Sequence record: MT782071.1 | DNA length: 64,000 nucleotides | Origin: Escherichia phage JN02 | Direction: 5' to 3' (one strand) | Shown: in pieces, positions 1 through 64,000 of the stretch | Numbering within the stretch: the first letter of the stretch is position 1 | Layout of the letters: every line of letters begins with the position of its first letter | Notes under the pieces: model-generated | The model's input: only the letters and a program-made list of their open reading frames with translations | Databases searched by the model: none | What the model was told of the DNA's origin: nothing | Translations under genes and position numbers: made by a program

Positions 1-287
1 ATTCCACAGGAATTAAGGGTTCTGTAAACACATTAAATACTCTTATAAATGGCACCAACCCAAATGGTTCGACTGTTGAAGAACGCGGTATATTGCCTAC
101 AGTTAAAAGTCATGATACGACAATTAATGGTTTAACTTCTAGAATTGCTACTCTTGAAACTGATTTGGCCGCTGCAGAAGCTGAAATCCAAACTCTTAAG
201 GACGCTGGATATATTGAAGATGCTCCTTCAGACGGTAAATTCTATGTTCGCAAAGATGGTGCATGGGTTGAACTTCCTACAGCTTAA
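1..287 (+). CDS. wac: fibritin (whisker), C-terminal part; 5' end lies upstream of window
   Basis: Open in frame from the window edge (frame of nt 3). C-terminus GYIEDAPSDGKFYVRKDGAWVELPTA matches the T4 fibritin foldon. Confidence 0.9.
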   Translation, partial: STGIKGSVNTLNTLINGTNPNGSTVEERGILPTVKSHDTTINGLTSRIATLETDLAAAEAEIQTLKDAGYIEDAPSDGKFYVRKDGAWVELPTA

Positions 288-293
288 TGAAAA

Positions 294-307
294 GGGCCTT
301 CGGGCCC
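294..307 (+). terminator. GGGCC-UUCG-GGCCC stem-loop after wac (weak U-run; terminator or stability hairpin)
   Basis: Perfect 5-bp GC stem with UUCG tetraloop directly after the wac stop. Confidence 0.4.
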
Positions 308-319
308 TAAAGGATTTAT

Positions 320-1246
320 ATGTCAGGTTATAATGCACAAAACCCTAAAGAATTAAAGGATGTAATATTACGTCGTTTAGGCGCTCCTATTGTAAATGTT
401 GAATTAACTACAGATCAAATTTATGATTGTATTTCACGAGCGTTAGAACTTTATGGCGAATACCATTTTGACGGGTTGAATAAAGGTTTCCATGTATTTT
501 TTGTTGATGACGAAGAAAAATACCGTCACGGCGTATTTGATATGCGTGGTTCTAACGTATTTGCTGTAACAAGAATTATAAGAACAAACGTTGGCTCTAT
601 TACTTCAATGGATGGTAATGCAACTTATCCATGGTTCACTGATTTCCTTTTAGGAATGGCCGGTGTTTCAGGTGGTATGGGTAGTAATTGCGGTAAATTC
701 TACGGTCCGAACGCTTTTGGCGCTGATCTCGGGTATTATTCTCAATTAGTATCTTATATGGGTATGCTTCAAGATATGATTGCTCCTCTTCCAGATTTTT
801 GGTTTAACTCTGCAAACGAGCAATTAAAAGTAATGGGTAACTTTAGACAGAAAGATGTCATTATCGTTGAATCGTATGTTCGCTCTTATATCGAGACCCA
901 TAAGATGGTAGGAAATACAGTAGGGTACGGTCAAGTAGGTCCTCGTGATTCATGGTCTATTTCTGAACGTTATGATAATCCGGACCATAATTTGGTCGGA
1001 CGTCGAGTTGGTGAAGATCCTGCAACTAAACAAGGCGCATATAACAACCGCTGGGTTAAAGATTATGCAACTGCATTAGCTAAAGAGCTTAATGGACAAA
1101 TTCTTGCTAAACATCAAGGTATGATGTTACCCGGTGGTGTCACTGTTGATGGTGTTCGATTAATTGAAGAAGCTCGTTTAGAGAAAGAAGCTTTACGAGA
1201 AGAGTTATATTTACTGGACCCTCCTGCAGGTATTTTGGTAGGTTAA
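320..1246 (+). CDS. 13: neck protein gp13
   Basis: 308 aa (T4 gp13 about 309 aa); position between wac and 14. Confidence 0.85.
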
Positions 1247-1247
1247 T

Positions 1248-2012
1248 ATGGCAACTTATGATAAAAATCTTTTCGCCAAACTAGAAAATCGTGGTGGGTA
1301 TTCTCAGACAAATGAGACTGAAATTCTCAATCCATTTGTCAATTTTAATAACTATGAGAATAGTCAGACATTAGCCGATGTTCTAGTGGCAGAAAGCATA
1401 CAGATGCGCGGTATTGAATGTTTTTATGTTCCACGTGAATATGTTGCCGTGGACCTTATCTTTGGTGAGGACCTTAAAAATAAATTTACTAAAGCATGGA
1501 AATTTGCTGCATATCTGAACTCTTTTGAAGGTTATGAAGGAGCGAAATCGTTCTTCAGCAACTTCGGAATGCAAGTTCAAGACGAAGTTACATTATCTAT
1601 TAACCCAGGTCTTTTCAAACACCAGGTCAACAATCAGGAGCCTAAGGAAGGTGATTTAATATACTTCCCAATGGACAACAGTTTGTTTGAGATTAACTGG
1701 GTTGAACCATATGACCCATTCTATCAAGTAGGTAAAAATGCGATTCGTAAAATTACTGCAGGCAAGTTTATTTACTCTGGTGAAGAAATCAATCCGGTGC
1801 TTCAGAAAAATGAAGGTATCAATATACCTGAATTTAGTGACTTGGAACTTAACCCTGTTAGAAATCTTGACGGTATCCATGACATTAATATCGATGAATA
1901 TTCTGAAGTTGAGCAAATCAATTCAGAGGCAAGTGAATACGTTGAGCCGTACGTAGTAGTTAACAACCGTGGTAGACAAAATTCACCATTTGACGATGGG
2001 TTTATGAATTAA
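1248..2012 (+). CDS. 14: neck protein gp14
   Basis: 254 aa; start 1 nt after the gene 13 stop; T4 synteny. Confidence 0.85.
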
Positions 2013-2061
2013 TAAATAGATAAGATAAAGCAAACACCGGTCGAAAGGCCGGTTAGGAGAA

Positions 2062-2886
2062 ATGATGTTTGGTTATTTTTACAACTCGTCGTTCAGGCGA
2101 TATATCACAATGATGGGCGATTTGTTTTCAAATATCCAAGTTAACCGTCAATTGTCTACAGGCAATAAATTAATTAGAGTTCCTATTACGTATGCATCTA
2201 AAGAGCACTTTATGATGAAACTTAATAAATGGACCTCTATAAACTCACAAGAAGATGTGGCTAAAGTCGAAACTATTCTACCACGTATAAATCTCCAAAT
2301 GGTAGATTTCGTTTATAACCCAACGTTTAAAACGAATATATTGAATAACTCTCTTTTGAGTAAATCGACTAAGGATATTGTAGACCAATACAACCCATCA
2401 CCAATTAAAATGATTTTTGAACTGAGCATCTTTACTCGTTATGAAGATGATATGTTCCAAATCGTTGAGCAAATTATTCCATATTTTCAGCCGCATTTTA
2501 ATACGACTATGATTGAGCAATATGGGCAGGATATTCCATTTGAAAGGGATATTAAAGTCGTATGGATGGCGGCCGCAATGGATGAACAAATAGACGGTGA
2601 TAATTTATCTCGTCGACGTTTAGAGTGGTCATTAACATTTGAAGTAAATGGATGGATGTATCCTCCGGTAGGCGCAGCTGAAGGCCTTATTAAAACGACT
2701 TATCTTGATTTTCATGCTAATGAACGAGACCTTCAAACAGCCGCCAGCGTTTTTGAATCAGTTGATACAGAAATTAAACCGAGAGACGTTGAAGCACAAG
2801 ATTGGAATGGTGAAGTTGAACAAACTTATACTCATGATATTCCAATCCCGACTCCACCAACCCCTCCTGGTCCTAGAAAACAATAA
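2062..2886 (+). CDS. 15: tail sheath stabiliser / tail completion protein gp15
   Basis: 274 aa (T4 gp15 about 272 aa); synteny. Confidence 0.85.
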   Translation: MMFGYFYNSSFRRYITMMGDLFSNIQVNRQLSTGNKLIRVPITYASKEHFMMKLNKWTSINSQEDVAKVETILPRINLQMVDFVYNPTFKTNILNNSLLSKSTKDIVDQYNPSPIKMIFELSIFTRYEDDMFQIVEQIIPYFQPHFNTTMIEQYGQDIPFERDIKVVWMAAAMDEQIDGDNLSRRRLEWSLTFEVNGWMYPPVGAAEGLIKTTYLDFHANERDLQTAASVFESVDTEIKPRDVEAQDWNGEVEQTYTHDIPIPTPPTPPGPRKQ

Positions 2887-5212
<2,326 letters not shown>

Positions 5213-5239
5213 AAATAAAGCAAATTAAGAGGAATTAAA

Positions 5240-7222
5240 ATGGCACTTCTCTCTCCGGGCGTTGAGCTCAAAGAAACTACCGTACAGAGTACTGTAGTTA
5301 ATAACTCCACTGGTACTGCTGCCCTGGCTGGAAAATTCCAATGGGGACCGGCATTCCAGATTAAACAAATCACTGATGAAGTTTCATTAGTTGATATGTT
5401 TGGTACTCCTAATACGGATACAGCAGATTATTTCATGTCTGCTATGAACTTCCTTCAGTATGGTAATGACCTTCGTGTTGTACGCGCAGTTGATCGTGAT
5501 ACTGCTAAGAACTCATCTCCTGTAGCAGGCAATATTGAATTCACAATCTCTGCTGCTGGTAGTAACTATGCAGTCGGTGATAAAATTATCGTTAAGTATT
5601 TGACCGAAACTGTTGAAGCAGATGGTTATGTCACTTCAGTTGATGTCGATGGTAAAATTCTTAACATTTATATCCCAACCGGTAAAATTATTGCTCGTGC
5701 AAAAGAAATTAATGAATATCCGGCATTGGGTTCTAACTGGACCGCCGAAGTTGCCAGTTCTTCTTCTGGTCTCTCTGGCGTTATTACAATTGGTTCTATC
5801 GTAACCGATTCGGGTATTCTGTTAACTGAAGTTGAAACTTCTGAAGAAGCTATTACTTCTCTAACTTTCCAAGAATCTATTAAAAAATACGGTGTCCCGG
5901 GCGTAGTTGCTCTTTATCCTGGTGAACTTGGCGACCAGATCGAAATTGAAATCGTATCTAAAGCAGACTATGACAAAGGTGCTTCAGCCCAGTTAAAAAT
6001 TTATCCTGATGGTGGTACTCGTGCATCTACGGCTAAAGCAATCTTTGGGTATGGTCCACAAACTGATGACCAATATGCAATTATCGTTCGTCGTAACGAT
6101 GCAGTAGTTCAGAGCGTAGTTCTTTCTACTAAACGTGGTGAACGCGATATCTATGGTAGTAATATCTTTATTGATGATTTCTTTGCTAAAGGCGCAAGCA
6201 ATTATATTTTCGCTACAGCACAAGGTTGGCCAAAAGGTTTCTCTGGCGTAATCAAACTGGGTGGTGGCTTATCATCTAATGAAACAGTTGACGCTGGTGA
6301 TTTAATGGAAGCTTGGGATTTGTTTGCCGACCGCGAATCTGTTAATGCGCAGTTGTTTATTGCCGGTTCTTGTGCAGGTGAATCTTTAGAAGTTGCTTCT
6401 ACAGTTCAGAAACATGTTGTAGCAATTGGTGATTCTCGCCAAGATTGTTTGGTTCTTTGCTCACCGCCACGTGCAACTATAGTCGGTATTCCTGTTAATC
6501 GTGCAGTTGATAATCTGGTTGATTGGCGTACTGCGTCAGGAACTTACACTGATAATAACTTTAATGTAAGTTCTACTTATGCTGCTATTGACGGTAACTA
6601 TAAATATCAATATGACAAATATAATGACGTGAATCGTTGGGTTCCATTAGCTGCTGATATTGCTGGTCTTTGTGCTCGCACAGACAATATTTCTCAGCCT
6701 TGGATGTCTCCTGCCGGTTATAACCGTGGACAAATTCTTAACGTTATTAAGCTTGCAATTGAAACTCGCCAAGCGCAGCGTGATCGTTTGTATCAGGAAG
6801 CTATTAACCCTGTTACTGGTACCGGTGGTGATGGGTATGTTCTGTACGGTGATAAAACTGCCACGTCTGTTCCTTCACCATTTGACCGTATTAACGTTCG
6901 TCGTTTGTTCAATATGGTTAAAACGAACATTGGATCAGCATCTAAATATCGCCTGTTTGAATTGAACAACGCATTTACCCGTTCTTCTTTCCGTACAGAG
7001 ACTTCTCAATATCTACAGGGTATTAAAGCTCTCGGTGGTGTATATAACTTTAAAGTTGTTTGTGATACTACCAATAACACCCCAGCAGTTATCGACCGTA
7101 ATGAATTTGTAGCTACTTTCTACTTACAACCTGCCCGCTCGATAAATTATATTACGTTGAACTTTGTAGCAACAGCAACTGGTGCCGATTTCGACGAACT
7201 AATTGGTGCTGTAGGTGGCTAA
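5240..7222 (+). CDS. 18: tail sheath protein
   Basis: 660 aa (T4 gp18 659 aa); synteny; preceded by a late promoter. Confidence 0.95.
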   Translation: MALLSPGVELKETTVQSTVVNNSTGTAALAGKFQWGPAFQIKQITDEVSLVDMFGTPNTDTADYFMSAMNFLQYGNDLRVVRAVDRDTAKNSSPVAGNIEFTISAAGSNYAVGDKIIVKYLTETVEADGYVTSVDVDGKILNIYIPTGKIIARAKEINEYPALGSNWTAEVASSSSGLSGVITIGSIVTDSGILLTEVETSEEAITSLTFQESIKKYGVPGVVALYPGELGDQIEIEIVSKADYDKGASAQLKIYPDGGTRASTAKAIFGYGPQTDDQYAIIVRRNDAVVQSVVLSTKRGERDIYGSNIFIDDFFAKGASNYIFATAQGWPKGFSGVIKLGGGLSSNETVDAGDLMEAWDLFADRESVNAQLFIAGSCAGESLEVASTVQKHVVAIGDSRQDCLVLCSPPRATIVGIPVNRAVDNLVDWRTASGTYTDNNFNVSSTYAAIDGNYKYQYDKYNDVNRWVPLAADIAGLCARTDNISQPWMSPAGYNRGQILNVIKLAIETRQAQRDRLYQEAINPVTGTGGDGYVLYGDKTATSVPSPFDRINVRRLFNMVKTNIGSASKYRLFELNNAFTRSSFRTETSQYLQGIKALGGVYNFKVVCDTTNNTPAVIDRNEFVATFYLQPARSINYITLNFVATATGADFDELIGAVGG

Positions 7223-7233
7223 TAAGACGCCTG

Positions 7234-7262
7234 ATGGGCTATTTCGGTAGCCCATATAAATA
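7234..7262 (+). promoter_or_regulatory. stem-loop (UGGGCUA/UAGCCCA) abutting late promoter TATAAATA for gene 19
   Basis: 7-bp inverted repeat followed immediately by TATAAATA at about 7255-7262. Confidence 0.5.
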
Positions 7263-7335
7263 TAACCATATCGTTTAAAAATTAATTCTATGGGCATCTG
7301 GTTAATCCTAAGCCCATATTACTACAGAGGCTAAT

Positions 7336-7827
7336 ATGTTTGTAGATGACGTAACTCGTGCCTTCGAATCAGGTGATTTCGCTCGCCCTAACCTGTTCGA
7401 AGTAGAAATCTCTTATCTTGGGCAAAACTTTAGCTTCCAGTGTCGTGCTACGGCTCTTCCTGCTGCGATCGTTGAAAAGGTTCCTGTTTCTTATATGAAC
7501 CGTAAAATTAACGTGGCTGGTGATCGTACATTCGATGATTGGACTATTACAGTAATGAATGATGATGCTCATAGCATTCGTCAGAAATTTGTTGATTGGC
7601 AAGGTATTGCAGCAGGACAAGGTAATGAAATTACCGGTGGTAAACCTGCCGAATATAAAAAGACCGCTATCGTTCGTCAATTTGCTCGTGATGCTAAAAC
7701 GGTCACTAAAGAAGTTGAAATTGTTGGCTTGTGGCCTACTAACGTTGGTGAAGTATCTCTTGACTGGGACAGCAATAACGAGATTGAAACGTTCGAAGTA
7801 ACTCTTGCTCTTGATTGGTGGGAATAA
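7336..7827 (+). CDS. 19: tail tube protein
   Basis: 163 aa, same length as T4 gp19; synteny. Confidence 0.95.
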   Translation: MFVDDVTRAFESGDFARPNLFEVEISYLGQNFSFQCRATALPAAIVEKVPVSYMNRKINVAGDRTFDDWTITVMNDDAHSIRQKFVDWQGIAAGQGNEITGGKPAEYKKTAIVRQFARDAKTVTKEVEIVGLWPTNVGEVSLDWDSNNEIETFEVTLALDWWE

Positions 7828-7834
7828 TCTGGTT

Positions 7835-7883
7835 GGGGAGAAATCCCCAGCTTCCCGTGATGACGGAGAAGTCCATATAAATA
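7835..7883 (+). promoter_or_regulatory. GGGGA-GAAA-UCCCC hairpin followed by late promoter TATAAATA for gene 20
   Basis: GNRA-loop hairpin at about 7835-7848; TATAAATA at about 7876-7883, 29 nt before the gene 20 ATG. Confidence 0.5.
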
Positions 7884-7911
7884 TAACTATAATTCCCATT
7901 CGGAGAATACA

Positions 7912-9483
7912 ATGAAATTTAATATCTTAAGTTTGTTTGCTCCATGGGCAAAAATGGACGAACGTGATTACAAAGACCAAGAAAAAGAAAATTTAGAATC
8001 GATCACCACACCAAAATTGGACGATGGCGCTAAAGAATACGAAGTATCTGAAAATGAAGCACAGCAAACATATAATGCTATGTTTCAGAGAATGTTCGGT
8101 AGTCAAGAACCAGGGCTCAAATCAACCCGTGAATTAATCGATACGTATCGAAATTTGATGACGAACTATGAAGTGGATAACGCGGTCTCTGAAATAGTTT
8201 CCGATGCTATCGTATATGAAGATGATACAGAAGTCGTTTCTATAAATTTAGACAACACAAAATTTAGTCCAAATATCAAATCAATGATGTTGGATGAATT
8301 TAACGAAGTGTTAAATCATTTATCTTTCCAACGTAAAGGTTCAGATCATTTTAGACGTTGGTATGTGGATTCTCGAATTTTCTTCCATAAAATTATTGAC
8401 CCTAAACGCCCTAAAGAAGGTATTAAAGAGCTTCGTCGTTTAGACCCACGTCAAGTTCAATATGTCCGTGAAGTTATTACAACCACTGAAGCCGGTGTTA
8501 AAATAGTCAAGGGTTATAAAGAATATTTCATTTATGACACATCACACGAATCTTATGCTTGTGATGGCCGCATATATGAAGCTGGCACAAAAATAAAAAT
8601 CCCTAAAGCTGCGATTGTTTATGCCCATTCCGGTTTAGTTGATTGTTGTGGTAAAAATATCATCGGTTATTTGCATCGGGCTATTAAGCCAGCGAACCAA
8701 TTAAAACTTCTTGAAGATGCCGTTGTAATTTATCGTATTACTCGTGCTCCCGATCGTCGTGTATGGTACGTTGATACAGGTAATATGCCTTCAAGAAAAG
8801 CAGCAGAACATATGCAACATGTTATGAATACGATGAAAAACCGTATTGCATATGATGCTACTACAGGCAAGATTAAAAACCAGCAGCATATTATGTCGAT
8901 GACCGAAGATTATTGGTTACAACGACGTGATGGTAAAGCAGTAACAGAAGTTGACACATTACCAGGTGCAGATAATACCGGAAATATGGAAGATGTACGT
9001 TGGTTCCGTAATGCGCTTTATATGGCTTTACGTATTCCTATTACCCGTATTCCAAGTGACCAAGGTGGTATACAGTTTGATGCTGGTACTTCTATTACAC
9101 GAGATGAATTGTCATTTGGTAAATTTATTCGTGAGCTGCAACATAAATTTGAAGAGATATTCCTAGACCCGCTTAAAACTAATTTAATTCTTAAAGGAAT
9201 TATTACAGAAGATGAGTGGAATGATGAAATAAATAATATTAAGATAAAATTTCATCGGGATAGTTATTTCTCGGAATTAAAGGATGCTGAGATTCTGGAG
9301 CGTCGCATTAATATGCTTCAGATGGCCGAACCATTTATTGGTAAATATATTTCTCACAGAACAGCTATGAAAGATATTCTTCAGATGTCTGACGAGGAAA
9401 TTGAACAAGAGGCTAAGCAAATTGAAGAAGAGTCGAAAGAGGCTCGTTTCCAAGACCCCGACCAAGAACAAGAGGATTTTTAA
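7912..9483 (+). CDS. 20: portal protein
   Basis: 523 aa (T4 gp20 524 aa); synteny. Confidence 0.95.
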
Positions 9484-9719
9484 TGGACGATTTAATTCAA
9501 GCTATTAAATCAAACGACCTCGTTGCTACTCGAAAGTTTTTTGAAAGTGCAATGGCAGAAAAAACGGTTCGTTTGATTGAAGCACGCAAAGCAGAAATCG
9601 CTTCTCAATTTTTGATTGAAGGCGAAGAACCTGAAGAAGAAAAGAAAGCTAAAGCTTCGGAAGATGACGCTGATGAAGGCGATGACGACGAAGACGAAGA
9701 TGATGAGGACGATGAATAA
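9483..9719 (+). CDS. 67: prohead core protein gp67
   Basis: 78 aa with poly-acidic C-terminus ([12 protein letters not shown]); TAATG overlap with the gene 20 stop. Confidence 0.8.
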
Positions 9720-10144
9720 TGTATCTTATCCCTGAATCTTATGAATTGGTACTCGAAAATGTCGAAGCACTTATTCCTGAAGCACAGGGCCGAATCGATG
9801 CATTGTCTTCTGCTCTCGATATTGACGATATAAATACTATTATCGAGAACATGCTTGAAACTGAAACGGATTTAGCTGTTGCAATGGCTTCCATTATTAA
9901 TGAAGAACAGTTAAATGAGTTTATCGTTAAACATGTTTCTTCTCGTGGTGAAGTCACCCGCACTAAAGACCGTAAAACTCGTGAACGTAACGCGTTCCAA
10001 ACAACTGGTCTTTCTAAAGCAAAACGTAGACAAATCGCTCGTAAGGTCGTTAAAGCTAAAAAAGCTAACCCTTCAGGCCAAGTTAAAGGCTTGCGTAAGC
10101 GTAAAAAAGCTCTTAAACGTCGTAAAGCATTAGGATTAAGCTAA
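9719..10144 (+). CDS. 68: prohead core protein gp68
   Basis: 141 aa, same as T4 gp68; TAATG coupling on both sides. Confidence 0.8.
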
Positions 10145-10785
10145 TGAATAAACCCGAGTTACTTATTGAAACTTGGGGTCAACCCGGTGAGATTATTGAT
10201 GGCGTTCCAATGTTGGAATCTCATGATGGAAAAGATTCTGGCTTAAAACCAGGGCTTTATATAGAAGGTATTTTTCTTCAGGCAGAGGTTGTTAACCGAA
10301 ATAAACGTTTATATCCTAAACGCGTTTTGGAAAAAGCAGTAAGTGACTATATTAAAGAACAAGTCGAAACCAAACAAGCCCTTGGAGAATTAAACCATCC
10401 ACCTCGTGCAAATGTTGACCCTATGCAAGCCGCTATCATTATTGAAGATATGTGGTGGAAAGGAAACGATGTATATGGACGTGCTAGAATTATTGAAGGC
10501 GACCATGGTCCCGGTGATAAATTAGCTGCTAATATACGAGCTGGTTGGATTCCAGGTGTTTCCTCTCGTGGTCTTGGTTCTTTAACCGACACCAATAAAG
10601 GGTACCGTATCGTGAACGAAGGATTTAAATTAACCGTCGGCGTAGATGCCGTATGGGGACCTTCTGCTCCAGATGCTTGGGTTACTCCTAAACAAATATC
10701 AGAATCAGAAAATTCGGTGGAAATCACCAAAAACAGTGCTGATGAAGCATTTAAAGCTCTCGCAGAGAGTTTAAAAGCATTATAA
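10144..10785 (+). CDS. 21: prohead core protease
   Basis: 213 aa (T4 gp21 212 aa); synteny. Confidence 0.9.
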   Translation: MNKPELLIETWGQPGEIIDGVPMLESHDGKDSGLKPGLYIEGIFLQAEVVNRNKRLYPKRVLEKAVSDYIKEQVETKQALGELNHPPRANVDPMQAAIIIEDMWWKGNDVYGRARIIEGDHGPGDKLAANIRAGWIPGVSSRGLGSLTDTNKGYRIVNEGFKLTVGVDAVWGPSAPDAWVTPKQISESENSVEITKNSADEAFKALAESLKAL

Positions 10786-10788
10786 ATA
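10781..10788 (+). promoter_or_regulatory. late promoter TATAAATA upstream of gene 22
   Basis: Exact TATAAATA overlapping the gene 21 stop, about 30 nt before the gene 22 ATG. Confidence 0.5.
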
Positions 10789-10818
10789 ATAATGTAATCT
10801 AAACCACAGGACACTAAA

Positions 10819-11631
10819 ATGATCAAAGAACAACTTTTGAAAGAAGCTCAGAATATCGAGACTTCAGTTGCTCTTAATAGTGTTTTCGAATCAGTAGAAC
10901 TGTCTCCGGACGTTAAAGCTAATTTCAGCACTGTATTCGAAGCCACCGTTAAGCAGGAAGCAGTCAAACTAGCTGAATCTCATATCAAAGCTATCGCCGA
11001 AAAAGCCGAAGAAGAAGTTGAAAAGGCTAAAGAAGATGCTGAAGAGAAAGCTGATAAAAAATTGGCTGAACAAGCTTCTAAATTCCTGGACCATCTTGCA
11101 AAAGAATGGCTCGCAGAAAACCAAATCGCAGTTGATAAAGGCATTAAAGCTGATTTGTTCGAATCCATGCTTGGTGGTCTGAAAGAACTGTTTGTTGAAC
11201 ATAACGTTGTTGTTCCAGAAGAATCTGTAGATGTTGTAGCAGAAATGGAAGAAGAGCTGGCCGAACATAAAGAAGAAACCGCTCGTTTGTTCGAAGAAGT
11301 TACCAAACGTGATGCATATATCAATTACGTTCAGCGTGAAACCGCTATTAATGAAAGCGTAAAAGACCTGACTGAATCTCAGAAAGAAAAAGTTATTGGC
11401 CTGGTTGAAGGTATGGATTATTCTGACGCATTTGGTACTAAGTTAACTGCTATTGTAGAAATGGTTAAAGGTTCTACTAAAGAAGAAGCCGCTATTACCG
11501 AAAGTATAAATACAGTTGACAATGACGCTGCCGGTCTTAATTTTGTTGCCGAAGCAGTTGACACTACCACAACTCAGGTAGAACAGAATTCTAATGTAAG
11601 TTTATATGCGAAAGTCGCATCTCGTTTCTAA
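10819..11631 (+). CDS. 22: prohead core scaffold protein
   Basis: 270 aa, E/K/A-rich coiled-coil composition; synteny. Confidence 0.9.
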   Translation: MIKEQLLKEAQNIETSVALNSVFESVELSPDVKANFSTVFEATVKQEAVKLAESHIKAIAEKAEEEVEKAKEDAEEKADKKLAEQASKFLDHLAKEWLAENQIAVDKGIKADLFESMLGGLKELFVEHNVVVPEESVDVVAEMEEELAEHKEETARLFEEVTKRDAYINYVQRETAINESVKDLTESQKEKVIGLVEGMDYSDAFGTKLTAIVEMVKGSTKEEAAITESINTVDNDAAGLNFVAEAVDTTTTQVEQNSNVSLYAKVASRF

Positions 11632-11648
11632 TTTAAAGGTTAACACAA

Positions 11649-13217
11649 ATGACTACTATCAAAACTAAAGCTCAGCTCGTAGACAAATGGAAAGAACTGC
11701 TGGAAGGTGAAGGCCTGCCGGAAATCGCTAATAGCAAGCAGGCTATTATCGCTAAAATCTTCGAAAACCAGGAAAAAGATTTCGAAGTATCCCCTGAATA
11801 TAAAGACGAGAAAATCGCTCAGGCATTTGGTTCTTTCTTGACCGAAGCTGAAATTGGTGGTGACCACGGTTATAATGCTCAGAACATCGCAGCAGGTCAA
11901 ACCTCTGGTGCAGTAACCCAAATTGGGCCAGCAGTTATGGGTATGGTTCGTCGTGCTATTCCTAATCTGATCGCTTTTGATATTTGTGGTGTTCAGCCTA
12001 TGAACAGCCCTACCGGTCAGGTATTTGCTCTCCGTGCAGTATATGGTAAAGACCCTATCGCTGCTGGCGCTAAAGAAGCTTTCCATCCGATGTATGCCCC
12101 AGACGCGATGTTCTCTGGTCAGGGTGCTGCTAAGAAATTCCCAGCTCTGGCTGCTGACACTACTACTGTTGTAGGTGATATCTATACTCACTTCTTCCAA
12201 GAAACTGGTACTGTATATCTGCAAGCTTCTGCTGTAGTAACACTTGATTCTGGTGCAACTGATGCAGCTAAATTAGATGCCGAAGTTAAGAAACACATGG
12301 AAGCTGGTGCACTGGTAGAAATCGCTGAAGGTATGGCTACTTCTATCGCTGAACTTCAGGAAGGCTTCAATGGTTCTACCGACAACCCGTGGAACGAAAT
12401 GGGCTTCCGTATCGACAAACAAGTTATTGAAGCTAAATCTCGCCAGCTGAAAGCTGCTTACTCCATCGAATTGGCACAAGACCTCCGTGCAGTACACGGT
12501 ATGGATGCTGATGCTGAACTGAGCGGTATTCTTGCTACTGAAATTATGCTAGAAATCAACCGTGAAGTTGTTGATTGGATTAACTACTCGGCACAGGTTG
12601 GTAAATCTGGTATGACCCTGACTCCGGGTTCTAAAGCTGGCGTATTTGACTTCCAGGACCCGATTGATATCCGTGGTGCTCGTTGGGCCGGTGAAAGCTT
12701 TAAATCTCTGTTGTTCCAGATTGATAAAGAAGCAGTTGAAATTGCTCGTCAAACCGGTCGTGGTGAAGGTAACTTCATTATCGCTTCCCGTAACGTAGTT
12801 AACGTACTGGCTTCAGTTGACACTGGTATTTCTTACGCTGCACAGGGTCTGGCTTCTGGTTTTAATACCGACACTACTAAGTCTGTATTTGCCGGTGTAC
12901 TTGGTGGTAAATACCGCGTATACATCGACCAGTATGCTAAACAGGATTACTTCACCGTTGGTTACAAAGGCGCTAACGAAATGGATGCAGGTATTTACTA
13001 TGCTCCTTACGTTGCACTTACCCCACTGCGTGGTTCCGATCCTAAGAACTTCCAGCCGGTAATGGGCTTTAAAACTCGTTACGGTATCGGTGTTAACCCG
13101 TTTGCTGAAAGTTCCCTGCAGGCTCCAGGTGCTCGCATCCAGTCCGGTATGCCGTCTATCCTGAACAGCCTTGGTAAGAACGCTTACTTCCGCCGTGTAT
13201 ATGTAAAAGGCATCTAA
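11649..13217 (+). CDS. 23: major capsid protein
   Basis: 522 aa; near-identical to T4 gp23 as recalled (MTTIKTKAQLVDKWKELLEGEGLPEIANSKQAIIAKIFENQEKDF...). Confidence 0.98.
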   Translation: MTTIKTKAQLVDKWKELLEGEGLPEIANSKQAIIAKIFENQEKDFEVSPEYKDEKIAQAFGSFLTEAEIGGDHGYNAQNIAAGQTSGAVTQIGPAVMGMVRRAIPNLIAFDICGVQPMNSPTGQVFALRAVYGKDPIAAGAKEAFHPMYAPDAMFSGQGAAKKFPALAADTTTVVGDIYTHFFQETGTVYLQASAVVTLDSGATDAAKLDAEVKKHMEAGALVEIAEGMATSIAELQEGFNGSTDNPWNEMGFRIDKQVIEAKSRQLKAAYSIELAQDLRAVHGMDADAELSGILATEIMLEINREVVDWINYSAQVGKSGMTLTPGSKAGVFDFQDPIDIRGARWAGESFKSLLFQIDKEAVEIARQTGRGEGNFIIASRNVVNVLASVDTGISYAAQGLASGFNTDTTKSVFAGVLGGKYRVYIDQYAKQDYFTVGYKGANEMDAGIYYAPYVALTPLRGSDPKNFQPVMGFKTRYGIGVNPFAESSLQAPGARIQSGMPSILNSLGKNAYFRRVYVKGI

Positions 13218-13241
13218 TCTTAATTGATTAAATCTTATTTT

Positions 13242-13267
13242 GGGAGACTTCGGTCTCCCTTTTTTGG
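13242..13267 (+). terminator. rho-independent terminator GGGAGAC-UUCG-GUCUCCC + U-run after gene 23
   Basis: Perfect 7-bp stem, UUCG tetraloop, then TTTTTTGG. Confidence 0.8.
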
Positions 13268-13269
13268 TT

Positions 13270-13539
13270 TTATTTCTGTGCAATTTCGATGTAAGTTTTC
13301 AAAATATTTTGCCAATTAGGCATACCTTCTTGGACATATGCCGGAGAGCCGTCTTTGTTTTTGAATGACGCAAGTTTATCAGTGGCCCAATAACCTTTAG
13401 CTCGAGCTTCAGAATCAACTTTCATCCATACTTTGTTGAAGGCATTACCATTAACTTTTGCACCATATTTTTCTACTAACTTAACTGCTTCAGCTTCTAG
13501 AACTTTTAAAGTATCTCGTAAGAAACGTGCTTTAGTCAT
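13270..13539 (-). CDS. hypothetical protein (89 aa), antisense to the capsid genes
   Basis: ATG preceded by GAGGAG; own sigma70-type early promoter upstream; occupies the 23-24 intergenic slot. Confidence 0.6.
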   Translation of the reverse strand: MTKARFLRDTLKVLEAEAVKLVEKYGAKVNGNAFNKVWMKVDSEARAKGYWATDKLASFKNKDGSPAYVQEGMPNWQNILKTYIEIAQK

Positions 13540-13569
13540 TTTGTTTACTCCTCTGTAGTTGATAAGTCT

Positions 13570-13600
13570 ATAGTATCACATACCAAATACGTTGTAAACA
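13570..13600 (-). promoter_or_regulatory. T4 early-type promoter (GTTTAC -35, 17-nt spacer, TGnTACTAT extended -10)
   Basis: Minus-strand tGTTTACAacgtatttggtatgTGATACTATagac; drives the 89-aa ORF. Confidence 0.6.
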
Positions 13601-13605
13601 ATCTT

Positions 13606-13613
13606 TATAAATA
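13606..13613 (+). promoter_or_regulatory. late promoter TATAAATA upstream of gene 24
   Basis: Exact TATAAATA about 27 nt before the gene 24 ATG. Confidence 0.55.
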
Positions 13614-13640
13614 ATCTATATCACATAAGGAAAAAATGCA

Positions 13641-14924
13641 ATGAGTAAAATCCAAAAATTATTGCGTGAATCTACAACGTCTACTAGCAACTCAATTGGT
13701 CGCCCAAATCTCGTTGCTTTGACTCGCGCTACGACTAAATTAATATATTCTGACATTGTAGCAACACAAAGAACTAATCAGCCTGTTGCTGCTTTTTATG
13801 GTATCAAATATCTTAACCCAGATAACGAATTCACATTTAAAACTGGTGCTACTTATGCGGGTGAAGTTGGATATGTAGACCGAGAAAAAATTACTGAGCT
13901 CACAGAAGAATCAAAAGTCACACTAAATAAAGGCGATTTTTTCAAATATAATAATATCGTCTATAAAGTGTTAGAAGATACACCATTTGCAGATATTCAA
14001 GAAAGTGATCTAGAATTAGCTCTTCAGATTGCAGTCGTTCATTTAAAGGTACGGTTATTTTCAGATGCAGCGGTAACAAGCAAATTTGAAAGCTCTGATA
14101 GCGAAATTTCTGATGCAAGATTCCAGATTAATAAATGGCAAACTTCAGTCAAATCTCGTAAACTTAAAACTGGACTCACGGTTGAATTAGCGCAAGATTT
14201 GGAAGCGAATGGATTTGATGCCCCTAACTTCTTAGAAGATTTGCTTGCTACTGAAATGGCCGATGAAATTAATAAAGATATTCTTCAGTCTTTAATTACT
14301 GTATCGAAACGTTATAAAGTTACTGGAATTACTGACACCGGATTTATTGACTTGAGCTATGCATCCGCTCCAGAAGCAGGACGTTCATTATATCGAATGG
14401 TGTGTGAAATGGTATCACACATTCAAAAAGAGACAACTTATACTGCAACGTTTTGTGTAGCCTCAGCTCGTGCAGCTGCTATTCTTGCTGCTTCTGGTTG
14501 GTTAAAACATAAGCCAGAAGATGACAAGTATCTTTCACAAAATGCTTATGGATTCTTGGCAAATGGATTACCTCTTTACTGTGATACCAACAGTCCGTTA
14601 GATTATGTTATTGTGGGTGTTGTAGAAAATATCGGCGAAAAAGAAATTGTAGGGTCCATCTTTTATGCTCCATACACTGAAGGAGTAGATTTAGATGACC
14701 CGGAACATGTTGGTGCATTTAAAGTTGTAGTTGATCCAGAAAGCTTGCAACCGTCTATCGGATTATTGGTTAGATATGCTTTATCAGCAAATCCTTACAC
14801 AGTAGCAAAAGACGAAAAAGAAGCGAGAATAATTGATGGTGGGGACATGGATAAAATGGCAGGACGTTCAGACTTGTCTGTTTTACTCGGTGTTAAATTG
14901 CCTAAAATTATTATAGATGAATAA
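13641..14924 (+). CDS. 24: capsid vertex protein
   Basis: 427 aa, same as T4 gp24; gp23-like fold signature; synteny. Confidence 0.95.
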   Translation: MSKIQKLLRESTTSTSNSIGRPNLVALTRATTKLIYSDIVATQRTNQPVAAFYGIKYLNPDNEFTFKTGATYAGEVGYVDREKITELTEESKVTLNKGDFFKYNNIVYKVLEDTPFADIQESDLELALQIAVVHLKVRLFSDAAVTSKFESSDSEISDARFQINKWQTSVKSRKLKTGLTVELAQDLEANGFDAPNFLEDLLATEMADEINKDILQSLITVSKRYKVTGITDTGFIDLSYASAPEAGRSLYRMVCEMVSHIQKETTYTATFCVASARAAAILAASGWLKHKPEDDKYLSQNAYGFLANGLPLYCDTNSPLDYVIVGVVENIGEKEIVGSIFYAPYTEGVDLDDPEHVGAFKVVVDPESLQPSIGLLVRYALSANPYTVAKDEKEARIIDGGDMDKMAGRSDLSVLLGVKLPKIIIDE

Positions 14925-14925
14925 A

Positions 14926-14959
14926 CAAAAAAAAGGGACCTTACGGTCCCTTTTTTTTT
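14926..14959. terminator. bidirectional terminator (A-run, GGGACC-UUAC-GGUCCC, T-run) between gene 24 and rnlB
   Basis: Stem-loop flanked by A9 on one side and T9 on the other; sits between convergent genes. Confidence 0.8.
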
Positions 14960-14960
14960 G

Positions 14961-15968
14961 TTATGATACTAATTCAATCCATGCAGGACGCAGAACATCT
15001 TGCACCATTCGGACTAATTCTTTCTTAACAAGATTCGGATTATCAGATGATGTTAATACAATACCTTCACGAGAAGTTTCTTCCAGAATATCTTGAACAG
15101 TCAATCCCATCACTTTACCAAAATCTTTTGGCGTTACAGTCCCAATCTTAGAAATCACATTATTAACACGATTTAATGTAACATAACAAGCTAGAACATC
15201 AAGCAGGTTTTTGTCAATTTCGGTTAATGGAACCTGAGTTTTAACAGGCTTATCAGACTTTTTCTTTTCACTGAATTTAGAGTTCTTGCACTTAATAGCT
15301 ACACGAGTACCGTTTGACAGCCATTTAGGGAAACAGGGCTTCAGAACATAACCTTCTGCTGTATTATCGCCAATAACATTAGCATCAAATACACAATTAT
15401 TTGCTTCTACAAGGTCTTCTGATGCAGTAGAATTATAAGCGGCTAAGACAGAATCAAGGTCATTTGGAATCATGATAAGAGAATCAAATGTTCCACGACC
15501 AAGCATTGGTGCCATTTTAAAACCAAACGTATTACAGAAATCTTGCATTTCGTAATCACTCATATAATAAGTATCATCACTTTCCGTGTTTATGATGATA
15601 TCGAACACATAAAAATCTTTTTCACCGTAGTCAACACCTTTCTGGATTCCACCACCAGCGAATTCACCAAAGACTTGATATGACACCGGCACTGAAGTTG
15701 AAATACTTTCCATGACTTCTTGAACGGCTTTAATAGCTTTATCATACTTCTTAAGTACGATTTCATAACCATAAAAATCTTCTGCTGGAAGAATAGGGCC
15801 TGTGCGCTTGGCGCATGTGACGTTGTCACGTTCAATTATTAACGAGAAGTTGGTCCCATGGATTTTCTCACGTGCTACCCAAACACCGGTAGTCAAACCA
15901 TTAGTGTAGAGTTTTTCAATAAACTTAGAGTTGTAGTGGTTTTCAAGACTGCTGTATTTCTTAAACAT
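14961..15968 (-). CDS. rnlB: RNA ligase 2
   Basis: 335 aa; N-terminus [21 protein letters not shown] matches T4 Rnl2; adenylation lysine in the KIHGTNFS motif (Rnl2 KxxG motif I). Confidence 0.95.
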
Positions 15969-16059
15969 AAATCACCATTATAAATAATAATATCAAAATA
16001 ATTAGCAGAGACTCTATCTCTGGCCCGATGTTTAATTTGAATGGATAGAACCTAGATTC

Positions 16060-16085
16060 ATTATACCATCAAAAAATGTAAAGCA
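16060..16085 (-). promoter_or_regulatory. candidate T4 middle promoter (MotA box TGCTTTA, 13 nt, TATAAT) upstream of rnlB
   Basis: Minus-strand aTGCTTTAcattttttgatggTATAATgaa. Confidence 0.3.
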
Positions 16086-16087
16086 TA

Positions 16088-16339
16088 CTAGAACTTGATT
16101 TCTATCCAATGCCCATCACGCTGGTCGTGATTAATTTTGTACTGAAAGCCGTTATCACGGAACCACTGCCCAATTTGCTCGGTGATAGTTAAATCATTCT
16201 TTGAGGGATAGTACGTAAATTGTGTCTGACCTTTGTCAGCGGCTTTCTCTGCCATCACAGAGAAGTTAGTAATAAAATCTTTCAACAAATTGGCTTTAGT
16301 GGCCAGGGCCCTTTCTCTTAATTCCTGTGCAAAACTCAT
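16088..16339 (-). CDS. hypothetical protein (83 aa; position of T4 24.2/24.3)
   Basis: ORF overlapping the upstream ORF by 4 nt; position only. Confidence 0.5.
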   Translation of the reverse strand: MSFAQELRERALATKANLLKDFITNFSVMAEKAADKGQTQFTYYPSKNDLTITEQIGQWFRDNGFQYKINHDQRDGHWIEIKF

Positions 16340-16542
16340 TTCTTCACCTTTTTGTTAATCAAACGTTTACGGTATACAACTTTTTCTTTTGCTTTAAACT
16401 TTGACCGAGCTGTCTCGGCTTTAGTCCATAGTAATCCAACTTCTTTAGGTTGTAAACCAATTTTTTGAGCAATTTCTACGAATGAAAATCCCGCCTCATG
16501 TAATGTATAAACTTCAACTTCAGCTCTCATAATCAATCCCAT
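16336..16542 (-). CDS. hypothetical protein (68 aa) with possible helix-turn-helix
   Basis: Segment FSFVEIAQKIGLQPKEVGLLWTKA resembles an HTH; basic C-terminus. Confidence 0.45.
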   Translation of the reverse strand: MGLIMRAEVEVYTLHEAGFSFVEIAQKIGLQPKEVGLLWTKAETARSKFKAKEKVVYRKRLINKKVKK

Positions 16543-16631
16543 ATTATTTGGTTTGTGCCATTATATACATCAATCTCAAGTTGTGTTTTGTATGCTTTAA
16601 AAACGAAGAAAGGGGCCGAAGCCCCTTACGA

Positions 16632-18050
16632 TTATGGATATGTATAGATGATACCAGTTTCTAAAGCAGTTTTATGGATGACGTATCCATTACGTGATTC
16701 TTGAACATCAACTTCCGGATAGTCTTTCATCATCTTCTGAAGTGTGTAACGATGCAAGTAGTACTTACTATCTGGATCTTCAGTTTTCCAATCTTTACCT
16801 TCTTCAGTCATTTTTTGGATTTCATCCATAACCCACCATCCGCACCAGATGTAAGCTGAAGTACGATGTGGAAGAGGATGAACATAAGGTAGTTCACCTT
16901 CTGGTTCTGGAGCAACTTTATCGGTTACCTGAACTTGACCTTCTGCTGTAATAGTTTTGCTATCGTAATCAGTTGCAGTAATAGTTGCAGTAACTTCAAT
17001 AGTTTGACTTCCAATAGATGAGGTATCAACAGTATATACATTAGTTGACCCTTCTACAGGAGAAGAATCTTTCTTCCACGAGTAAGTAATTTGTGCTGCG
17101 TCAGGTGCGCCAGTAACATTAGCAGTAAATGTAGCCGAAGCATCTTGTTGAACATTAATAGAAGGAGGAGTCAATGTAATCTGTGGATTCATTGTCTTCT
17201 TATTAACCGTTAATGATACTTCATTCGAAGTAACTTCCTTTGCATCATAATCTGTCGCTGTTACTTGGGCTACACACTTAATTTTTTTAACTCCACTTGT
17301 AGTTGGAGTATAGCTAAATGTAGAGTTAGTTTCTCCACCAACCTGTGAATCATCTACATACCACTGATACGTAGCAGACGCTCCAACCGGTTGAGAAGCT
17401 AAGGCAGCAGTAAATTGAACTTGGGTTCCAATTACTCCGGCCGAAGGACTATTGGGAGTTACTGCCAACGTAGTTGTCTGTGTCTTTTTATTAACAGTCA
17501 GTGACACTTCATTAGAAGTAACGCTTAGTGCATCATAATCTGCCGCAGTTACTTGAGCTACACACTTGATTTTTTTAACTCCGCTTGTAGAAGGAGTGTA
17601 ATTGAATGTAGCGGAAGTTGCTTCGCCAACAGGAGAATCATCTACATACCATTGATAAGTAGCGTTTGCGCCTGATGGCTGCGAAGCTAAAGCGGCAGTA
17701 AATTGAACTTGGGTTCCAATTACTCCAGCGTCAGGGCTATTAGGAGTTACAGCTAAGGTAGTCGTTTGTGTCTTGTTTTGAACTGTGATAGTTGTAGAAG
17801 CTTCTGCTGTTTCAGCTTCAGCTTCCGGAACTGTATTTGTTGCAACTACTTTAATAGTCTTTTGACCTGCAGGTCCTTTTAGTACATAACTAAAAGTTGC
17901 TTCAGCTCCATCTTGTGGAACATCATCTACAGTCCAAGCATATGTAATAGTTCCACCTCCAGTTTCACCACTGGGAGTAGCAGTAAACTGCTTAGTCTCA
18001 TCTATAACTCCAGTAGGTGTTTTAGGAGTTATATCAACTGTAAAAGCCAT
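16632..18050 (-). CDS. hoc: highly immunogenic outer capsid protein Hoc, 4 Ig-like domains + capsid-binding C-terminus
   Basis: 472 aa; C-terminus ...PYVHPLPHRTSAYIWCGWWVMDEIQ... is Hoc-like; two 93-aa repeats plus flanking Ig-like units. Confidence 0.9.
   Translation of the reverse strand: MAFTVDITPKTPTGVIDETKQFTATPSGETGGGTITYAWTVDDVPQDGAEATFSYVLKGPAGQKTIKVVATNTVPEAEAETAEASTTITVQNKTQTTTLAVTPNSPDAGVIGTQVQFTAALASQPSGANATYQWYVDDSPVGEATSATFNYTPSTSGVKKIKCVAQVTAADYDALSVTSNEVSLTVNKKTQTTTLAVTPNSPSAGVIGTQVQFTAALASQPVGASATYQWYVDDSQVGGETNSTFSYTPTTSGVKKIKCVAQVTATDYDAKEVTSNEVSLTVNKKTMNPQITLTPPSINVQQDASATFTANVTGAPDAAQITYSWKKDSSPVEGSTNVYTVDTSSIGSQTIEVTATITATDYDSKTITAEGQVQVTDKVAPEPEGELPYVHPLPHRTSAYIWCGWWVMDEIQKMTEEGKDWKTEDPDSKYYLHRYTLQKMMKDYPEVDVQESRNGYVIHKTALETGIIYTYP
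17211..17774. repeat. tandem direct repeat, 2 x about 279 bp, inside hoc (duplicated Ig-like domain)
   Basis: Copies at about 17211-17489 and 17490-17774 are near-identical; encoded 93-aa units are about 88% identical. Confidence 0.85.
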
Positions 18051-18059
18051 AAGTTATCC

Positions 18060-18728
18060 TTATTTTAATGTTACGAAAGAAGAATTACGAGTTTCACGAA
18101 TTAGAACTGATCCATCGCGATTAATATAATAAATTAAGCTAAATAATGTTTGGTGAGCAGAAGCATGCACAAAACTAGTTGGGCGAGATTTCCAATCTGG
18201 GGTTTCGGCTATCCATTGATAAATCCACCAAGGAACAGTAACATATCCTGGGCCTTTGCCTAATTTAATGAGTGTAGGACTAAAATTTTCAGGCAGAACA
18301 AATTTTACTTCTTTATTTACCTCTGCCTCAGGCTCTTTTTCAGATTCAACAACCTGAGTAATTGCTTCTTCGAATTTATCATGGTCGAATTCTTTTTCTT
18401 GTTCGACAACTTCTAATACTTCAACTTGTTCTGTTGGAGAATCAAACAACAGAATAGCTTCTTCTTTAACTTCTTCGTTGGTGAAATTAACACCGTCTAC
18501 ATCATCTGCGGCAGTAATTAAATCAGTGATAGATAATCCATCAGTTTCAGGTAATGGTTCATCAGCCAGTGCGTTAAGAGCTTCTTCGATATCAATAACA
18601 ATATTATCGAATGATTTTGATTTCTTAACACTAATGCCAAATTGTTCCGCATATTCAAACAGTTTAGCTTTGGCTTCCTTTTTATCAGAAAGAGCACGTA
18701 ACTCTTCAATATAGTCTTTATCGATCAT
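18060..18728 (-). CDS. inh: acidic protein in the position of T4 Inh (inhibitor of prohead protease)
   Basis: 222 aa (T4 Inh about 226 aa); sits between hoc and uvsW; call is by position and size only. Confidence 0.5.
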   Translation of the reverse strand: MIDKDYIEELRALSDKKEAKAKLFEYAEQFGISVKKSKSFDNIVIDIEEALNALADEPLPETDGLSITDLITAADDVDGVNFTNEEVKEEAILLFDSPTEQVEVLEVVEQEKEFDHDKFEEAITQVVESEKEPEAEVNKEVKFVLPENFSPTLIKLGKGPGYVTVPWWIYQWIAETPDWKSRPTSFVHASAHQTLFSLIYYINRDGSVLIRETRNSSFVTLK

Positions 18729-18741
18729 GATATTTCCTCAT

Positions 18742-18749
18742 TATAAATA
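18742..18749 (+). promoter_or_regulatory. late promoter TATAAATA upstream of uvsW
   Basis: Exact TATAAATA about 30 nt before the uvsW ATG; uvsW is a late gene in T4. Confidence 0.5.
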
Positions 18750-18778
18750 TAATTATATTTATTACATGGTAATTTGAC

Positions 18779-20293
18779 ATGACTGACATTAAAGTACACT
18801 TTTATGATTTTAGTCACGTGCGCATTGAATGCGACGAAAGTACGTTTTACGAACTTCGTGACTTTTTTAGCTTTGAAGCTGACGGGTATAAATTTAACCC
18901 AAAATATCGCTATGGGCAATGGGATGGTAGAATTCGACTTTTAGATTACAACCGTTTGTTACCATATGGACTTGTAGGACAAATAAAAAAGTTCTGTAAC
19001 AATATGAGTTATTCTGTATGGATTGATCCTAAAATCTTTGAGACCGAAGACCTTACCAGGGAAGATTTTGACGCATGGCTTTCTAAACAAGAAATTTATT
19101 CGGGCAACTCCAAAATCGAACCACATTGGTATCAAAAAGATGCGGTATATGAAGGTCTAGTTAATCGTCGTCGAATTTTAAACCTTCCGACATCAGCAGG
19201 TAAATCACTAATCCAAGCACTTTTAGCTCGATACTATCTAGAGAACTATGAAGGTAAAATTCTCATTATCGTCCCTACAACAGCATTGACAACCCAGATG
19301 GCTAATGATTTTGTTGATTATCGCTTGTTTAGTCATTCGATGATTAAGAAAATTGGCGGTGGTGCTGATAAAGCAGACAGAGCTAAAAACGACGCTCCAA
19401 TTATTGTTGGCACATGGCAAACGGTAGTTAAGCAGCCTAAAGAATGGTTCTCTCAGTTCGGTATGATGATGAACGATGAATGCCACTTAGCAACAGGCAA
19501 AAGTATTTCTTCAATCATCTCAGGATTAAATAATTGCATGTTTAAATTCGGTTTATCTGGCTCATTAAGAGACGGAAAAGCCAATGTAATGCAGTACGTA
19601 GGTATGTTCGGCGAAATCTTCCGTCCTGTTAGCACGTCTAAATTAATGGAAGACGGACAGGTAACTGAGCTTAAGATTAATAGTATTTTCCTTCGTTATC
19701 CGGACGAATTCACCGTTAAATTAAAAGGTAAAACATACCAAGAAGAAGTTAAAATTATTACCGGACTAAAACGACGTACAAAGTGGATTGCTCAACTTTC
19801 AGTCAAATTGGCTAAGAAAGACGAGAACGCCTTTGTAATGTTTAAACACGTTACACACGGTAAAGAAATATTTGAAGCTATTAAAGAGCTTGGATACGAA
19901 AAAGTTTATTACGTATCAGGTGAAGTTGATACTGAAACACGTAACGCGCTTAAAGTCATGGCAGAAAATGGTAAAGGCATTATTATTGTCGCATCATATG
20001 GAGTATTCTCTACTGGTATTTCAGTCAAGAATCTTCATCATGTTATTTTCGCCCATGGTGTTAAATCAAAAATTATCGTACTTCAAACCGTAGGTCGAGT
20101 GCTTCGTAAGCATGGTTCTAAAGCTGTTGCTACAGTTTGGGATCTCATCGATGACGCAGGTGTAAAACCTAAATCATTAAATACTAAAAAGAAGTATACT
20201 CATCTTAATTACTTGTTAAAACACGGTATTGATCGTATCCAACGTTACGCTGATGAGAAATTTAACTATGTAATGAAAACAATTAATTTATAA
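18779..20293 (+). CDS. uvsW: UvsW RNA-DNA / DNA helicase
   Basis: 504 aa; N-terminus MTDIKVHFYDFSHVRIECDESTFYELRDFFSFEADGYKFNP matches T4 UvsW; DECH helicase motif. Confidence 0.95.
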   Translation: MTDIKVHFYDFSHVRIECDESTFYELRDFFSFEADGYKFNPKYRYGQWDGRIRLLDYNRLLPYGLVGQIKKFCNNMSYSVWIDPKIFETEDLTREDFDAWLSKQEIYSGNSKIEPHWYQKDAVYEGLVNRRRILNLPTSAGKSLIQALLARYYLENYEGKILIIVPTTALTTQMANDFVDYRLFSHSMIKKIGGGADKADRAKNDAPIIVGTWQTVVKQPKEWFSQFGMMMNDECHLATGKSISSIISGLNNCMFKFGLSGSLRDGKANVMQYVGMFGEIFRPVSTSKLMEDGQVTELKINSIFLRYPDEFTVKLKGKTYQEEVKIITGLKRRTKWIAQLSVKLAKKDENAFVMFKHVTHGKEIFEAIKELGYEKVYYVSGEVDTETRNALKVMAENGKGIIIVASYGVFSTGISVKNLHHVIFAHGVKSKIIVLQTVGRVLRKHGSKAVATVWDLIDDAGVKPKSLNTKKKYTHLNYLLKHGIDRIQRYADEKFNYVMKTINL

Positions 20294-20318
20294 GGGCTTC
20301 GGCCCTTAGGAGATAAAA

Positions 20319-20552
20319 ATGGTACTTGAATTTAAACAATTTTTATACGAAGCATCTATTGACGAATTCATGGGTAAAATTGCTAGTTGTCATACCTTAG
20401 AAGGGCTTGAAGAGTTGGAAGCTTATTATAAGAAACGTATAAAAGAAACGGAATTAAAAGATACAGATGATATTTCTGTCAGGGATGCCTTAGCAGGTAA
20501 GCGTGCCGAACTTGAAGGCGACGATGATGAGGATGAGGAAGAAGACTTCTAA
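20319..20552 (+). CDS. uvsW.1: UvsW.1 (small acidic protein)
   Basis: 77 aa with acidic tail DDDEDEEEDF; directly downstream of uvsW. Confidence 0.8.
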   Translation: MVLEFKQFLYEASIDEFMGKIASCHTLEGLEELEAYYKKRIKETELKDTDDISVRDALAGKRAELEGDDDEDEEEDF

Positions 20553-20555
20553 TTA

Positions 20556-20590
20556 AAAAAAGGCCCGACCTTTTTGGAAGGGCCAAAACC
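20556..20590 (+). terminator. putative terminator stem-loop after uvsW.1
   Basis: A-run, GGCCC...GGGCC inverted repeat around a T-rich loop. Confidence 0.4.
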
Positions 20591-20609
20591 ATAGGCAAAA
20601 AAGGTAACA

Positions 20610-20777
20610 CTATAGTAAAAGTTGGGTTTCGTTCAATTGCTCTTCTGAACTTTCTGAAACCGGCATTTGTTGGACATAATTATAACAAGGCCCAGGATGT
20701 GCGGGACCTTTGTCTGTTTCAACAACCAATGCAGAATCGATTGGAGTTTTACAGACAACACAAATCTTATCTGACAT
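20610..20777 (-). CDS. small Cys-containing protein (55 aa), in the position of T4 uvsY.-2; not in the ORF track
   Basis: ATG preceded by AGGAGG; translation MSDKICVVCKTPIDSALVVETDKGPAHPGPCYNYVQQMPVSESSEEQLNETQLLL; below the track's 60-aa cutoff. Confidence 0.45.
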   Translation of the reverse strand: MSDKICVVCKTPIDSALVVETDKGPAHPGPCYNYVQQMPVSESSEEQLNETQLLL

Positions 20778-20809
20778 GATTGCCTCCTAAGTTGAAATTA
20801 CATATCTAT

Positions 20810-21034
20810 TTATACCACTCGCATGCACATATCGATACCCATATCTTTTGTATAAAAATACTCGTCGATGTATCCAGCAAACTTCCCTTTAATATAAAGG
20901 ACGTCTTCGCCACAAGGATGGTCTGCCAGAATACGAATGTCCTGGCGACGTAGACGATACTTTTCCATTAAGAATTTAATTTCGGTTTCAAATTCTTCAT
21001 CATTATTAAAGGCATCTTCAATTGAATAACGCAT
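20810..21034 (-). CDS. hypothetical protein (74 aa), in the position of T4 uvsY.-1
   Basis: ORF directly downstream of uvsY on the same strand. Confidence 0.5.
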   Translation of the reverse strand: MRYSIEDAFNNDEEFETEIKFLMEKYRLRRQDIRILADHPCGEDVLYIKGKFAGYIDEYFYTKDMGIDMCMRVV

Positions 21035-21447
21035 TATTGCCCCGCTTCAAATTCTCGCATATCTTGGATATGTTTAAGTGCAAAACTACGAGACTTAACT
21101 GCGTCAAGTGCACCACTACAGAACTCAAGTAAAATTCCCCAGTATTGTAAAGTGGTCTCTATTTTAAGCACGTCTTTATCTGCAGCCAGGACAGTTTTCA
21201 TTTCAGATTTCTCGTATCGGTCCATACTGAATTCATCACCGTCACCTCGTCCCGAGTAGTAGTCTAATCTTGCTTTTAGAGCAGTTTTCTTCTGAGTCTC
21301 TATACGCAACATTTCTTTACGAATAAATGAGTGCTTACGTAGCCATTTGCTGTATAACTTAACATTATTCGCCGTCTCATATTGCAACTTTGTCATATCA
21401 ATAGCTAAGTCTGCGTCTAACTCTTCCTGTAAATCTTCCAGCTTCAT
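21034..21447 (-). CDS. uvsY: UvsY recombination mediator
   Basis: 137 aa from the internal ATG (MKLEDLQEEL...), matching the T4 UvsY N-terminus; the 27 codons upstream in the ORF track look like read-through. Confidence 0.93.
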   Translation of the reverse strand: MKLEDLQEELDADLAIDMTKLQYETANNVKLYSKWLRKHSFIRKEMLRIETQKKTALKARLDYYSGRGDGDEFSMDRYEKSEMKTVLAADKDVLKIETTLQYWGILLEFCSGALDAVKSRSFALKHIQDMREFEAGQ

Positions 21448-21527
21448 AATGTTCTCTCTTTTAACTAATAATCTCCCGGCTGTATCGGAAGGACCTAAAA
21501 CCATTATACATAGGTTGCCTTGAAGCA

Positions 21528-21926
21528 TTACACTCTATTGCTTGACGCTAGCTGAAGTTTAATTTGTTCAATATCGTCAGGGTTGTCTACGACCGAAAAT
21601 CTAATCTCTACTATAACCGTATAGTCATCATATACTGGCGTTACACTCACAGAAAGTTTGTCGATGCGTGGCTCATAGTTACGAACAGCTGCCTGGATAT
21701 TACGCTCAATCGTATCGGCTGTAAGTGGTGTCATGTTCTCGAAAAGTTCATCAACCAAATCGCATCCAAATTCAGGGTCGAAGGGGCGTGAGCCTTTTCT
21801 AGTTGTCACTATGCCAAGAAGACTATTTTTAATAGAACGAAGTCCTACAGAACGAGCAACGTCCTTGTTCCAATCCATACGCATTTCTGGGTCGATATCT
21901 GAATAAAGTTTATTGATATTAGACAT
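21528..21926 (-). CDS. 25: baseplate wedge protein gp25
   Basis: 132 aa, same as T4 gp25; synteny. Confidence 0.9.
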   Translation of the reverse strand: MSNINKLYSDIDPEMRMDWNKDVARSVGLRSIKNSLLGIVTTRKGSRPFDPEFGCDLVDELFENMTPLTADTIERNIQAAVRNYEPRIDKLSVSVTPVYDDYTVIVEIRFSVVDNPDDIEQIKLQLASSNRV

Positions 21927-22552
21927 TATAGTAACTCAAAGAATTCTTTGAGGCCTCGTATTGTGTGAACGTGTGACGCCCCACATTTGGGACATTTAAT
22001 AGGGGTTGCCAGATAAATTGATGGCGATACTAAAAGATTTTTAATATTGATCATGTCATCTTCTGTTATAAGGCCGTAAAGGTCGTTTATTTCTGCTTCA
22101 GTTAAATCTTCAACAGGGATGGACTCTCCATTGACAAAAACGGCCTCAATACATGAAGCAATCATTAATGCGATATTTTTATCGTCAAATAATTTAGGTT
22201 GACGGAACTTAATTTTAATACCACTGAACGAATACCAGGGATCGGCCTGTTCATCTAATTGAGTGTGCAATAAATTCATATAGACTTGAAATGAATGCCC
22301 ACAGGAACAATTCCAGGTGTGTTCTTGATTCACTTCACCTAATGAATGTGCCCACAGATTTACCAACAATAACTCGGCTTCTTGTTTAGTCAAGTTTTTA
22401 GCGTTAGAGCAATTAGTGATAATATTGTTCACTGCTGATTCAATAGTACCAGTAGCTCGCGCACCTATGAGTCCTAAATATTCTTTTAAAGTAAAGGCTC
22501 TACAATTCACTTCTTTATCGCCTAAACGTACGGTAAACGTATATTTGTACAT
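21926..22552 (-). CDS. 26: baseplate hub protein gp26
   Basis: 208 aa, same as T4 gp26; synteny. Confidence 0.85.
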   Translation of the reverse strand: MYKYTFTVRLGDKEVNCRAFTLKEYLGLIGARATGTIESAVNNIITNCSNAKNLTKQEAELLLVNLWAHSLGEVNQEHTWNCSCGHSFQVYMNLLHTQLDEQADPWYSFSGIKIKFRQPKLFDDKNIALMIASCIEAVFVNGESIPVEDLTEAEINDLYGLITEDDMINIKNLLVSPSIYLATPIKCPKCGASHVHTIRGLKEFFELL

Positions 22553-22570
22553 GTTAACTCCTTTATTGTG

Positions 22571-22582
22571 TATTTATAAATA
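22571..22582. promoter_or_regulatory. overlapping divergent late promoters (TATAAATA on both strands) between genes 26 and 51
   Basis: tatTTATAAATAat reads as TATAAATA on plus (about 22575-22582) and minus (about 22571-22578). Confidence 0.55.
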
Positions 22583-22599
22583 ATAGAAAAGGAGTAATT

Positions 22600-23352
22600 A
22601 TGGCTAATATAATTCGTTGTAAATTACCGGATGGTGTTCATCGTTTTAAGCCGTTCACTGTGGCGGATTATAGAGACTTTTTACTAGTTAGAAATGATAT
22701 CGAACATCGTTCGCCGCAAGAACAAAAAGAAATAATTGCCGATCTGATTGATGATTATTTTGGCGAGTACCCTAAAACATGGCAACCATTTATATTCCTG
22801 CAAGTTTTTGCAGGCTCTATAGGCAAAACAAAAGTTCCTGTTATTTTCACTTGCCCTAAATGCTCTAAAGAAAAAACCGCACCATTTGAGATATATCAAA
22901 AAGAACTAGTCGAACCTGAACTTGATGTTGCTGGTATAAAAATACGTTTTTCTTTCCCTGAAAAGTTTTATGACAATAAAGCATTAATGATAAGTGAAAA
23001 CATAAAAGAAATATATTATAATGATGAATGGTACCCATGGAATGATTTGACTGAAGAGAACCAAATCCAAGTAATAGAAGCAATAGACATTGACTCGCTC
23101 GAGAAGGTTATTGCTTCTATGAACCCTATTAATTTGACCCTTAGATTAGGTTGTTGTGAACGTCATGTTAAAACATATACTGATATCTTAGAGGTTTTTA
23201 AATTGTTAGTTAACCCTGATGAGATTTTTACATTCTATCAGATAAACCATTCACTAGTAAAGAGTCAATACACATTGGATTCTATTATGCAAATGATTCC
23301 TGTTGAACGTGGTATTGCTTTAACATTAGTAGAAAAGGACCATAAAAAATGA
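22600..23352 (+). CDS. 51: baseplate hub assembly catalyst gp51
   Basis: 250 aa (T4 gp51 249 aa); synteny. Confidence 0.85.
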
Positions 23353-24521
23353 CAGTATTCCAACGTCCAGGATATCCTAACTTAAGCGTTAAATTATACC
23401 AAGATTATTCGGCTTGGCAAGAAAATAGATACGTTGAACTCGCAGCAACAATAACAACTTTAACCATGCGAGATTCGCTATATGGAAGAAATGAAGGGAT
23501 TCTTCAATTTTATGACACTAAAAACATCCACACTAAAATGGACGGTAGACAGATAGTCCAAATCTCTGTTTCAAATTCAAACACACCTCTCCAAGTTAGA
23601 ACTCGAATTTACGGATGTAGACATTATTCTGTGTCTGTGGACTCAAAAGGTGACAATATTATTGCAATTGAGCTTGGAACAATACATTCTATAGAGAACC
23701 TTAAATTTGGGCGACCATTCTTCTCAGACGCAGGAGAATCTATACGTGAAATGTTAGGTGTCATATATAAAGACCGTACGTTAATTACTCCGCCAATAAA
23801 CACTATTAACGCTTATGTTCCTGATATTCCTTGGACAAGCACATTTGATGATTATTTGGCATATGTCAGAGAATTAGGACTTGCTACAGCGAGTGATAAG
23901 TTCGTATTCGTATGGCAAGATATTTTAGGCGTAAACATGATTGACTATGATACTCTTATTGGTCAGGAAGGCATTAAGATGATTGTAGGCGAGCCAAATA
24001 CTGTAGGTCAGTATATTCAAGAGCTTGAGTATCCATTAGTATGGGATTTCACCTGGATGACTAAAGCTAACCAATTTACAAGAGACCCTATTAAAAACGC
24101 CACGATATTCGCTCATTCATTTTTAGATACATCTATTCCGGTTATTGTTACAGGTGATGGTGATAATGCTATTCTTGTGTCAAGATCTGGTGGATATTCC
24201 GAAATGACCTATCGTAATGGATTTGAAGAAGCAAGTCGTCTTCAGACAATGGCTCAATATGATGGATATGCTAAATGCACTACTACAGGTAATTTTAACA
24301 TAACGCCTGCTACTAAAATTATATTTGTTGACCAAAAGAACCAATTCAAATCCGAATTTTACGTCGATGAAGTTATTCATGAGTTATCAAATAATAACTC
24401 ACAAACTCATCTGTACATGTTTACCAACTCAATGGTGTTAGAACCTGTTAACCCAGTTAAGGTTAAAAATGAACTTAAATCTGATTCTACCTCTAAAGAA
24501 AATAATTCTACCACAGTCTAA
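23349..24521 (+). CDS. 27: baseplate hub protein gp27
   Basis: 390 aa (T4 gp27 391 aa); synteny. Confidence 0.9.
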
Positions 24522-25002
24522 TAAAAAGGTAATGATTCCTAAATTAGGGCTCAAACATTATAATCTTTTAAAGGACGTTAAAGGTCCTGACGAAAACATG
24601 AAAATCTTAGCCGATTCTATTTGTAAAAATATGAGTCCTGCAGATTTTGATTTTGCATGTCTACACATATTGGAATTTAATAACAAACTTAAGTCTGAAG
24701 TTGAAAAAGACGGATTCACTTATAAACTAGATGACGTCTATGTATGCCAACGAACAGAATTCCAATTTCAAGGTAATACTTTTTATTTTAGACCCCCAGG
24801 CAAATTTGAACAATTCGCTACAATCAGTGAAATGCTATCAAATTGCTTAATAAAAGTTAATGACGAAGAGAAAGAAATTTCTTTCCTTGAGATGCCTGCT
24901 TTTGTAATCAAATGGGCAGAAGACCTTTCGACAACTATTGCTATTCCAGGCCCTAATGGCCCTATTAAGGGTATAGCAGAAATTATTGGATTGCTTGAAT
25001 GA
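24469..25002 (+). CDS. 28: baseplate hub distal protein gp28
   Basis: 177 aa; an alternative ATG at about 24532 with its own RBS would give 156 aa and remove the overlap with gene 27. Confidence 0.8.
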
Positions 25003-26771
25003 AACCTGAAGAAATGAAATCCATGCGTAGAAATAAGGTCATTGCCGATAATAAACCACAAAAAGTAGCTGCAACAGCAGCTACTGATTCATTAGAAGCA
25101 TTGAATGACATTTCATCAAAACTAGACGATGTCCAAGCCGCGTCTGAACTCACATCACAAAGTGTAGAAGATAAAGGCAATGGAATTATTGAATCAATTG
25201 GAGACTTAAAGAATTCGACAGATAATACTGCTGAAGGCACAGAGCTTATCGCAGAAGTTATTGAAAAACAAACTGAAGTCGCTAAAAGTATAAACGAAGT
25301 TTCTAGTGCAATAAGCTCTAAGTTAGACCGATTAGCTACATTATTAGAGCAAAAATTACAAACATCTACCGCTATTCAAAATACAGGAGGCACCTCTCTT
25401 GAAGTAATTGAGAACGCAATACCTGTTAAAGTGGTTGAGAATGAAACTTCTGATGAGCTGTTTAAAGCATTACCTACACCTGAAAAGATTGATAATAAGC
25501 CAGACGAAGATTTCTTCCCAACCCCGGTTCAAGAAAGTGCTAATTCTACTTCCGATTCTAAAGGTGGAATTAGCTTTAAATTGAGCGATAAAATTGCAAT
25601 GCTCACCAAAACAGTTCAAACCGGGTTTAATAAATCAATATCAATTTCAGACAGAATTGCTGGAATGCTTTTCAAATACACTATAACGGCTGCTATTGAA
25701 GCAGCAAAAATGGCCGCACTTATTCTTGGTATTGTTATCGGTATTGATTTATTGATAGTCCATTTCAAATATTGGACAGACAAGTTCACTTCTGCCTGGG
25801 ATTTATTTGATGAAAACTTTACTAAATTCTCCGATGAAGCTAAAGAGTGGGGTAAATTCTTAAGTGATATATTCACTTCTATTGACTCGATAAAACAATT
25901 GTGGGAAGCTGGAGACTGGGGTGGTTTAACAGTTGCTATTGTCAAAGGTGTAGGAACAGCATTAATGAACTTAGGCGAACTAATTCAATTAGGAATGGCT
26001 AAACTCTCCGCGTCTATATTGCGTGCTATAGGTTTTGGTGATACCGCAGACGAAATAGAAGGACGTGCTTTAGAAGGATTCCAAGAAACTACTGGGAACA
26101 AATTAAAGAAAGAAGACCAAGAGAAAGTCGCTAAATATCAAATGAAACGTGACGATGGGGAATTAGGAACCGTTTCTAAAGGTCTTGATATGTTACAACG
26201 CGGCAAAACATTCGTTACTAACTGGGTTCGTGGTAATGACAATAAAGAAGAGTTTAGTACAAGCGATGAGCGTGCTGCGGAATCAGCAAAATTAAAAGAG
26301 TTACCTGAAGAGGAGCGTAAAGAGGCGTATATAAAAGCTAATGAAACTCGTGCGGCACTGGTTAGATTTGAGGATTATATCGATAAAATCGATATGACTA
26401 ATCCGGAAAATGCTAAAAACGTCGAGAAGTCTTATGCTGATTTAAGTAAACTTATTAAAGACCCTGAACTTAATAAAACTCCTGTTGTTAAAAAGGAATT
26501 AGATGCTAGATTTGAAAAGCTAAATAATAAAATGGCTGAAGCCAAAAAGGCTCAGACAACAGTTAAGCCTGAATCTTCGACTAAATCTCCGGAAGCAAAA
26601 CAAGTTCAGTCAATAGAGAAAGGACGTGCTTCTGAATCTAAACAACAGCAACCGGTAGCGGCGATTAGTAACACAAATAATGTCGTCAAAAAGAATACCG
26701 TAGTCCAGAATATGACCCCTGTAACAAGTACAACGGCTCCTGGAATTTTCCATGCCACCGGTGTTAATTAA
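24999..26771 (+). CDS. 29: baseplate hub / tail-length tape-measure protein gp29
   Basis: 590 aa, same as T4 gp29; synteny. Confidence 0.85.
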   Translation: MKPEEMKSMRRNKVIADNKPQKVAATAATDSLEALNDISSKLDDVQAASELTSQSVEDKGNGIIESIGDLKNSTDNTAEGTELIAEVIEKQTEVAKSINEVSSAISSKLDRLATLLEQKLQTSTAIQNTGGTSLEVIENAIPVKVVENETSDELFKALPTPEKIDNKPDEDFFPTPVQESANSTSDSKGGISFKLSDKIAMLTKTVQTGFNKSISISDRIAGMLFKYTITAAIEAAKMAALILGIVIGIDLLIVHFKYWTDKFTSAWDLFDENFTKFSDEAKEWGKFLSDIFTSIDSIKQLWEAGDWGGLTVAIVKGVGTALMNLGELIQLGMAKLSASILRAIGFGDTADEIEGRALEGFQETTGNKLKKEDQEKVAKYQMKRDDGELGTVSKGLDMLQRGKTFVTNWVRGNDNKEEFSTSDERAAESAKLKELPEEERKEAYIKANETRAALVRFEDYIDKIDMTNPENAKNVEKSYADLSKLIKDPELNKTPVVKKELDARFEKLNNKMAEAKKAQTTVKPESSTKSPEAKQVQSIEKGRASESKQQQPVAAISNTNNVVKKNTVVQNMTPVTSTTAPGIFHATGVN

Positions 26772-26779
26772 GGATTATT

Positions 26780-27889
26780 ATGATTAGTGTAAAAGAAATA
26801 GTAGTAGATGCAAAGGATTTAAATAAAGCAATCCCAGTCTCAGAAAGTGCTGGGCAAAGCACTAAAACCGAAACAACTACTAAAACTTATGTTGCTCAAT
26901 TTCCTACAGGAAGAGCAGCCGGAAATGACTCCACAGGAGACTTCCAGGTAACAGACCTTTATAAGAATGGATTATTATTTACCGCGTACAATATGTCTGC
27001 ACGCGATTCAGGATCCCTCAGGAATTTACGCCCGGCATATGCCGGCACTTCATCTAATGGTATCATATCAGATTTAACTGATAATGTGAAAGATGCAGTG
27101 ACTAAATTCTCTAATGGGTTGCTTCCTGCTGGAGCTAATAAACCTACTATAAATAAAACTCCTGTTGCTAATATACTTTTGCCACGTTCCAAATCTGATG
27201 TTGATACAACTTCACATCGTTTTAATGATATCGGCGATAGCCTTATTACTAAAGGTGGAGGTACTGCTACGGGTGTTTTAAGTAACATTGCTTCTACTGC
27301 AGTTTTTGGTGCATTAGATTCTATTACTCAAGGGCTTATGGCTGATAATAACGAACAGATTTATACGACTTCTCGTAGTATGTATGGCGGTGCTGAGAAC
27401 CGTACTAAAGTCTTTACATGGGATTTAACTCCGCGTTCAACTGAAGACCTTATGGCTATTATAAACATTTACCAGTATTTTAACTATTTCTCATATGGTG
27501 AGACCGGTAAATCACAGTACGCCCAAGAGATTAAAAGTTATTTAGACGAATGGTACCGTTCAACGTTTATTGAGCCTATGACACCAGATGATGCGGTAAA
27601 AAATAAGACATTGTTTGAAAAGATTACTGCGTCATTAACAAACGTATTAGTTGTAAGCAACCCTACAATTTGGATGGTTAAAAACTTTGGTTATACGTCT
27701 AAATTTGATGGATTAACTGACGTATTTGGCCCATGTCAAATTCAAAGCGTACGTTTTGATAAAACTCCAAATGGACAATTTAATGGTCTCGCTGTTGCTC
27801 CTAACTTACCGTCAACATTTACGTTAGAGATAACAATGCGAGAAATTATTACATTAAACCGTTCTTCACTTTATGCGGGGACTTTCTAA
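26780..27889 (+). CDS. 48: baseplate tail tube cap gp48
   Basis: 369 aa; synteny. Confidence 0.85.
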   Translation: MISVKEIVVDAKDLNKAIPVSESAGQSTKTETTTKTYVAQFPTGRAAGNDSTGDFQVTDLYKNGLLFTAYNMSARDSGSLRNLRPAYAGTSSNGIISDLTDNVKDAVTKFSNGLLPAGANKPTINKTPVANILLPRSKSDVDTTSHRFNDIGDSLITKGGGTATGVLSNIASTAVFGALDSITQGLMADNNEQIYTTSRSMYGGAENRTKVFTWDLTPRSTEDLMAIINIYQYFNYFSYGETGKSQYAQEIKSYLDEWYRSTFIEPMTPDDAVKNKTLFEKITASLTNVLVVSNPTIWMVKNFGYTSKFDGLTDVFGPCQIQSVRFDKTPNGQFNGLAVAPNLPSTFTLEITMREIITLNRSSLYAGTF

Positions 27890-28851
27890 TGTACTCTTTA
27901 GAAGAATTTAATAACCAAGCTATAAATGCAGATTTCCAACGAAACAATATGTTTAGTTGTGTATTTGCTACTACACCATCGACTAAATCATCTTCACTAA
28001 TTTCGTCAATTGGTAGTTTTGCTTATAATAACTTAGGGTTGAATTCTGATTGGTTAGGATTGACTCAAGGTGATATCAATCAGGGCGTAACAACCCTGAT
28101 TACAGCAGGAACACAGAAATTAATTCGAAAATCAGGTGTAAGTAAATATCTGATTGGAGCAATGAGTCAACGTACGGTACAAAGCTTGTTAGGTGAGTTC
28201 ACAGTAGGAGCTTATCTGATAGACTTCTTCAATATGGCATATAATAATACAGGTTTAATGATTTATTCTGTAAAAATGCCTGAGAACCGATTATCTTATG
28301 AAACGGATTTCAACTATAACTCACCGAACATCCGAATTACCGGTCGTGAAATGGACCCGTTAGTAATAAGCTTTAGAATGGATTCTGAGGCATCTAACTT
28401 TAGAGCAATGCAAGACTGGGTAAACTCAGTCCAAGACCCTGTAACAGGTCTTCGTGCTTTACCACAAGACGTCGAAGCAGATATTCAGGTTAATTTACAT
28501 GCACGAAATGGTTTACCACATACCGCTGTCATGTTCACCGGATGTATTCCTGTTAGTGTCTCTTCTCCTGAGTTAACGTATGATGGTGATAATCAGATAA
28601 CAGTTTTTGATGTAACATTTGCTTATCGCGTTATGCAATCAGGTGCTGTAAATAGACAGGCTGCTTTAGAATGGCTGGAATCAGGACTTATTAGTAGTGT
28701 TTCAGGAATGTTTGGAAATAATCAGAATGATTCTGGTCTAGGAAGCGCAGTATCAAGACTTTCTAGATTAGGTGGGACTGCTGGAGGTGTGTCTAATATA
28801 AACACATTGACAGGTGTGGTGAATTCTGCGTCAAGAGTTTTAGGACTATAA
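27889..28851 (+). CDS. 54: baseplate tail tube initiator gp54
   Basis: 320 aa, same as T4 gp54; synteny. Confidence 0.85.
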   Translation: MYSLEEFNNQAINADFQRNNMFSCVFATTPSTKSSSLISSIGSFAYNNLGLNSDWLGLTQGDINQGVTTLITAGTQKLIRKSGVSKYLIGAMSQRTVQSLLGEFTVGAYLIDFFNMAYNNTGLMIYSVKMPENRLSYETDFNYNSPNIRITGREMDPLVISFRMDSEASNFRAMQDWVNSVQDPVTGLRALPQDVEADIQVNLHARNGLPHTAVMFTGCIPVSVSSPELTYDGDNQITVFDVTFAYRVMQSGAVNRQAALEWLESGLISSVSGMFGNNQNDSGLGSAVSRLSRLGGTAGGVSNINTLTGVVNSASRVLGL

Positions 28852-28852
28852 G

Positions 28853-28880
28853 AAAAAAGGGAGACGTTGTCTCCCTTTAG
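28853..28880. terminator. terminator hairpin GGGAGAC-GUU-GUCUCCC between convergent genes
   Basis: A-run, 7-bp stem, T-rich 3' side; between the gene 54 stop and the stop of the minus-strand ORF. Confidence 0.7.
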
Positions 28881-28884
28881 GGGT

Positions 28885-29178
28885 TTATTTACGGAATGAA
28901 AGGAATGCTGGTGCTCGGAATGGAGTATCATCTTTAGAGTATTTAACTAATACGACCATTGGTACCTCTGTTTCTAAATGACCTGTCACTACACCGATAA
29001 AAATTTGATCGGTGTGTTCAGGGTCACGAAAGTTTTTAAGAGGTTCCATAGCAATATGGAATGCACCTGGGAATACTCGATTCAATTCGTCAATCACAGC
29101 TTCGTTAAAAACATCATCCGCTGGGATAGCATCTTCAACTACTAGTTCTTGACCATTAAAGCGAAGCATAGATTTCAT
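28885..29178 (-). CDS. hypothetical protein (97 aa from the internal ATG MKSML...)
   Basis: GAGGA RBS before the internal ATG; an early promoter sits inside the upstream extension, so the longer ORF is unlikely to be translated. Confidence 0.5.
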   Translation of the reverse strand: MKSMLRFNGQELVVEDAIPADDVFNEAVIDELNRVFPGAFHIAMEPLKNFRDPEHTDQIFIGVVTGHLETEVPMVVLVKYSKDDTPFRAPAFLSFRK

Positions 29179-29207
29179 AACGTTTTCCTCATGTTGTTGA
29201 TGGGATG

Positions 29208-29238
29208 ATAGTATCACACATCCATGTGTTTGTAAACT
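29208..29238 (-). promoter_or_regulatory. T4 early-type promoter (GTTTACA, 17 nt, TGaTACTAT)
   Basis: Minus-strand aGTTTACAaacacatggatgtgTGATACTATcat, overlapping the alt stop codon. Confidence 0.6.
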
Positions 29239-31324
29239 ATCCTTGGACAAATTTAAACGGAACTGATTCTAAATCCATTAAAGATGCTAACAATTTCAAT
29301 CCTTTAGGAGCACTAGTTTTTTCTACAAATGAGGAGAACGATACCGGCTCATCTGATTCGATTTCACCCGTCATAGCAACCACCTCGCCTGTTTCCATGA
29401 GAACATCACCATCGTAAATGACAGCTTCGTCCAACTGGTCCGAGGACATGACTTCAGCTTGAATAAATTTAAGGTTGGATTCTAAACCTGCACCAGTGTC
29501 AGATGACGCATCTGTAATTTTATTTATCTGCAAGAGAATGCCTCTAGGCAAAATAATTTCTTGCTCATTAGGGTGATTACTCAACTGGCCGGGATAAATC
29601 ACGTTAACTTTATGGGCGCCATCAATAGCCCATCCAACGTTAACACGGATTTGTTCTGGTGCATGCATAGCTGTTCTTACTTGGCTAGGAGAAATAGTAA
29701 CACCTTCGTCATTATTATCAATGTTAAGCTCTTTGCGAACTTCTTCAGGAGCAAGTCCAAGGGCAACGTTCTCTTTAAACCCACCGAAAATAATAGGAGC
29801 TAGTGAAGTGGAAACATAGTTTCTGAAGTAGAATACCTTATTTTTAACCATTGCTTCGTAAATAGGCATTCTGATAGACTGAGCTCTATATAACGTTAGT
29901 CCTTCAGGTAAACGATCTCCATTTAAAAACGCTGAATCAAGACCATCAATAGCGCGTTTAACTTCATCTTCATCTGCAACATCGTAAAAATCTGGTTTAT
30001 AACGACCTAACAACATATTATTAATATCGATATATGCAGAAGAGGCATATTCACGAATAGCTCGTTTTTCAGCAACAGAGTATTGTTTAGGGTCCCGATT
30101 CATTGTTATATTAAAGGTGCCTCTAGCCGATTCTCGTGCATAAGTATACATCACATTAGACAAGAACGCTGATTTACGTTGTTTCCAAGTTCTTTCAGAT
30201 ACTTCAGCTAAAACGTCGTCGGGCAGTTGGAAATTATCACGTCTAAAATCTTCAAACCATTCGTCTTTAATAGAGTCTGCAATTTCATTTGCAGCTTCAA
30301 CAAAAGCAGCTAATGCTTTAACAGATGTTGTTTTTTCTGTTTTAATTTTCTTAGCAAACTTTTCTAAAGTTGGCTTAATAACACCACCATAAGAAACTTC
30401 ATCAGCAAATCTAAAGGATTCATCAATACGATTATAAATCTTATTTTCGATATCAGCAACTAAAGTGCCTTTTGCTGTGGACGATGCTTGGGCTAGTACG
30501 ATTTCATATGCTTCAGGAAGTAATTCGGCCGTAGCTGGGCCACTAACTTCTTTAGCAGAATTTTCGTATTTCTGGAATAACTCACCTTCTTGGCGGTCAG
30601 CTTCTAAAGATTGACTTGCTGCAATAGCACGACGAGAAATTTTAGTACGAGCAATAACAGGCTTATCTTTACGTTTTTCTTCTACAGCAGCAATAGAACC
30701 AGCAATAGCCGTTTCTTTGGTGACCTTTTCGCCAGTCTTTTTACTCACATAAACTTCGCCAACATCAGAATCTACTTTCGTGTACAACTCTGTGTTAATG
30801 TTAGGGATGCCTTTAATATCTTCAATGTTGGCATTTTTACGGACCATCATCACATAGGTGTGTTTACCTGTGAATTGATACATTGCCGACAATACTTTAA
30901 AACGACCACCGGTTTTAGTAGAAACTAAACGAGCAAGAAGAGTTTGAAGTTGCTGTCCGCGTCCTTTCAATTTCTTGGTAGGGAATCGGAACAGAACTGC
31001 ATCCATACGAAGAGCTTTAACCTGCTCATATACTGTATTGAAAATGGTGTTGATTGCATCAATAGGAGCAGGACCAAGGCCATTTTTCAATTCAGCGAGA
31101 TTACCCTTTTCAGACAGACTCATAATAACAACATGAGCGTATTTGTCGCCAAGTTTAACTTGTTTTACAGCATCGCCTTCAGAAAGGTAAGAGAATAAGC
31201 GAACTACGATGTTTGTATCAACATCACCAATTTTCCAGACTTGTGGAACTTTAGCTTTAGGGTTCAAATTGACGACAGGAAGACTGCCTTCAGATTCAAA
31301 CACTTCATTTAATTGTTCGGACAT
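29237..31324 (-). CDS. alt: Alt-like ADP-ribosyltransferase (capsid-packaged)
   Basis: 695 aa (T4 Alt about 682 aa); C-terminal half carries R (LYRAQS), STS (YVSTSL) and Q/ExE (EQEIILPRG) motifs of an R-S-E ADP-ribosyltransferase. Confidence 0.8.
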   Translation of the reverse strand: MSEQLNEVFESEGSLPVVNLNPKAKVPQVWKIGDVDTNIVVRLFSYLSEGDAVKQVKLGDKYAHVVIMSLSEKGNLAELKNGLGPAPIDAINTIFNTVYEQVKALRMDAVLFRFPTKKLKGRGQQLQTLLARLVSTKTGGRFKVLSAMYQFTGKHTYVMMVRKNANIEDIKGIPNINTELYTKVDSDVGEVYVSKKTGEKVTKETAIAGSIAAVEEKRKDKPVIARTKISRRAIAASQSLEADRQEGELFQKYENSAKEVSGPATAELLPEAYEIVLAQASSTAKGTLVADIENKIYNRIDESFRFADEVSYGGVIKPTLEKFAKKIKTEKTTSVKALAAFVEAANEIADSIKDEWFEDFRRDNFQLPDDVLAEVSERTWKQRKSAFLSNVMYTYARESARGTFNITMNRDPKQYSVAEKRAIREYASSAYIDINNMLLGRYKPDFYDVADEDEVKRAIDGLDSAFLNGDRLPEGLTLYRAQSIRMPIYEAMVKNKVFYFRNYVSTSLAPIIFGGFKENVALGLAPEEVRKELNIDNNDEGVTISPSQVRTAMHAPEQIRVNVGWAIDGAHKVNVIYPGQLSNHPNEQEIILPRGILLQINKITDASSDTGAGLESNLKFIQAEVMSSDQLDEAVIYDGDVLMETGEVVAMTGEIESDEPVSFSSFVEKTSAPKGLKLLASLMDLESVPFKFVQG

Positions 31325-31379
31325 AGTGTTTTCCTTTTAGTAATAATTTATATTTATGCCAAAAAGAGCCCGAAGGCTC

Positions 31380-31568
31380 TTAATCTACAATCGGGAGCAA
31401 AGTACGATAAACTTCAAAATTAGGGCCTTTTTCGTACTTATCAAAATTGTCCATAAAAATATGATAGGAATCGTTATTAGGAAAATCTAATACAATTTGG
31501 GAACAAGAGGTGGAAACATTGCGTCCATCTTTATTAGCGACAACTACTGTTTCTAAATAAGCTTTCAT
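31380..31568 (-). CDS. hypothetical protein (about 62 aa from internal ATG)
   Basis: The track ORF starts inside gene 30; an internal ATG begins just after the ligase stop. Confidence 0.35.
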   Translation of the reverse strand: MKAYLETVVVANKDGRNVSTSCSQIVLDFPNNDSYHIFMDNFDKYEKGPNFEVYRTLLPIVD

Positions 31569-31569
31569 A

Positions 31570-33063
31570 TTATAGACCAGTTTGAGACCAATCACCAAAT
31601 ACATCTTCAAATGAATCGGCCTCTGTTTTATCGAAACGCCAACCTTTAATAGTTGGAAGGAAAATACCTACAGTGCCTTCACGTCCTTTAGAATGAACCC
31701 AACCATTGCATTCACAATCAGCAATACGTCCAATCAATTTACCTTCACGAGCTTCAGACATTAATCGTTCGCGGTCCAAATCATGACGCTCATCTAAAGG
31801 AATAAGAACCTTTACACCATCAACTGTTTTATGAGTTGTATCTTTAAACCCTGAACCACAATCAGTTGTAATACGACGACAACGTGATACGAGTTCGACA
31901 CCACCTAATTTGTTAGGGTCTTTAGAGTGTTCATAGTATCCTACAACTTCTAAAGCGATATCAATAACTTCTTTAAATTTAATTAGGTTCTTAGAGCGTT
32001 TGTTTTCCCAATATGAATCACGGTTTTTAAGGATAATACCTTCAAGACCTTGGTCAACGTATTTTTTATAAACCACTTTAGCTTCGTCAAGATTACGAAC
32101 TAACTGATTTTCAATTGGCTCAATTCGCTTAAAGCCTTCAGCCATATTTTCAAGAGCAGCAAAACGAACATCGTATTTCTGACCTTTAATTTTGCCTTCA
32201 GAATAAACTTCATCCAATGGAACATAGTCCCAGGCTTGAAGAACCATACCTTCCGCTTCTTTAGGAGAAATAGTCCCTTGAAGAGATTTATTTGCTAAAC
32301 CATTTGAAGTGCTACGGTCTGCAACTTGTACTTCTTCGGATTCTTCATTATCACCAAATAAGAACGACAGATCATTTCCTGAGCTCACAGCCTTTTTAAT
32401 ATCGAATGAATGATAAACTAATTCACCGTCGATTAAAACCCCATTAGGGTGTCTTTCACGAGCTTCTTTAGTCATTTCCATTAGTTCATCAGCTAATAGA
32501 GTAAGACCATGGTATTCGTTACCTGCGCGAGAAAAGAATTGAACACCATCATCGCGAACTTCGGCGAAACAACGAGCACCATCTGCTTTTAATTGGGCAA
32601 ATGCAGGCCATTTAATATTTTTAGTAATCAATTTCTCATCATATGCAGATGCTAACATCTGTGGTTGCAATTGAATAAGTCCAGGCCACACCTTATTCGC
32701 GATAGACACTGAAGCACCTACTTCAAGGTCGCGCATCATTACACGACGAAGGACTTCTACATCATCAGGTTTACCGTCCGCAATATAACCCATGAGCTCT
32801 TTAATTGCAGCATTACCAGTGAGTTTACGAGTAGCTAATGTGAACTCAATAAAATCCAACATGTCATCTAATTCAAGAAGTCCATACGCTTGAGACCTTT
32901 CACCCGGTCCTGGCCATTTCTTAATATAATACTGGATACCACGTGCATATGTTAAACGATACACACGTTCAAGTAATTTGTTGTCCTTATTTTTCTTAAG
33001 GATTTCTTGTTTTGTTTTAGTAGAACCGATCGCAGCTATTTGGTTTAAAATATCTAAAATCAT
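31570..33063 (-). CDS. 30: ATP-dependent DNA ligase
   Basis: 497 aa; N-terminus MILDILNQIAAIGSTKTKQEILKKNKDNKLLERVYRLTYARGIQYYIKKWPGPG matches T4 ligase; KADGAR adenylation motif. Confidence 0.97.
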   Translation of the reverse strand: MILDILNQIAAIGSTKTKQEILKKNKDNKLLERVYRLTYARGIQYYIKKWPGPGERSQAYGLLELDDMLDFIEFTLATRKLTGNAAIKELMGYIADGKPDDVEVLRRVMMRDLEVGASVSIANKVWPGLIQLQPQMLASAYDEKLITKNIKWPAFAQLKADGARCFAEVRDDGVQFFSRAGNEYHGLTLLADELMEMTKEARERHPNGVLIDGELVYHSFDIKKAVSSGNDLSFLFGDNEESEEVQVADRSTSNGLANKSLQGTISPKEAEGMVLQAWDYVPLDEVYSEGKIKGQKYDVRFAALENMAEGFKRIEPIENQLVRNLDEAKVVYKKYVDQGLEGIILKNRDSYWENKRSKNLIKFKEVIDIALEVVGYYEHSKDPNKLGGVELVSRCRRITTDCGSGFKDTTHKTVDGVKVLIPLDERHDLDRERLMSEAREGKLIGRIADCECNGWVHSKGREGTVGIFLPTIKGWRFDKTEADSFEDVFGDWSQTGL

Positions 33064-33329
33064 TTGATGTCCTCGATTTTGGTTACGGTTCTATTATAAG
33101 CCACTTCATCTAGAAGCGATTTCAGCGTTTTCTGATAAGTGGTAATCCATTTACCGAGACCTTCAACATAATATTCTGAAATGTAGATGAACCCTTGTTC
33201 AACACACTCTTTAAATATTTCTGCGTCTTTTACTGAACGAAACACTGGCCAATCTCGAAAGAACATGTTAACGTGGCCGTAGTCACGCGTTGTGTTTTTG
33301 CCATCTGTAATATCATGAACTACAAACAT
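33060..33329 (-). CDS. hypothetical protein (89 aa; 30.1 position)
   Basis: 4-nt overlap coupling with gene 30. Confidence 0.5.
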   Translation of the reverse strand: MFVVHDITDGKNTTRDYGHVNMFFRDWPVFRSVKDAEIFKECVEQGFIYISEYYVEGLGKWITTYQKTLKSLLDEVAYNRTVTKIEDIK

Positions 33330-33338
33330 AATTAACCC

Positions 33339-34154
33339 TTAACAATTTATAGACCAAGTCCATTTGGACGAATCTAAAGGAAAGTTTTGAATCGTCCACC
33401 ATGGCTGCATATCGGTTGGTCCTTGGGTTCGCCAGGTATACGGATTCGACGGAGCACCAATTTGATTAGGCCATGCGCCTGGACTTGTTGTACCAGATTC
33501 TTTAAGCAAATCTGCCAATCGTTTTAAAAGGTCTTCACGATCTGAATCTGAATTATGCTCTGGTGGAACCAAACGAGATTCAATATCATCCCACGTGTGT
33601 ACACGTTGTGCAGTACGAGGAATGGCATCACGTTCACCACGAGCCAACCAATAAATCGGTACATTAAGAATTTCTGCTGCATGGTCACAGTGATGAGCTA
33701 AATCGTCAACGTAACAAATCACGTTATATTTTGTTTTAGCTAGTTCGAATAATTGTTCCTTTGAAGAATCATGTCCACACATCATTACTTCAGAAAAGGC
33801 GCCTGGGAACAAAGCATTCAAATTAAATTGTCTATTCAATCGAGCATCAATTGAATCACCTAGCGCCGTCACGGCTACAAAATTATAGTTTTCTTTTAGT
33901 TTATTGATAACTCGAAGAGCATCCGAATAAGGCGCTAAGTAACGAATAAAATCAGAGCGATTATATTTTTCTATTAATTGTTTACCGAGATTATCGTCGG
34001 TATTGAATAGTTTACCAGGAGAAATAAATTTTTCGTCCTGAATCATTTTTAAAATATGTTCTAATGGAAGATTATATTTTTGGGCAAAATAAGGAAGTCC
34101 AGATTGCCAGCTTAAACATACACCATCAATGTCAGTCAAAATAGTAGGCTTCAT
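33339..34154 (-). CDS. HAD-superfamily hydrolase-like protein (30.2 position) with Trp-rich C-terminal extension
   Basis: N-terminal ILTDIDGV (HAD motif I, DxDG) and YVDDLAHH (motif IV DD). Confidence 0.55.
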   Translation of the reverse strand: MKPTILTDIDGVCLSWQSGLPYFAQKYNLPLEHILKMIQDEKFISPGKLFNTDDNLGKQLIEKYNRSDFIRYLAPYSDALRVINKLKENYNFVAVTALGDSIDARLNRQFNLNALFPGAFSEVMMCGHDSSKEQLFELAKTKYNVICYVDDLAHHCDHAAEILNVPIYWLARGERDAIPRTAQRVHTWDDIESRLVPPEHNSDSDREDLLKRLADLLKESGTTSPGAWPNQIGAPSNPYTWRTQGPTDMQPWWTIQNFPLDSSKWTWSINC

Positions 34155-34618
34155 AAAGAGTCTCTTAATAGGTTTAACACATCAATAAATTCAGCTTCAG
34201 TTAATATTGTATCATCTTTTGTTAGGTGGCTGGCCATGCTGTGCTTCAAAATTTTTCCTTTCGAAGCCTGTAATGCATCACGAAAGCCTTTGTTTTGGAT
34301 CGCGGCTTCAAAATATGCATTTGTATATAATTCTTTCCATGCTTCAGAGTATCTTGAAAATGGAATTCCAAGCCAGAAAAGCGTCCCACGGTCCTGAGCT
34401 CTTGCATAAGACCTTCCAGCTTGCTGGGCGGCCAATCCGGACATCCCAAATATACGTTTTTGTTGTTCAACATTTTTCACCTTACACCCTTGGAGAAATC
34501 CTTCAAGTCCTCCGAATTGAATACCATCCATAACAAAAGGCCATTGGGCGAAATTACTTAATGCGCATGACGGCCATTTGAAATTGCTTCTTATTTCTAA
34601 TTCACACATCTTTAACAC
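34151..34618 (-). CDS. NADAR / YbiA-family (DUF1768) N-glycosidase-like protein (30.3 position)
   Basis: LSNFAQWPFVMDGIQFGGLEGFLQGCKV aligns with the E. coli YbiA core FSNFAAWPIKVDGKTWPTSEHYFQAQKF; 4-nt overlap with the HAD-like gene. Confidence 0.6.
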   Translation of the reverse strand: MLKMCELEIRSNFKWPSCALSNFAQWPFVMDGIQFGGLEGFLQGCKVKNVEQQKRIFGMSGLAAQQAGRSYARAQDRGTLFWLGIPFSRYSEAWKELYTNAYFEAAIQNKGFRDALQASKGKILKHSMASHLTKDDTILTEAEFIDVLNLLRDSL

Positions 34619-34820
34619 TTATAATTTCAACATCAGCCCAATGACCGTATCCAGGTATACGGTCTTCGATAGATAAATTTCCGTCATTTTTAGGCATTTT
34701 AATTGACGTAACGTATGGTTCTAAACGGTTTTCTGCATAATATGGAAAAACGTCTGTTACACGATAAGTAACTTCGATCATTTCCGTACCAAACAATTTC
34801 TGGATTAATTTATTCAACAT
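34602..34820 (-). CDS. hypothetical protein (72 aa)
   Basis: ORF in the co-directional 30.x cluster; overlaps its neighbours. Confidence 0.45.
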   Translation of the reverse strand: MLNKLIQKLFGTEMIEVTYRVTDVFPYYAENRLEPYVTSIKMPKNDGNLSIEDRIPGYGHWADVEIISVKDV

Positions 34821-35007
34821 GTTTCAACCCTTTAATAGGAGATAACTCTTTACCCATACGTATGTCAGAAGTCCAATCAACCCATTGAACAGCATACGCT
34901 TCATTGATAATTCCAGCGGCGGTTTTAAATTCAGGGAGAACTTTAAAAATCACCCCAGGAATTCCAACACCTTTTAATTGGACTGTTTGTGCTATTAAAA
35001 ATTTCAT
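34810..35007 (-). CDS. hypothetical protein (65 aa)
   Basis: ORF in the co-directional 30.x cluster. Confidence 0.45.
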   Translation of the reverse strand: MKFLIAQTVQLKGVGIPGVIFKVLPEFKTAAGIINEAYAVQWVDWTSDIRMGKELSPIKGLKHVE

Positions 35008-35061
35008 ATTTTTCCACTTACTAAAGAAATCATTATACTCTAATCCGTCCTTGGATGTAAA

Positions 35062-35676
35062 CTACTTAACGAAATTAATTTCTACCGGATGAACAACAGG
35101 TTGAGCAGTGATATATTGAGTAATTGCTTTCATGACTAGAGCTTCAGAACCAGGATTTTTCTCAACGAATTCACGTGCTTGGTTATGGGCTTCGAGTTCA
35201 CTTAGTAAACCACTTCGTTGGCATCCACGGTCTTGAGTACCTTGTTCAGATAAAAAGACGACGATGTATTTTTCATCGTCATACGGTTTAGACGGTTGAG
35301 CAAATGTTCCTTTACTTCCAAAAGGAGAGTTATGACGCCACATCACGCCGTGAGGAGTTTCAACCTTCGTATATTCATGCGGGCCATTTTTCTTAGTTTC
35401 TTGATGTGGAACTTCGTAGACCTTAGGGTTAGGACATTCAATAAAATGCTCATCTAAATCGGTCGAGAATATTAAAGTAAAACAATGTCTGAATTTACCA
35501 ACACCTGCCTGATAAATTTTACCTTCAGAAGTTCTAATTTCACAAACTGAGCCGGCATCAGTAACTTCTAAAACTTCAAAAGGCTCAATAAGGTCATATG
35601 AGAACATGTTTTTAAGGCGTGGAGTAATATCCCCATTTTTAAAATTCATTTTATAAAAAGTATTAACTTTAAACAT
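35062..35676 (-). CDS. hypothetical protein (about 204 aa from ATG; track start is TTG)
   Basis: GAGGA RBS before the internal ATG (MFKVNTFYKMNF...). Confidence 0.5.
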   Translation of the reverse strand: MFKVNTFYKMNFKNGDITPRLKNMFSYDLIEPFEVLEVTDAGSVCEIRTSEGKIYQAGVGKFRHCFTLIFSTDLDEHFIECPNPKVYEVPHQETKKNGPHEYTKVETPHGVMWRHNSPFGSKGTFAQPSKPYDDEKYIVVFLSEQGTQDRGCQRSGLLSELEAHNQAREFVEKNPGSEALVMKAITQYITAQPVVHPVEINFVK

Positions 35677-35711
35677 AATTTCCTCAGTGGGAGCCGAAGC
35701 TCCCAATTAAT

Positions 35712-36077
35712 TTAGATATCAAATTCGTTAAGAACTACATCAAAGATTGCTTCGAGATGTTCAGGTTTAGCTCGGTTACTCAGGATATGACGAATCCAAG
35801 TTTTAACCAGAAGTTTACGATTAACACCATTCCAGCAAGGATGAGTACCTAAATCACGCTGACGGAAATCGTCATCTAATGCAATTTTAAAATTTGAACC
35901 TTCCATCGTGATTGAAACCGTGATACCATTTTCAAATCGCATATAAACGTAATTAGGAGTCATGCACTGTTCGATTTCACAAACTGTACCGTTTTCGTGT
36001 TTCCATAAGCAAATAACTTCAGAAGAACCAGCAATACCGTTAGAAACATATTTACGTTCGAAGTTGGTGTAGTTCAT
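35712..36077 (-). CDS. hypothetical protein (121 aa)
   Basis: ORF with an early-type promoter upstream. Confidence 0.5.
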   Translation of the reverse strand: MNYTNFERKYVSNGIAGSSEVICLWKHENGTVCEIEQCMTPNYVYMRFENGITVSITMEGSNFKIALDDDFRQRDLGTHPCWNGVNRKLLVKTWIRHILSNRAKPEHLEAIFDVVLNEFDI

Positions 36078-36110
36078 TTTATTCTCCAGATGTTTAAGTT
36101 GTTTGTTGGT

Positions 36111-36146
36111 ACAGGTCTATAATAACATAACCTGTACCAAAGTAAA
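36111..36146 (-). promoter_or_regulatory. T4 early-type promoter (GTTTAC, 17 nt, TATATA)
   Basis: Minus-strand aGTTTACtttggtacaggttatgtTATATAgac. Confidence 0.45.
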
Positions 36147-36151
36147 CTGTT

Positions 36152-36520
36152 TTATGCAACTTTAATCCAATTGTCTAAATTTAAAACACCTTTGGCTTTC
36201 ATTTTTTCTATCAGGTTATCTGCTGTAATGCGTCCATTTTGATACCATGTAACATCTTCAGAGTAACCAGTTTCTTCGTCAACGTATGTTTCTGAACGAA
36301 TTTTACCGGTAATAATAGTTTTTAATTCGTATGTGTCACCTGTGAAAAGGTTTGCTAACACAATTTTCCAAGAGAAATCATCAGAAGGACCTTCAGGGGT
36401 CATACAACCTACGAACTCAAATTGCTCTTTGTATAACATCCACTGGAATTCTTTAATTTCGATAGCTTTATAACCATCGTGGTCTTTACATTTGATGTAT
36501 GAGTTCAGATTGATTTTCAT
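36152..36520 (-). CDS. hypothetical protein (122 aa)
   Basis: ORF with an early promoter upstream. Confidence 0.5.
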   Translation of the reverse strand: MKINLNSYIKCKDHDGYKAIEIKEFQWMLYKEQFEFVGCMTPEGPSDDFSWKIVLANLFTGDTYELKTIITGKIRSETYVDEETGYSEDVTWYQNGRITADNLIEKMKAKGVLNLDNWIKVA

Positions 36521-36562
36521 TTTGTTCTCCAGGTGGTTTTATTGATTAGATGGTACAAGTCT

Positions 36563-36591
36563 ATAGTAACACATCCTACAGGAGAGTAAAC
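36563..36591 (-). promoter_or_regulatory. T4 early-type promoter (GTTTAC, 17 nt, TGtTACTAT)
   Basis: Minus-strand tGTTTACtctcctgtaggatgtgTTACTATagac. Confidence 0.55.
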
Positions 36592-36627
36592 ATCTTTTTA
36601 AACTTTTTCTGCCCTAAACGCACAAAA

Positions 36628-36645
36628 GGGAGACCGAAGTCTCCC
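36628..36645 (-). terminator. terminator GGGAGAC-UUCG-GUCUCCC + U-run (on the minus transcript)
   Basis: Same hairpin as after genes 23, 35 and 32; lies directly after the small basic ORF. Confidence 0.7.
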
Positions 36646-36650
36646 TAAAA

Positions 36651-36830
36651 TTATGCAGCAACCTTTCCAAAACGAGAAGCATCATCTCGAAGAACTGCAC
36701 GTGCTCTGCGCATGATCTTCTCAACTGTTTGATTAATACGAGAGTTCGACCCACGCTTGTATCCAGCGCGTTTAGAGGTACCATCAACTTTCTTTTCAAC
36801 TGCTTTCTTTGCTTTAGCTTGTTTTGCCAT
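36651..36830 (-). CDS. small basic protein (59 aa), not in the ORF track
   Basis: Translation MAKQAKAKKAVEKKVDGTSKRAGYKRGSNSRINQTVEKIMRRARAVLRDDASRFGKVAA; a terminator follows; below the 60-aa cutoff. Confidence 0.45.
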   Translation of the reverse strand: MAKQAKAKKAVEKKVDGTSKRAGYKRGSNSRINQTVEKIMRRARAVLRDDASRFGKVAA

Positions 36831-37093
36831 TATAAATTCTCTTTAAATGAAAATGCAGGACTTATTGACATTGCCTGCGCAAGCCCTCAAGGGGAACATA
36901 GGTTTTGGATATTTAACGACAGGATAACCATAAGCCCGTCATCATACCAACCACGACTTAGACAGATAACCTTTTTCTGACGCGTGATAGTACAAAATAC
37001 ATTCAAGAGGTACACCGTAAAATTGTCGGGGTCTTAAAACTATAATGATTCGCAAATCATTAATCAGACAATTCGACGGCTCCTCGATTTAAC

Positions 37094-37342
37094 TTACTTC
37101 AGGGTAATAACAAAATGACGAACTGCTTTACGTGCTGCAGAAGCCAGAGGCTTAGCATATTTCAATTCATCTTTCTGGACCAGGATATCGCGAAGATCGG
37201 CTTGTGCTGGATTCAGATGTTTGAAATACTGTAAGATTTCAAGAGCTTCGGCTTCAACATCAATAGATGCGCCGTAATTGTCATGGCCATTATTCCATGC
37301 ATGGCGTTGCAGTTCAAGAGCGTGTTGTAATTGTTTAGTCAT
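37094..37342 (-). CDS. rIII: 82-aa protein in the position and size of T4 rIII
   Basis: 82 aa, same as T4 RIII; adjacent to gene 31; call rests on size and synteny only. Confidence 0.4.
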   Translation of the reverse strand: MTKQLQHALELQRHAWNNGHDNYGASIDVEAEALEILQYFKHLNPAQADLRDILVQKDELKYAKPLASAARKAVRHFVITLK

Positions 37343-37466
37343 TTTAAATTCTCAATTCGAGATAATATTTAGTAGCCACGTTCTTCTGAATTTCACCTTC
37401 TTTCGACAAGTCTCTCAGTTGTAGGCTACTGCTTAGAAGAGTGTTCTCTTCATATAGTTATTTATA

Positions 37467-37799
37467 TCACTTATAAAGACATGGAATAGCTTTATAGTGG
37501 CATGTTACGAATTTCTGTTTAATTTCTTTAGGATGTTTAAGACCTAAAGCCACAAATGGATGTGGAACATTTCGAATTTGTCCAACTGGTAGTGAAGTCA
37601 AATCACCGACTTCAACAAAACCTTCAGGAACATCAGGACCTACAGAATGAACTACACATAGTTCAGGAACTTCACCTTGAACACGTTTACCAATCACAAG
37701 TCCTGATTCGGTAACTTCTTCATCACCTGCTTGAGCGGGTTCAGAAACCAGAATGACATATTCACCAACAGCACGAATTGGGAGTTGTACTTCAGACAT
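37467..37799 (-). CDS. 31: co-chaperonin gp31 (GroES analogue)
   Basis: 110 aa (T4 gp31 111 aa); GroES-like pattern; synteny next to cd. Confidence 0.9.
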
Positions 37800-37856
37800 C
37801 TTATTTCCTTGTTGTTTGACGATAGATTAATAATACCATACTATTCGTAAAGCATA

Positions 37857-38153
37857 TTACATAAGAAGCAAACGTTCTACCGGAGTACCATCAACCGAAA
37901 TTACTTTATCAAGGCGGAAAGAACGCCACTGACCTAACTTGGTATCGAATGCTCGAACTGATTCACGAGGTTCATAACGAACTTCTGTTGCTGGATTGTT
38001 ATTTTCGTATTTGACTTCAAGTTCATCGCGCGAAGCAAACATCGTACGAACATCACCGTTAGCCTTTTCAAATACAACACAATGAACGCCTACAGACAGA
38101 ATAGTTTTAATACGTTCACGAAGAATCATAGTTTCTTTTTCAGTTAAAATCAT
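37857..38153 (-). CDS. hypothetical protein (about 98 aa from ATG; track start is GTG)
   Basis: Internal ATG (MILTEKETM...) lies just after the cd stop. Confidence 0.45.
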   Translation of the reverse strand: MILTEKETMILRERIKTILSVGVHCVVFEKANGDVRTMFASRDELEVKYENNNPATEVRYEPRESVRAFDTKLGQWRSFRLDKVISVDGTPVERLLLM

Positions 38154-38154
38154 A

Positions 38155-38736
38155 TTATTCACCACAAAAGTTTCGGATTTGTTCCCAATTCAGAGAACGA
38201 AGATTATTACGAGAGTACTGAATTACTTCAATACCGGCTTGTTTTAGAATGTCTGCCCAATTTTCAGGAGATCGATCGTATAATTCTGCATATACAACCT
38301 TTTTAATACCTGACTGCGTAATAGCTTTAGTGCAATCAGGACATGGAGAAAGCGTCGTATATAACGTAGCGCCTTCAATAGAATTACCTTTACGAGCTGC
38401 AAACAAAATTGCATTCAGTTCCGCATGGATTTCATTATTAGCAGACCATGCACTATGAGCGGCCCGAGGTTCTTTAGCCAAAACAAAATTATCTATCCGT
38501 CCAAATGCTGTAGTGCCTTCTTTATGTCCAGCAACTATGACCGGGCTTGGTTTATTCTTCAACCAACCATTTTCGGATGCATGTTCACAACAGTTAACAC
38601 CACCGGCTGGTGAGCCATTATATCCAGTAGAGATAATGCGCCCATCTTTTTCAATGACGGCACCAACTTTCCATGAACAACATTTTGATTCTTGAGAAAT
38701 CAGATATGCAATCTGAAGGTATGTGCTAGCTTTCAT
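38155..38736 (-). CDS. cd: dCMP deaminase
   Basis: 193 aa, same as T4 Cd; zinc motifs HAELNA and PCPDC. Confidence 0.95.
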   Translation of the reverse strand: MKASTYLQIAYLISQESKCCSWKVGAVIEKDGRIISTGYNGSPAGGVNCCEHASENGWLKNKPSPVIVAGHKEGTTAFGRIDNFVLAKEPRAAHSAWSANNEIHAELNAILFAARKGNSIEGATLYTTLSPCPDCTKAITQSGIKKVVYAELYDRSPENWADILKQAGIEVIQYSRNNLRSLNWEQIRNFCGE

Positions 38737-39728
38737 TATTGAACCTTATTAATATGAGTTAACAGCTCTTTAGTTTGTTCCCAACTGATGCACGCATCGG
38801 TAACGGAAACGCCATAGGACATATTATCAGAAATTTTTTGATTTCCTTCATGTAGGAATGATTCTATCATAATTCCTTTGACCAAATCATTAGCTGCTAA
38901 ATTTTTACCAATACCAATTTGATTGCTATAATGCCCATCAGCGTTTGCATGGCTACAGTCAACCATTACATAATGATTCAGACCTACTGCCCTTGCTTTG
39001 TTAGAAGCTTCTTGAATATCAGAAGAATGATAGTTCGGGCCGTTGGTCCCGCCACGCAATACGATATGCGTATTCTGATTACCTTCAGCTTCAACAATGC
39101 CTACAGTACCATCGACGTCCATACCCATATACCGATGAGGCCAGGCGGCACTATACATCGCGTCTGTAGCTACTTTAATAGAACCATTGGTTGCGTTCTT
39201 GAAGCCTACGCACATCGGTAGACCTGAAGCAATTTCACGATGTGTCTGACTTTCAGTCGTACGGGCGCCAATAGCAACCCATGAGAAAATACCAGAAAGA
39301 TACTTAATCGTGAATGGGTCTAATACTTCAGTTGCTAATGGAAGTCCCATACGTAGAAGTTTACGACACAATGTTCGTGCAACTATAAGACCGTGGTTCA
39401 TATCAAAACTTCCGTCAAGATATGGATCATTTACAAGACCTTTCCAACCTACGGTAGTTCGAGGCTTTTCAAAATAAACGCGCATCACTAACAGAACATT
39501 AGGAAGACGAGTTTGAAGTTCAGCCAGACGTTTGCCGTATTCAACAGCAGCAATAGGGTCATGAATTGAACAAGGACCTACAACAATAAGTTTGCGTGGG
39601 TCTTCACCATTCATAATCGAATTAACTTGTTCACGATGAGAAGCCACTTGTGATGCGTAAGCTTCCGACAAAGGAATAATCTCAGCCAGTTCTTTTGGAG
39701 AAATAAGTTTTCCGACGACAGGTAACAT
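38736..39728 (-). CDS. aroG: 3-deoxy-D-arabino-heptulosonate-7-phosphate (DAHP) synthase, class I (AroG/AroF/AroH-like)
   Basis: 330 aa; conserved LIVVGPCSIHD, MRVYFEKPRTTVGWKGL, GARTTESQTHRE, HIVLRGG, ESFLHEGNQ, TDACISWE align with E. coli AroG; stop overlaps the cd start (TAATG). Confidence 0.9.
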   Translation of the reverse strand: MLPVVGKLISPKELAEIIPLSEAYASQVASHREQVNSIMNGEDPRKLIVVGPCSIHDPIAAVEYGKRLAELQTRLPNVLLVMRVYFEKPRTTVGWKGLVNDPYLDGSFDMNHGLIVARTLCRKLLRMGLPLATEVLDPFTIKYLSGIFSWVAIGARTTESQTHREIASGLPMCVGFKNATNGSIKVATDAMYSAAWPHRYMGMDVDGTVGIVEAEGNQNTHIVLRGGTNGPNYHSSDIQEASNKARAVGLNHYVMVDCSHANADGHYSNQIGIGKNLAANDLVKGIMIESFLHEGNQKISDNMSYGVSVTDACISWEQTKELLTHINKVQ

Positions 39729-39848
39729 AACAATCCTTAGGAGATATAAACAGATTCTGATTCAACAATACCTTTAACCCGATTAGACAGGCTAAGTTGG
39801 TAGTGCTCAGATTTATGACCATTCTCGATAGTAATGAGATAGCTCTCA

Positions 39849-40085
39849 TTATAGTGTTCCATATACTCGAGTTGCTTCAACAAGACCATCACTGCCTAAT
39901 TTAAGATTAGTAATTTGGTCACCATCTTTAGGATTAACGATTATGAGAAAAGAACGTGGAGATTCTTGAATAACTCGTAATGTTGCATCTTGGAAACGTT
40001 CAGACACTTTATTGATGAGTGCTTGAGCAAATTCTTTTACTTTAATCTGAAATTCGTGTACTGTAATTGGGTTTTCACTTAGCAT
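39849..40085 (-). CDS. hypothetical protein (78 aa)
   Basis: GAGGA RBS; early promoter upstream. Confidence 0.5.
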   Translation of the reverse strand: MLSENPITVHEFQIKVKEFAQALINKVSERFQDATLRVIQESPRSFLIIVNPKDGDQITNLKLGSDGLVEATRVYGTL

Positions 40086-40113
40086 TTCTATTTCCTCATT
40101 TGTTGGTAGAGTT

Positions 40114-40143
40114 ATAGTATCACAACTCCACCGTGTTGTAAAC
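40114..40143 (-). promoter_or_regulatory. T4 early-type promoter (GTTTACA, 18 nt, TGaTACTAT)
   Basis: Minus-strand aGTTTACAacacggtggagttgTGATACTATaac. Confidence 0.55.
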
Positions 40144-40145
40144 TA

Positions 40146-40421
40146 TTAAATTGCTTTGCATTCAATTTTTTGTGTACCGAAATTGATATCACATTGGATA
40201 ACTAAATCGCCGTCAAGATCAAATACCACTATGACGTGTGCAGACCCAGGGAGAAGAGTAATAGCAATAGAATCTACTTGGTCTGGGAGCAAAGCATTGA
40301 GTACATGAGTTAGTTGAGCATGAACTCTGAGTTCGGCTGCATTATCAAGCACTTCAAACATATTATTAGCAATAATCTGACTGAAGACTACCTTTACAAT
40401 TTCAGAATAAGTTGGGAACAT
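40146..40421 (-). CDS. hypothetical protein (91 aa)
   Basis: ORF in the co-directional early cluster. Confidence 0.45.
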   Translation of the reverse strand: MFPTYSEIVKVVFSQIIANNMFEVLDNAAELRVHAQLTHVLNALLPDQVDSIAITLLPGSAHVIVVFDLDGDLVIQCDINFGTQKIECKAI

Positions 40422-40428
40422 AATTACC

Positions 40429-40653
40429 TCAGTGTACAGTATTTACTTTAACTCGAACAACAAATCGCTCGGTCGGTTCACCTACAGGAACAAACTCTAC
40501 ATGATATTCACCTTTGTAACGAGTATTCAGATCATTACGAATTCCTGCGAGTTTGTTGATTAATGTAGGACTCATATTAAGTCCCACTAGTTTACGAAGC
40601 ATTTTGTATGCTTCATCTTCGATTTCATGATGTTTATCGTACATAGTTTTCAT
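40429..40653 (-). CDS. hypothetical protein (74 aa)
   Basis: ORF in the co-directional early cluster. Confidence 0.45.
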   Translation of the reverse strand: MKTMYDKHHEIEDEAYKMLRKLVGLNMSPTLINKLAGIRNDLNTRYKGEYHVEFVPVGEPTERFVVRVKVNTVH

Positions 40654-40824
40654 TTAACCATTCAATTGCCTGGTCGACGTTATCAAATATACCGCCATCC
40701 AACCATTCTTCATGTTCATAGTCCAGCACATCAATACCGAACCGTCCATTTACTAAAGGCCATACTACAAACAAATATTCTTTATGCTGTTCGATGGCCT
40801 CAATCACTTCATATAATCGTTTCA

Positions 40825-40825
<1 letters not shown>
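40634..40825 (-). CDS. hypothetical protein (63 aa)
   Basis: ATG overlaps the pseT stop (TAATG). Confidence 0.45.
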
Positions 40826-41911
<1,086 letters not shown>

Positions 41912-41912
<1 letters not shown>

Positions 41913-42211
41913 TATTTTATTCCTAAGAAAGTTTCAAGAATACGAATGTTATGCTCGCGCCGGTCTTTATTAATTTCAGCAACGTTTTTATTAATTGACT
42001 TACTTCTAACGTTTGAAGAAATAAATTTAATCATATGACTTTTGAGTTGTTGTAAATCCAACCCTTTTTCTTTAGCAGCTTTACGAAGAGCTTTACCAGC
42101 TTCATCTAGTGCCTTTGCTGCATCTTTGTCATAATTGGCAAGTGACATTCCGCGGCAGATATCAATATACTCATCAGACCGTTTGATGTAATTCTCTAGT
42201 AATGTTTTCAT
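41912..42211 (-). CDS. hypothetical protein (99 aa)
   Basis: GAGGA RBS; consensus-like early promoter upstream. Confidence 0.5.
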
Positions 42212-42239
42212 TTAGATTTCCTCAATTATCCATAGGAGC

Positions 42240-42269
42240 ATTATACTCTGCTCCCGAGAGTTTGTAAAC
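42240..42269 (-). promoter_or_regulatory. T4 early-type promoter (GTTTACA, 18 nt, TATAAT)
   Basis: Minus-strand GTTTACAaactctcgggagcagagTATAATgct. Confidence 0.6.
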
Positions 42270-42493
42270 TATTTTACTAAAGATTCAATATACTCATGAA
42301 GAGCTTTAGTAGCTACTGCCCACTTATTCTGATATTCATTTTTCAGATTAGCACGAGACTGAACTAACAAGCGGTCATTAGTTGGAGGCAAAGATTCTAA
42401 TCGTTGAATCTGGCGCCCATAAATCATAGCCGCCATTTCAGATTCATAGATAAGCCCTTTAATGTATTCATGCTGTTCTTTAGTCATTGGCAT
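42269..42493 (-). CDS. hypothetical protein (74 aa)
   Basis: ORF between the early promoter and the spanin pair. Confidence 0.45.
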   Translation of the reverse strand: MPMTKEQHEYIKGLIYESEMAAMIYGRQIQRLESLPPTNDRLLVQSRANLKNEYQNKWAVATKALHEYIESLVK

Positions 42494-42774
42494 TTTTCCT
42501 CTTTTAAACCACTACGATAATAACATAACATAGTCTTCTGGTCATGTATATATCTTTTTACGTCGTTTAACCAGATACGAAATTCTTGAGAGTCTTCAAA
42601 CGGCATTCCAACCCACGGATTACCATCAATAACCTTTACTTGCCATTTCTGGTTATATTCAACAATAGATTCAGGCCAAGGTGGATGTAAAGTTTCTTTA
42701 GGGCTTAAGGGCACATCCTGGGCACATCCGGCCAAAATGCCAATAGATAATACAACTGCGGTTAATTTAATCAT
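42484..42774 (-). CDS. outer-membrane spanin (o-spanin) lipoprotein, PseT.2-like
   Basis: Signal peptide with lipobox LAGC; 96 aa; directly downstream of and overlapping the i-spanin-like gene. Confidence 0.65.
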   Translation of the reverse strand: MIKLTAVVLSIGILAGCAQDVPLSPKETLHPPWPESIVEYNQKWQVKVIDGNPWVGMPFEDSQEFRIWLNDVKRYIHDQKTMLCYYRSGLKEEKCQ

Positions 42775-43127
42775 TCTGAGAGCTTCCTGAGGTCTTCTGC
42801 GAAGGAATCGAAGGACCTGTTGATTTGTTTTTCGACCAATCCTGGTTTACTTGCCACCACGTTCTTCTTCTTCGAATCCTTACGGAGCTTTTCATTTTCG
42901 GCCTTAAGTTGGTCAACTAAAACACGGTTCTTATAAGTCATTTCTTCGATTGACTGATATTGAGCCTTGAAGTCGTCTAATACTTTAGCATTGTTTTTAG
43001 CAGTCTCTTTGACAGAAGCTAATTCAGTATTCAACGAATCAACTTTGTTGTTTAAGACAACTATTGTTACCGTAGAAACTAGAGCAAAAGCTGCTACTAT
43101 AACATAAATCGGATTTACTTTAAGCAT
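42771..43127 (-). CDS. inner-membrane spanin (i-spanin), PseT.3-like
   Basis: N-terminal transmembrane helix (IYVIVAAFALVSTVTIVVL) followed by coiled-coil-like sequence; 118 aa. Confidence 0.6.
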   Translation of the reverse strand: MLKVNPIYVIVAAFALVSTVTIVVLNNKVDSLNTELASVKETAKNNAKVLDDFKAQYQSIEEMTYKNRVLVDQLKAENEKLRKDSKKKNVVASKPGLVEKQINRSFDSFAEDLRKLSE

Positions 43128-43615
43128 GTTTTAATAATCTCAATGATTTCATCTCTGGATAATCCATTGATAAGAACGGTTTTCGGACCATCACACTGGA
43201 TTTTGTACGATTCAAACAATACACACAACTCTTCTGCTGTATGATATGGACTTGAGATTCCGAGGCGGTTGAATTTGTCTGTAAGAGGGTCGCAAATAAT
43301 GTAGAATTTTATACCTGAGATATGTACGTTTGGTTGACTAATATTAATGAACACATTAGCGTCATATTTAGTCAAATTGTTTTGAAGAAATTCTACCATG
43401 GCATTAACCGCTTCTGGCATCGCTTCGCGTTTCTCTTCAGCGTATCGGGTGGAATACTCTTTTTGTTTTACTTTCTTTTTAAGATTTTTGGCCAGTGTAA
43501 CACGTAGGTCAGTAAGATAACCAACTGGACGTCCTTTCTTAAAGACCCGGATTCCGTCAGTTGTGTCTCCAAAAGCGGTTACGACCATATCGTTAGTAAT
43601 CAATTGCATATTCAT
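43115..43615 (-). CDS. alc: Alc-like protein (inhibitor of host transcription), from internal ATG
   Basis: About 166 aa from MNMQLITNDM (T4 Alc about 167 aa); GAGGAGA RBS; the early promoter sits inside the longer track ORF; position between spanins and rnlA. Confidence 0.5.
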   Translation of the reverse strand: MNMQLITNDMVVTAFGDTTDGIRVFKKGRPVGYLTDLRVTLAKNLKKKVKQKEYSTRYAEEKREAMPEAVNAMVEFLQNNLTKYDANVFINISQPNVHISGIKFYIICDPLTDKFNRLGISSPYHTAEELCVLFESYKIQCDGPKTVLINGLSRDEIIEIIKTCLK

Positions 43616-43645
43616 AATTTTCTCCTCGTGTTGTTGATAAAAGCC

Positions 43646-43675
43646 ATAGTAACACCTTCCTTGGTGTTTGTAAAC
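43646..43675 (-). promoter_or_regulatory. T4 early-type promoter (GTTTACA, 18 nt, TGtTACTAT)
   Basis: Minus-strand GTTTACAaacaccaaggaaggtgTTACTATggc. Confidence 0.55.
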
Positions 43676-43677
43676 CA

Positions 43678-44811
<1,134 letters not shown>

Positions 44812-44857
44812 TCAGTTAGTTTTTTTAAATTGTACCACAATCCTTGTGGTATGTAAA

Positions 44858-45268
44858 CTACTTTTTCTTATGTTGGATATTCCAAGGCGGGTTGAACTTT
44901 TTGATAAAAAGCGGTTCTTCAAGGTCCATTGTTGCGATGGTCATTGAACCAAGTTCGTTGGTGACTGAAAGGTCAAAACATTGGCGGGCCCAGAATTCAA
45001 CCTTTTTGCCTTGCATTAAGGCATCCAAAATCATAAGTGATTTTCTTGAATCTGAAGTCTGGTCTTTTCGATTTATGGCTGTTCGATAATAGTTAATGCG
45101 TTTCTTTAAATTCTTGGTTTTACCAATATACACAAGTTCGTCATCTATAGCAATAGCGTATATGACATTTTTCTTATTAGGGACATCAACTGTTTTAATT
45201 GTTGCATCTTCTAATAGCTCCAATTCTGTATATTTAATAAAGGAATATTCGGCGGCAATATCTTTCAT
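44858..45268 (-). CDS. denA: endonuclease II (GIY-YIG family)
   Basis: 136 aa, same as T4 EndoII; GIY-YIG-like VIYAIAIDDELVYIGKT; position between rnlA and nrdB. Confidence 0.7.
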   Translation of the reverse strand: MKDIAAEYSFIKYTELELLEDATIKTVDVPNKKNVIYAIAIDDELVYIGKTKNLKKRINYYRTAINRKDQTSDSRKSLMILDALMQGKKVEFWARQCFDLSVTNELGSMTIATMDLEEPLFIKKFNPPWNIQHKKK

Positions 45269-45272
45269 AATA

Positions 45273-45290
45273 AAGTGGGACCGAAGTCCC
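45273..45290 (-). terminator. stem-loop GGGAC-UUCG-GUCCC between nrdB and denA
   Basis: 5-bp GC stem with UUCG loop on the minus transcript. Confidence 0.4.
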
Positions 45291-45294
45291 GTCC

Positions 45295-46473
45295 TTAGAA
45301 ATATTTTTTGTACGAATTGATTACATTTTGGTCTACATCATTATCAATTTGTGCGACAAGATAAGAACTGATTTCAACTTCCTGAGGAGCTGCTTGAACT
45401 AAATCGGAGTTCAGATATTCACGAATCCAAGGATACGGATGCTTGGTCGGAGCATCAGTGATTGGGCATGGCAAACCACACTGTTTCATACGAGACACAG
45501 TCAAGTAATCAACAAAAGCACACATACTCTGCGTATTGATACCTGGACATGTACCATCTTTAAAGAGGTGTGCAGCCCATTCCTTCTCTTGGCTATTTAC
45601 TTCCATAAAAATGTCAACTGCTTCTTGTTCACATTCTTTAGCAATTTGAACCCACTCATCACCATCAGTACCAGATTGAAGTTGACGGATAATGTACTGA
45701 GTACCCTTGAGGTGGAGTTGTTCGTCACGAGCAATGAACTTCATAATCTTTGCATTACCTTCCATAATTTCCATATTTTTATGGAAGTTGAAAGTACATG
45801 CAAATGATACGTAAAAACGAATAGCTTCCAAGGCGTTAATTACATGAAGGCAAAGATAAAGAGATTTCATTAGCTCACGCTTCCAATATGTCTCATGCTC
45901 AATAGCATCTTCAATAACGTCTTTGTCTGCATTAATTTCTTTTTGGTATTCGATATCAGCTTTAGCGTTTTCCCAATAACGAGTTTTAACCAGAACATCA
46001 TCGTAATATTTACCTATTGATTCAGCTCGTTTCATGATTGCTTCGTCTAATACAATCTCATCAAATACTTTGGATGGATCGGTATAAAGATTTCGCATAA
46101 TATGAGTATATGAACGAGAGTGAATAGTTTCACTGAATGTCCATGTTGCAACCCATGTATCTAATGAAGGGTCGGAAATCAGTGCCATAAGTACCGCAGA
46201 TGGGGCTCTGCCTTGGATAGAATCTAATAATGATTGATACTTAAGATTGTTTGTAAAGATGTCCTGTTGGAACTGAGGAAGCTTATTGAACTGCGCAGAG
46301 TCCAACATCAAGTTTACCTCTTCAGGGCGCCAGAAAAACGACAATTGCTTTTCAATAAGTTCTTCAAAAACTTTATGACGCTGAATATCATAACGTGCGA
46401 GGCCAAGACCAGAACCAAAGAACATCGGTTCATTCAAAACATCAACTTGTTGTGTGTTAAAAACTGTACTCAT
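45295..46473 (-). CDS. nrdB: ribonucleotide reductase small subunit (class Ia), intronless
   Basis: 392 aa continuous ORF (T4 NrdB about 388 aa after splicing); diiron and tyrosyl-radical family features; synteny. Confidence 0.93.
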   Translation of the reverse strand: MSTVFNTQQVDVLNEPMFFGSGLGLARYDIQRHKVFEELIEKQLSFFWRPEEVNLMLDSAQFNKLPQFQQDIFTNNLKYQSLLDSIQGRAPSAVLMALISDPSLDTWVATWTFSETIHSRSYTHIMRNLYTDPSKVFDEIVLDEAIMKRAESIGKYYDDVLVKTRYWENAKADIEYQKEINADKDVIEDAIEHETYWKRELMKSLYLCLHVINALEAIRFYVSFACTFNFHKNMEIMEGNAKIMKFIARDEQLHLKGTQYIIRQLQSGTDGDEWVQIAKECEQEAVDIFMEVNSQEKEWAAHLFKDGTCPGINTQSMCAFVDYLTVSRMKQCGLPCPITDAPTKHPYPWIREYLNSDLVQAAPQEVEISSYLVAQIDNDVDQNVINSYKKYF

Positions 46474-46526
46474 TATATTTTCTCACTTAGTTTAACTCAT
46501 CCATGAGTAAATTATAATCAAAAGTC

Positions 46527-48782
46527 TTAAAGCTTACAAGCAGAACAATCTTCAGCTTTAGGTGTTTCTAATTCATAGTCATCTGTACCAGACCCATCAC
46601 GAGTGTTATGATAGTAGAGGTTTTTTCCACCAAAGTACCAGAAGTAAAGTAGATCGTCAAGCATTACTGACATTGGCACTTTACCTTTCTCAAATACTGC
46701 AGGGTCATAGTAAGTATTAGCAGAAGCAGATTGGCACACCCATTTCAACATGATAGCAACTTGGGTCAAATAAGGTTTATTACCTTTCTTAGCAAGTTTC
46801 CACGCGTAGTCGTAAAGACCCATGTTATGTTCTATATTAGGAACAACCTGACGGAAGTTGCCTTCTTTAGATTCTTTAATACTCACTGGACCACGCGGCG
46901 GTTCAATCCCGTTTGTAGAGTTTGATACTTGACTGCTTGACTCACAAGGCATGAGTGCAGACAACGTTGAGTTACGAATTCCATGTTCTTTGAGTTCAGC
47001 TCGAAGTTCTTCCCAATCACATACGTAGTTCGGGGCTGCGATTTGGTCAATCTTTTTATTGTACCAGTCGATAGGTAATTCGCCTCTAGACCATTTAGTG
47101 TCTGAATAATACTCGCAACATCCTTTTTCTTTGGCGAGTTTGATTGAAGCTTTGATAAGGCCATATTGCAATCTCTCAAACAATTCATGAGTCAAATCGT
47201 TAGCGTCTTCATATGAAGCGAAGTTAGAAGCTAACCATGCAGCATAGTTCGTAACACCAACACCAAGATTACGACGCTTTTTGGCTTTTAAAGCTTCTGG
47301 AACCGGATAATCTTGATAGTCTAACAGATTATCAAGTGCACGTACTTGTACTTCAGCAAGTTCATTAATTTTATCTTGGTCTTGCCAATCAAATTTATCT
47401 AATACAAAAGCAGATAATGTGCATAAACCAATTTCAGCATCAGGACCATTCACATCATTAGTTGGAATAGCGATTTCACAACATAAGTTACTCTGACGAA
47501 TTGGAGCTTTTTCACGAATAAACGGAGTGTAGTTATTCGTGTTATCAACAAACTGTGGATAAATTCGAGCAGTACCAGAGCGTTCAGTCATGAACAATTC
47601 AAAGAGTTCTAGTGCTTTGATTCTTTTCTTTCTGATTGTTGGGTCTTTTTCAGCTTTCTCATAAAGCTCACGGAATTTATCTTGATCTTCAAAGAACGAG
47701 TAATATAGTTCGCCTGACATTTCGTGAGGGCTAAATAAAGTAATATAATCATTTTTGCCAAGGCGTTCCATCATGAGGTCATTAATCTGAATTCCATAGT
47801 CCATATGTCGAATACGGTTTTCATCCACGCCTTTGTTATTTTTCAGAACTAATAGGTTCTCTACTTCTAAGTGCCACATCGGATAATACGCTGTAGCAGC
47901 ACCACCACGAATACCACCTTGAGAACAAGATTTTACTGCAGTTTGGAAATGTTTCCAGAATGGAATAACACCCGTATGTCGAACTTCACCCATACCGATC
48001 TTAGAACCTTCTGCACGAAGCATACCAACGTTGATACCAATACCAGCTCGTTTAGAAATATATTCAATAATTGATGCTGAAGTTTTGTTAATAGATTTTA
48101 ACGAATCACCGGCTTCAATAACTACACAACTAGAGAACTGGCGAGTTGGAGTACGAGCACCTGCCATAATTGGGGTTGGCAATGAAACTTGATGAGTAGA
48201 AACGGCATCATAAAAACGAATAATATGTTTCAAACGGTCATGAGTTTCGTTTTGGTGTAAGGCCATGCCAATAGCCATGATAGCAAACTGGGGAGTTTCA
48301 TAAATCTTCCCAGTTGTTTTATCTTTAACTAGATATTTTTCTTTAAGCTGCATAGCACCAGCATAAGTCAGGTCAAAGTCTCGTTCATGTTTAATCTGTG
48401 AATCGAGATAAATGATTTCTTCTGCTGAATATTGAGACAACAGCTCAGGGTCATATTTGCCTTCATTAACACAATAAGAAATATGGTCGATAAAAGCAGG
48501 CGGTTCAAACTGCCCATATACATCTTTACGAAGTGCAAACATTAGCCCTTTGGCGGCGACATACTGATAATCAGGTTCTTCGACAGAAATCGAGTTAGCT
48601 GCAACTTTAATACAAATCTTCTGGATATCTTTGGTGCTCATCCCGTCAACAAGATGGGTCTTAATTTCTTCGTACAATTCATATGGGTCAATTTGTGTTC
48701 CTTCACATTGCCAGGTCAGAACTTGGATAATTTTCTGTGCATCAAAATTTTGGGATACGCCACTGCTCTTAGTTACTTGCAT
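46527..48782 (-). CDS. nrdA: ribonucleotide reductase large subunit (class Ia)
   Basis: 751 aa (T4 NrdA 754 aa); C-terminal CSACKL-type tail; synteny. Confidence 0.95.
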   Translation of the reverse strand: MQVTKSSGVSQNFDAQKIIQVLTWQCEGTQIDPYELYEEIKTHLVDGMSTKDIQKICIKVAANSISVEEPDYQYVAAKGLMFALRKDVYGQFEPPAFIDHISYCVNEGKYDPELLSQYSAEEIIYLDSQIKHERDFDLTYAGAMQLKEKYLVKDKTTGKIYETPQFAIMAIGMALHQNETHDRLKHIIRFYDAVSTHQVSLPTPIMAGARTPTRQFSSCVVIEAGDSLKSINKTSASIIEYISKRAGIGINVGMLRAEGSKIGMGEVRHTGVIPFWKHFQTAVKSCSQGGIRGGAATAYYPMWHLEVENLLVLKNNKGVDENRIRHMDYGIQINDLMMERLGKNDYITLFSPHEMSGELYYSFFEDQDKFRELYEKAEKDPTIRKKRIKALELFELFMTERSGTARIYPQFVDNTNNYTPFIREKAPIRQSNLCCEIAIPTNDVNGPDAEIGLCTLSAFVLDKFDWQDQDKINELAEVQVRALDNLLDYQDYPVPEALKAKKRRNLGVGVTNYAAWLASNFASYEDANDLTHELFERLQYGLIKASIKLAKEKGCCEYYSDTKWSRGELPIDWYNKKIDQIAAPNYVCDWEELRAELKEHGIRNSTLSALMPCESSSQVSNSTNGIEPPRGPVSIKESKEGNFRQVVPNIEHNMGLYDYAWKLAKKGNKPYLTQVAIMLKWVCQSASANTYYDPAVFEKGKVPMSVMLDDLLYFWYFGGKNLYYHNTRDGSGTDDYELETPKAEDCSACKL

Positions 48783-49078
48783 ATGTCCTCTATATTAAAT
48801 TCGTCTTTAAAAAGTTTATTAACCACTAGAGCTATTATATCACCATGACAGGCTTTTGGTTTACATGTGCATCCCAGACGCATACCACGTAAAGGTTCTA
48901 GATGAGCTTTTGTGATTTCTCCACACTTAATTCTCTTAATAAAATCCTTTTTGAAAAGCTCAATAGCTTCTTCTCGGGAAGAGGCATCCTTGCCTACATA
49001 ATTTCCCCAGAATGTGCCACGATGAATATTAACATCAAAATCGGATTTATATTTATTCACAACGCGGCACATTTTCAT
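48773..49078 (-). CDS. hypothetical Cys-rich protein (101 aa; nrdA.1 position)
   Basis: CGE...GCTCKPKACHGD motif; 10-nt overlap with the nrdA start. Confidence 0.5.
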   Translation of the reverse strand: MKMCRVVNKYKSDFDVNIHRGTFWGNYVGKDASSREEAIELFKKDFIKRIKCGEITKAHLEPLRGMRLGCTCKPKACHGDIIALVVNKLFKDEFNIEDICK

Positions 49079-49332
49079 TACATGTCCTCTGCAATAATTT
49101 CTTCGTATTCTTTAGGAGTCAAGACCGTGATATTAAAATAAACCAACGGTTCTTTTTCTATACCGAATCCACCACAGAATTCACGGTATTCATAAATTCG
49201 TTCATGTGAATAACAAATGAATCGTTCACCTTTAACTGTGATTTCACTATTTGGTGAAGGGATATCCAGTTCACTTGGATTTTTCATTTCAAAAATTGTG
49301 GTGCCATATGAATTAATAAAACGTAAAATCAT
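49078..49332 (-). CDS. hypothetical protein (84 aa)
   Basis: ORF coupled between td and the upstream gene. Confidence 0.45.
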   Translation of the reverse strand: MILRFINSYGTTIFEMKNPSELDIPSPNSEITVKGERFICYSHERIYEYREFCGGFGIEKEPLVYFNITVLTPKEYEEIIAEDM

Positions 49333-49333
49333 T

Positions 49334-50194
49334 TTATACCGCCATTTTAGCTTTGATAGCTGGATGAGATTCGTAATTTTTAAGAACGAAATCAGAATGT
49401 GTCATCGTTCCAGTAACCCAGTCCATTTGGATTTTTGTAGGCCAATTCTCAAAATTACTAGGCCAATTAATTTCAAGAGAACACAACTCTTTAGGTTCAC
49501 GACGAAGAACTTCTTTGCATTGTTCTACATGATTGCTGTAGATATGCGTGTTGCCGCCTGAGAACACTAAATCACCCGGGATAAGGTTACACATCTTCGC
49601 TACAATATGCGTCAAGGCAGCGTACGAGGCAATGTTGAACGGCAAACCCAAGAAAACATCAACACTTCTCTGGTACCATTGTAAATCAAGATGTCCATTA
49701 CGCACATTGAACTGATAGAACATATGGCAAGGAGGAAGAGCCATTTGATTTATTTCAGCTGGATTCCAGGCAGAAACAATTTGACGACGATCAGTTGGTA
49801 ATTTTTTAATACGGTCGATTGTTTCAACTAATTGGTCTACACCACCAAAATCACGCCATTGTTTACCATATATAGGACCAAGTTCACCGCTATGGTACCC
49901 AAGGTCTTTTGCCTGATTTTCGTAATTATCGTCCCAAATAGTTTTACCTTCAATTAGACTACCATGGGTACGAAGACGTAATTCGTTAACATTAGTAGAA
50001 CCGGACATGAACCACAGTAGTTCGGCAATACAAGCTTTCCATGCTAATTTCTTAGTTGTTACCGCAGGGAATCCTTTAGTCAGATCCCAACGTAATTTAG
50101 TTCCGAACAGGGCAATAGTGCCGGTACCTGTACGGTCGTCTGTTTCGTAGCCATTTTCTAAGATATCTTTAATCAGGTATTGGTATTGTTTCAT
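49334..50194 (-). CDS. td: thymidylate synthase, intronless
   Basis: 286 aa continuous, same as spliced T4 TS; active-site region ALPPCH. Confidence 0.97.
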   Translation of the reverse strand: MKQYQYLIKDILENGYETDDRTGTGTIALFGTKLRWDLTKGFPAVTTKKLAWKACIAELLWFMSGSTNVNELRLRTHGSLIEGKTIWDDNYENQAKDLGYHSGELGPIYGKQWRDFGGVDQLVETIDRIKKLPTDRRQIVSAWNPAEINQMALPPCHMFYQFNVRNGHLDLQWYQRSVDVFLGLPFNIASYAALTHIVAKMCNLIPGDLVFSGGNTHIYSNHVEQCKEVLRREPKELCSLEINWPSNFENWPTKIQMDWVTGTMTHSDFVLKNYESHPAIKAKMAV

Positions 50195-50778
50195 TTATAA
50201 ACGCTCTCGGTAATTTCGGTGAGTTCATCGATTCTGTAGTAATGAGATTCTACCATAGAACGTTGAAGCATAATATCTTGGACGAAATCTTTATCAAGTT
50301 GAACATCGGAATTAACACGAGATTTCTTAATGATTTTAGTCATCACGATTTCATCGGCATAAGGCAGTGCTTGTTTTAATAATGCAGGACCGCCAATAAC
50401 CGAGACATCAACATGTTCAGTAGAAAGTTTAAACGGTACATCAGTTGCAGGGCTAAACAGGTTAATTTCACCACCTGTTACCAAGGTAATAAATTCAGAT
50501 TGGGTGATATAGAACCGTGCAAGTTCGTTGGTTTTAGTCCTAGGCAGTTTTCTGGCCATATCAGTGACAACCACATGAGTACGATCTGGGAGTAGACGAG
50601 GTAATGATGCAAAAGTCTTAGCACCCATAACCATTACAGTGTTTTTAGTGCGAGCAACAAAGTTACTCATATCTTGTTTGATATGCTTCCATGGAAGTCC
50701 ATCACCTAATCCAAAAGCATATTCCAGTTTATCATCAACTGTTTTAGACGGTGCGCATGCGAATACTAATTTAAGCAT
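50191..50778 (-). CDS. frd: dihydrofolate reductase
   Basis: 195 aa; LEYAFGLGDGLPW and VIGGPALL motifs; 4-nt overlap with td. Confidence 0.95.
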   Translation of the reverse strand: MLKLVFACAPSKTVDDKLEYAFGLGDGLPWKHIKQDMSNFVARTKNTVMVMGAKTFASLPRLLPDRTHVVVTDMARKLPRTKTNELARFYITQSEFITLVTGGEINLFSPATDVPFKLSTEHVDVSVIGGPALLKQALPYADEIVMTKIIKKSRVNSDVQLDKDFVQDIMLQRSMVESHYYRIDELTEITESVYK

Positions 50779-50780
50779 TT

Positions 50781-51044
50781 TTATTTCCTCAGATTTTTCT
50801 TAACAACTTTCCAATCAGCTTTAAATGATTCAACATCAGAGTGGTGAATCCAGAATCCTGCGCTTTCACCATCTTCGTAGAGTGGACATCCATCACATTC
50901 TTCGTTCCAACCCATTTCACGTAAAGCTTCTTCAGCTTGTTCAAGGAGTTCAGCGTCTTTACCGACGATGTTGAAGTACCATTTACCTCTAACTTCAGAA
51001 TCTTTGATGCTCTGGCGTTGCAATCTCATTTTATTCTCCTTCAC
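50781..51044 (-). CDS. hypothetical protein (87 aa; frd.1 position)
   Basis: AAGGAGAA RBS; early-like promoter upstream. Confidence 0.5.
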   Translation of the reverse strand: MKENKMRLQRQSIKDSEVRGKWYFNIVGKDAELLEQAEEALREMGWNEECDGCPLYEDGESAGFWIHHSDVESFKADWKVVKKNLRK

Positions 51045-51090
51045 TTTTATTTGATAGGGCTACTATAACATAACCCTATCTTGTTATAAA

Positions 51091-51484
51091 CTACTTTTTA
51101 AAAGTTTTTTGCAAAAGTTCGATGATTTCGTCGACGTTGGTTTCATCTACGATACAATGGATTTTTGTTACACCTAAAGTTACACCTTCGTTAGTAGGTT
51201 GAGGCTTTACTAAATCTACCTCAGTAAAGTATTTGAACTCATCATAATAAATCTCAAAATAAGTTTCAATTTCACCACCGGCAGAACATACAGTACCGTC
51301 TTCCATAGTTACACTTACTACGTTTGGCGTATCGCTGTCATAATCAGGTTCCATTCCATTTACAACAAAACTAGGCCCATGGAGTTCAATCAATTTTAAC
51401 ATCTTAGCGTTATTGTGTGGTGCTTCTTGAACAAAGTCGTCTTTAAATAAAGGGTTAATGATATAAGATTTTCCGATTTTCATT
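51091..51484 (-). CDS. hypothetical protein (about 131 aa from internal ATG; frd.2 position)
   Basis: GAGGA RBS before MKIGKSYIINPLF; the longer track ORF would overlap the upstream gene by 89 nt. Confidence 0.5.
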
Positions 51485-51493
51485 TTGATTTCC

Positions 51494-51745
51494 TCATTTG
51501 TTGATGTGTTGTAATAAAGATTCTGCAAACGTCTCATATGATTCCAGGTGTTCTTCTTTAATGCGAACTGCATGATTATCACCCGAAGAATAGAACATCT
51601 GTACGATAAGAGCTTCGTAATCAGACGAAATACATGCTACGTTTTCCGGCTTCAGGCATTCATTGTATGTCGCAAGTGGGTCAGTGAAAGCTGCAACGTT
51701 TTTGCTACCGCAGTAATCCATACTTCTTTGAATAATAAAAATCAT
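51494..51745 (-). CDS. hypothetical protein (83 aa; frd.3 position)
   Basis: GAGAGGAAA RBS; early promoter upstream. Confidence 0.5.
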   Translation of the reverse strand: MIFIIQRSMDYCGSKNVAAFTDPLATYNECLKPENVACISSDYEALIVQMFYSSGDNHAVRIKEEHLESYETFAESLLQHINK

Positions 51746-51775
51746 TTTATTTTCCTCTCATTTGTTGATAAGTCT

Positions 51776-51804
51776 ATAGTATCATGTTTAAAGGAAAAGT
51801 AAAC
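51776..51804 (-). promoter_or_regulatory. T4 early-type promoter (GTTTAC, 17 nt, TGaTACTAT)
   Basis: Minus-strand tGTTTACttttcctttaaacatgaTACTATagac. Confidence 0.55.
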
Positions 51805-51835
51805 AACTTTTTTGGCAATTTACAGATACTCAAAA

Positions 51836-51853
51836 GGGAGACCGAAGTCTCCC
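51836..51853 (-). terminator. gene 32 terminator GGGAGAC-UUCG-GUCUCCC + U-run
   Basis: Perfect hairpin about 7 nt after the gene 32 stop on the minus transcript. Confidence 0.75.
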
Positions 51854-51859
51854 GATTTA

Positions 51860-52762
51860 TTATAGACCAGCTAACAGGTCATCTAGGTCGCCATCATCAG
51901 AGGATGAGGTAGAGCTCATGAAGTCATCTTCAGTTTTTGCAGAACTAAAGGCTTCCATGTCTTTATCAAAATCGTCGAGGTCAGAAGCAACTTTATCTGC
52001 AACAGAAGCTGCGGCAGCTGCTGCACCGCCCAGAGCGGCAGTACCAAGAACCTTAGCGAAAGATTCATTTAATTTTTCAAAGGATTTGAACTGGTCTTTA
52101 GCCGTCAAAGTAGTAAGGTCTACCATCTGGTCATATAGTTCTTTCTGGAATGCTTCGTCATTAATACGAGGAATTTCAGATTGACCCAAGAATTTAGATT
52201 CGTCATAGTTGCTAAAACCGGAAACCTGCTTAGCTTTCAGAACGAAGTTAGCACCTTCAAACGGGCAAGTAACATCAACCGGAGTTTCACCCATTTCGGT
52301 ATCAACTGCAATCATTGCATTGATTTTGTCCCAAATCTTTTTACCGAAACGATATTTAAATACTTTACCTTCGTTATCTGGAGCTTGAGGATCTTTAACA
52401 ACCAGAATATTAGCCCAATAAGAAGTTTTACGTTTCAGTTGAGAATATTCAGTTTTGTTGGTATTGTACAGGTCATTTTTGATAATGTACTGACATACAG
52501 GACAAGAGTCATAATCACCATGTGTAGAAGAGCAATTTTCAATATACCATTTACCATTTTTCTTGAAACCGTGGTTAACAAGAATTGCAAATGGTAGTGC
52601 ATCATCAGTTTTTGCTGGCAAGAAACGAATTACCGCTTGACCATTACCAGATGCATCTAGCTTCAGCTTCCATTCGCCTTTATCTTCTGAAGAGAAACCT
52701 TTGTTACCATTCAGTTTAGCCATTTGAGCAGCGAGGTCAGCAGTAGATTTACGTTTAAACAT
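51860..52762 (-). CDS. 32: single-stranded DNA-binding protein gp32
   Basis: 300 aa (T4 gp32 301 aa); N-terminus [36 protein letters not shown] matches T4; zinc-binding Cys/His cluster (C...H...CPVC); acidic C-terminus. Confidence 0.97.
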
Positions 52763-52851
52763 GGATTATTACCTTTTATTTAGATTATTTAATTTATTTA
52801 CAGTTGGTTGCTACGACACTTATACCTCGTAGCTGGTATGATTTATTTATA
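52763..52851 (-). promoter_or_regulatory. gene 32 leader: late promoter TATAAATA, 7-bp hairpin (candidate pseudoknot), then about 45-nt A/U-rich tract (translational operator)
   Basis: Minus-strand TATAAATA at about 52844-52851; GCUACGA...UCGUAGC stem at about 52810-52833; AU-only stretch up to the ATG. Confidence 0.5.
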
Positions 52852-52880
52852 AAGTAATTTTAACACACAAGAAATAAAGC

Positions 52881-53534
52881 TTAATACTTACATGATTTGA
52901 TTGTTTCTATGAACAATTTCTTAGCAGCATTTCCATCGATTTGAAGTATTTTTCGATATGCCTTTAATTTGGTAGAATAATTTTGCCAGACTAAATTGTC
53001 AGTAAGTTCATCATGCTTATCTATAATATTCAAAAATGAGTCCAACAATAAGAAAGTCTCAAATGAAATTATATTGCTTTGTAGCAATTTGAATATGTAG
53101 CTCGACTGAACGTTGTTATTATAATCAAATATCTCTTGAAGCGCACTAACTTCAACTTTCTTACTGAAATAGTAGATGTTACGTACATCTTCAGCAAACG
53201 TCTCCTTGGCTTGTTTGAGACGTCCAATATATTCCCTATAGAAAACTAATGCATCAGCGTCTGATATCTCACCAATCCATGCGTCTTGGTTAGCAACTAA
53301 GTTGCTTATGAATATCAAGGTGAGTTCCTTCAATTTATATTTCTCTGCTAGTTTTTCAAAGAAATATTTATCTCGGCGTTTTTGATACGCATTATCCGAA
53401 ACACGCATGCACCAGTTATATTTGATTACGTCATACCGACCATTAAAATGTTGTTTGCACATCAAGTATAGTTTGTATACCGATTTTCCGTTAATATAAC
53501 GTTCTCCATCAGGAGGCATGCGTATTTTAATCAT
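52881..53534 (-). CDS. 59: helicase loader gp59
   Basis: 217 aa, same as T4 gp59; synteny. Confidence 0.93.
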   Translation of the reverse strand: MIKIRMPPDGERYINGKSVYKLYLMCKQHFNGRYDVIKYNWCMRVSDNAYQKRRDKYFFEKLAEKYKLKELTLIFISNLVANQDAWIGEISDADALVFYREYIGRLKQAKETFAEDVRNIYYFSKKVEVSALQEIFDYNNNVQSSYIFKLLQSNIISFETFLLLDSFLNIIDKHDELTDNLVWQNYSTKLKAYRKILQIDGNAAKKLFIETIKSCKY

Positions 53535-53869
53535 AATAAGAAATCTAACGTATTAGTTTTTTCACCACGAGCAACTGATGGACGAAGCATGTTTTCGTCA
53601 ATTGCTTCGCTTGTAATTTTTTCAACAATTCCGGTAGGAATAAATTTAGCAAATTGTGTTTCTGGAATAGAATTTTCTTCCAAGAAAGCAGTTGTTGCTT
53701 CTAAATAAGACATACCAAATTGTTCAACCATGGATTCGATAATGAATCCATTTTCTTGTCGGTCAAGCAATTTAGCGATATCATCTTTATCGTGTTTTAC
53801 TGCTAATTCTTGTTCAGATAAACCGGCCTCATCAACCGGTTTAATATCACTTAGTGAAAACTGTGTCAT
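53531..53869 (-). CDS. 33: late transcription accessory protein gp33
   Basis: 112 aa, same as T4 gp33; synteny. Confidence 0.93.
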   Translation of the reverse strand: MTQFSLSDIKPVDEAGLSEQELAVKHDKDDIAKLLDRQENGFIIESMVEQFGMSYLEATTAFLEENSIPETQFAKFIPTGIVEKITSEAIDENMLRPSVARGEKTNTLDFLL

Positions 53870-54116
53870 AAAGCTCGACTACCTCTTCGTTTTCAGCTTC
53901 AAATTGGTCACGAGCGTCTTTATGATAAAGAGCTAACAAACGATTAAACATTTTTCCATCGACGCCAAGCTCTTCTTTAGCACGAGTACGAATGTCTTTA
54001 ATCAGTTCATTATAACCAGAAATTTTAAGTTTGTTATCGGAAGCTTCCTTGACTAGTTTAGCCAGTTCTTCACCATGCACATCTTGATTAAATTCAACTG
54101 CTTCTTTCTTAGCCAT
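53847..54116 (-). CDS. dsbA: double-stranded DNA-binding protein DsbA (from internal ATG)
   Basis: 89 aa from MAKKEAVEF..., same as T4 DsbA; position between rnh and 33. Confidence 0.8.
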   Translation of the reverse strand: MAKKEAVEFNQDVHGEELAKLVKEASDNKLKISGYNELIKDIRTRAKEELGVDGKMFNRLLALYHKDARDQFEAENEEVVELYDTVFTK

Positions 54117-54123
54117 GTTTACC

Positions 54124-55041
54124 TCAGAATTCATTAATTACACTTGTTAATTTAGAAAGACCGGATTTTACAAAGTATGAATAAATCTTGCCTTTAGGTT
54201 GTGGTTTATATGAGTTATAATACTCTATAATGGTTGAAGCAATATTATCAGGGATATAATCAAAATCAATGAGAACCAAATTTTCTTGATACCGTTTATA
54301 TTCTTCAGCACTTAATAATACTTCAGCTTGAGAACGGTCGTTAGCAATTGCTTCAATAATTGATGTTTTCATGCTCGGAGTTCGTTCACCATCAACTCTG
54401 GTAAACCAGAAGTCGCCACGAACTCGAACAGATGCAACACCATCCTTACGGTCACCTTTAAGAATTTTAGTCATGCAATCAATTTCGGCAGAACCGTTCT
54501 TAATTTTAACCCATTTTTTCTGTGGTGGTGACCACTGTTTAACGTTAGGATATTTATGTAATTGTGTAAAGTCACCATCTGATGCAACAATACATACCTT
54601 ATGTCCAGCTAATGACAAATATTTGGTTAATACACCGATATGGTCATCCGCTTCATACTTGTCAATATCCATTACAACGTATGGCATGTATTTCTTAATC
54701 TCATCAACAACTTGACGGAGTGCAGTAAAATATCCTTCCCAATCCCACTTTGAAGCTTCACGATCGGTTTTACGATTTTTCTTGTAATAGTAAGCAAAGT
54801 CACGTCGCCAATAACCTGAAGTAGCATTATCCATACACAATACAAATTTTGTATAGCCTTGCTTACGGAACATCACTACGTTTTTACGAATTGAATTCAA
54901 GATTACATGGCGAACCATCGGAACAGTAATTTTATCGCCGTCTTCAAAGTTGTTTAATGCGGCTGCCAATGCAATGTTACTAAAGTCGGCAAGTGCAATA
55001 CCTTCTTTGTAATCTTCATCCAACATCATTTCTAAATCCAT
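54124..55041 (-). CDS. rnh: RNase H (5'-3' exonuclease / flap endonuclease)
   Basis: 305 aa, same as T4 RNase H; FEN-family acidic motifs; synteny. Confidence 0.95.
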   Translation of the reverse strand: MDLEMMLDEDYKEGIALADFSNIALAAALNNFEDGDKITVPMVRHVILNSIRKNVVMFRKQGYTKFVLCMDNATSGYWRRDFAYYYKKNRKTDREASKWDWEGYFTALRQVVDEIKKYMPYVVMDIDKYEADDHIGVLTKYLSLAGHKVCIVASDGDFTQLHKYPNVKQWSPPQKKWVKIKNGSAEIDCMTKILKGDRKDGVASVRVRGDFWFTRVDGERTPSMKTSIIEAIANDRSQAEVLLSAEEYKRYQENLVLIDFDYIPDNIASTIIEYYNSYKPQPKGKIYSYFVKSGLSKLTSVINEF

Positions 55042-55073
55042 ATGAACCTCTTGTTCAGTTAGTCAACTTGTCT

Positions 55074-55103
55074 ATAGTAACATACTCATTTGAAAGCGTA
55101 AAC
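55074..55103 (-). promoter_or_regulatory. T4 early-type promoter for rnh (GTTTAC, 18 nt, TGtTACTAT)
   Basis: Minus-strand aGTTTACgctttcaaatgagtatgTTACTATagac. Confidence 0.55.
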
Positions 55104-55106
55104 TGG

Positions 55107-55114
55107 TATAAATA
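55107..55114 (+). promoter_or_regulatory. late promoter TATAAATA for gene 34
   Basis: Exact TATAAATA about 30 nt before the gene 34 ATG; abuts the divergent early -35 element. Confidence 0.55.
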
Positions 55115-55144
55115 AGTATTATTGAAACAATAAAGGAAAAACGA

Positions 55145-58100
55145 ATGGCCGACATCAAACGTAAGTTCAGAGCCGAAGACGGTCTGGACGCCGGTGGCGA
55201 CAAGATTGTTAACGTAGCATTAGCCGACCGTACAGTAGGTACTGATGGCGTAAACGTTGACTTCCTGGTACAAGAAAACACCGTTCAAGTATATGATTCT
55301 ACGCGTGGATATAACAAAGGATTTGTTGTTCTTTATGACAACCGTTTATATCAAGCAATAAATGATATTGTGTCTCCTTCCGGGGCATTTAACCTTTTAC
55401 AATGGCGCGCAGTTCGTACTGATGCACAATGGATAACTGTCGCTTCTGGGACTTATCAACTTTCTTCAGGTGAATCGATTTCGGTTAACACTGGTGCCGG
55501 CAATGATATGGTTTTCACGTTGCCAAATGCGCCGGTTGATGGTGATACTGTTGTTTTGGCTGATATTGGTGGAAGAACCGGTACAGTTAAAGTACAGATT
55601 AACGCGTCTGTGCAGAGTATTTTAAACTTTAGAGGTGAACAAGTTCGTACAGTTTTAATGACGCGCCCCCGTTCACAACTATTGTTTGTGTTTAGTAATC
55701 GTTTGTGGCAGATGTATATTACCGATTATGGTAAAGAATCAATCACTGTTACACCTGCGACACCATATCAAGCACAAGCAAATGATTTTATCGTTCGTCG
55801 TTTTACTAGTGCAGCACCAATCAACATTACACTTCCACGTAATGCTAACAATGGTGATATAATCAGCCTAGTCGATTTAGATGGATTAAACCCACTGTAT
55901 CATACAATTGTTAAAACATTTGATGATACAACGTCTATTGGCGAAGTCGGGACTCATATTGCCGAAGGCAGAAATGACTCTGACGCGTTTTTTGTTTTTG
56001 ATGCTGCAAGTAGTTTATGGCGTATATGGGAAGGCGACCAGAAATCACGTCTTCGTATTATCCGTGCGGATTCAAATATTCGTCCAAATGAAGAAGTTCT
56101 TATTTTTGGCACAAATAACGCTACAGCCGGAACTATTAATCTTACGCTGCCTTCCGGAATTTTGAGTGGTGACACTGTTAAAATTTCAATGAACTACATG
56201 CGTAAAGGCCAAACAGTAAAAATTAAAGCTGCCGAAGGTGATACAATTGCTTCTTCTGTTGCGTTGCTTCAGTTCCCTAAACGTTCTGAATATCCACCTG
56301 ATGCTCAATGGGTCTCTGTTACTGAACTAGAATTCAATGGCACTACTTCATATGTTCCTGTATTAGAATTAGCGTATATCGAAGACACCGTTGCTGGTAC
56401 ACGTTATTGGGTTGTGCAACAGAATGTCCCTACGGTAGAACGTGTTGATGCTGGATCCGATACAACTAGAGCTCGTGTAGGTGTTATTGCTCTTGCTACT
56501 CAAGCGCAAGCAAATGTTGATTTTGAAAATTCTCCAGCTAAAGAAGTGGCTATTACTCCTGAAACGTTGGCAAATCGTACAGCAACTGAAGCTCGACGTG
56601 GTATCGCTAAAATTGCTACAACAGCACAAGTTAACCAGAATTCCACAGCATCATTTGTGGACGATACTATTGTTACGCCTAAAAAACTAAATGAGCGTAC
56701 AGCAACTGAAACTCGTCGCGGTCTTGCTGAAATTGCTACTCAGACTGAAACCGATGCTGGTCTTGATGACACAACGATTATTACACCTAAGAAATTGCAG
56801 GCACGTCAGGGCTCTGAAACGCTGTCTGGTATAGTTAAATATGTATCGACTACTTCTGCTACTCCTGCTGAAACTCGTGGGGCTGCAGGCACTAACGTTT
56901 ATAATAAAACCGTAAATAATTTAACTATTTCTCCTAAAGCCCTTGACCAATATAAAGCAACTTATGCTCAACAAGGTGCAGTAATTTTAGCTGTTGATAG
57001 TGAAGTAATTGCTGGTCAATCACAAGCAGGTTATTCTCACGCTGTAGTAACTCCTGAAACACTACATAAGAAAACTTCTACTGATGGACGTATTGGTTTA
57101 ATTGAAATTGCTACGCAAGCAGAAACTAATGCTGGGACTGATTATACACGTGCAGTAACGCCTAAGACGTTAAATGATAGGAAAGCGACGGAAGGATTAT
57201 CCGGCATAGCCGAAATTGCTACGCAAGTTGAATTTGATACTGGAACTGATGATACTCGTATCTCGACTCCACTTAAAATTAAAACTCATTTTGATTCTTC
57301 TGACCGTACCGGTGTTAATTCTGATTCCGGACTTATTGAAGAAGGAACCTTGTGGAACCATTATACTCTTGATATTTCTAAAGCAAATGAAACACAACGT
57401 GGTACACTTCGCGTAGCGACCCAGGCAGAATCTAATGCAGGAACTTTAGATGATGTTCTTATTACTCCTAAAAAGCTTTTAGGGACTAAGTCCACTGAAA
57501 CGTCTGAAGGCGTAATTAAGGTTGCTACTCAGGCTGAAACTGTAACAGGAACTTCTGCTAATACTGCTGTATCTCCTAAGAATTTAAAATGGATTGTGCA
57601 GAGTGAACCAACATGGGCTGCTACTACAGCAATTCGTGGATTCGTTAAAACTTCATCCGGTTCTATTACATTCGTTGGTAATGATACAGTCGGTTCTACA
57701 CAGAACTTAGAGCTATACGAGAAAAATAGCTATGCAGTATCACCATATGAATTAAACCGTGTATTAGCAAATTATTTGCCATTAAAAGCAAAAGCTGCTG
57801 ACGCAAATTTATTGGATGGTCTAGATTCATCTCAGTTCATTCGTAGGGACATTGCACAGACGGTTAATGGTTCACTAACCTTAACCCAACAAACGAATCT
57901 GAGTGCCCCTCTTGTATCATCTAGTACTGCTACGTTTGGTGGTTCAGTTTCGGCAAATAGTACATTAACTATTTCTAATACTGGAACGGCAACTCGTCTG
58001 ATTTTTGAGAAAGGACCTCAAACTGGAACTAACCCAGCACAGTCAATGAGCATCCGTGTATGGGGAAATGAATTTGGTGGCGGTTCAGATACAACACGTT

Positions 58101-59020
58101 CTACTGTATTTGAAGTTGGTGATGAAACATCTAATCACTTTTATTCTCAGCGTAATAAAGCTGGGAATATAGCGTTTAGCATTAATGGTACTGTAATGCC
58201 AATAAACATTAATGCTTCCGGTTTGATGAATGTTAATGGCGTTGCAACGTTCGGTCGTTCAGTTACAGCCAATGGCGAATTCATCAGCAAGTCTGCAAAT
58301 GCTTTCAGAGCAATAAACGGTGATTATGGATTCTTTATTCGTAATGATGCTACTAACACCTATTTTATGCTTACTGCATCAGGTGATCAGACTGGTGGAT
58401 TTAATGGATTACGTCCTTTAGCTATTAGCAATACATCTGGTCAAGTAACGATTGGTGAAAGCTTAATCATTGCCAAAGGTGCTACTATAAATTCAGGCGG
58501 TTTAACTGTTAACTCGAGAATTCGTTCTCAGGGTACTAAAACATCTGATTTATATACCCGTGCACCAACATCTGATACTGTAGGATTCTGGTCAATTGAC
58601 ATTAATGATTCAGCTACTTATAACCAATTCCCAGGTTATTTTAAAATGGTTGAAAAAACTAATGAAGTGACTGGACTTCCATACTTAGAACGTGGTGAAG
58701 AAGTTAAATCTCCTGGTACATTGACTCAGTTTGGTAACACACTTGATTCGCTTTACCAAGATTGGATTACTTATCCAACAACTCCAGAAGCACGTACAAC
58801 CCGTTGGACACGTACATGGCAGAAAACTAAAAATTCTTGGTCAAGTTTTGTTCAGGTATTTGATGGTGGAAACCCTCCTCAACCTTCTGATATTGGCGCT
58901 TTACCTTCTGATAATGCAACAATCGGAAACTTGACAATAAGGGATTTCTTAAGGATTGGTAATGTCCGCATTATTCCAGACCCTGTGAATAAATCTGTTA
59001 AATTCGAGTGGATTGAATAA
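55145..59020 (+). CDS. 34: long tail fibre proximal subunit
   Basis: 1291 aa (T4 gp34 1289 aa); N-terminus MADIKRKFRAEDGLDAGGDKIVNVALADRTVGTDGVNVDFL; internal TPKxL...TExxRG repeats. Confidence 0.95.
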   Translation: MADIKRKFRAEDGLDAGGDKIVNVALADRTVGTDGVNVDFLVQENTVQVYDSTRGYNKGFVVLYDNRLYQAINDIVSPSGAFNLLQWRAVRTDAQWITVASGTYQLSSGESISVNTGAGNDMVFTLPNAPVDGDTVVLADIGGRTGTVKVQINASVQSILNFRGEQVRTVLMTRPRSQLLFVFSNRLWQMYITDYGKESITVTPATPYQAQANDFIVRRFTSAAPINITLPRNANNGDIISLVDLDGLNPLYHTIVKTFDDTTSIGEVGTHIAEGRNDSDAFFVFDAASSLWRIWEGDQKSRLRIIRADSNIRPNEEVLIFGTNNATAGTINLTLPSGILSGDTVKISMNYMRKGQTVKIKAAEGDTIASSVALLQFPKRSEYPPDAQWVSVTELEFNGTTSYVPVLELAYIEDTVAGTRYWVVQQNVPTVERVDAGSDTTRARVGVIALATQAQANVDFENSPAKEVAITPETLANRTATEARRGIAKIATTAQVNQNSTASFVDDTIVTPKKLNERTATETRRGLAEIATQTETDAGLDDTTIITPKKLQARQGSETLSGIVKYVSTTSATPAETRGAAGTNVYNKTVNNLTISPKALDQYKATYAQQGAVILAVDSEVIAGQSQAGYSHAVVTPETLHKKTSTDGRIGLIEIATQAETNAGTDYTRAVTPKTLNDRKATEGLSGIAEIATQVEFDTGTDDTRISTPLKIKTHFDSSDRTGVNSDSGLIEEGTLWNHYTLDISKANETQRGTLRVATQAESNAGTLDDVLITPKKLLGTKSTETSEGVIKVATQAETVTGTSANTAVSPKNLKWIVQSEPTWAATTAIRGFVKTSSGSITFVGNDTVGSTQNLELYEKNSYAVSPYELNRVLANYLPLKAKAADANLLDGLDSSQFIRRDIAQTVNGSLTLTQQTNLSAPLVSSSTATFGGSVSANSTLTISNTGTATRLIFEKGPQTGTNPAQSMSIRVWGNEFGGGSDTTRSTVFEVGDETSNHFYSQRNKAGNIAFSINGTVMPININASGLMNVNGVATFGRSVTANGEFISKSANAFRAINGDYGFFIRNDATNTYFMLTASGDQTGGFNGLRPLAISNTSGQVTIGESLIIAKGATINSGGLTVNSRIRSQGTKTSDLYTRAPTSDTVGFWSIDINDSATYNQFPGYFKMVEKTNEVTGLPYLERGEEVKSPGTLTQFGNTLDSLYQDWITYPTTPEARTTRWTRTWQKTKNSWSSFVQVFDGGNPPQPSDIGALPSDNATIGNLTIRDFLRIGNVRIIPDPVNKSVKFEWIE

Positions 59021-59028
59021 GAGGTATT

Positions 59029-60156
59029 ATGGAAAAATTTATGGCTAAGTTTGGACAAGGATACGTCCAAACGCCATTTTTATCGGAAAGCAATTCAGTA
59101 CGATTTAAATTAAGCATAGCGGGATCTTGCCCGCTATCAACATCTCCTGCTTATATTAAGTTCCAAGATAATCCACTTGGGTCCCAGGTTTTTTCCGTTG
59201 GATTAAACGTTCGTGTAATAAATCCTACAACAGGTGCAGTAGTTGAATCTAAGTCATATAATTTCTCTACTGAAAACGACGCCACATCAAGTGCATTTGT
59301 TACTTACATGGACACATATGCTTCAAATTTTATATTTGCTCTTGTTACTAACGCTAAAACAAACTTTCCGCCAGAAGTTCTTGCATGGTTTACTAAAGCT
59401 GGGAGTTCTGTTATTCCATTAGCTCAACAAGTTTTAAATATAGTGGACATTTCCTATTCGGCATTTTATATTTCTGGTAAGAATGCTATAGCACTAGAAC
59501 ATATTAAGTATAGTAATAAGAAAACTTCAACCGACTATAGTACACCACTTGATGTTGTGTACGACACGATTGATGATATTGGTGCTACCGGCTTCCCTAG
59601 ACGTACGTACGAATCGACAGACACATTTTTATCTGCCATTGGAGGTACTAATAATGAAATTAAAAGGATGCCTACAACATCCATTATTACACCTCTCGCT
59701 GGGTATAAATTGAAGCCTGGAGATTTCCTTTATATGAAATTCCAACTAATGGCTGATGCTGATTTGTTAGCACAAGGGACGACACGACTTTCTATTCGTT
59801 TCTTTAAATCTCCTTCTACTTCACCTATTTCATTTAAGGATATAAACTTTGATGGAGGCGCAGGTGAATGGAAGATATATGAAGACTACATAGAAATTCC
59901 TGCTGGTGCTGACGGGTTCACGATTTATTGTTATCGTACAGCTCCAGTCGGGCAAGGTGGATTAAGAAACGTTATATTCACTGAAGTATCATGTAATGGA
60001 AGCGTTTCAAAACCTGCGGAGTTTGGTATAAATGGTATTCGTGTAAATTATGTTTCAGAATCTTTAAGTGCTCCAGACATAATGACATTACCTACTCAAT
60101 CTTCAACTGATACCGGTAAGGTATTTGGACAAGAATTTAAAGAAGCATCAGAATAA
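59029..60156 (+). CDS. 35: long tail fibre hinge (knee) protein
   Basis: 375 aa (T4 gp35 372 aa); synteny. Confidence 0.9.
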   Translation: MEKFMAKFGQGYVQTPFLSESNSVRFKLSIAGSCPLSTSPAYIKFQDNPLGSQVFSVGLNVRVINPTTGAVVESKSYNFSTENDATSSAFVTYMDTYASNFIFALVTNAKTNFPPEVLAWFTKAGSSVIPLAQQVLNIVDISYSAFYISGKNAIALEHIKYSNKKTSTDYSTPLDVVYDTIDDIGATGFPRRTYESTDTFLSAIGGTNNEIKRMPTTSIITPLAGYKLKPGDFLYMKFQLMADADLLAQGTTRLSIRFFKSPSTSPISFKDINFDGGAGEWKIYEDYIEIPAGADGFTIYCYRTAPVGQGGLRNVIFTEVSCNGSVSKPAEFGINGIRVNYVSESLSAPDIMTLPTQSSTDTGKVFGQEFKEASE

Positions 60157-60161
60157 ATTTA

Positions 60162-60194
60162 GGGAGACTTCGGTCTCCCATTTTTGTATAAATA
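60162..60194 (+). promoter_or_regulatory. terminator GGGAGAC-UUCG-GUCUCCC + U-run followed by late promoter TATAAATA for gene 36
   Basis: Hairpin at about 60162-60179, TTTTTG, then TATAAATA at about 60187-60194. Confidence 0.7.
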
Positions 60195-60218
60195 TGGTAT
60201 ACATATAAGGAGACAACT

Positions 60219-60884
60219 ATGGCCGATTTAAAAGCTGGTAGTACAACTGGCGGTGCCGTTATATGGCATCAAGGTAATTTCCCTTTAATGCCAGCAGGTG
60301 ATGACGTCCTGTATAAAACGTTTAAACTCTATTCAGAATATAATAAACCACAAGCTGCTGATAACGATTTCGTTTCTAAAGCTAATGGTGGTACGTATGC
60401 CGCTCGAGTAACATTTAATAATGGTGTGCAAGTACCTTATGCCGTAAATAACACAAATCAAAGCGGTATTTATCCTGGCAATGGTGATGCTGCTACTTTT
60501 GATACAGCAAATATTGATATTGTTTCATGGTATGGCATTGGTTTTAAATCATCACAAGGATCTGCAGGTAGAACTGTTGTTGTTAACACTCGTACCGGTG
60601 ATATCAGCACTAAGGGTGGTATTTATGCAAATGGACCCGTCCGTTCTAACGCTACCGCTCCAGTTGCAGCAAATGATCTCACAAGAAAAGATTATGTTGA
60701 TGGACGAATAAATATTGTTACGGATAACGCAAATTCCCGTGTATTGCGTTCTGGCGATACCATGGCTGGTACTTTAACAGCACCAAACTTTTTCTCACAG
60801 AATCCGGCGTCTGAGGCTAATCATGTTCCTCGTTTCGACCAGATTGTAATTAAAGATTCTGTTCAAGATTTCGGCTATTATTAA
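60219..60884 (+). CDS. 36: long tail fibre distal small subunit
   Basis: 221 aa, same as T4 gp36; synteny. Confidence 0.93.
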
Positions 60885-60892
60885 GAGGACTT

Positions 60893-63800
60893 ATGGCTAC
60901 ATTAAAACAGATACAATTTAAAAGAAGCAAAGTGGCAGGAGTTAATCCTACTGCAGCACAATTAGCCGAAGGCGAATTAGCGATAAACTTAAAAGATCGA
61001 ACTCTTTTTACTAAAGATGACCTCGGTAATATTATTAGCCTAGGCTTTGCTAAGGGCGGGGATATTAACGGTAATGTAACTCAAAATGGTGATTATTTAC
61101 AAAACGGCACATATAATCTTAATGGAACCCAGTTTGTTTATGCAGGAAAGTATATTGAATTCTTGCCAAAAACTGCTGGAAATGGCGCTTGGGCTAACCA
61201 ACATCAGAATAAAGCCCCTATCTTTACAGATTTGAGTTCAACTACTTCAACTTCTGAATACCACCCTTTGATTAAGCAACGTTATAAAGATGGTACTTTT
61301 TCAGTAGGTACATTAGTAAGCGAAGGCTCATTTAGAGTCCATTATATTGATTCTACAGCTCCAGACAATTCTAAACACTGGGTCTTTAACCGTAATGGTA
61401 ATTTTATTGTAGATTCTGGTAGTATTGAGGTCCGCACAGGTAATATTTCTGCGTCCGGAAATATTAACTCCGCTAATGGTATAGTTTCTGCTCCACAAGT
61501 TAATACGAAAACCATTGTTTTGGACACAAAAGCATTCGGACAATATGATTCGCAATCATTAGTTCAATATGTTTATCCTGGAACAGGTGAAGAAAATGGT
61601 ATAAACTATCTTCGTAAAGTTCGAGCTAAATCGGGCGGAACTATTTACCATGAAATCGCTTCAGCTCAAACTGGTAAGAATGATGAAATTTCTTGGTGGA
61701 CCGGAAATACACTTACTACTAAATTAATGGGTCTTCGTAATGATGGCGCAATGGTATTACGTCGTTCACTTGCTATTGGCACAATTACCACTGATGAAAA
61801 TACTAACAACTATGGCTCTCCTACTCCAATGGGAGAAAGATATATTGCTTTGGGCGATGCTGCAACTGGTTTAAAATATATTAAGCAAGGCGTTTATGAT
61901 TTAGTAGGTAATTGGAATTCTGTTGCTTCTATTACTCCTGATAGTTTCCGTAGTACTCGTAAAGCATTATTTGGACGCTCAGAAGACCAAGGCGGAACCT
62001 GGACAATGCCTGGAACCAACGCCGCGCTTTTATCGGTTCAAACCCAGGCTGATACAAACAATGCAGGTGATGGTCAAACCCACATTGGATATAATTCTGG
62101 CGGTAAATTTTCTCATTATTTCCGTGGTACAGGTCAGATGAATATCAATACCCAACAAGGTATGGAACTTAACCCAGGTATTCTTAAACTGGTAACCGGC
62201 GCAAATAATATACAGTTTTATGCCGACGGAACTATTTCTTCCATTCAACCTATTAAATTAGATAACGAGATATTTTTAACTAAATCTGATAATAGTGCAG
62301 GTCTTAAATTCGGAGCCCCTAGCCAAGTTGATGGCACAAGGGTTATCCAGTGGAATGGCGGCACTCGCGCTGGTCAGAATAAGAGTTATGTAACTGTAAA
62401 GGCTTGGGGTAATTCATTTAACGCATCCGGCGATCGTACTCGTGAAACAGTTTTTGAAGTAGCTGACGGGCAGGGATATTATTTTTATTCTCAGCGCGTA
62501 GCTCCAACCGGTTCAGAAACTGTGGGACCTGTTGTAACCCAGTTCAATGGACAAGTTAATGCTAGAGGGAGCATTATCACCGATGGAAGTCTTAGAGTTA
62601 ATGGATTAAGTGCATTATCCGGACAAGTTACTATGGATAACGGGCTTGTTTTATCCGGTGGTGGTTCTATTACCGGCCAAGTTAAAATCGGTAATACCGT
62701 AGATGCTTTCCGTATTTACAATGCTGAATATGGAGCTATTTTCCGTCGTTCTGAAGCGTCTTTGCATATTATACCTACACTTAAAGATGCAGGTGAAAGT
62801 GGTGGAATAAGTAATCTCCGTCCACTAAGTATTAGTCTTAATAATGGTATGGTTCAAATGCGCCATTCTGTTACGTTAGGTGATGATGGTGCTGGCGGTA
62901 ATATGGTGACCGTTGATAATGATAATAAACTTGTTGTTATAACTAGCCATAGTCGCATTTCTCCTAATTACCGTATGCAGTTAGGTCAGTCGGCATACAT
63001 TGATGCAGAATGTACTGATACTGCACGACCTGCTGGAGCCGGTTCTTTTGCTTCACAAAATAATGAAAACGTTCGTGCTCCGTTCTATATGAATATTGAT
63101 AGAACAGATACAAGCACTTATGTTCCTATTGTGAAACAAAGATACGTTCAAAATAATAGTTGCTATTCTATTGGTACTTTAATTAATGGTGGTAACTTTA
63201 GAGTTCATTATCACGAAGGTGGTGACGGCGTTTCTACTGGTGCTGTTATAAAGGATCTTGGATGGGAATTTAATAAAAACGGTGATTTTTATTCTCCTGG
63301 TAAATTAGGCGCTGGTAATGTTCGTATTGGTACTGATGGTAATATCACTGGCGGTTCTGGTAATTTTGCTAACTTGAATACCACAATAAATAACCTTAAG
63401 ACGGATATTGTCTCAAGTTATCCAATTGGTGCTCCGATTCCTTGGCCTACTGATACACCTCCTGAAGGTTACGCCATAATGGAAGGTCAAACATTTGATG
63501 CTGAGTTGTATCCTAAGTTAGCTGCTGTGTATCCTTCCGGCTCTCTGCCTGATATGCGTGGTCAAACTATCAAGGGTAAACCATCTGGGCGTGCTGTATT
63601 AAGTACAGAAGCAGACGGTGTTAAGTCACATAGCCATAGTGCAAGTGCATCAAGCACAGATTTGGGTACTAAAAATACGTCAAGTTTTGATTATGGTAGC
63701 AAAACGACTTCAAGCTTTGATTATGGTACTAAGACCAGTAATACCACTGGCAACCATAACCATACAGTAAGTGGTAATACTAGTTCCGCTGGTGCTCACC

Positions 63801-64000
63801 AACACGCGCGTTCAGGCCCTCAGATACAAGCCGGCATACCCAATAACATATTCTATGACGGATATAATAGTGTAGGTGCAAACGCCAACGCTAAATTCAC
63901 TGGATCCGTGAATGGTGCTACTGCAGGGTCGAATATAGCCAAAACTTCTTCAGATGGTGCTCATACTCATAGTTGGTCAGGTACTACAAGTACCACAGGT
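60893..64000 (+). CDS. 37: long tail fibre distal (receptor-binding) subunit, 5' part; runs off the window
   Basis: AAGAGGA RBS; N-terminus [37 protein letters not shown] matches T4 gp37; frame appeared open to the window edge where checked (first ~750 nt and C-terminal stretch); His-rich HxH region at the end. Confidence 0.93.

What the first reader, a model, noticed from the sequence alone, without database searches (positions are those of the whole stretch)
38736..39728. Phage-encoded DAHP synthase (shikimate-pathway entry enzyme) fused into the cd operon
A full-length class-I DAHP synthase with the metal- and PEP-binding motifs of E. coli AroG intact sits between cd and the small ORFs before pseT. 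Its stop overlaps the cd start (TAATG) and it has its own AAGGA RBS, so it looks like a functional early gene in the nucleotide-metabolism operon. From memory, T4 has only small cd.x ORFs in this slot. Possible roles are boosting aromatic amino-acid or chorismate supply during infection, or feeding a non-canonical sugar pathway.
Basis: partly seen in the sequence, partly recalled or inferred. Interest (0 to 1): 0.75.

Follow-up and report, generated by a model that had tools for sequence, protein, structure and literature searches.

The report
Phage DAHP synthase, known, probably deregulated
This T4-like coliphage really does carry an intact gene for the first enzyme of aromatic-compound biosynthesis next to its dCMP deaminase gene, but the gene is already annotated in more than 200 sequenced phages; the new point is that the phage version seems to have lost the normal feedback-inhibitor site.

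Summary
Window 38736-39728 (-) encodes a 330-aa class Ialpha DAHP synthase. All four metal ligands and the PEP/E4P residues are intact. It has its own AAGGA ribosome-binding site and its stop overlaps the cd start (TAATG). It sits where T4 has cd.1.

It is not new. The same gene (95-100% identical) is in about 140 Mosigvirus genomes. Homologs at 55-77% occupy the same slot in at least five other T4-like genera. GenBank annotates it, PHROGs files it as phrog_5045, and three papers mention it as an auxiliary metabolic gene of unknown function. RB69 and JK42, both Mosigvirus, lack it.

This analysis adds four things:
1. The T4-like phage copies form one clade (100/100 bootstrap) under purifying selection.
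2. Every clade member has a shortened N-terminus. All but two of 25 have Ile/Lys/Pro/Tyr at AroG positions 150/151/180/209, where about 95 cellular relatives have Pro/Gln/Ser/Phe and where single AroG substitutions abolish feedback inhibition. The enzyme is therefore probably insensitive to aromatic amino acids.
3. Mosigvirus imported the gene as a 1,113-bp cassette that carries a fragment of a foreign cd.2.
4. A link to arabinosyl-hmC DNA modification is not supported.

No function has been tested experimentally.

The parts
38736..39728 (-). DAHP synthase gene (330 aa, class Ialpha, AroF-like lineage, phage clade phrog_5045)
39734..39738 (-). AAGGA ribosome-binding site, 5 nt upstream of the ATG at 39728-39726
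   Evidence: read from the sequence
39737..39850 (-). Remnant of a foreign cd.2 gene (37 codons plus stop: NESYLITIENG...SVYIS*). It forms the 5' part of the imported cassette. It is 57%/56% identical to the cd.2 C-termini of Kanagawavirus Entb_45 and a Klebsiella phage, but only 29% to the resident cd.2.
   Evidence: (partial DUF7320)
39834..39852 (-). Left junction, ATAATGAGAGCTATCTCAT. The resident cd.2 stop plus a copy of the cd start codon region is fused to donor-type cd.2 sequence. It matches the right junction at 16 of 19 bases.
38721..38739 (-). Right junction, ATAATGAAAGCTAGCACAT. The DAHPS stop TAA overlaps the cd ATG. The 1,113 bp between the two repeats are absent from JK42 and RB69.
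38155..38736 (-). cd, dCMP deaminase, translationally coupled downstream gene
39849..40085 (-). Resident cd.2 (DUF7320, phrog_1504), complete
40114..40142 (-). Promoter-like site TTTACA-17-TACTAT with an upstream TG. It is at the position of T4's early promoter between cd.3 and cd.2, and is the nearest candidate promoter for cd.2-DAHPS-cd.
   Evidence: This is a consensus match only; the number of such sites in the region is not above the shuffled controls.

Best explanation
The gene encodes a catalytically competent, metal-dependent class Ialpha DAHP synthase (PEP + erythrose-4-phosphate -> DAHP). It is co-transcribed and translationally coupled with dCMP deaminase in the early nucleotide-metabolism gene block of a Mosigvirus.

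It descends from a single ancient capture of an AroF-type (Gly at the specificity position) cellular gene by T4-like phages. In that phage lineage the aromatic-amino-acid inhibitor site was remodelled. The N-terminal residues that cap the site are gone. The residues that hold the inhibitor's backbone, or whose single mutation gives feedback resistance in AroG (P150, Q151, S180, F209), are Ile, Lys, Pro and Tyr.

The most likely consequence is an enzyme that Tyr, Phe and Trp do not switch off. After host transcription is shut off, it would add unregulated entry flux into the shikimate/chorismate pathway and rely on host enzymes for every later step.

Shown: identity, intact catalytic residues, fold, clade structure, selection, site substitutions, and the cassette structure. 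Inferred: enzymatic activity, early expression, insensitivity to feedback, and the benefit to the phage.
For: - **Family and catalytic residues:**
- **Fold:** AF2 model pLDDT 93.3, with TM 0.96 and rmsd 1.4 A to solved Ialpha DAHPS; the beta6a/6b hairpin is retained.
- **Clade signature:** in 25 phage-clade sequences against about 98 cellular ones, the N-terminus before the catalytic Cys is 48-52 aa against >=58. Positions 150/151/180/209 are I/K/P/Y (two single exceptions) against P(V)/Q/S(T)/F(L).
- **Published mutagenesis:** AroG P150L is fully Phe-resistant. S180F, F209A/S, L175D and others are resistant. Q151/Q152 and S180/S181 contact the inhibitor's main chain in AroG/AroF (PMC9529685).
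- **Single origin:** the phage clade is monophyletic in 100/100 bootstraps.
- **Selection:** dN/dS is 0.13-0.24 between genera.
- **Synteny:** the same slot is used in Mosigvirus, Kanagawavirus, Winklervirus, Kagamiyamavirus, Bragavirus and a Klebsiella phage.
- **Second lineage:** an unrelated phage lineage (Aeromonas phage HJ05 and relatives) also has non-canonical residues, A/H/P/V, including the same Ser180->Pro. Of its cellular hits, 103 of 117 are PQSF.
Against: - No enzyme assay, expression data or mutant phenotype exists for any phage copy.
- The exact substitutions (P->I, Q->K, S->P, F->Y) are not the ones tested in AroG.
- Lys142, Pro171 and Tyr200 are themselves conserved. This could mean a re-specified effector site rather than a dead one.
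- The gene is dispensable. RB69 and JK42 lack it, and G53 carries a frameshifting 55-bp duplication.
- If phage protein synthesis depleted aromatic amino acids, host AroF/G/H would be de-inhibited anyway, so the benefit of a feedback-blind enzyme is not self-evident.
- The promoter assignment rests on a consensus match that is not above chance.
Confidence: 0.6

Rival explanations
1. It is an ordinary Tyr-sensitive AroF-type isozyme, as many GenBank records label it. It simply adds regulated DAHP synthase capacity to support aromatic amino-acid supply for phage protein synthesis.
For: The best PDB and E. coli match is AroF (51% identity, E=3e-105). Gly is present at the Tyr/Phe specificity position (AroG S211 = phage G202). 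The AMG hypothesis in PMC11845039 is the same.
Against: Three inhibitor-contact or resistance positions that are Pro(Gly)/Gln/Ser in all three E. coli isozymes and in about 95 cellular relatives are Ile/Lys/Pro in the phage clade. The N-terminal cap (AroG D6/D7, AroF N8) is missing.
Confidence: 0.15
2. The allosteric pocket has been re-specified rather than destroyed. The conserved Lys142, Pro171 and Tyr200 bind a different effector (for example a nucleotide, chorismate/prephenate or a phage metabolite), which would tie DAHP synthesis to the phage programme.
For: The substituted residues are themselves invariant or nearly so across a clade in which only 34% of positions are invariant. The beta6a/6b hairpin that forms the pocket is retained in the model.
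Against: No ligand is indicated by any data. The conservation could equally reflect structural filling of the pocket. The N-terminal cap that closes the site is absent.
Confidence: 0.12
3. Its value lies in what it consumes, not in what it makes. An unregulated sink for erythrose-4-phosphate (and PEP) would pull the transketolase reaction F6P + G3P -> E4P + Xu5P, raising pentose-phosphate supply for nucleotide synthesis. This would be analogous in logic to cyanophage transaldolase.
For: The gene lies in the nucleotide-metabolism block (frd, td, nrdAB, cd). Predicted feedback blindness fits a sink. The cyanophage precedent is recalled from memory and was not tested here.
Against: This is purely inferential, with no supporting data. 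It would waste PEP. Most T4-like phages, including T4, do without the gene.
Confidence: 0.08
4. It feeds a non-canonical sugar pathway linked to the arabinosyl-hydroxymethylcytosine DNA modification of Mosigvirus.
For: Mosigvirus phages carry an arabinose-5-phosphate isomerase-like gene and an arabinosyltransferase. Several DAHPS-positive genera also carry the isomerase.
Against: RB69, in which ara-hmC was chemically demonstrated, lacks the DAHPS, and so does JK42. 25 Klebsiella phage records have the DAHPS, but Klebsiella is not among the isomerase carriers listed. 57 Acinetobacter records have the isomerase but only 4 have a DAHPS hit. The E4P-binding KPRT motif is canonical.
Confidence: 0.03
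5. It is a hitch-hiking gene with no role in infection.
For: The gene is dispensable in RB69 and JK42 and is frameshifted in G53.
Against: dN/dS is 0.13-0.24. All catalytic residues are invariant across 25 sequences down to 55% identity. Position is conserved in at least six genera. About 140 of roughly 150 Mosigvirus-like records retain it intact.
Confidence: 0.02

Closest known systems
E. coli AroF (Tyr-sensitive DAHP synthase, class Ialpha; PDB 6agm/6agl)
   Same: 51% identity over the whole catalytic core. The four metal ligands, the PEP and E4P residues, and Gly at the Tyr/Phe specificity position are the same. The predicted fold is the same.
   Different: The phage protein is 26 aa shorter. 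It lacks the N-terminal residues including the AroF N8 equivalent. AroF P151/Q152/S181/F210 are I/K/P/Y. It has small deletions near the C-terminus. GC content is 40-45%, ameliorated towards the phage genome.
Engineered feedback-resistant AroG/AroF alleles (AroG P150L, S180F, F209A; review PMC9529685)
   Same: The substitutions fall at the same positions, and a bulky aliphatic residue replaces Pro150.
   Different: The phage enzyme combines four such changes with an N-terminal truncation, fixed by natural selection across a whole clade. The specific residues differ from the laboratory alleles, and resistance has not been measured.
phrog_5045 / GenBank 'phospho-2-dehydro-3-deoxyheptonate aldolase' of Mosigvirus phages (PhAPEC2 gp185, JS09, HX01, O157 typing phages, phiC120 ORF64)
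   Same: It is the same gene: 98-100% protein identity and identical position.
   Different: Nothing material. This window's copy is one more allele.
T4 cd.1 slot
   Same: Both occupy the same position between cd.2 and cd in a syntenic pseT-cd.5..cd.2-[x]-cd-31.x-31 block.
   Different: T4 cd.1 is a 112-aa hypothetical protein unrelated to DAHPS. In X20 and EcS1 another small ORF lies between the DAHPS and cd; its relationship to T4 cd.1 was not tested.

Membership tests
Class Ialpha DAHP synthase (AroF/G/H; TIGR00034, PF00793) | Profile-HMM score above the curated thresholds | tested here: met
   TIGR00034 428.7 bits against 173.2; PRK12755 455.9 against 343; PF00793 252.3 against 25.5
Class Ialpha DAHP synthase (AroF/G/H; TIGR00034, PF00793) | Metal ligands Cys61, His268, Glu302, Asp326 (AroG numbering) | tested here: met
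   C53, H260, E289, D311; invariant in all 123 aligned sequences
Class Ialpha DAHP synthase (AroF/G/H; TIGR00034, PF00793) | PEP-binding Arg92, Lys97, Arg165, Lys186, Arg234 and the KPRT E4P motif | tested here: met
   R83, K88, R156, K177, R225; K88-P89-R90-T91
Class Ialpha DAHP synthase (AroF/G/H; TIGR00034, PF00793) | (beta/alpha)8 barrel with the beta6a/6b insertion | tested here: met
   AF2 pLDDT 93.3; strands 198-203 and 209-214; Foldseek TM 0.96, rmsd 1.4 A to 4hso, 8e0u, 1kfl
Class Ialpha DAHP synthase (AroF/G/H; TIGR00034, PF00793) | Catalyses PEP + E4P -> DAHP | not testable with these tools
   Needs an enzyme assay or complementation of an aroFGH triple mutant
Tyr-sensitive AroF isozyme (as many GenBank records label it) | Gly at the Tyr/Phe specificity position (AroF G212) | tested here: met
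   Phage G202
Tyr-sensitive AroF isozyme (as many GenBank records label it) | Inhibitor-site residues (AroF P151, Q152, S181, F210) and the N-terminal cap (N8, I11 region) | tested here: not met
   I141, K142, P171, Y200. The N-terminus is about 9 aa shorter and has no equivalent of N8
Tyr-sensitive AroF isozyme (as many GenBank records label it) | Inhibition by tyrosine | not testable with these tools
   Needs an enzyme assay
Phe-sensitive AroG / Trp-sensitive AroH isozymes | Isozyme-specific NCBIfam models above cutoff | tested here: not met
   AroG model 363.9 bits against 568; AroH model 386.5 against 463
KDO8P synthase (KdsA; shares Pfam PF00793) | Match to a KdsA-specific model | tested here: not met
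   No KdsA model is among the NCBIfam hits at E<=0.01; all the hits are DAHPS models
Phage AMG family phrog_5045 | Full-length profile match | tested here: met
   E=5.4e-182, residues 1-330 on profile positions 8-337 of 341
Arabinosyl-hmC modification module of Mosigvirus | Co-occurrence with the arabinose-5-phosphate isomerase gene, and presence in the phage where ara-hmC was shown | tested here: not met
   Absent from RB69. Distributions are discordant for Klebsiella, Acinetobacter and Yersinia phages

The most novel reading that the evidence does not exclude
T4-like phages have maintained for a long time a naturally feedback-blind (or re-specified) DAHP synthase. A second, unrelated phage lineage (Aeromonas phage HJ05) reached a similarly non-canonical inhibitor site, including the same Ser180->Pro change. 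That would mean phages repeatedly select for an always-open valve into the shikimate/chorismate pathway. It would also imply that the wanted product is not the aromatic amino acids themselves. The alternatives are a chorismate-derived cofactor (for example pABA/folate for the td/gp42 reactions) or the drain on E4P/PEP.
Probability: 0.3. Interest if true: 0.55.

Novelty: already known. Interest (0 to 1): 0.33.

Why it matters
The gene's presence adds nothing new, because it is catalogued and has been commented on. The residue-level result turns a vague 'AMG of unknown function' into a sharp hypothesis that is cheap to test: phages carry a natural feedback-resistant DAHP synthase.

If that is confirmed, three things follow:
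- It would show which control point of central aromatic metabolism these phages override.
- It would offer a ready-made deregulated enzyme of the kind metabolic engineers build by mutagenesis.
- It would raise the question of what chorismate-derived product, or what substrate drain, benefits a lytic phage.

The natural presence/absence pairs within one genus (RB69, JK42 and frameshifted G53 against about 140 carriers) make the fitness question tractable.

Tried and rejected
1. **Arabinosyl-hmC link.** I followed this because Mosigvirus modifies its DNA with arabinose and carries an A5P-isomerase-like gene. I rejected it because RB69 and JK42 lack the DAHPS and the two genes' distributions are discordant.
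2. **Literature searches for experimental work on phage DAHPS.** Eight searches found only annotation-level mentions. One further query failed on syntax and is not counted among the eight.
3. **A recent cellular donor.** None was found. The best cellular proteins are 50-54% identical and taxonomically scattered: Pontiella, Planctomycetota, Pseudomonadales MAGs and enterobacterial AroF.
4. **A dedicated promoter, MotA box or late promoter upstream of the gene.** None was found. The consensus scan is not above shuffled controls.
5. **A terminator-like hairpin inside the cd.2 remnant (39795-39774).** It is weak and within chance expectation.
6. **'Bacteriophage sp.' human-faecal contigs and Acinetobacter phage MD-2021a contigs with DAHPS hits.** These are unverified short contigs of a different subfamily (GPCSAD motif) or likely bacterial bins, so I did not use them as evidence.
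7. **GC anomaly.** The gene is only mildly richer in GC (0.40-0.45) than its flanks (0.34-0.40), so this says nothing about a recent transfer from a cell.
Full report
**1. The observation**

The minus strand of window 38736-39728 holds a 330-codon ORF starting at ATG. Three details can be read directly from the sequence:
- Its stop (TAA, 38738-38736) shares one base with the ATG of the next gene (38736-38734), giving TAATG.
- AAGGA lies at 39738-39734, five bases before the start codon.
- The downstream gene is a 193-aa dCMP deaminase (PF00383, E=2e-26).

Upstream on the same strand lie a 78-aa DUF7320 protein (cd.2), a 91-aa DUF7355 protein (cd.3), two more small ORFs and polynucleotide kinase/phosphatase pseT.

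**2. What the protein is**

It matches the class-I DAHP synthase family far above curated thresholds. The scores are PF00793 at E=5e-75, the TIGR00034 'aroFGH' equivalog at 428.7 bits against a cutoff of 173.2, and PRK12755 at 455.9 bits against 343. It falls below the cutoffs of the AroG-specific and AroH-specific models.

Among solved structures the best sequence match is E. coli Tyr-sensitive AroF (E=3e-105). Aligned with E. coli K-12 AroG, AroF and AroH, fetched from NC_000913, it is 47%, 51% and 44% identical.

All catalytic residues are conserved:
- The four metal ligands, AroG C61/H268/E302/D326, are phage C53/H260/E289/D311.
- The PEP-binding residues R92/K97/G163/A164/R165/K186/R234 are conserved.
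- The KPRT motif is conserved.

An AlphaFold2 model built on a 37-sequence alignment is confident (pLDDT 93.3, pTM 0.92). It retains the beta6a/6b hairpin. It superposes on solved class Ialpha DAHP synthases with TM 0.96 and rmsd 1.4 A. No KDO8P synthase model appears among the hits.

I therefore accept membership of class Ialpha DAHP synthase on every sequence and fold criterion. Enzyme activity itself cannot be tested here.

**3. It is already known**

By megablast the gene is in 145 phage records, 122 of them at >=99% identity. All are E. coli or Shigella phages of the Mosigvirus type: PhAPEC2, JS09, HX01, the O157 typing phages, Shf125875 and phiC120. Most are annotated as 'phospho-2-dehydro-3-deoxyheptonate aldolase', 'aroF', 'AroG' or 'DAHP synthetase'.

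By tblastn it is in 212 records, including phages of Klebsiella, Enterobacter, Edwardsiella, Erwinia, Serratia and Proteus. PHROGs v4 holds it as phrog_5045 in the 'moron, auxiliary metabolic gene and host takeover' category (E=5e-182).

Three papers mention it:
- The phiC120 genome paper notes a DAHP synthetase domain in ORF 64 (PMC8022965).
- A 2025 Klebsiella-phage paper notes it in a Kanagawavirus and hypothesises aromatic amino-acid supply (PMC11845039).

Eight literature searches found no experimental study of any phage copy.

**4. Genomic context and history**

The DAHP synthase occupies that slot in several lineages:
- Mosigvirus
- Kanagawavirus, phages Entb_45 and PEi26
- Winklervirus, phage X20
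- Kagamiyamavirus, phage EcS1
- a Klebsiella phage
- Bragavirus, phage PM2, with two small ORFs intervening

Within Mosigvirus it is accessory. In RB69 and JK42 the cd.2 stop abuts the cd start directly. About 139 records carry the full gene, against about 151 Mosigvirus-level hits for an unrelated marker gene.

Aligning the window with JK42 shows a clean 1,113-bp indel. It is bounded by an imperfect direct repeat, ATAATGAGAGCTATCTCAT at 39852-39834 and ATAATGAAAGCTAGCACAT at 38739-38721, which match at 16 of 19 bases.

The first 111 nt of the insert encode NESYLITIENGHKSEHYQLSLSNRVKGIVESESVYIS*. This is the C-terminal half of a cd.2 protein. It is 57% and 56% identical to the cd.2 of Kanagawavirus Entb_45 and the Klebsiella phage, but only 29% identical to the resident Mosigvirus cd.2. 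Homology to the donor type begins at TATCTCATTACT, and upstream of that the sequence is the resident cd.2 end and cd start.

My inference is that Mosigvirus acquired the gene from another T4-like lineage in which cd.2-DAHPS-cd was already contiguous. There would have been a homologous crossover in cd on one side and a microhomology junction at the cd start on the other. A deletion between the repeats would regenerate the RB69/JK42 arrangement, so the direction of individual events within Mosigvirus stays open.

GC content (0.40-0.45) is only slightly above that of the flanks.

**5. Origin and selection**

A search of 5.8 billion proteins returns a graded series of phage-type proteins (98% down to 55% identity, 319-343 aa). 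Cellular proteins follow at 50-54% from scattered taxa, with no close donor.

In a neighbour-joining tree of 25 phage-type and 98 cellular sequences, the phage clade is recovered in 100 of 100 bootstraps. Pairwise dN/dS between genera is 0.13-0.24; dS is close to saturation, so these values are rough. Catalytic residues are invariant throughout. This is a maintained, functional gene rather than a decaying passenger.

**6. The new point: the inhibitor site**

In class Ialpha enzymes the aromatic amino acid binds between the beta6a/6b hairpin region of one subunit and the N-terminus of its partner. The review PMC9529685 summarises the relevant mutagenesis:
- AroG P150L is completely Phe-resistant.
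- S180F, L175D, L179A, F209A/S and V221A are resistant.
- Gln151 is involved in inhibition.
- The side chains of Q151/Q152 and S180/S181 hold the inhibitor's main chain in AroG and AroF.

That AroG Asp6/Asp7 contact the inhibitor, and that AroF N8K and delta-Ile11 give resistance, I recall from memory and did not check here.

The phage protein starts at about AroG residue 9-10, so the equivalents of D6/D7 and N8 are absent. It has Ile141, Lys142, Pro171 and Tyr200 at AroG positions 150, 151, 180 and 209.

Across the 123-sequence alignment the split is clean:

| Feature | Phage clade (25 sequences) | Cellular proteins (about 98) |
|---|---|---|
| Residues before the catalytic Cys | 48-52 | at least 58 |
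| AroG positions 150/151/180/209 | I/K/P/Y (one K->R, one I->P) | P(V)/Q/S(T)/F(L) |
| Tyr/Phe specificity position | Gly | Gly |

The shared Gly means the ancestor was AroF-like.

The most economical reading is that the phage enzyme is not inhibited by Tyr, Phe or Trp. Two cautions apply. The precise substitutions have not been tested. The replacement residues are also themselves conserved, in a clade where only 34% of positions are invariant, so a re-specified effector site remains possible.

The unrelated Aeromonas phage HJ05 (79 kb, 38% identity, different context) and its three close relatives have A/H(S)/P/V at the same four positions. Of their cellular hits, 103 of 117 have PQSF. This hints at convergence, but the ancestry of that lineage is unresolved.

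**7. How it probably works**

The nearest promoter-like site on the coding strand (TTTACA-17-TACTAT, 40142-40114) lies where T4 has an early promoter between cd.3 and cd.2. No MotA box or late-promoter motif lies in the 470 nt upstream. I therefore infer early co-expression with cd, but the scan is not statistically informative.

DAHP synthase is the feedback-controlled entry step of the shikimate pathway (established knowledge). A single deregulated copy would therefore raise flux to chorismate using host downstream enzymes.

A feedback-blind enzyme suggests the phage wants flux even when aromatic amino acids are plentiful. That points away from the amino acids themselves, towards chorismate-derived products or towards consumption of E4P/PEP. 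This is inference only.

**8. Rejected link to DNA arabinosylation**

Mosigvirus phages carry an arabinose-5-phosphate isomerase-like gene in the gp43-uvsX module proposed for UDP-arabinose synthesis. However:
- RB69, where ara-hmC was demonstrated, lacks the DAHP synthase.
- 25 Klebsiella phage records have the synthase, but Klebsiella is not among the listed isomerase carriers.
- 57 Acinetobacter and 6 Yersinia records have the isomerase. Only 4 Acinetobacter records have a synthase hit, and Yersinia is not among the ten organism names listed for the synthase.

**9. Verdict**

Interest is modest. It rests on the testable prediction of a natural feedback-resistant enzyme and on the unanswered question of what a lytic phage gains from it.

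Noticed in passing
window 39737-39892 (-): The 51-codon ORF (GTG start) just upstream of the DAHPS is not an independent gene. Its last 37 codons are the C-terminal half of a foreign cd.2, and its first 14 codons overlap the end of the resident cd.2 in another frame. PHROGs holds it as its own family (phrog_15876), so it is being annotated as a protein in related phages.
   Followed up: yes
window 39682-39849 (-): A 55-codon ORF begins with ATGAGAGCTATCTCA (MRAIS...), a near copy of the cd start ATGAAAGCTAGCACA (MKAST...). It overlaps the DAHPS start. It looks like a recombination scar carrying a duplicated cd start codon rather than a gene.
   Followed up: partly
L018 (Escherichia phage vB_EcoM_G53, MK327943.1) 601-1648: The DAHPS gene carries a perfect 55-bp tandem duplication after about codon 231, which shifts the frame. 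The depositors marked it as a misc_feature. It is either a natural knockout or an assembly artefact.
   Followed up: partly
L008 (Aeromonas phage HJ05, OQ594355.1) 4899-6062: A 79-kb phage that is not T4-like carries a distant DAHPS (38% identity, annotated as hypothetical) with a long N-terminal extension as annotated. It has A/H/P/V at the four inhibitor-site positions. Three close relatives exist in metagenomes (P0121-P0123).
   Followed up: partly
proteins P0126, P0130, P0133, P0134 (Cobetia spp.): A small group of cellular class Ialpha DAHP synthases also has a non-canonical inhibitor-site pattern (A/A/G/H at 150/151/180/209) and long N-termini. They may be unregulated or differently regulated paralogues.
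   Followed up: no
window 39774-39795 (-): A weak terminator-like hairpin followed by a T-rich stretch lies inside the cd.2 remnant, about 50 nt before the DAHPS start. It is within chance expectation for the region.
   Followed up: no
L010 (PhAPEC2, NC_024794) 3640-10192: The gp43-uvsX module of this phage group holds several metabolic-looking genes: an arabinose-5-phosphate isomerase-like gene, a gene annotated as phosphoheptose isomerase, a 561-aa fused ORF052/053 homolog, a peptidase, a second thymidylate-synthase-like gene (probably dCMP hydroxymethylase) and a thymidylate kinase-like gene. It lies outside this window and was used only as a probe.
   Followed up: partly

Follow-up and report, generated by a model that had tools for sequence, protein, structure and literature searches.

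The cd-pseT early-gene block conserved among T-even phages, as found in a Mosigvirus, with cd.4 as a candidate strain-specific gene

The cd.x genes of T-even phages and their counterparts in a Mosigvirus

What has been reported about the small cd.x genes of phage T4 was confined to supplementary tables, and we found nothing on these genes or their families in the main texts of the literature searched. According to one such supplement (PMC9697503), T4 cd.2 yields early RNA and an early protein, and T4 cd.3 and cd.4 combine early RNA with a middle protein. In another (PMC11879866), which was also our source for the PHROG assignments of the T4 genes, cd.1-cd.5 had CRISPRi-ART scores near 0 and were classed as 'Not Fit'. 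T4 cd.2, cd.3 and cd.4 were dispensable on laboratory E. coli in the public HIDEN-SEQ tables as well, where insertions were tolerated at 18/19, 20/20 and 17/17 TA sites, respectively, and the same tables gave the same result for phage Bas37. The annotations of RB69 (2003) and PhAPEC2 already carried the gene names cd.4, RB69ORF227c, cd.3 and cd.2. Another described system is the PeSL cassette, presented in PMC2839356 (Arbiol et al. 2010) and PMC4122927 (Comeau et al. 2014) as an intergenic sigma-70-like early promoter, a stable stem-loop overlapping its -10, a ribosome-binding site and an ATG, and described there in RB49/phi1, PST and nt-1.

The DNA analysed here (the window, 64,000 nt of Escherichia phage JN02) came from a Mosigvirus, an RB69-like T-even phage, and was 99.5% identical to sequenced isolates. 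The genes considered were the following.

40825-41724, minus strand: pseT (polynucleotide kinase/phosphatase), the upstream context, 74% identical to T4 PseT
40634-40825, minus strand: 63-aa ORF from the ORF list, cd.4 homologue, starting in the pseT stop
40429-40653, minus strand: 74-aa ORF from the ORF list (first ATG), RB69ORF227c homologue
40146-40421, minus strand: 91-aa ORF from the ORF list, cd.3 homologue
39849-40085, minus strand: 78-aa ORF from the ORF list, cd.2 homologue
39737-39862, minus strand: 41-aa ORF, a chimeric recombination scar in the space ahead of the DAHP synthase gene, annotated in most GenBank records

The first-pass annotation had described four co-directional ORFs of 78, 91, 74 and 63 aa, and all of them were present where it had placed them, on the minus strand; its count missed the 41-aa ORF in front of the DAHP synthase gene. 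Since antisense ORFs reached 77 aa in this region, ORF length alone was no evidence for four genes. These antisense ORFs and the alternative-frame ORFs had no family match, and the four ORFs matched PHROG and Pfam families with E values of 1e-33 to 1e-41. The genes had been called unrecognised, as no family could be assigned to them by eye, but they were recognisable: three were orthologues of T4 cd.4, cd.3 and cd.2 (52%, 79% and 65% identity to the T4 proteins, with the T4 genes in the same PHROGs) and the fourth was identical to RB69ORF227c. The identity of the four genes was already known: they are conserved hypothetical genes, and their names go back to the 2003 genome of RB69.

The 63-aa protein matched phrog_2360 over residues 1-63 (E 2.1e-33) and T4 Cd.4 (NP_049832) over its full length (E 1e-25). 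Its relatives carried a precomputed PF26883 match, and the family was found in 686 phage records. Like T4 Cd.4, it was of the same small size, acidic (pI 4.3, net charge -9) and encoded downstream of pseT; here ORF227c followed. However, T4 has cd.5 between pseT and cd.4, whereas here cd.4 directly overlapped the pseT stop as TAATG, an overlap that the first-pass annotation had seen and that we read as translational coupling. The 74-aa ORF matched phrog_3609 (E 3.5e-41), was 100% identical to RB69ORF227c (AAP76126) and lay, as in RB69, between cd.4 and cd.3. Its conserved start was the second ATG at 40644, giving 71 aa and an overlap with the cd.4 stop. This family was present in 337 phage records and missing from T4 and other Tequatrovirus. 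The 78-aa protein belonged to phrog_1504 (793 phage records) and scored 121.5 bits against Pfam DUF7320 (cut-off 27). It resembled T4 Cd.2 (NP_049830) in being encoded by the first gene behind the element of early promoter Pe133295, but whereas cd.1 comes next in T4, cd.2 is followed here by part of a foreign cd.2 and then by DAHP synthase.

The 91-aa protein belonged to phrog_1695 (911 phage records) and scored 119.4 bits against Pfam DUF7355 (cut-off 27), covering positions 1-91 of the 93 in the profile. It did not differ materially from T4 Cd.3 (NP_049831): both had 91 aa, and the same promoter/stem-loop element came next after the gene. It was acidic (pI 4.45), and its AlphaFold model (pLDDT 92) had two helices and a four-stranded sheet; the ORF227c model (pLDDT 88) had two helices and a beta-hairpin. 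Both proteins were thus modelled as small helix-plus-sheet folds, with no enzyme or catalytic signature. Likeness of Cd.3 to IraD, to gp25-like and Tctex-type two-helix, four-strand folds and to the N-terminal domain of inositol monophosphatase was at fold level only, with 5-13% identity. The metal-binding motif of inositol monophosphatases is DPIDGT. An assignment of Cd.3 to these enzymes was rejected, as the conserved metal-binding motifs were missing, with DLDGD here and GLDAE in T4. An exhaustive Cd.3 search also matched long proteins (644-5168 aa), and the two that were inspected, P0065 and P0074, proved spurious, with scores summed over weak repeats. We read both as eukaryote-like, internally repetitive proteins with RhoGAP-type repeats.

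A gene-order matrix of eight genera showed that Mosigvirus and Dhakavirus have all four genes in one shared order, which most of the genes also keep in Tequatrovirus, Gelderlandvirus, Karamvirus, Marfavirus and Mosugukvirus. Single copies were found in 337-911 phage records per family. The four were present in RB69 and, except for a detectable cd.4, in PM2, and both of these phages lack DAHP synthase. The dN/dS values were about 0.05-0.3 for the four genes, a range shared by pseT and cd, with synonymous divergence saturated; for single genes they were 0.12-0.5 (cd.4), 0.06-0.27 (RB69ORF227c) and 0.06-0.47 (cd.2). As judged from these ratios, the four ORFs were under purifying selection. No match to the four proteins was found in NCBIfam or PADLOC, no relative in PDB sequence and profile searches, and no characterised inhibitor related to them in PDB, Pfam or NCBIfam; an Rfam search of the region was also negative. 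The four proteins thus represent four phage-only families with no relationship to one another, and the stretch is the Mosigvirus form of the cd-pseT block of early genes that T-even phages conserve. It reads in the order pseT, cd.4, RB69ORF227c, cd.3, PeSL-type promoter/stem-loop, cd.2, 41-aa scar and DAHP synthase cassette.

Promoters and the PeSL-type stem-loop

Expression of the block may depend on two promoter regions, whose elements are listed below.

40086-40145, minus strand: PeSL-type intergenic cassette (promoter scan, folding, T4 homology)
40143-40137, minus strand: -35 of the cd.2 promoter, GTTTACA (promoter scan)
40119-40114, minus strand: -10 of the cd.2 promoter, TACTAT, 17 nt from the -35, with TG upstream, sigma-70-type
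40105-40132, minus strand: 12-bp stem-loop enclosing the -10 (folding)
40097-40093, minus strand: ribosome-binding site GAGGA of cd.2
42205-42268, minus strand: upstream promoter, GTTTACA, 17 nt, TATAAT, an 11/12 promoter match whose -10 is enclosed by a 7-bp stem

Promoter-like hexamers alone were no better than chance (13 sites in the region against 13.1 expected), so the promoter was supported instead by its conservation in four genera, together with that of the stem-loop and the ribosome-binding site. The first-pass annotation had proposed an early promoter belonging to the 78-aa gene, and a sigma-70-type site was indeed located at 40143-40114. It was homologous to T4 Pe133295, and the whole cd.2 intergenic region was 88% identical to the T4 region bearing this annotated early promoter. 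The hairpin was stable (-16 kcal/mol, z -5.45), and across eight phages it was paired in 89.6% of cells, with three pairs changed on both sides. That the genes are small, co-directional and early was borne out too; cd.2, cd.3 and cd.4 have T4 orthologues with early RNA.

The cd.2 leader shared each element of the PeSL cassettes and fitted the PeSL layout set out by Arbiol et al. (PMC2839356). Gene insertions in neighbouring slots of related phages were a further likeness to PeSL cassettes. On the other hand, the cassettes described in these papers came from RB49/phi1, PST and nt-1, and the G-run/C-run stem of RB49 differed from the stem found here. The cd.2 leader is a PeSL-type promoter/stem-loop, and from homology and folding we predict that it has promoter and attenuator activity. 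Extra ORFs were observed directly behind the promoter/stem-loop in JS98 and T2-like phages.

The upstream promoter shared with the cd.2 leader a ribosome-binding-site block (repeat D7), and it probably drives two small ORFs before pseT, then pseT, cd.4, ORF227c and cd.3. The genes from 42211 to 40146 overlapped or were no more than 8 nt apart. Thus, cd.4, ORF227c and cd.3 could be read through from this early promoter and, since starts and stops overlapped or lay within about 8 nt, translated by coupling. The stem-loop after cd.3 might then attenuate the upstream transcript, and from the embedded promoter cd.2, DAHP synthase and cd would be transcribed anew.

The DAHP synthase cassette and its 41-aa scar

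Next to the conserved genes lay a mobile part of the region.

38740-39839, minus strand: 1.1-kb cassette (scar ORF and DAHP synthase gene, the latter at 38736-39728), not in RB69

The cassette was flanked by a 13-nt direct repeat, ATAATGARAGCTA, at 39840-39852 and 38727-38739, and homology to RB69 stopped exactly at these repeats. In T4 the same slot was occupied by cd.1, and in Marfavirus by DAHP synthase. For the same phage pairs, dS was about 0.01 in the cassette against 0.1-0.3 in the flanking genes. These values exclude a recent acquisition of the four genes and, because the cassette boundary lay downstream of cd.2, none of the four came with DAHP synthase.

The 41-aa ORF was composed of two parts: its first six codons were the resident cd.2/cd junction in another frame, and the remaining 35 were the C-terminus of a foreign Cd.2. 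It matched phrog_15876, and its DUF7320 match (29.3 bits) covered positions 44-76 only, which is a fragment. The segment SYLITIE...SVY was common to this ORF and Marfavirus Cd.2; no full-length close donor was present in the database searched. Four nonsynonymous differences were counted against one synonymous, and the ORF was frameshifted in phage GADS24. The 41-aa ORF is therefore a recombination scar, left by the 3' end of a donor cd.2 brought in together with DAHP synthase. The analysis separated old conserved genes from the mobile parts, namely the DAHP synthase cassette, including its repeats and scar, and the insertion slot that follows the promoter/stem-loop.

Strain-specific requirement for cd.4 and possible roles of the four proteins

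The public HIDEN-SEQ tables (preprint supplement) were also the source of a phenotype for cd.4. On the uropathogenic strain CFE299, T4 cd.4 was depleted (log2FC -2.93, adjusted p 0.00000) and belonged to only 11 T4 genes significantly affected there; its neighbours had values of +0.06 (cd.5), -0.30 (cd.3) and -0.01 (cd.2). In Bas37, the gene at the cd.4 position, bas37_0053, the putative Cd.4 orthologue judging by where it lies and by the length that the annotation table gives it (201 nt), reached -2.26 on CFE299 (p 0.010), not significant after adjustment (adjusted p 0.31). It was neutral on CFT073 (+0.12). The strain-specific phenotype is thus one of T4 and, at nominal significance, of Bas37. 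The authors of the preprint deleted the Bas37 gene, their rule for deletion being candidate anti-defence genes with log2FC < -2, yet the main text of the preprint contained no mention of the cd.4 phenotype and no matched defence system for the gene at this position. Cd.4 is a concrete experimental lead, affected on a clinical strain and undiscussed in that text.

A comparable case was T4 NrdC.1, a reported anti-Septu protein. Similar to Cd.4, it is encoded by a small early T4 ORF of unassigned fold family, which K-12 does not require and which the same table shows as depleted on CFE299. In contrast to Cd.4, it had a matched defence system in the preprint, and the two proteins had no sequence relationship.

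We consider it fairly probable, taking the conserved early block, its proposed expression and the following functions together, that each of the four proteins is a non-enzymatic, stoichiometric binder of some host or phage macromolecule and benefits the phage in certain hosts only. Very acidic Cd.4 would most likely neutralise a factor of strains like CFE299, probably an immunity component, and would not act as a PseT helper; the depletion of T4 cd.4 on CFE299 was independent of pseT. Cd.4 is thus a candidate host-strain-specific counter-defence factor, and the only one of the four with experimental support. A more specific version is tentative and carries clearly less of our confidence: the Cd.4 family, including the 63-aa protein, might be a dedicated inhibitor of an immunity factor in uropathogenic E. 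coli such as CFE299, distinct from the RNA damage countered by PseT, with ORF227c, Cd.3 and Cd.2 as analogous binders with other cognate hosts. If true, a Cd.4 inhibitor would be conserved in about 690 sequenced T-even phages.

In the first-pass annotation, the stretch flanking the acquired DAHP synthase had looked like one of the variable arrays that often encode host-takeover or anti-defence proteins. Spelled out, this picture is one of new, lineage-specific genes of that type associated with the synthase. The genes were indeed small and early and lay in a region with insertion slots, and cd.4 had a strain-specific requirement, so the anti-defence idea survived for this gene only, conditionally required by T4 on CFE299; for T4 cd.2 and cd.3 no host-specific effect was seen. 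Variability itself was contradicted by old, syntenic, single-copy genes kept in the same order across T-even genera, in hundreds of phages and in RB69 and PM2 without DAHP synthase, and by the cassette boundary beyond cd.2. The variable positions were the slots between the four genes, rather than the genes that had been called the most accessory-looking stretch. The outcome that the annotation itself had named as counting against it, conserved homologues of dispensable T4 cd.x genes, was essentially what we found, with cd.1-cd.5 'Not Fit' in CRISPRi-ART and non-essential in HIDEN-SEQ, and we regard this picture as highly improbable. Equally little credit can be given to the opposite extreme, that the stretch consists of functionless conserved ORFs or spacer DNA, either persisting only because it is linked to pseT and cd or required solely at the RNA level. 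Two screens saw no fitness effect on laboratory hosts and no functional domain was recognised, but dN/dS equalled that of the flanking enzymes, the T4 proteins were detected, the predicted folds were confident, Rfam gave no match and cd.4 had a conditional phenotype. A true remnant, the 41-aa ORF with its excess of nonsynonymous changes and frameshifted allele, looked quite different.

Somewhat better placed, though still unlikely, is the possibility that Cd.4, and perhaps ORF227c and Cd.3, aid RNA repair by PseT/RnlA as accessory subunits and that Cd.2 aids the dCMP deaminase or dNTP-synthesising complex. The adjacency was conserved, cd.4 was translationally coupled to pseT, and T4 on CFE299 needed both pseT (-5.27) and cd.4. 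Nevertheless, for Bas37 on CFE336 PseT was indispensable (-7.58) and the gene at the cd.4 position neutral (+0.28). Moreover, cd.5 separated pseT from cd.4 in T4 and S16; PG7, Marfavirus and PM2 kept pseT without a detectable cd.4; and disruption of cd.2 was without effect where cd itself trended negative. We give a similarly low chance to the four genes being diverged tandem paralogues of one helix-plus-sheet ancestor acting on related targets. ORF227c and Cd.3 shared the element order of two helices followed by strands, ORF227c as a Foldseek query against viral models gave a weak match to a DUF7355 (Cd.3-family) protein (probability 0.87, TM 0.50), and the 41-aa ORF was truly Cd.2-like. However, many small proteins combine two helices with an antiparallel sheet, and all-against-all hhalign between the families, repeated on deeper alignments, returned probabilities of 0.1-4.7%; only the position-equivalents of S16, PG7 and phage 4S (97-102 aa) joined Cd.3 (91.5%).

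Since neither T4 nor Bas37, the model phages, has RB69ORF227c, this gene has received the least study of the four. Among Mosigvirus isolates, NHEP29 and SF carried a cd.3 allele that was only 66% identical.

The conserved cd-pseT early block

The first-pass annotation had described four small co-directional ORFs next to pseT, and these were confirmed together with the TAATG shared by the pseT stop and the start of the 63-aa ORF. Every gene in this region of the window was on the minus strand.

Features of the block and its surroundings (coordinates, strand, feature)
40634-40825, minus, 63-aa ORF (w63)
40429-40653, minus, 74-aa ORF (w74)
40146-40421, minus, 91-aa ORF (w91)
39849-40085, minus, 78-aa ORF (w78)
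40143-40114, minus, cd.3/cd.2 promoter: GTTTACA, 17 nt, TACTAT, with TG in front
40105-40132, minus, 12-bp hairpin (-16 kcal/mol, z -5.45) enclosing the -10 box
42205-42268, minus, second early promoter: GTTTACA, 17 nt, TATAAT, with a 7-bp GC-rich stem around the -10 box
39737-39862, minus, 41-aa ORF in a gap left by the first-pass annotation

Neither ORF length nor hexamer matches would by themselves be convincing here, since antisense ORFs of up to 77 aa were also present and a scan gave 13 promoter-like sites versus 13.1 in shuffled sequence. No family support was found for the opposite-strand ORFs. Judged from sequence, it was homology and selection that made the four genes real. The profile searches suggested earlier gave one PHROG match for each ORF (E 1e-33 to 1e-41) and Pfam DUFs for two of them at about 120 bits (cut-off 27). 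Against 15-20 other phages, dN/dS was 0.05-0.3 in most comparisons and reached 0.5 with the most distant phages, a range equal to that of pseT and cd.

Three ORFs were counterparts of T4 proteins, namely w63 of Cd.4 (52% identity, E 1e-25), w91 of Cd.3 (79%) and w78 of Cd.2 (65%). The CRISPRi-ART knock-down supplement assigns the T4 genes to the same PHROGs (cd.2 phrog_1504, cd.3 phrog_1695, cd.4 phrog_2360; PMC11879866). The remaining ORF, w74, had no counterpart in T4 and was 100% identical to RB69ORF227c, whose family was found in 337 phage records (Mosigvirus, Dhakavirus, Gaprivervirus-like, Gelderlandvirus, Karamvirus, Marfavirus, Mosugukvirus and one Serratia phage). The RB69 record names the block pseT, cd.4, RB69ORF227c, cd.3, cd.2, cd, and the PhAPEC2 record names all four genes in its notes. 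By tblastn, Cd.3, Cd.2 and Cd.4 occurred in 911, 793 and 686 records, respectively, with one copy per record. The 1.1-kb stretch of the four ORFs had matches in 155 phage records, which in 150 cases covered 80% or more of it, and the top matches were Mosigvirus phages phi25-307, HX01, ST0 and APCEc01 (99.5% identity). Because of these identities, annotations and record counts, the genes were neither unrecognised nor variable, contrary to what had been proposed. The four families were already known as such, and sequence comparison settled their identity as the conserved cd-pseT early block rather than an array tied to the acquired DAHP synthase.

Several irregularities were seen among relatives. 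In the Mosigvirus phages NHEP29 and SF (loci L022 and L023, cd.3 at about 1745-2023), Cd.3 was only 66-67% identical to that of the window and the adjacent Cd.2 99-100% identical, as if a single small gene alone had been exchanged for another allele. In Serratia phage 4S (L021, 1025-1921), pseT was annotated as two CDS (1025-1360 and 1409-1921), and the whole window PseT aligned across both by tblastn; a frameshift, intervening sequence or sequencing error could account for the split. Two metagenomic ORF227c-like proteins with a precomputed PF03484 hit (P0010, 98 aa; P0013, 72 aa) probably arose as gene-call chimaeras on short contigs.

Promoter elements and predicted transcription units

The early promoter proposed at about 40114-40143 was supported by homology, the cd.3/cd.2 intergenic region being 88% identical to the T4 region with the annotated early promoter Pe133295. 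Across eight phages from four genera, the hairpin stem was paired in 89.6% of cells, and three pairs were changed on both sides (e.g., GAG/CTC in T4 versus GGAC/GTCC in JS98). In the promoter-early stem-loop (PeSL) cassettes of T4-type phages, a promoter with a stem-loop overlapping the -10 box is followed by a ribosome-binding site and ATG, and these stem-loops were shown to terminate upstream transcription (Arbiol et al., PMC2839356). The cd.3/cd.2 element had the same layout and, on this likeness, is a composite element of the PeSL type.

The second promoter was similarly arranged and shared a ribosome-binding-site block with the cd.2 leader. It preceded two small ORFs with homologues absent from T4, 41912-42211 (RB69ORF231c) and 41721-41912 (RB69ORF230c); other Tequatrovirus loci had relatives of the former at 65-69% identity. 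From this promoter to cd.3, genes overlapped or were at most 8 nt apart. One unit would run from the upstream promoter through the two small ORFs, pseT, cd.4, ORF227c and cd.3. After cd.3, the predicted attenuator/promoter would lead into cd.2, the 41-aa ORF, the DAHP synthase gene and cd.

Functional evidence and the case of cd.4

No relatives of the four proteins were found in PDB by sequence or profile, NCBIfam and PADLOC gave no match, and profile comparison detected no paralogy among the families. In the Cd.3 model (pLDDT 92, 16 diverse sequences), two helices lay against a four-stranded sheet. The Cd.3 relatives from an exhaustive search were all phage-sized, at about 91 aa; the two long hits that were inspected were spurious repeat proteins. 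Cd.4 (pI 4.3) and Cd.3 (pI 4.45) were strongly acidic. In T4, cd.2, cd.3 and cd.4 are all classed as early at the RNA level, and their proteins as early for cd.2 and middle for the other two (PMC9697503 supplement). Knock-down of T4 cd.1-cd.5 left fitness unaffected (PMC11879866 supplement). The best-supported reading is that these are small, probably non-enzymatic early proteins that would act by binding, dispensable on laboratory hosts yet kept by selection.

In the HIDEN-SEQ transposon screen of T4 and phage Bas37, nearly all TA sites of these genes tolerated insertion (bioRxiv 10.1101/2025.11.20.689424 and its supplement, also the source of the screen data below). The single exception was cd.4, in the conditional tables; the main text is silent on it. 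On the uropathogenic E. coli strain CFE299, T4 cd.4 had a log2FC of -2.93 (adjusted p 0.00000) and was among 11 significantly depleted genes including pseT (-5.27), cef and nrdC.1; cd.5, cd.3 and cd.2 were at +0.06, -0.30 and -0.01. Judging by gene order and a length of 201 nt, bas37_0053 is probably the orthologue of Cd.4 in Bas37. This gene was at -2.26 on CFE299 (p 0.010, adjusted p 0.31), +0.28 on CFE336 and +0.12 on CFT073, with PseT at -1.90 (adjusted p 0), -7.58 and -0.13. Given this pattern, the Cd.4 requirement is strain-specific and not tied to that for PseT. The Cd.3-position gene of Bas37 was mildly negative (CFE299 -1.03; CFE336 -1.18, p 0.053).

By the authors' rule, candidates with log2FC < -2 were deleted and tested against cloned defence systems; a deletion construct is listed for the Bas37 cd.4-position gene, and no matched system was reported among those cloned. 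The anti-defence role proposed for the array is plausible for one of the four genes, cd.4, on evidence from another phage; its premise of a variable novel array linked to the DAHP synthase was wrong. Cd.4 may serve to counter a factor that is particular to CFE299-like strains.

Variable slots and the DAHP synthase cassette

In a presence/absence comparison of 25 loci, variation fell in three slots between the genes. The pseT/cd.4 slot held cd.5 in T4, S16 and PG7 and nothing in the window. Behind the cd.3/cd.2 promoter, T2-like Tequatrovirus had a 175-aa ORF and JS98 (Dhakavirus) the 185-aa orf212, absent from T4, RB69 and the window. These ORFs lay right behind the promoter/stem-loop (L005-L007, 3839-4366; JS98, L017, 3565-4119), and in locus L004 the same ORF was broken into two pieces. 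The cd.2/cd slot held cd.1 in T4, was empty in RB69 and PM2, and contained DAHP synthase in the window and Marfavirus.

RB69, which lacked the cassette, lost homology at 39840 and regained it at 38739. The 13-nt ATAATGARAGCTA, in which the stop codon of cd.2 overlaps the start of cd and three codons follow, formed a direct repeat at both edges of the 1.1-kb cassette (38727-39852). Codons 1-6 of the 41-aa ORF derived from the resident cd.2/cd junction, and the remaining 35 came from the 3' end of a foreign cd.2; SYLITIE...SVY is common to this part and Marfavirus Cd.2. The closest full-length relative was in Pectobacterium phage PM2 (54% identity). The ORF, annotated in most GenBank relatives, had its own PHROG and, more tellingly, matched the Cd.2 profile over positions 44-76 alone. 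Isolates differed by 4 nonsynonymous versus 1 synonymous change, and in phage GADS24 a 2-nt insertion shifted the frame. We read it as a recombination scar that arrived together with the DAHP synthase gene rather than as a fifth functional gene. Between Mosigvirus isolates, dS was about 0.01 for the cassette and, for the same pairs, 0.1-0.3 for the genes on either side, which suggests recent horizontal spread within the genus. The Klebsiella Marfavirus phage AmPh_EK29 carried a 67% identical DAHP synthase in the same cd.2/cd slot.
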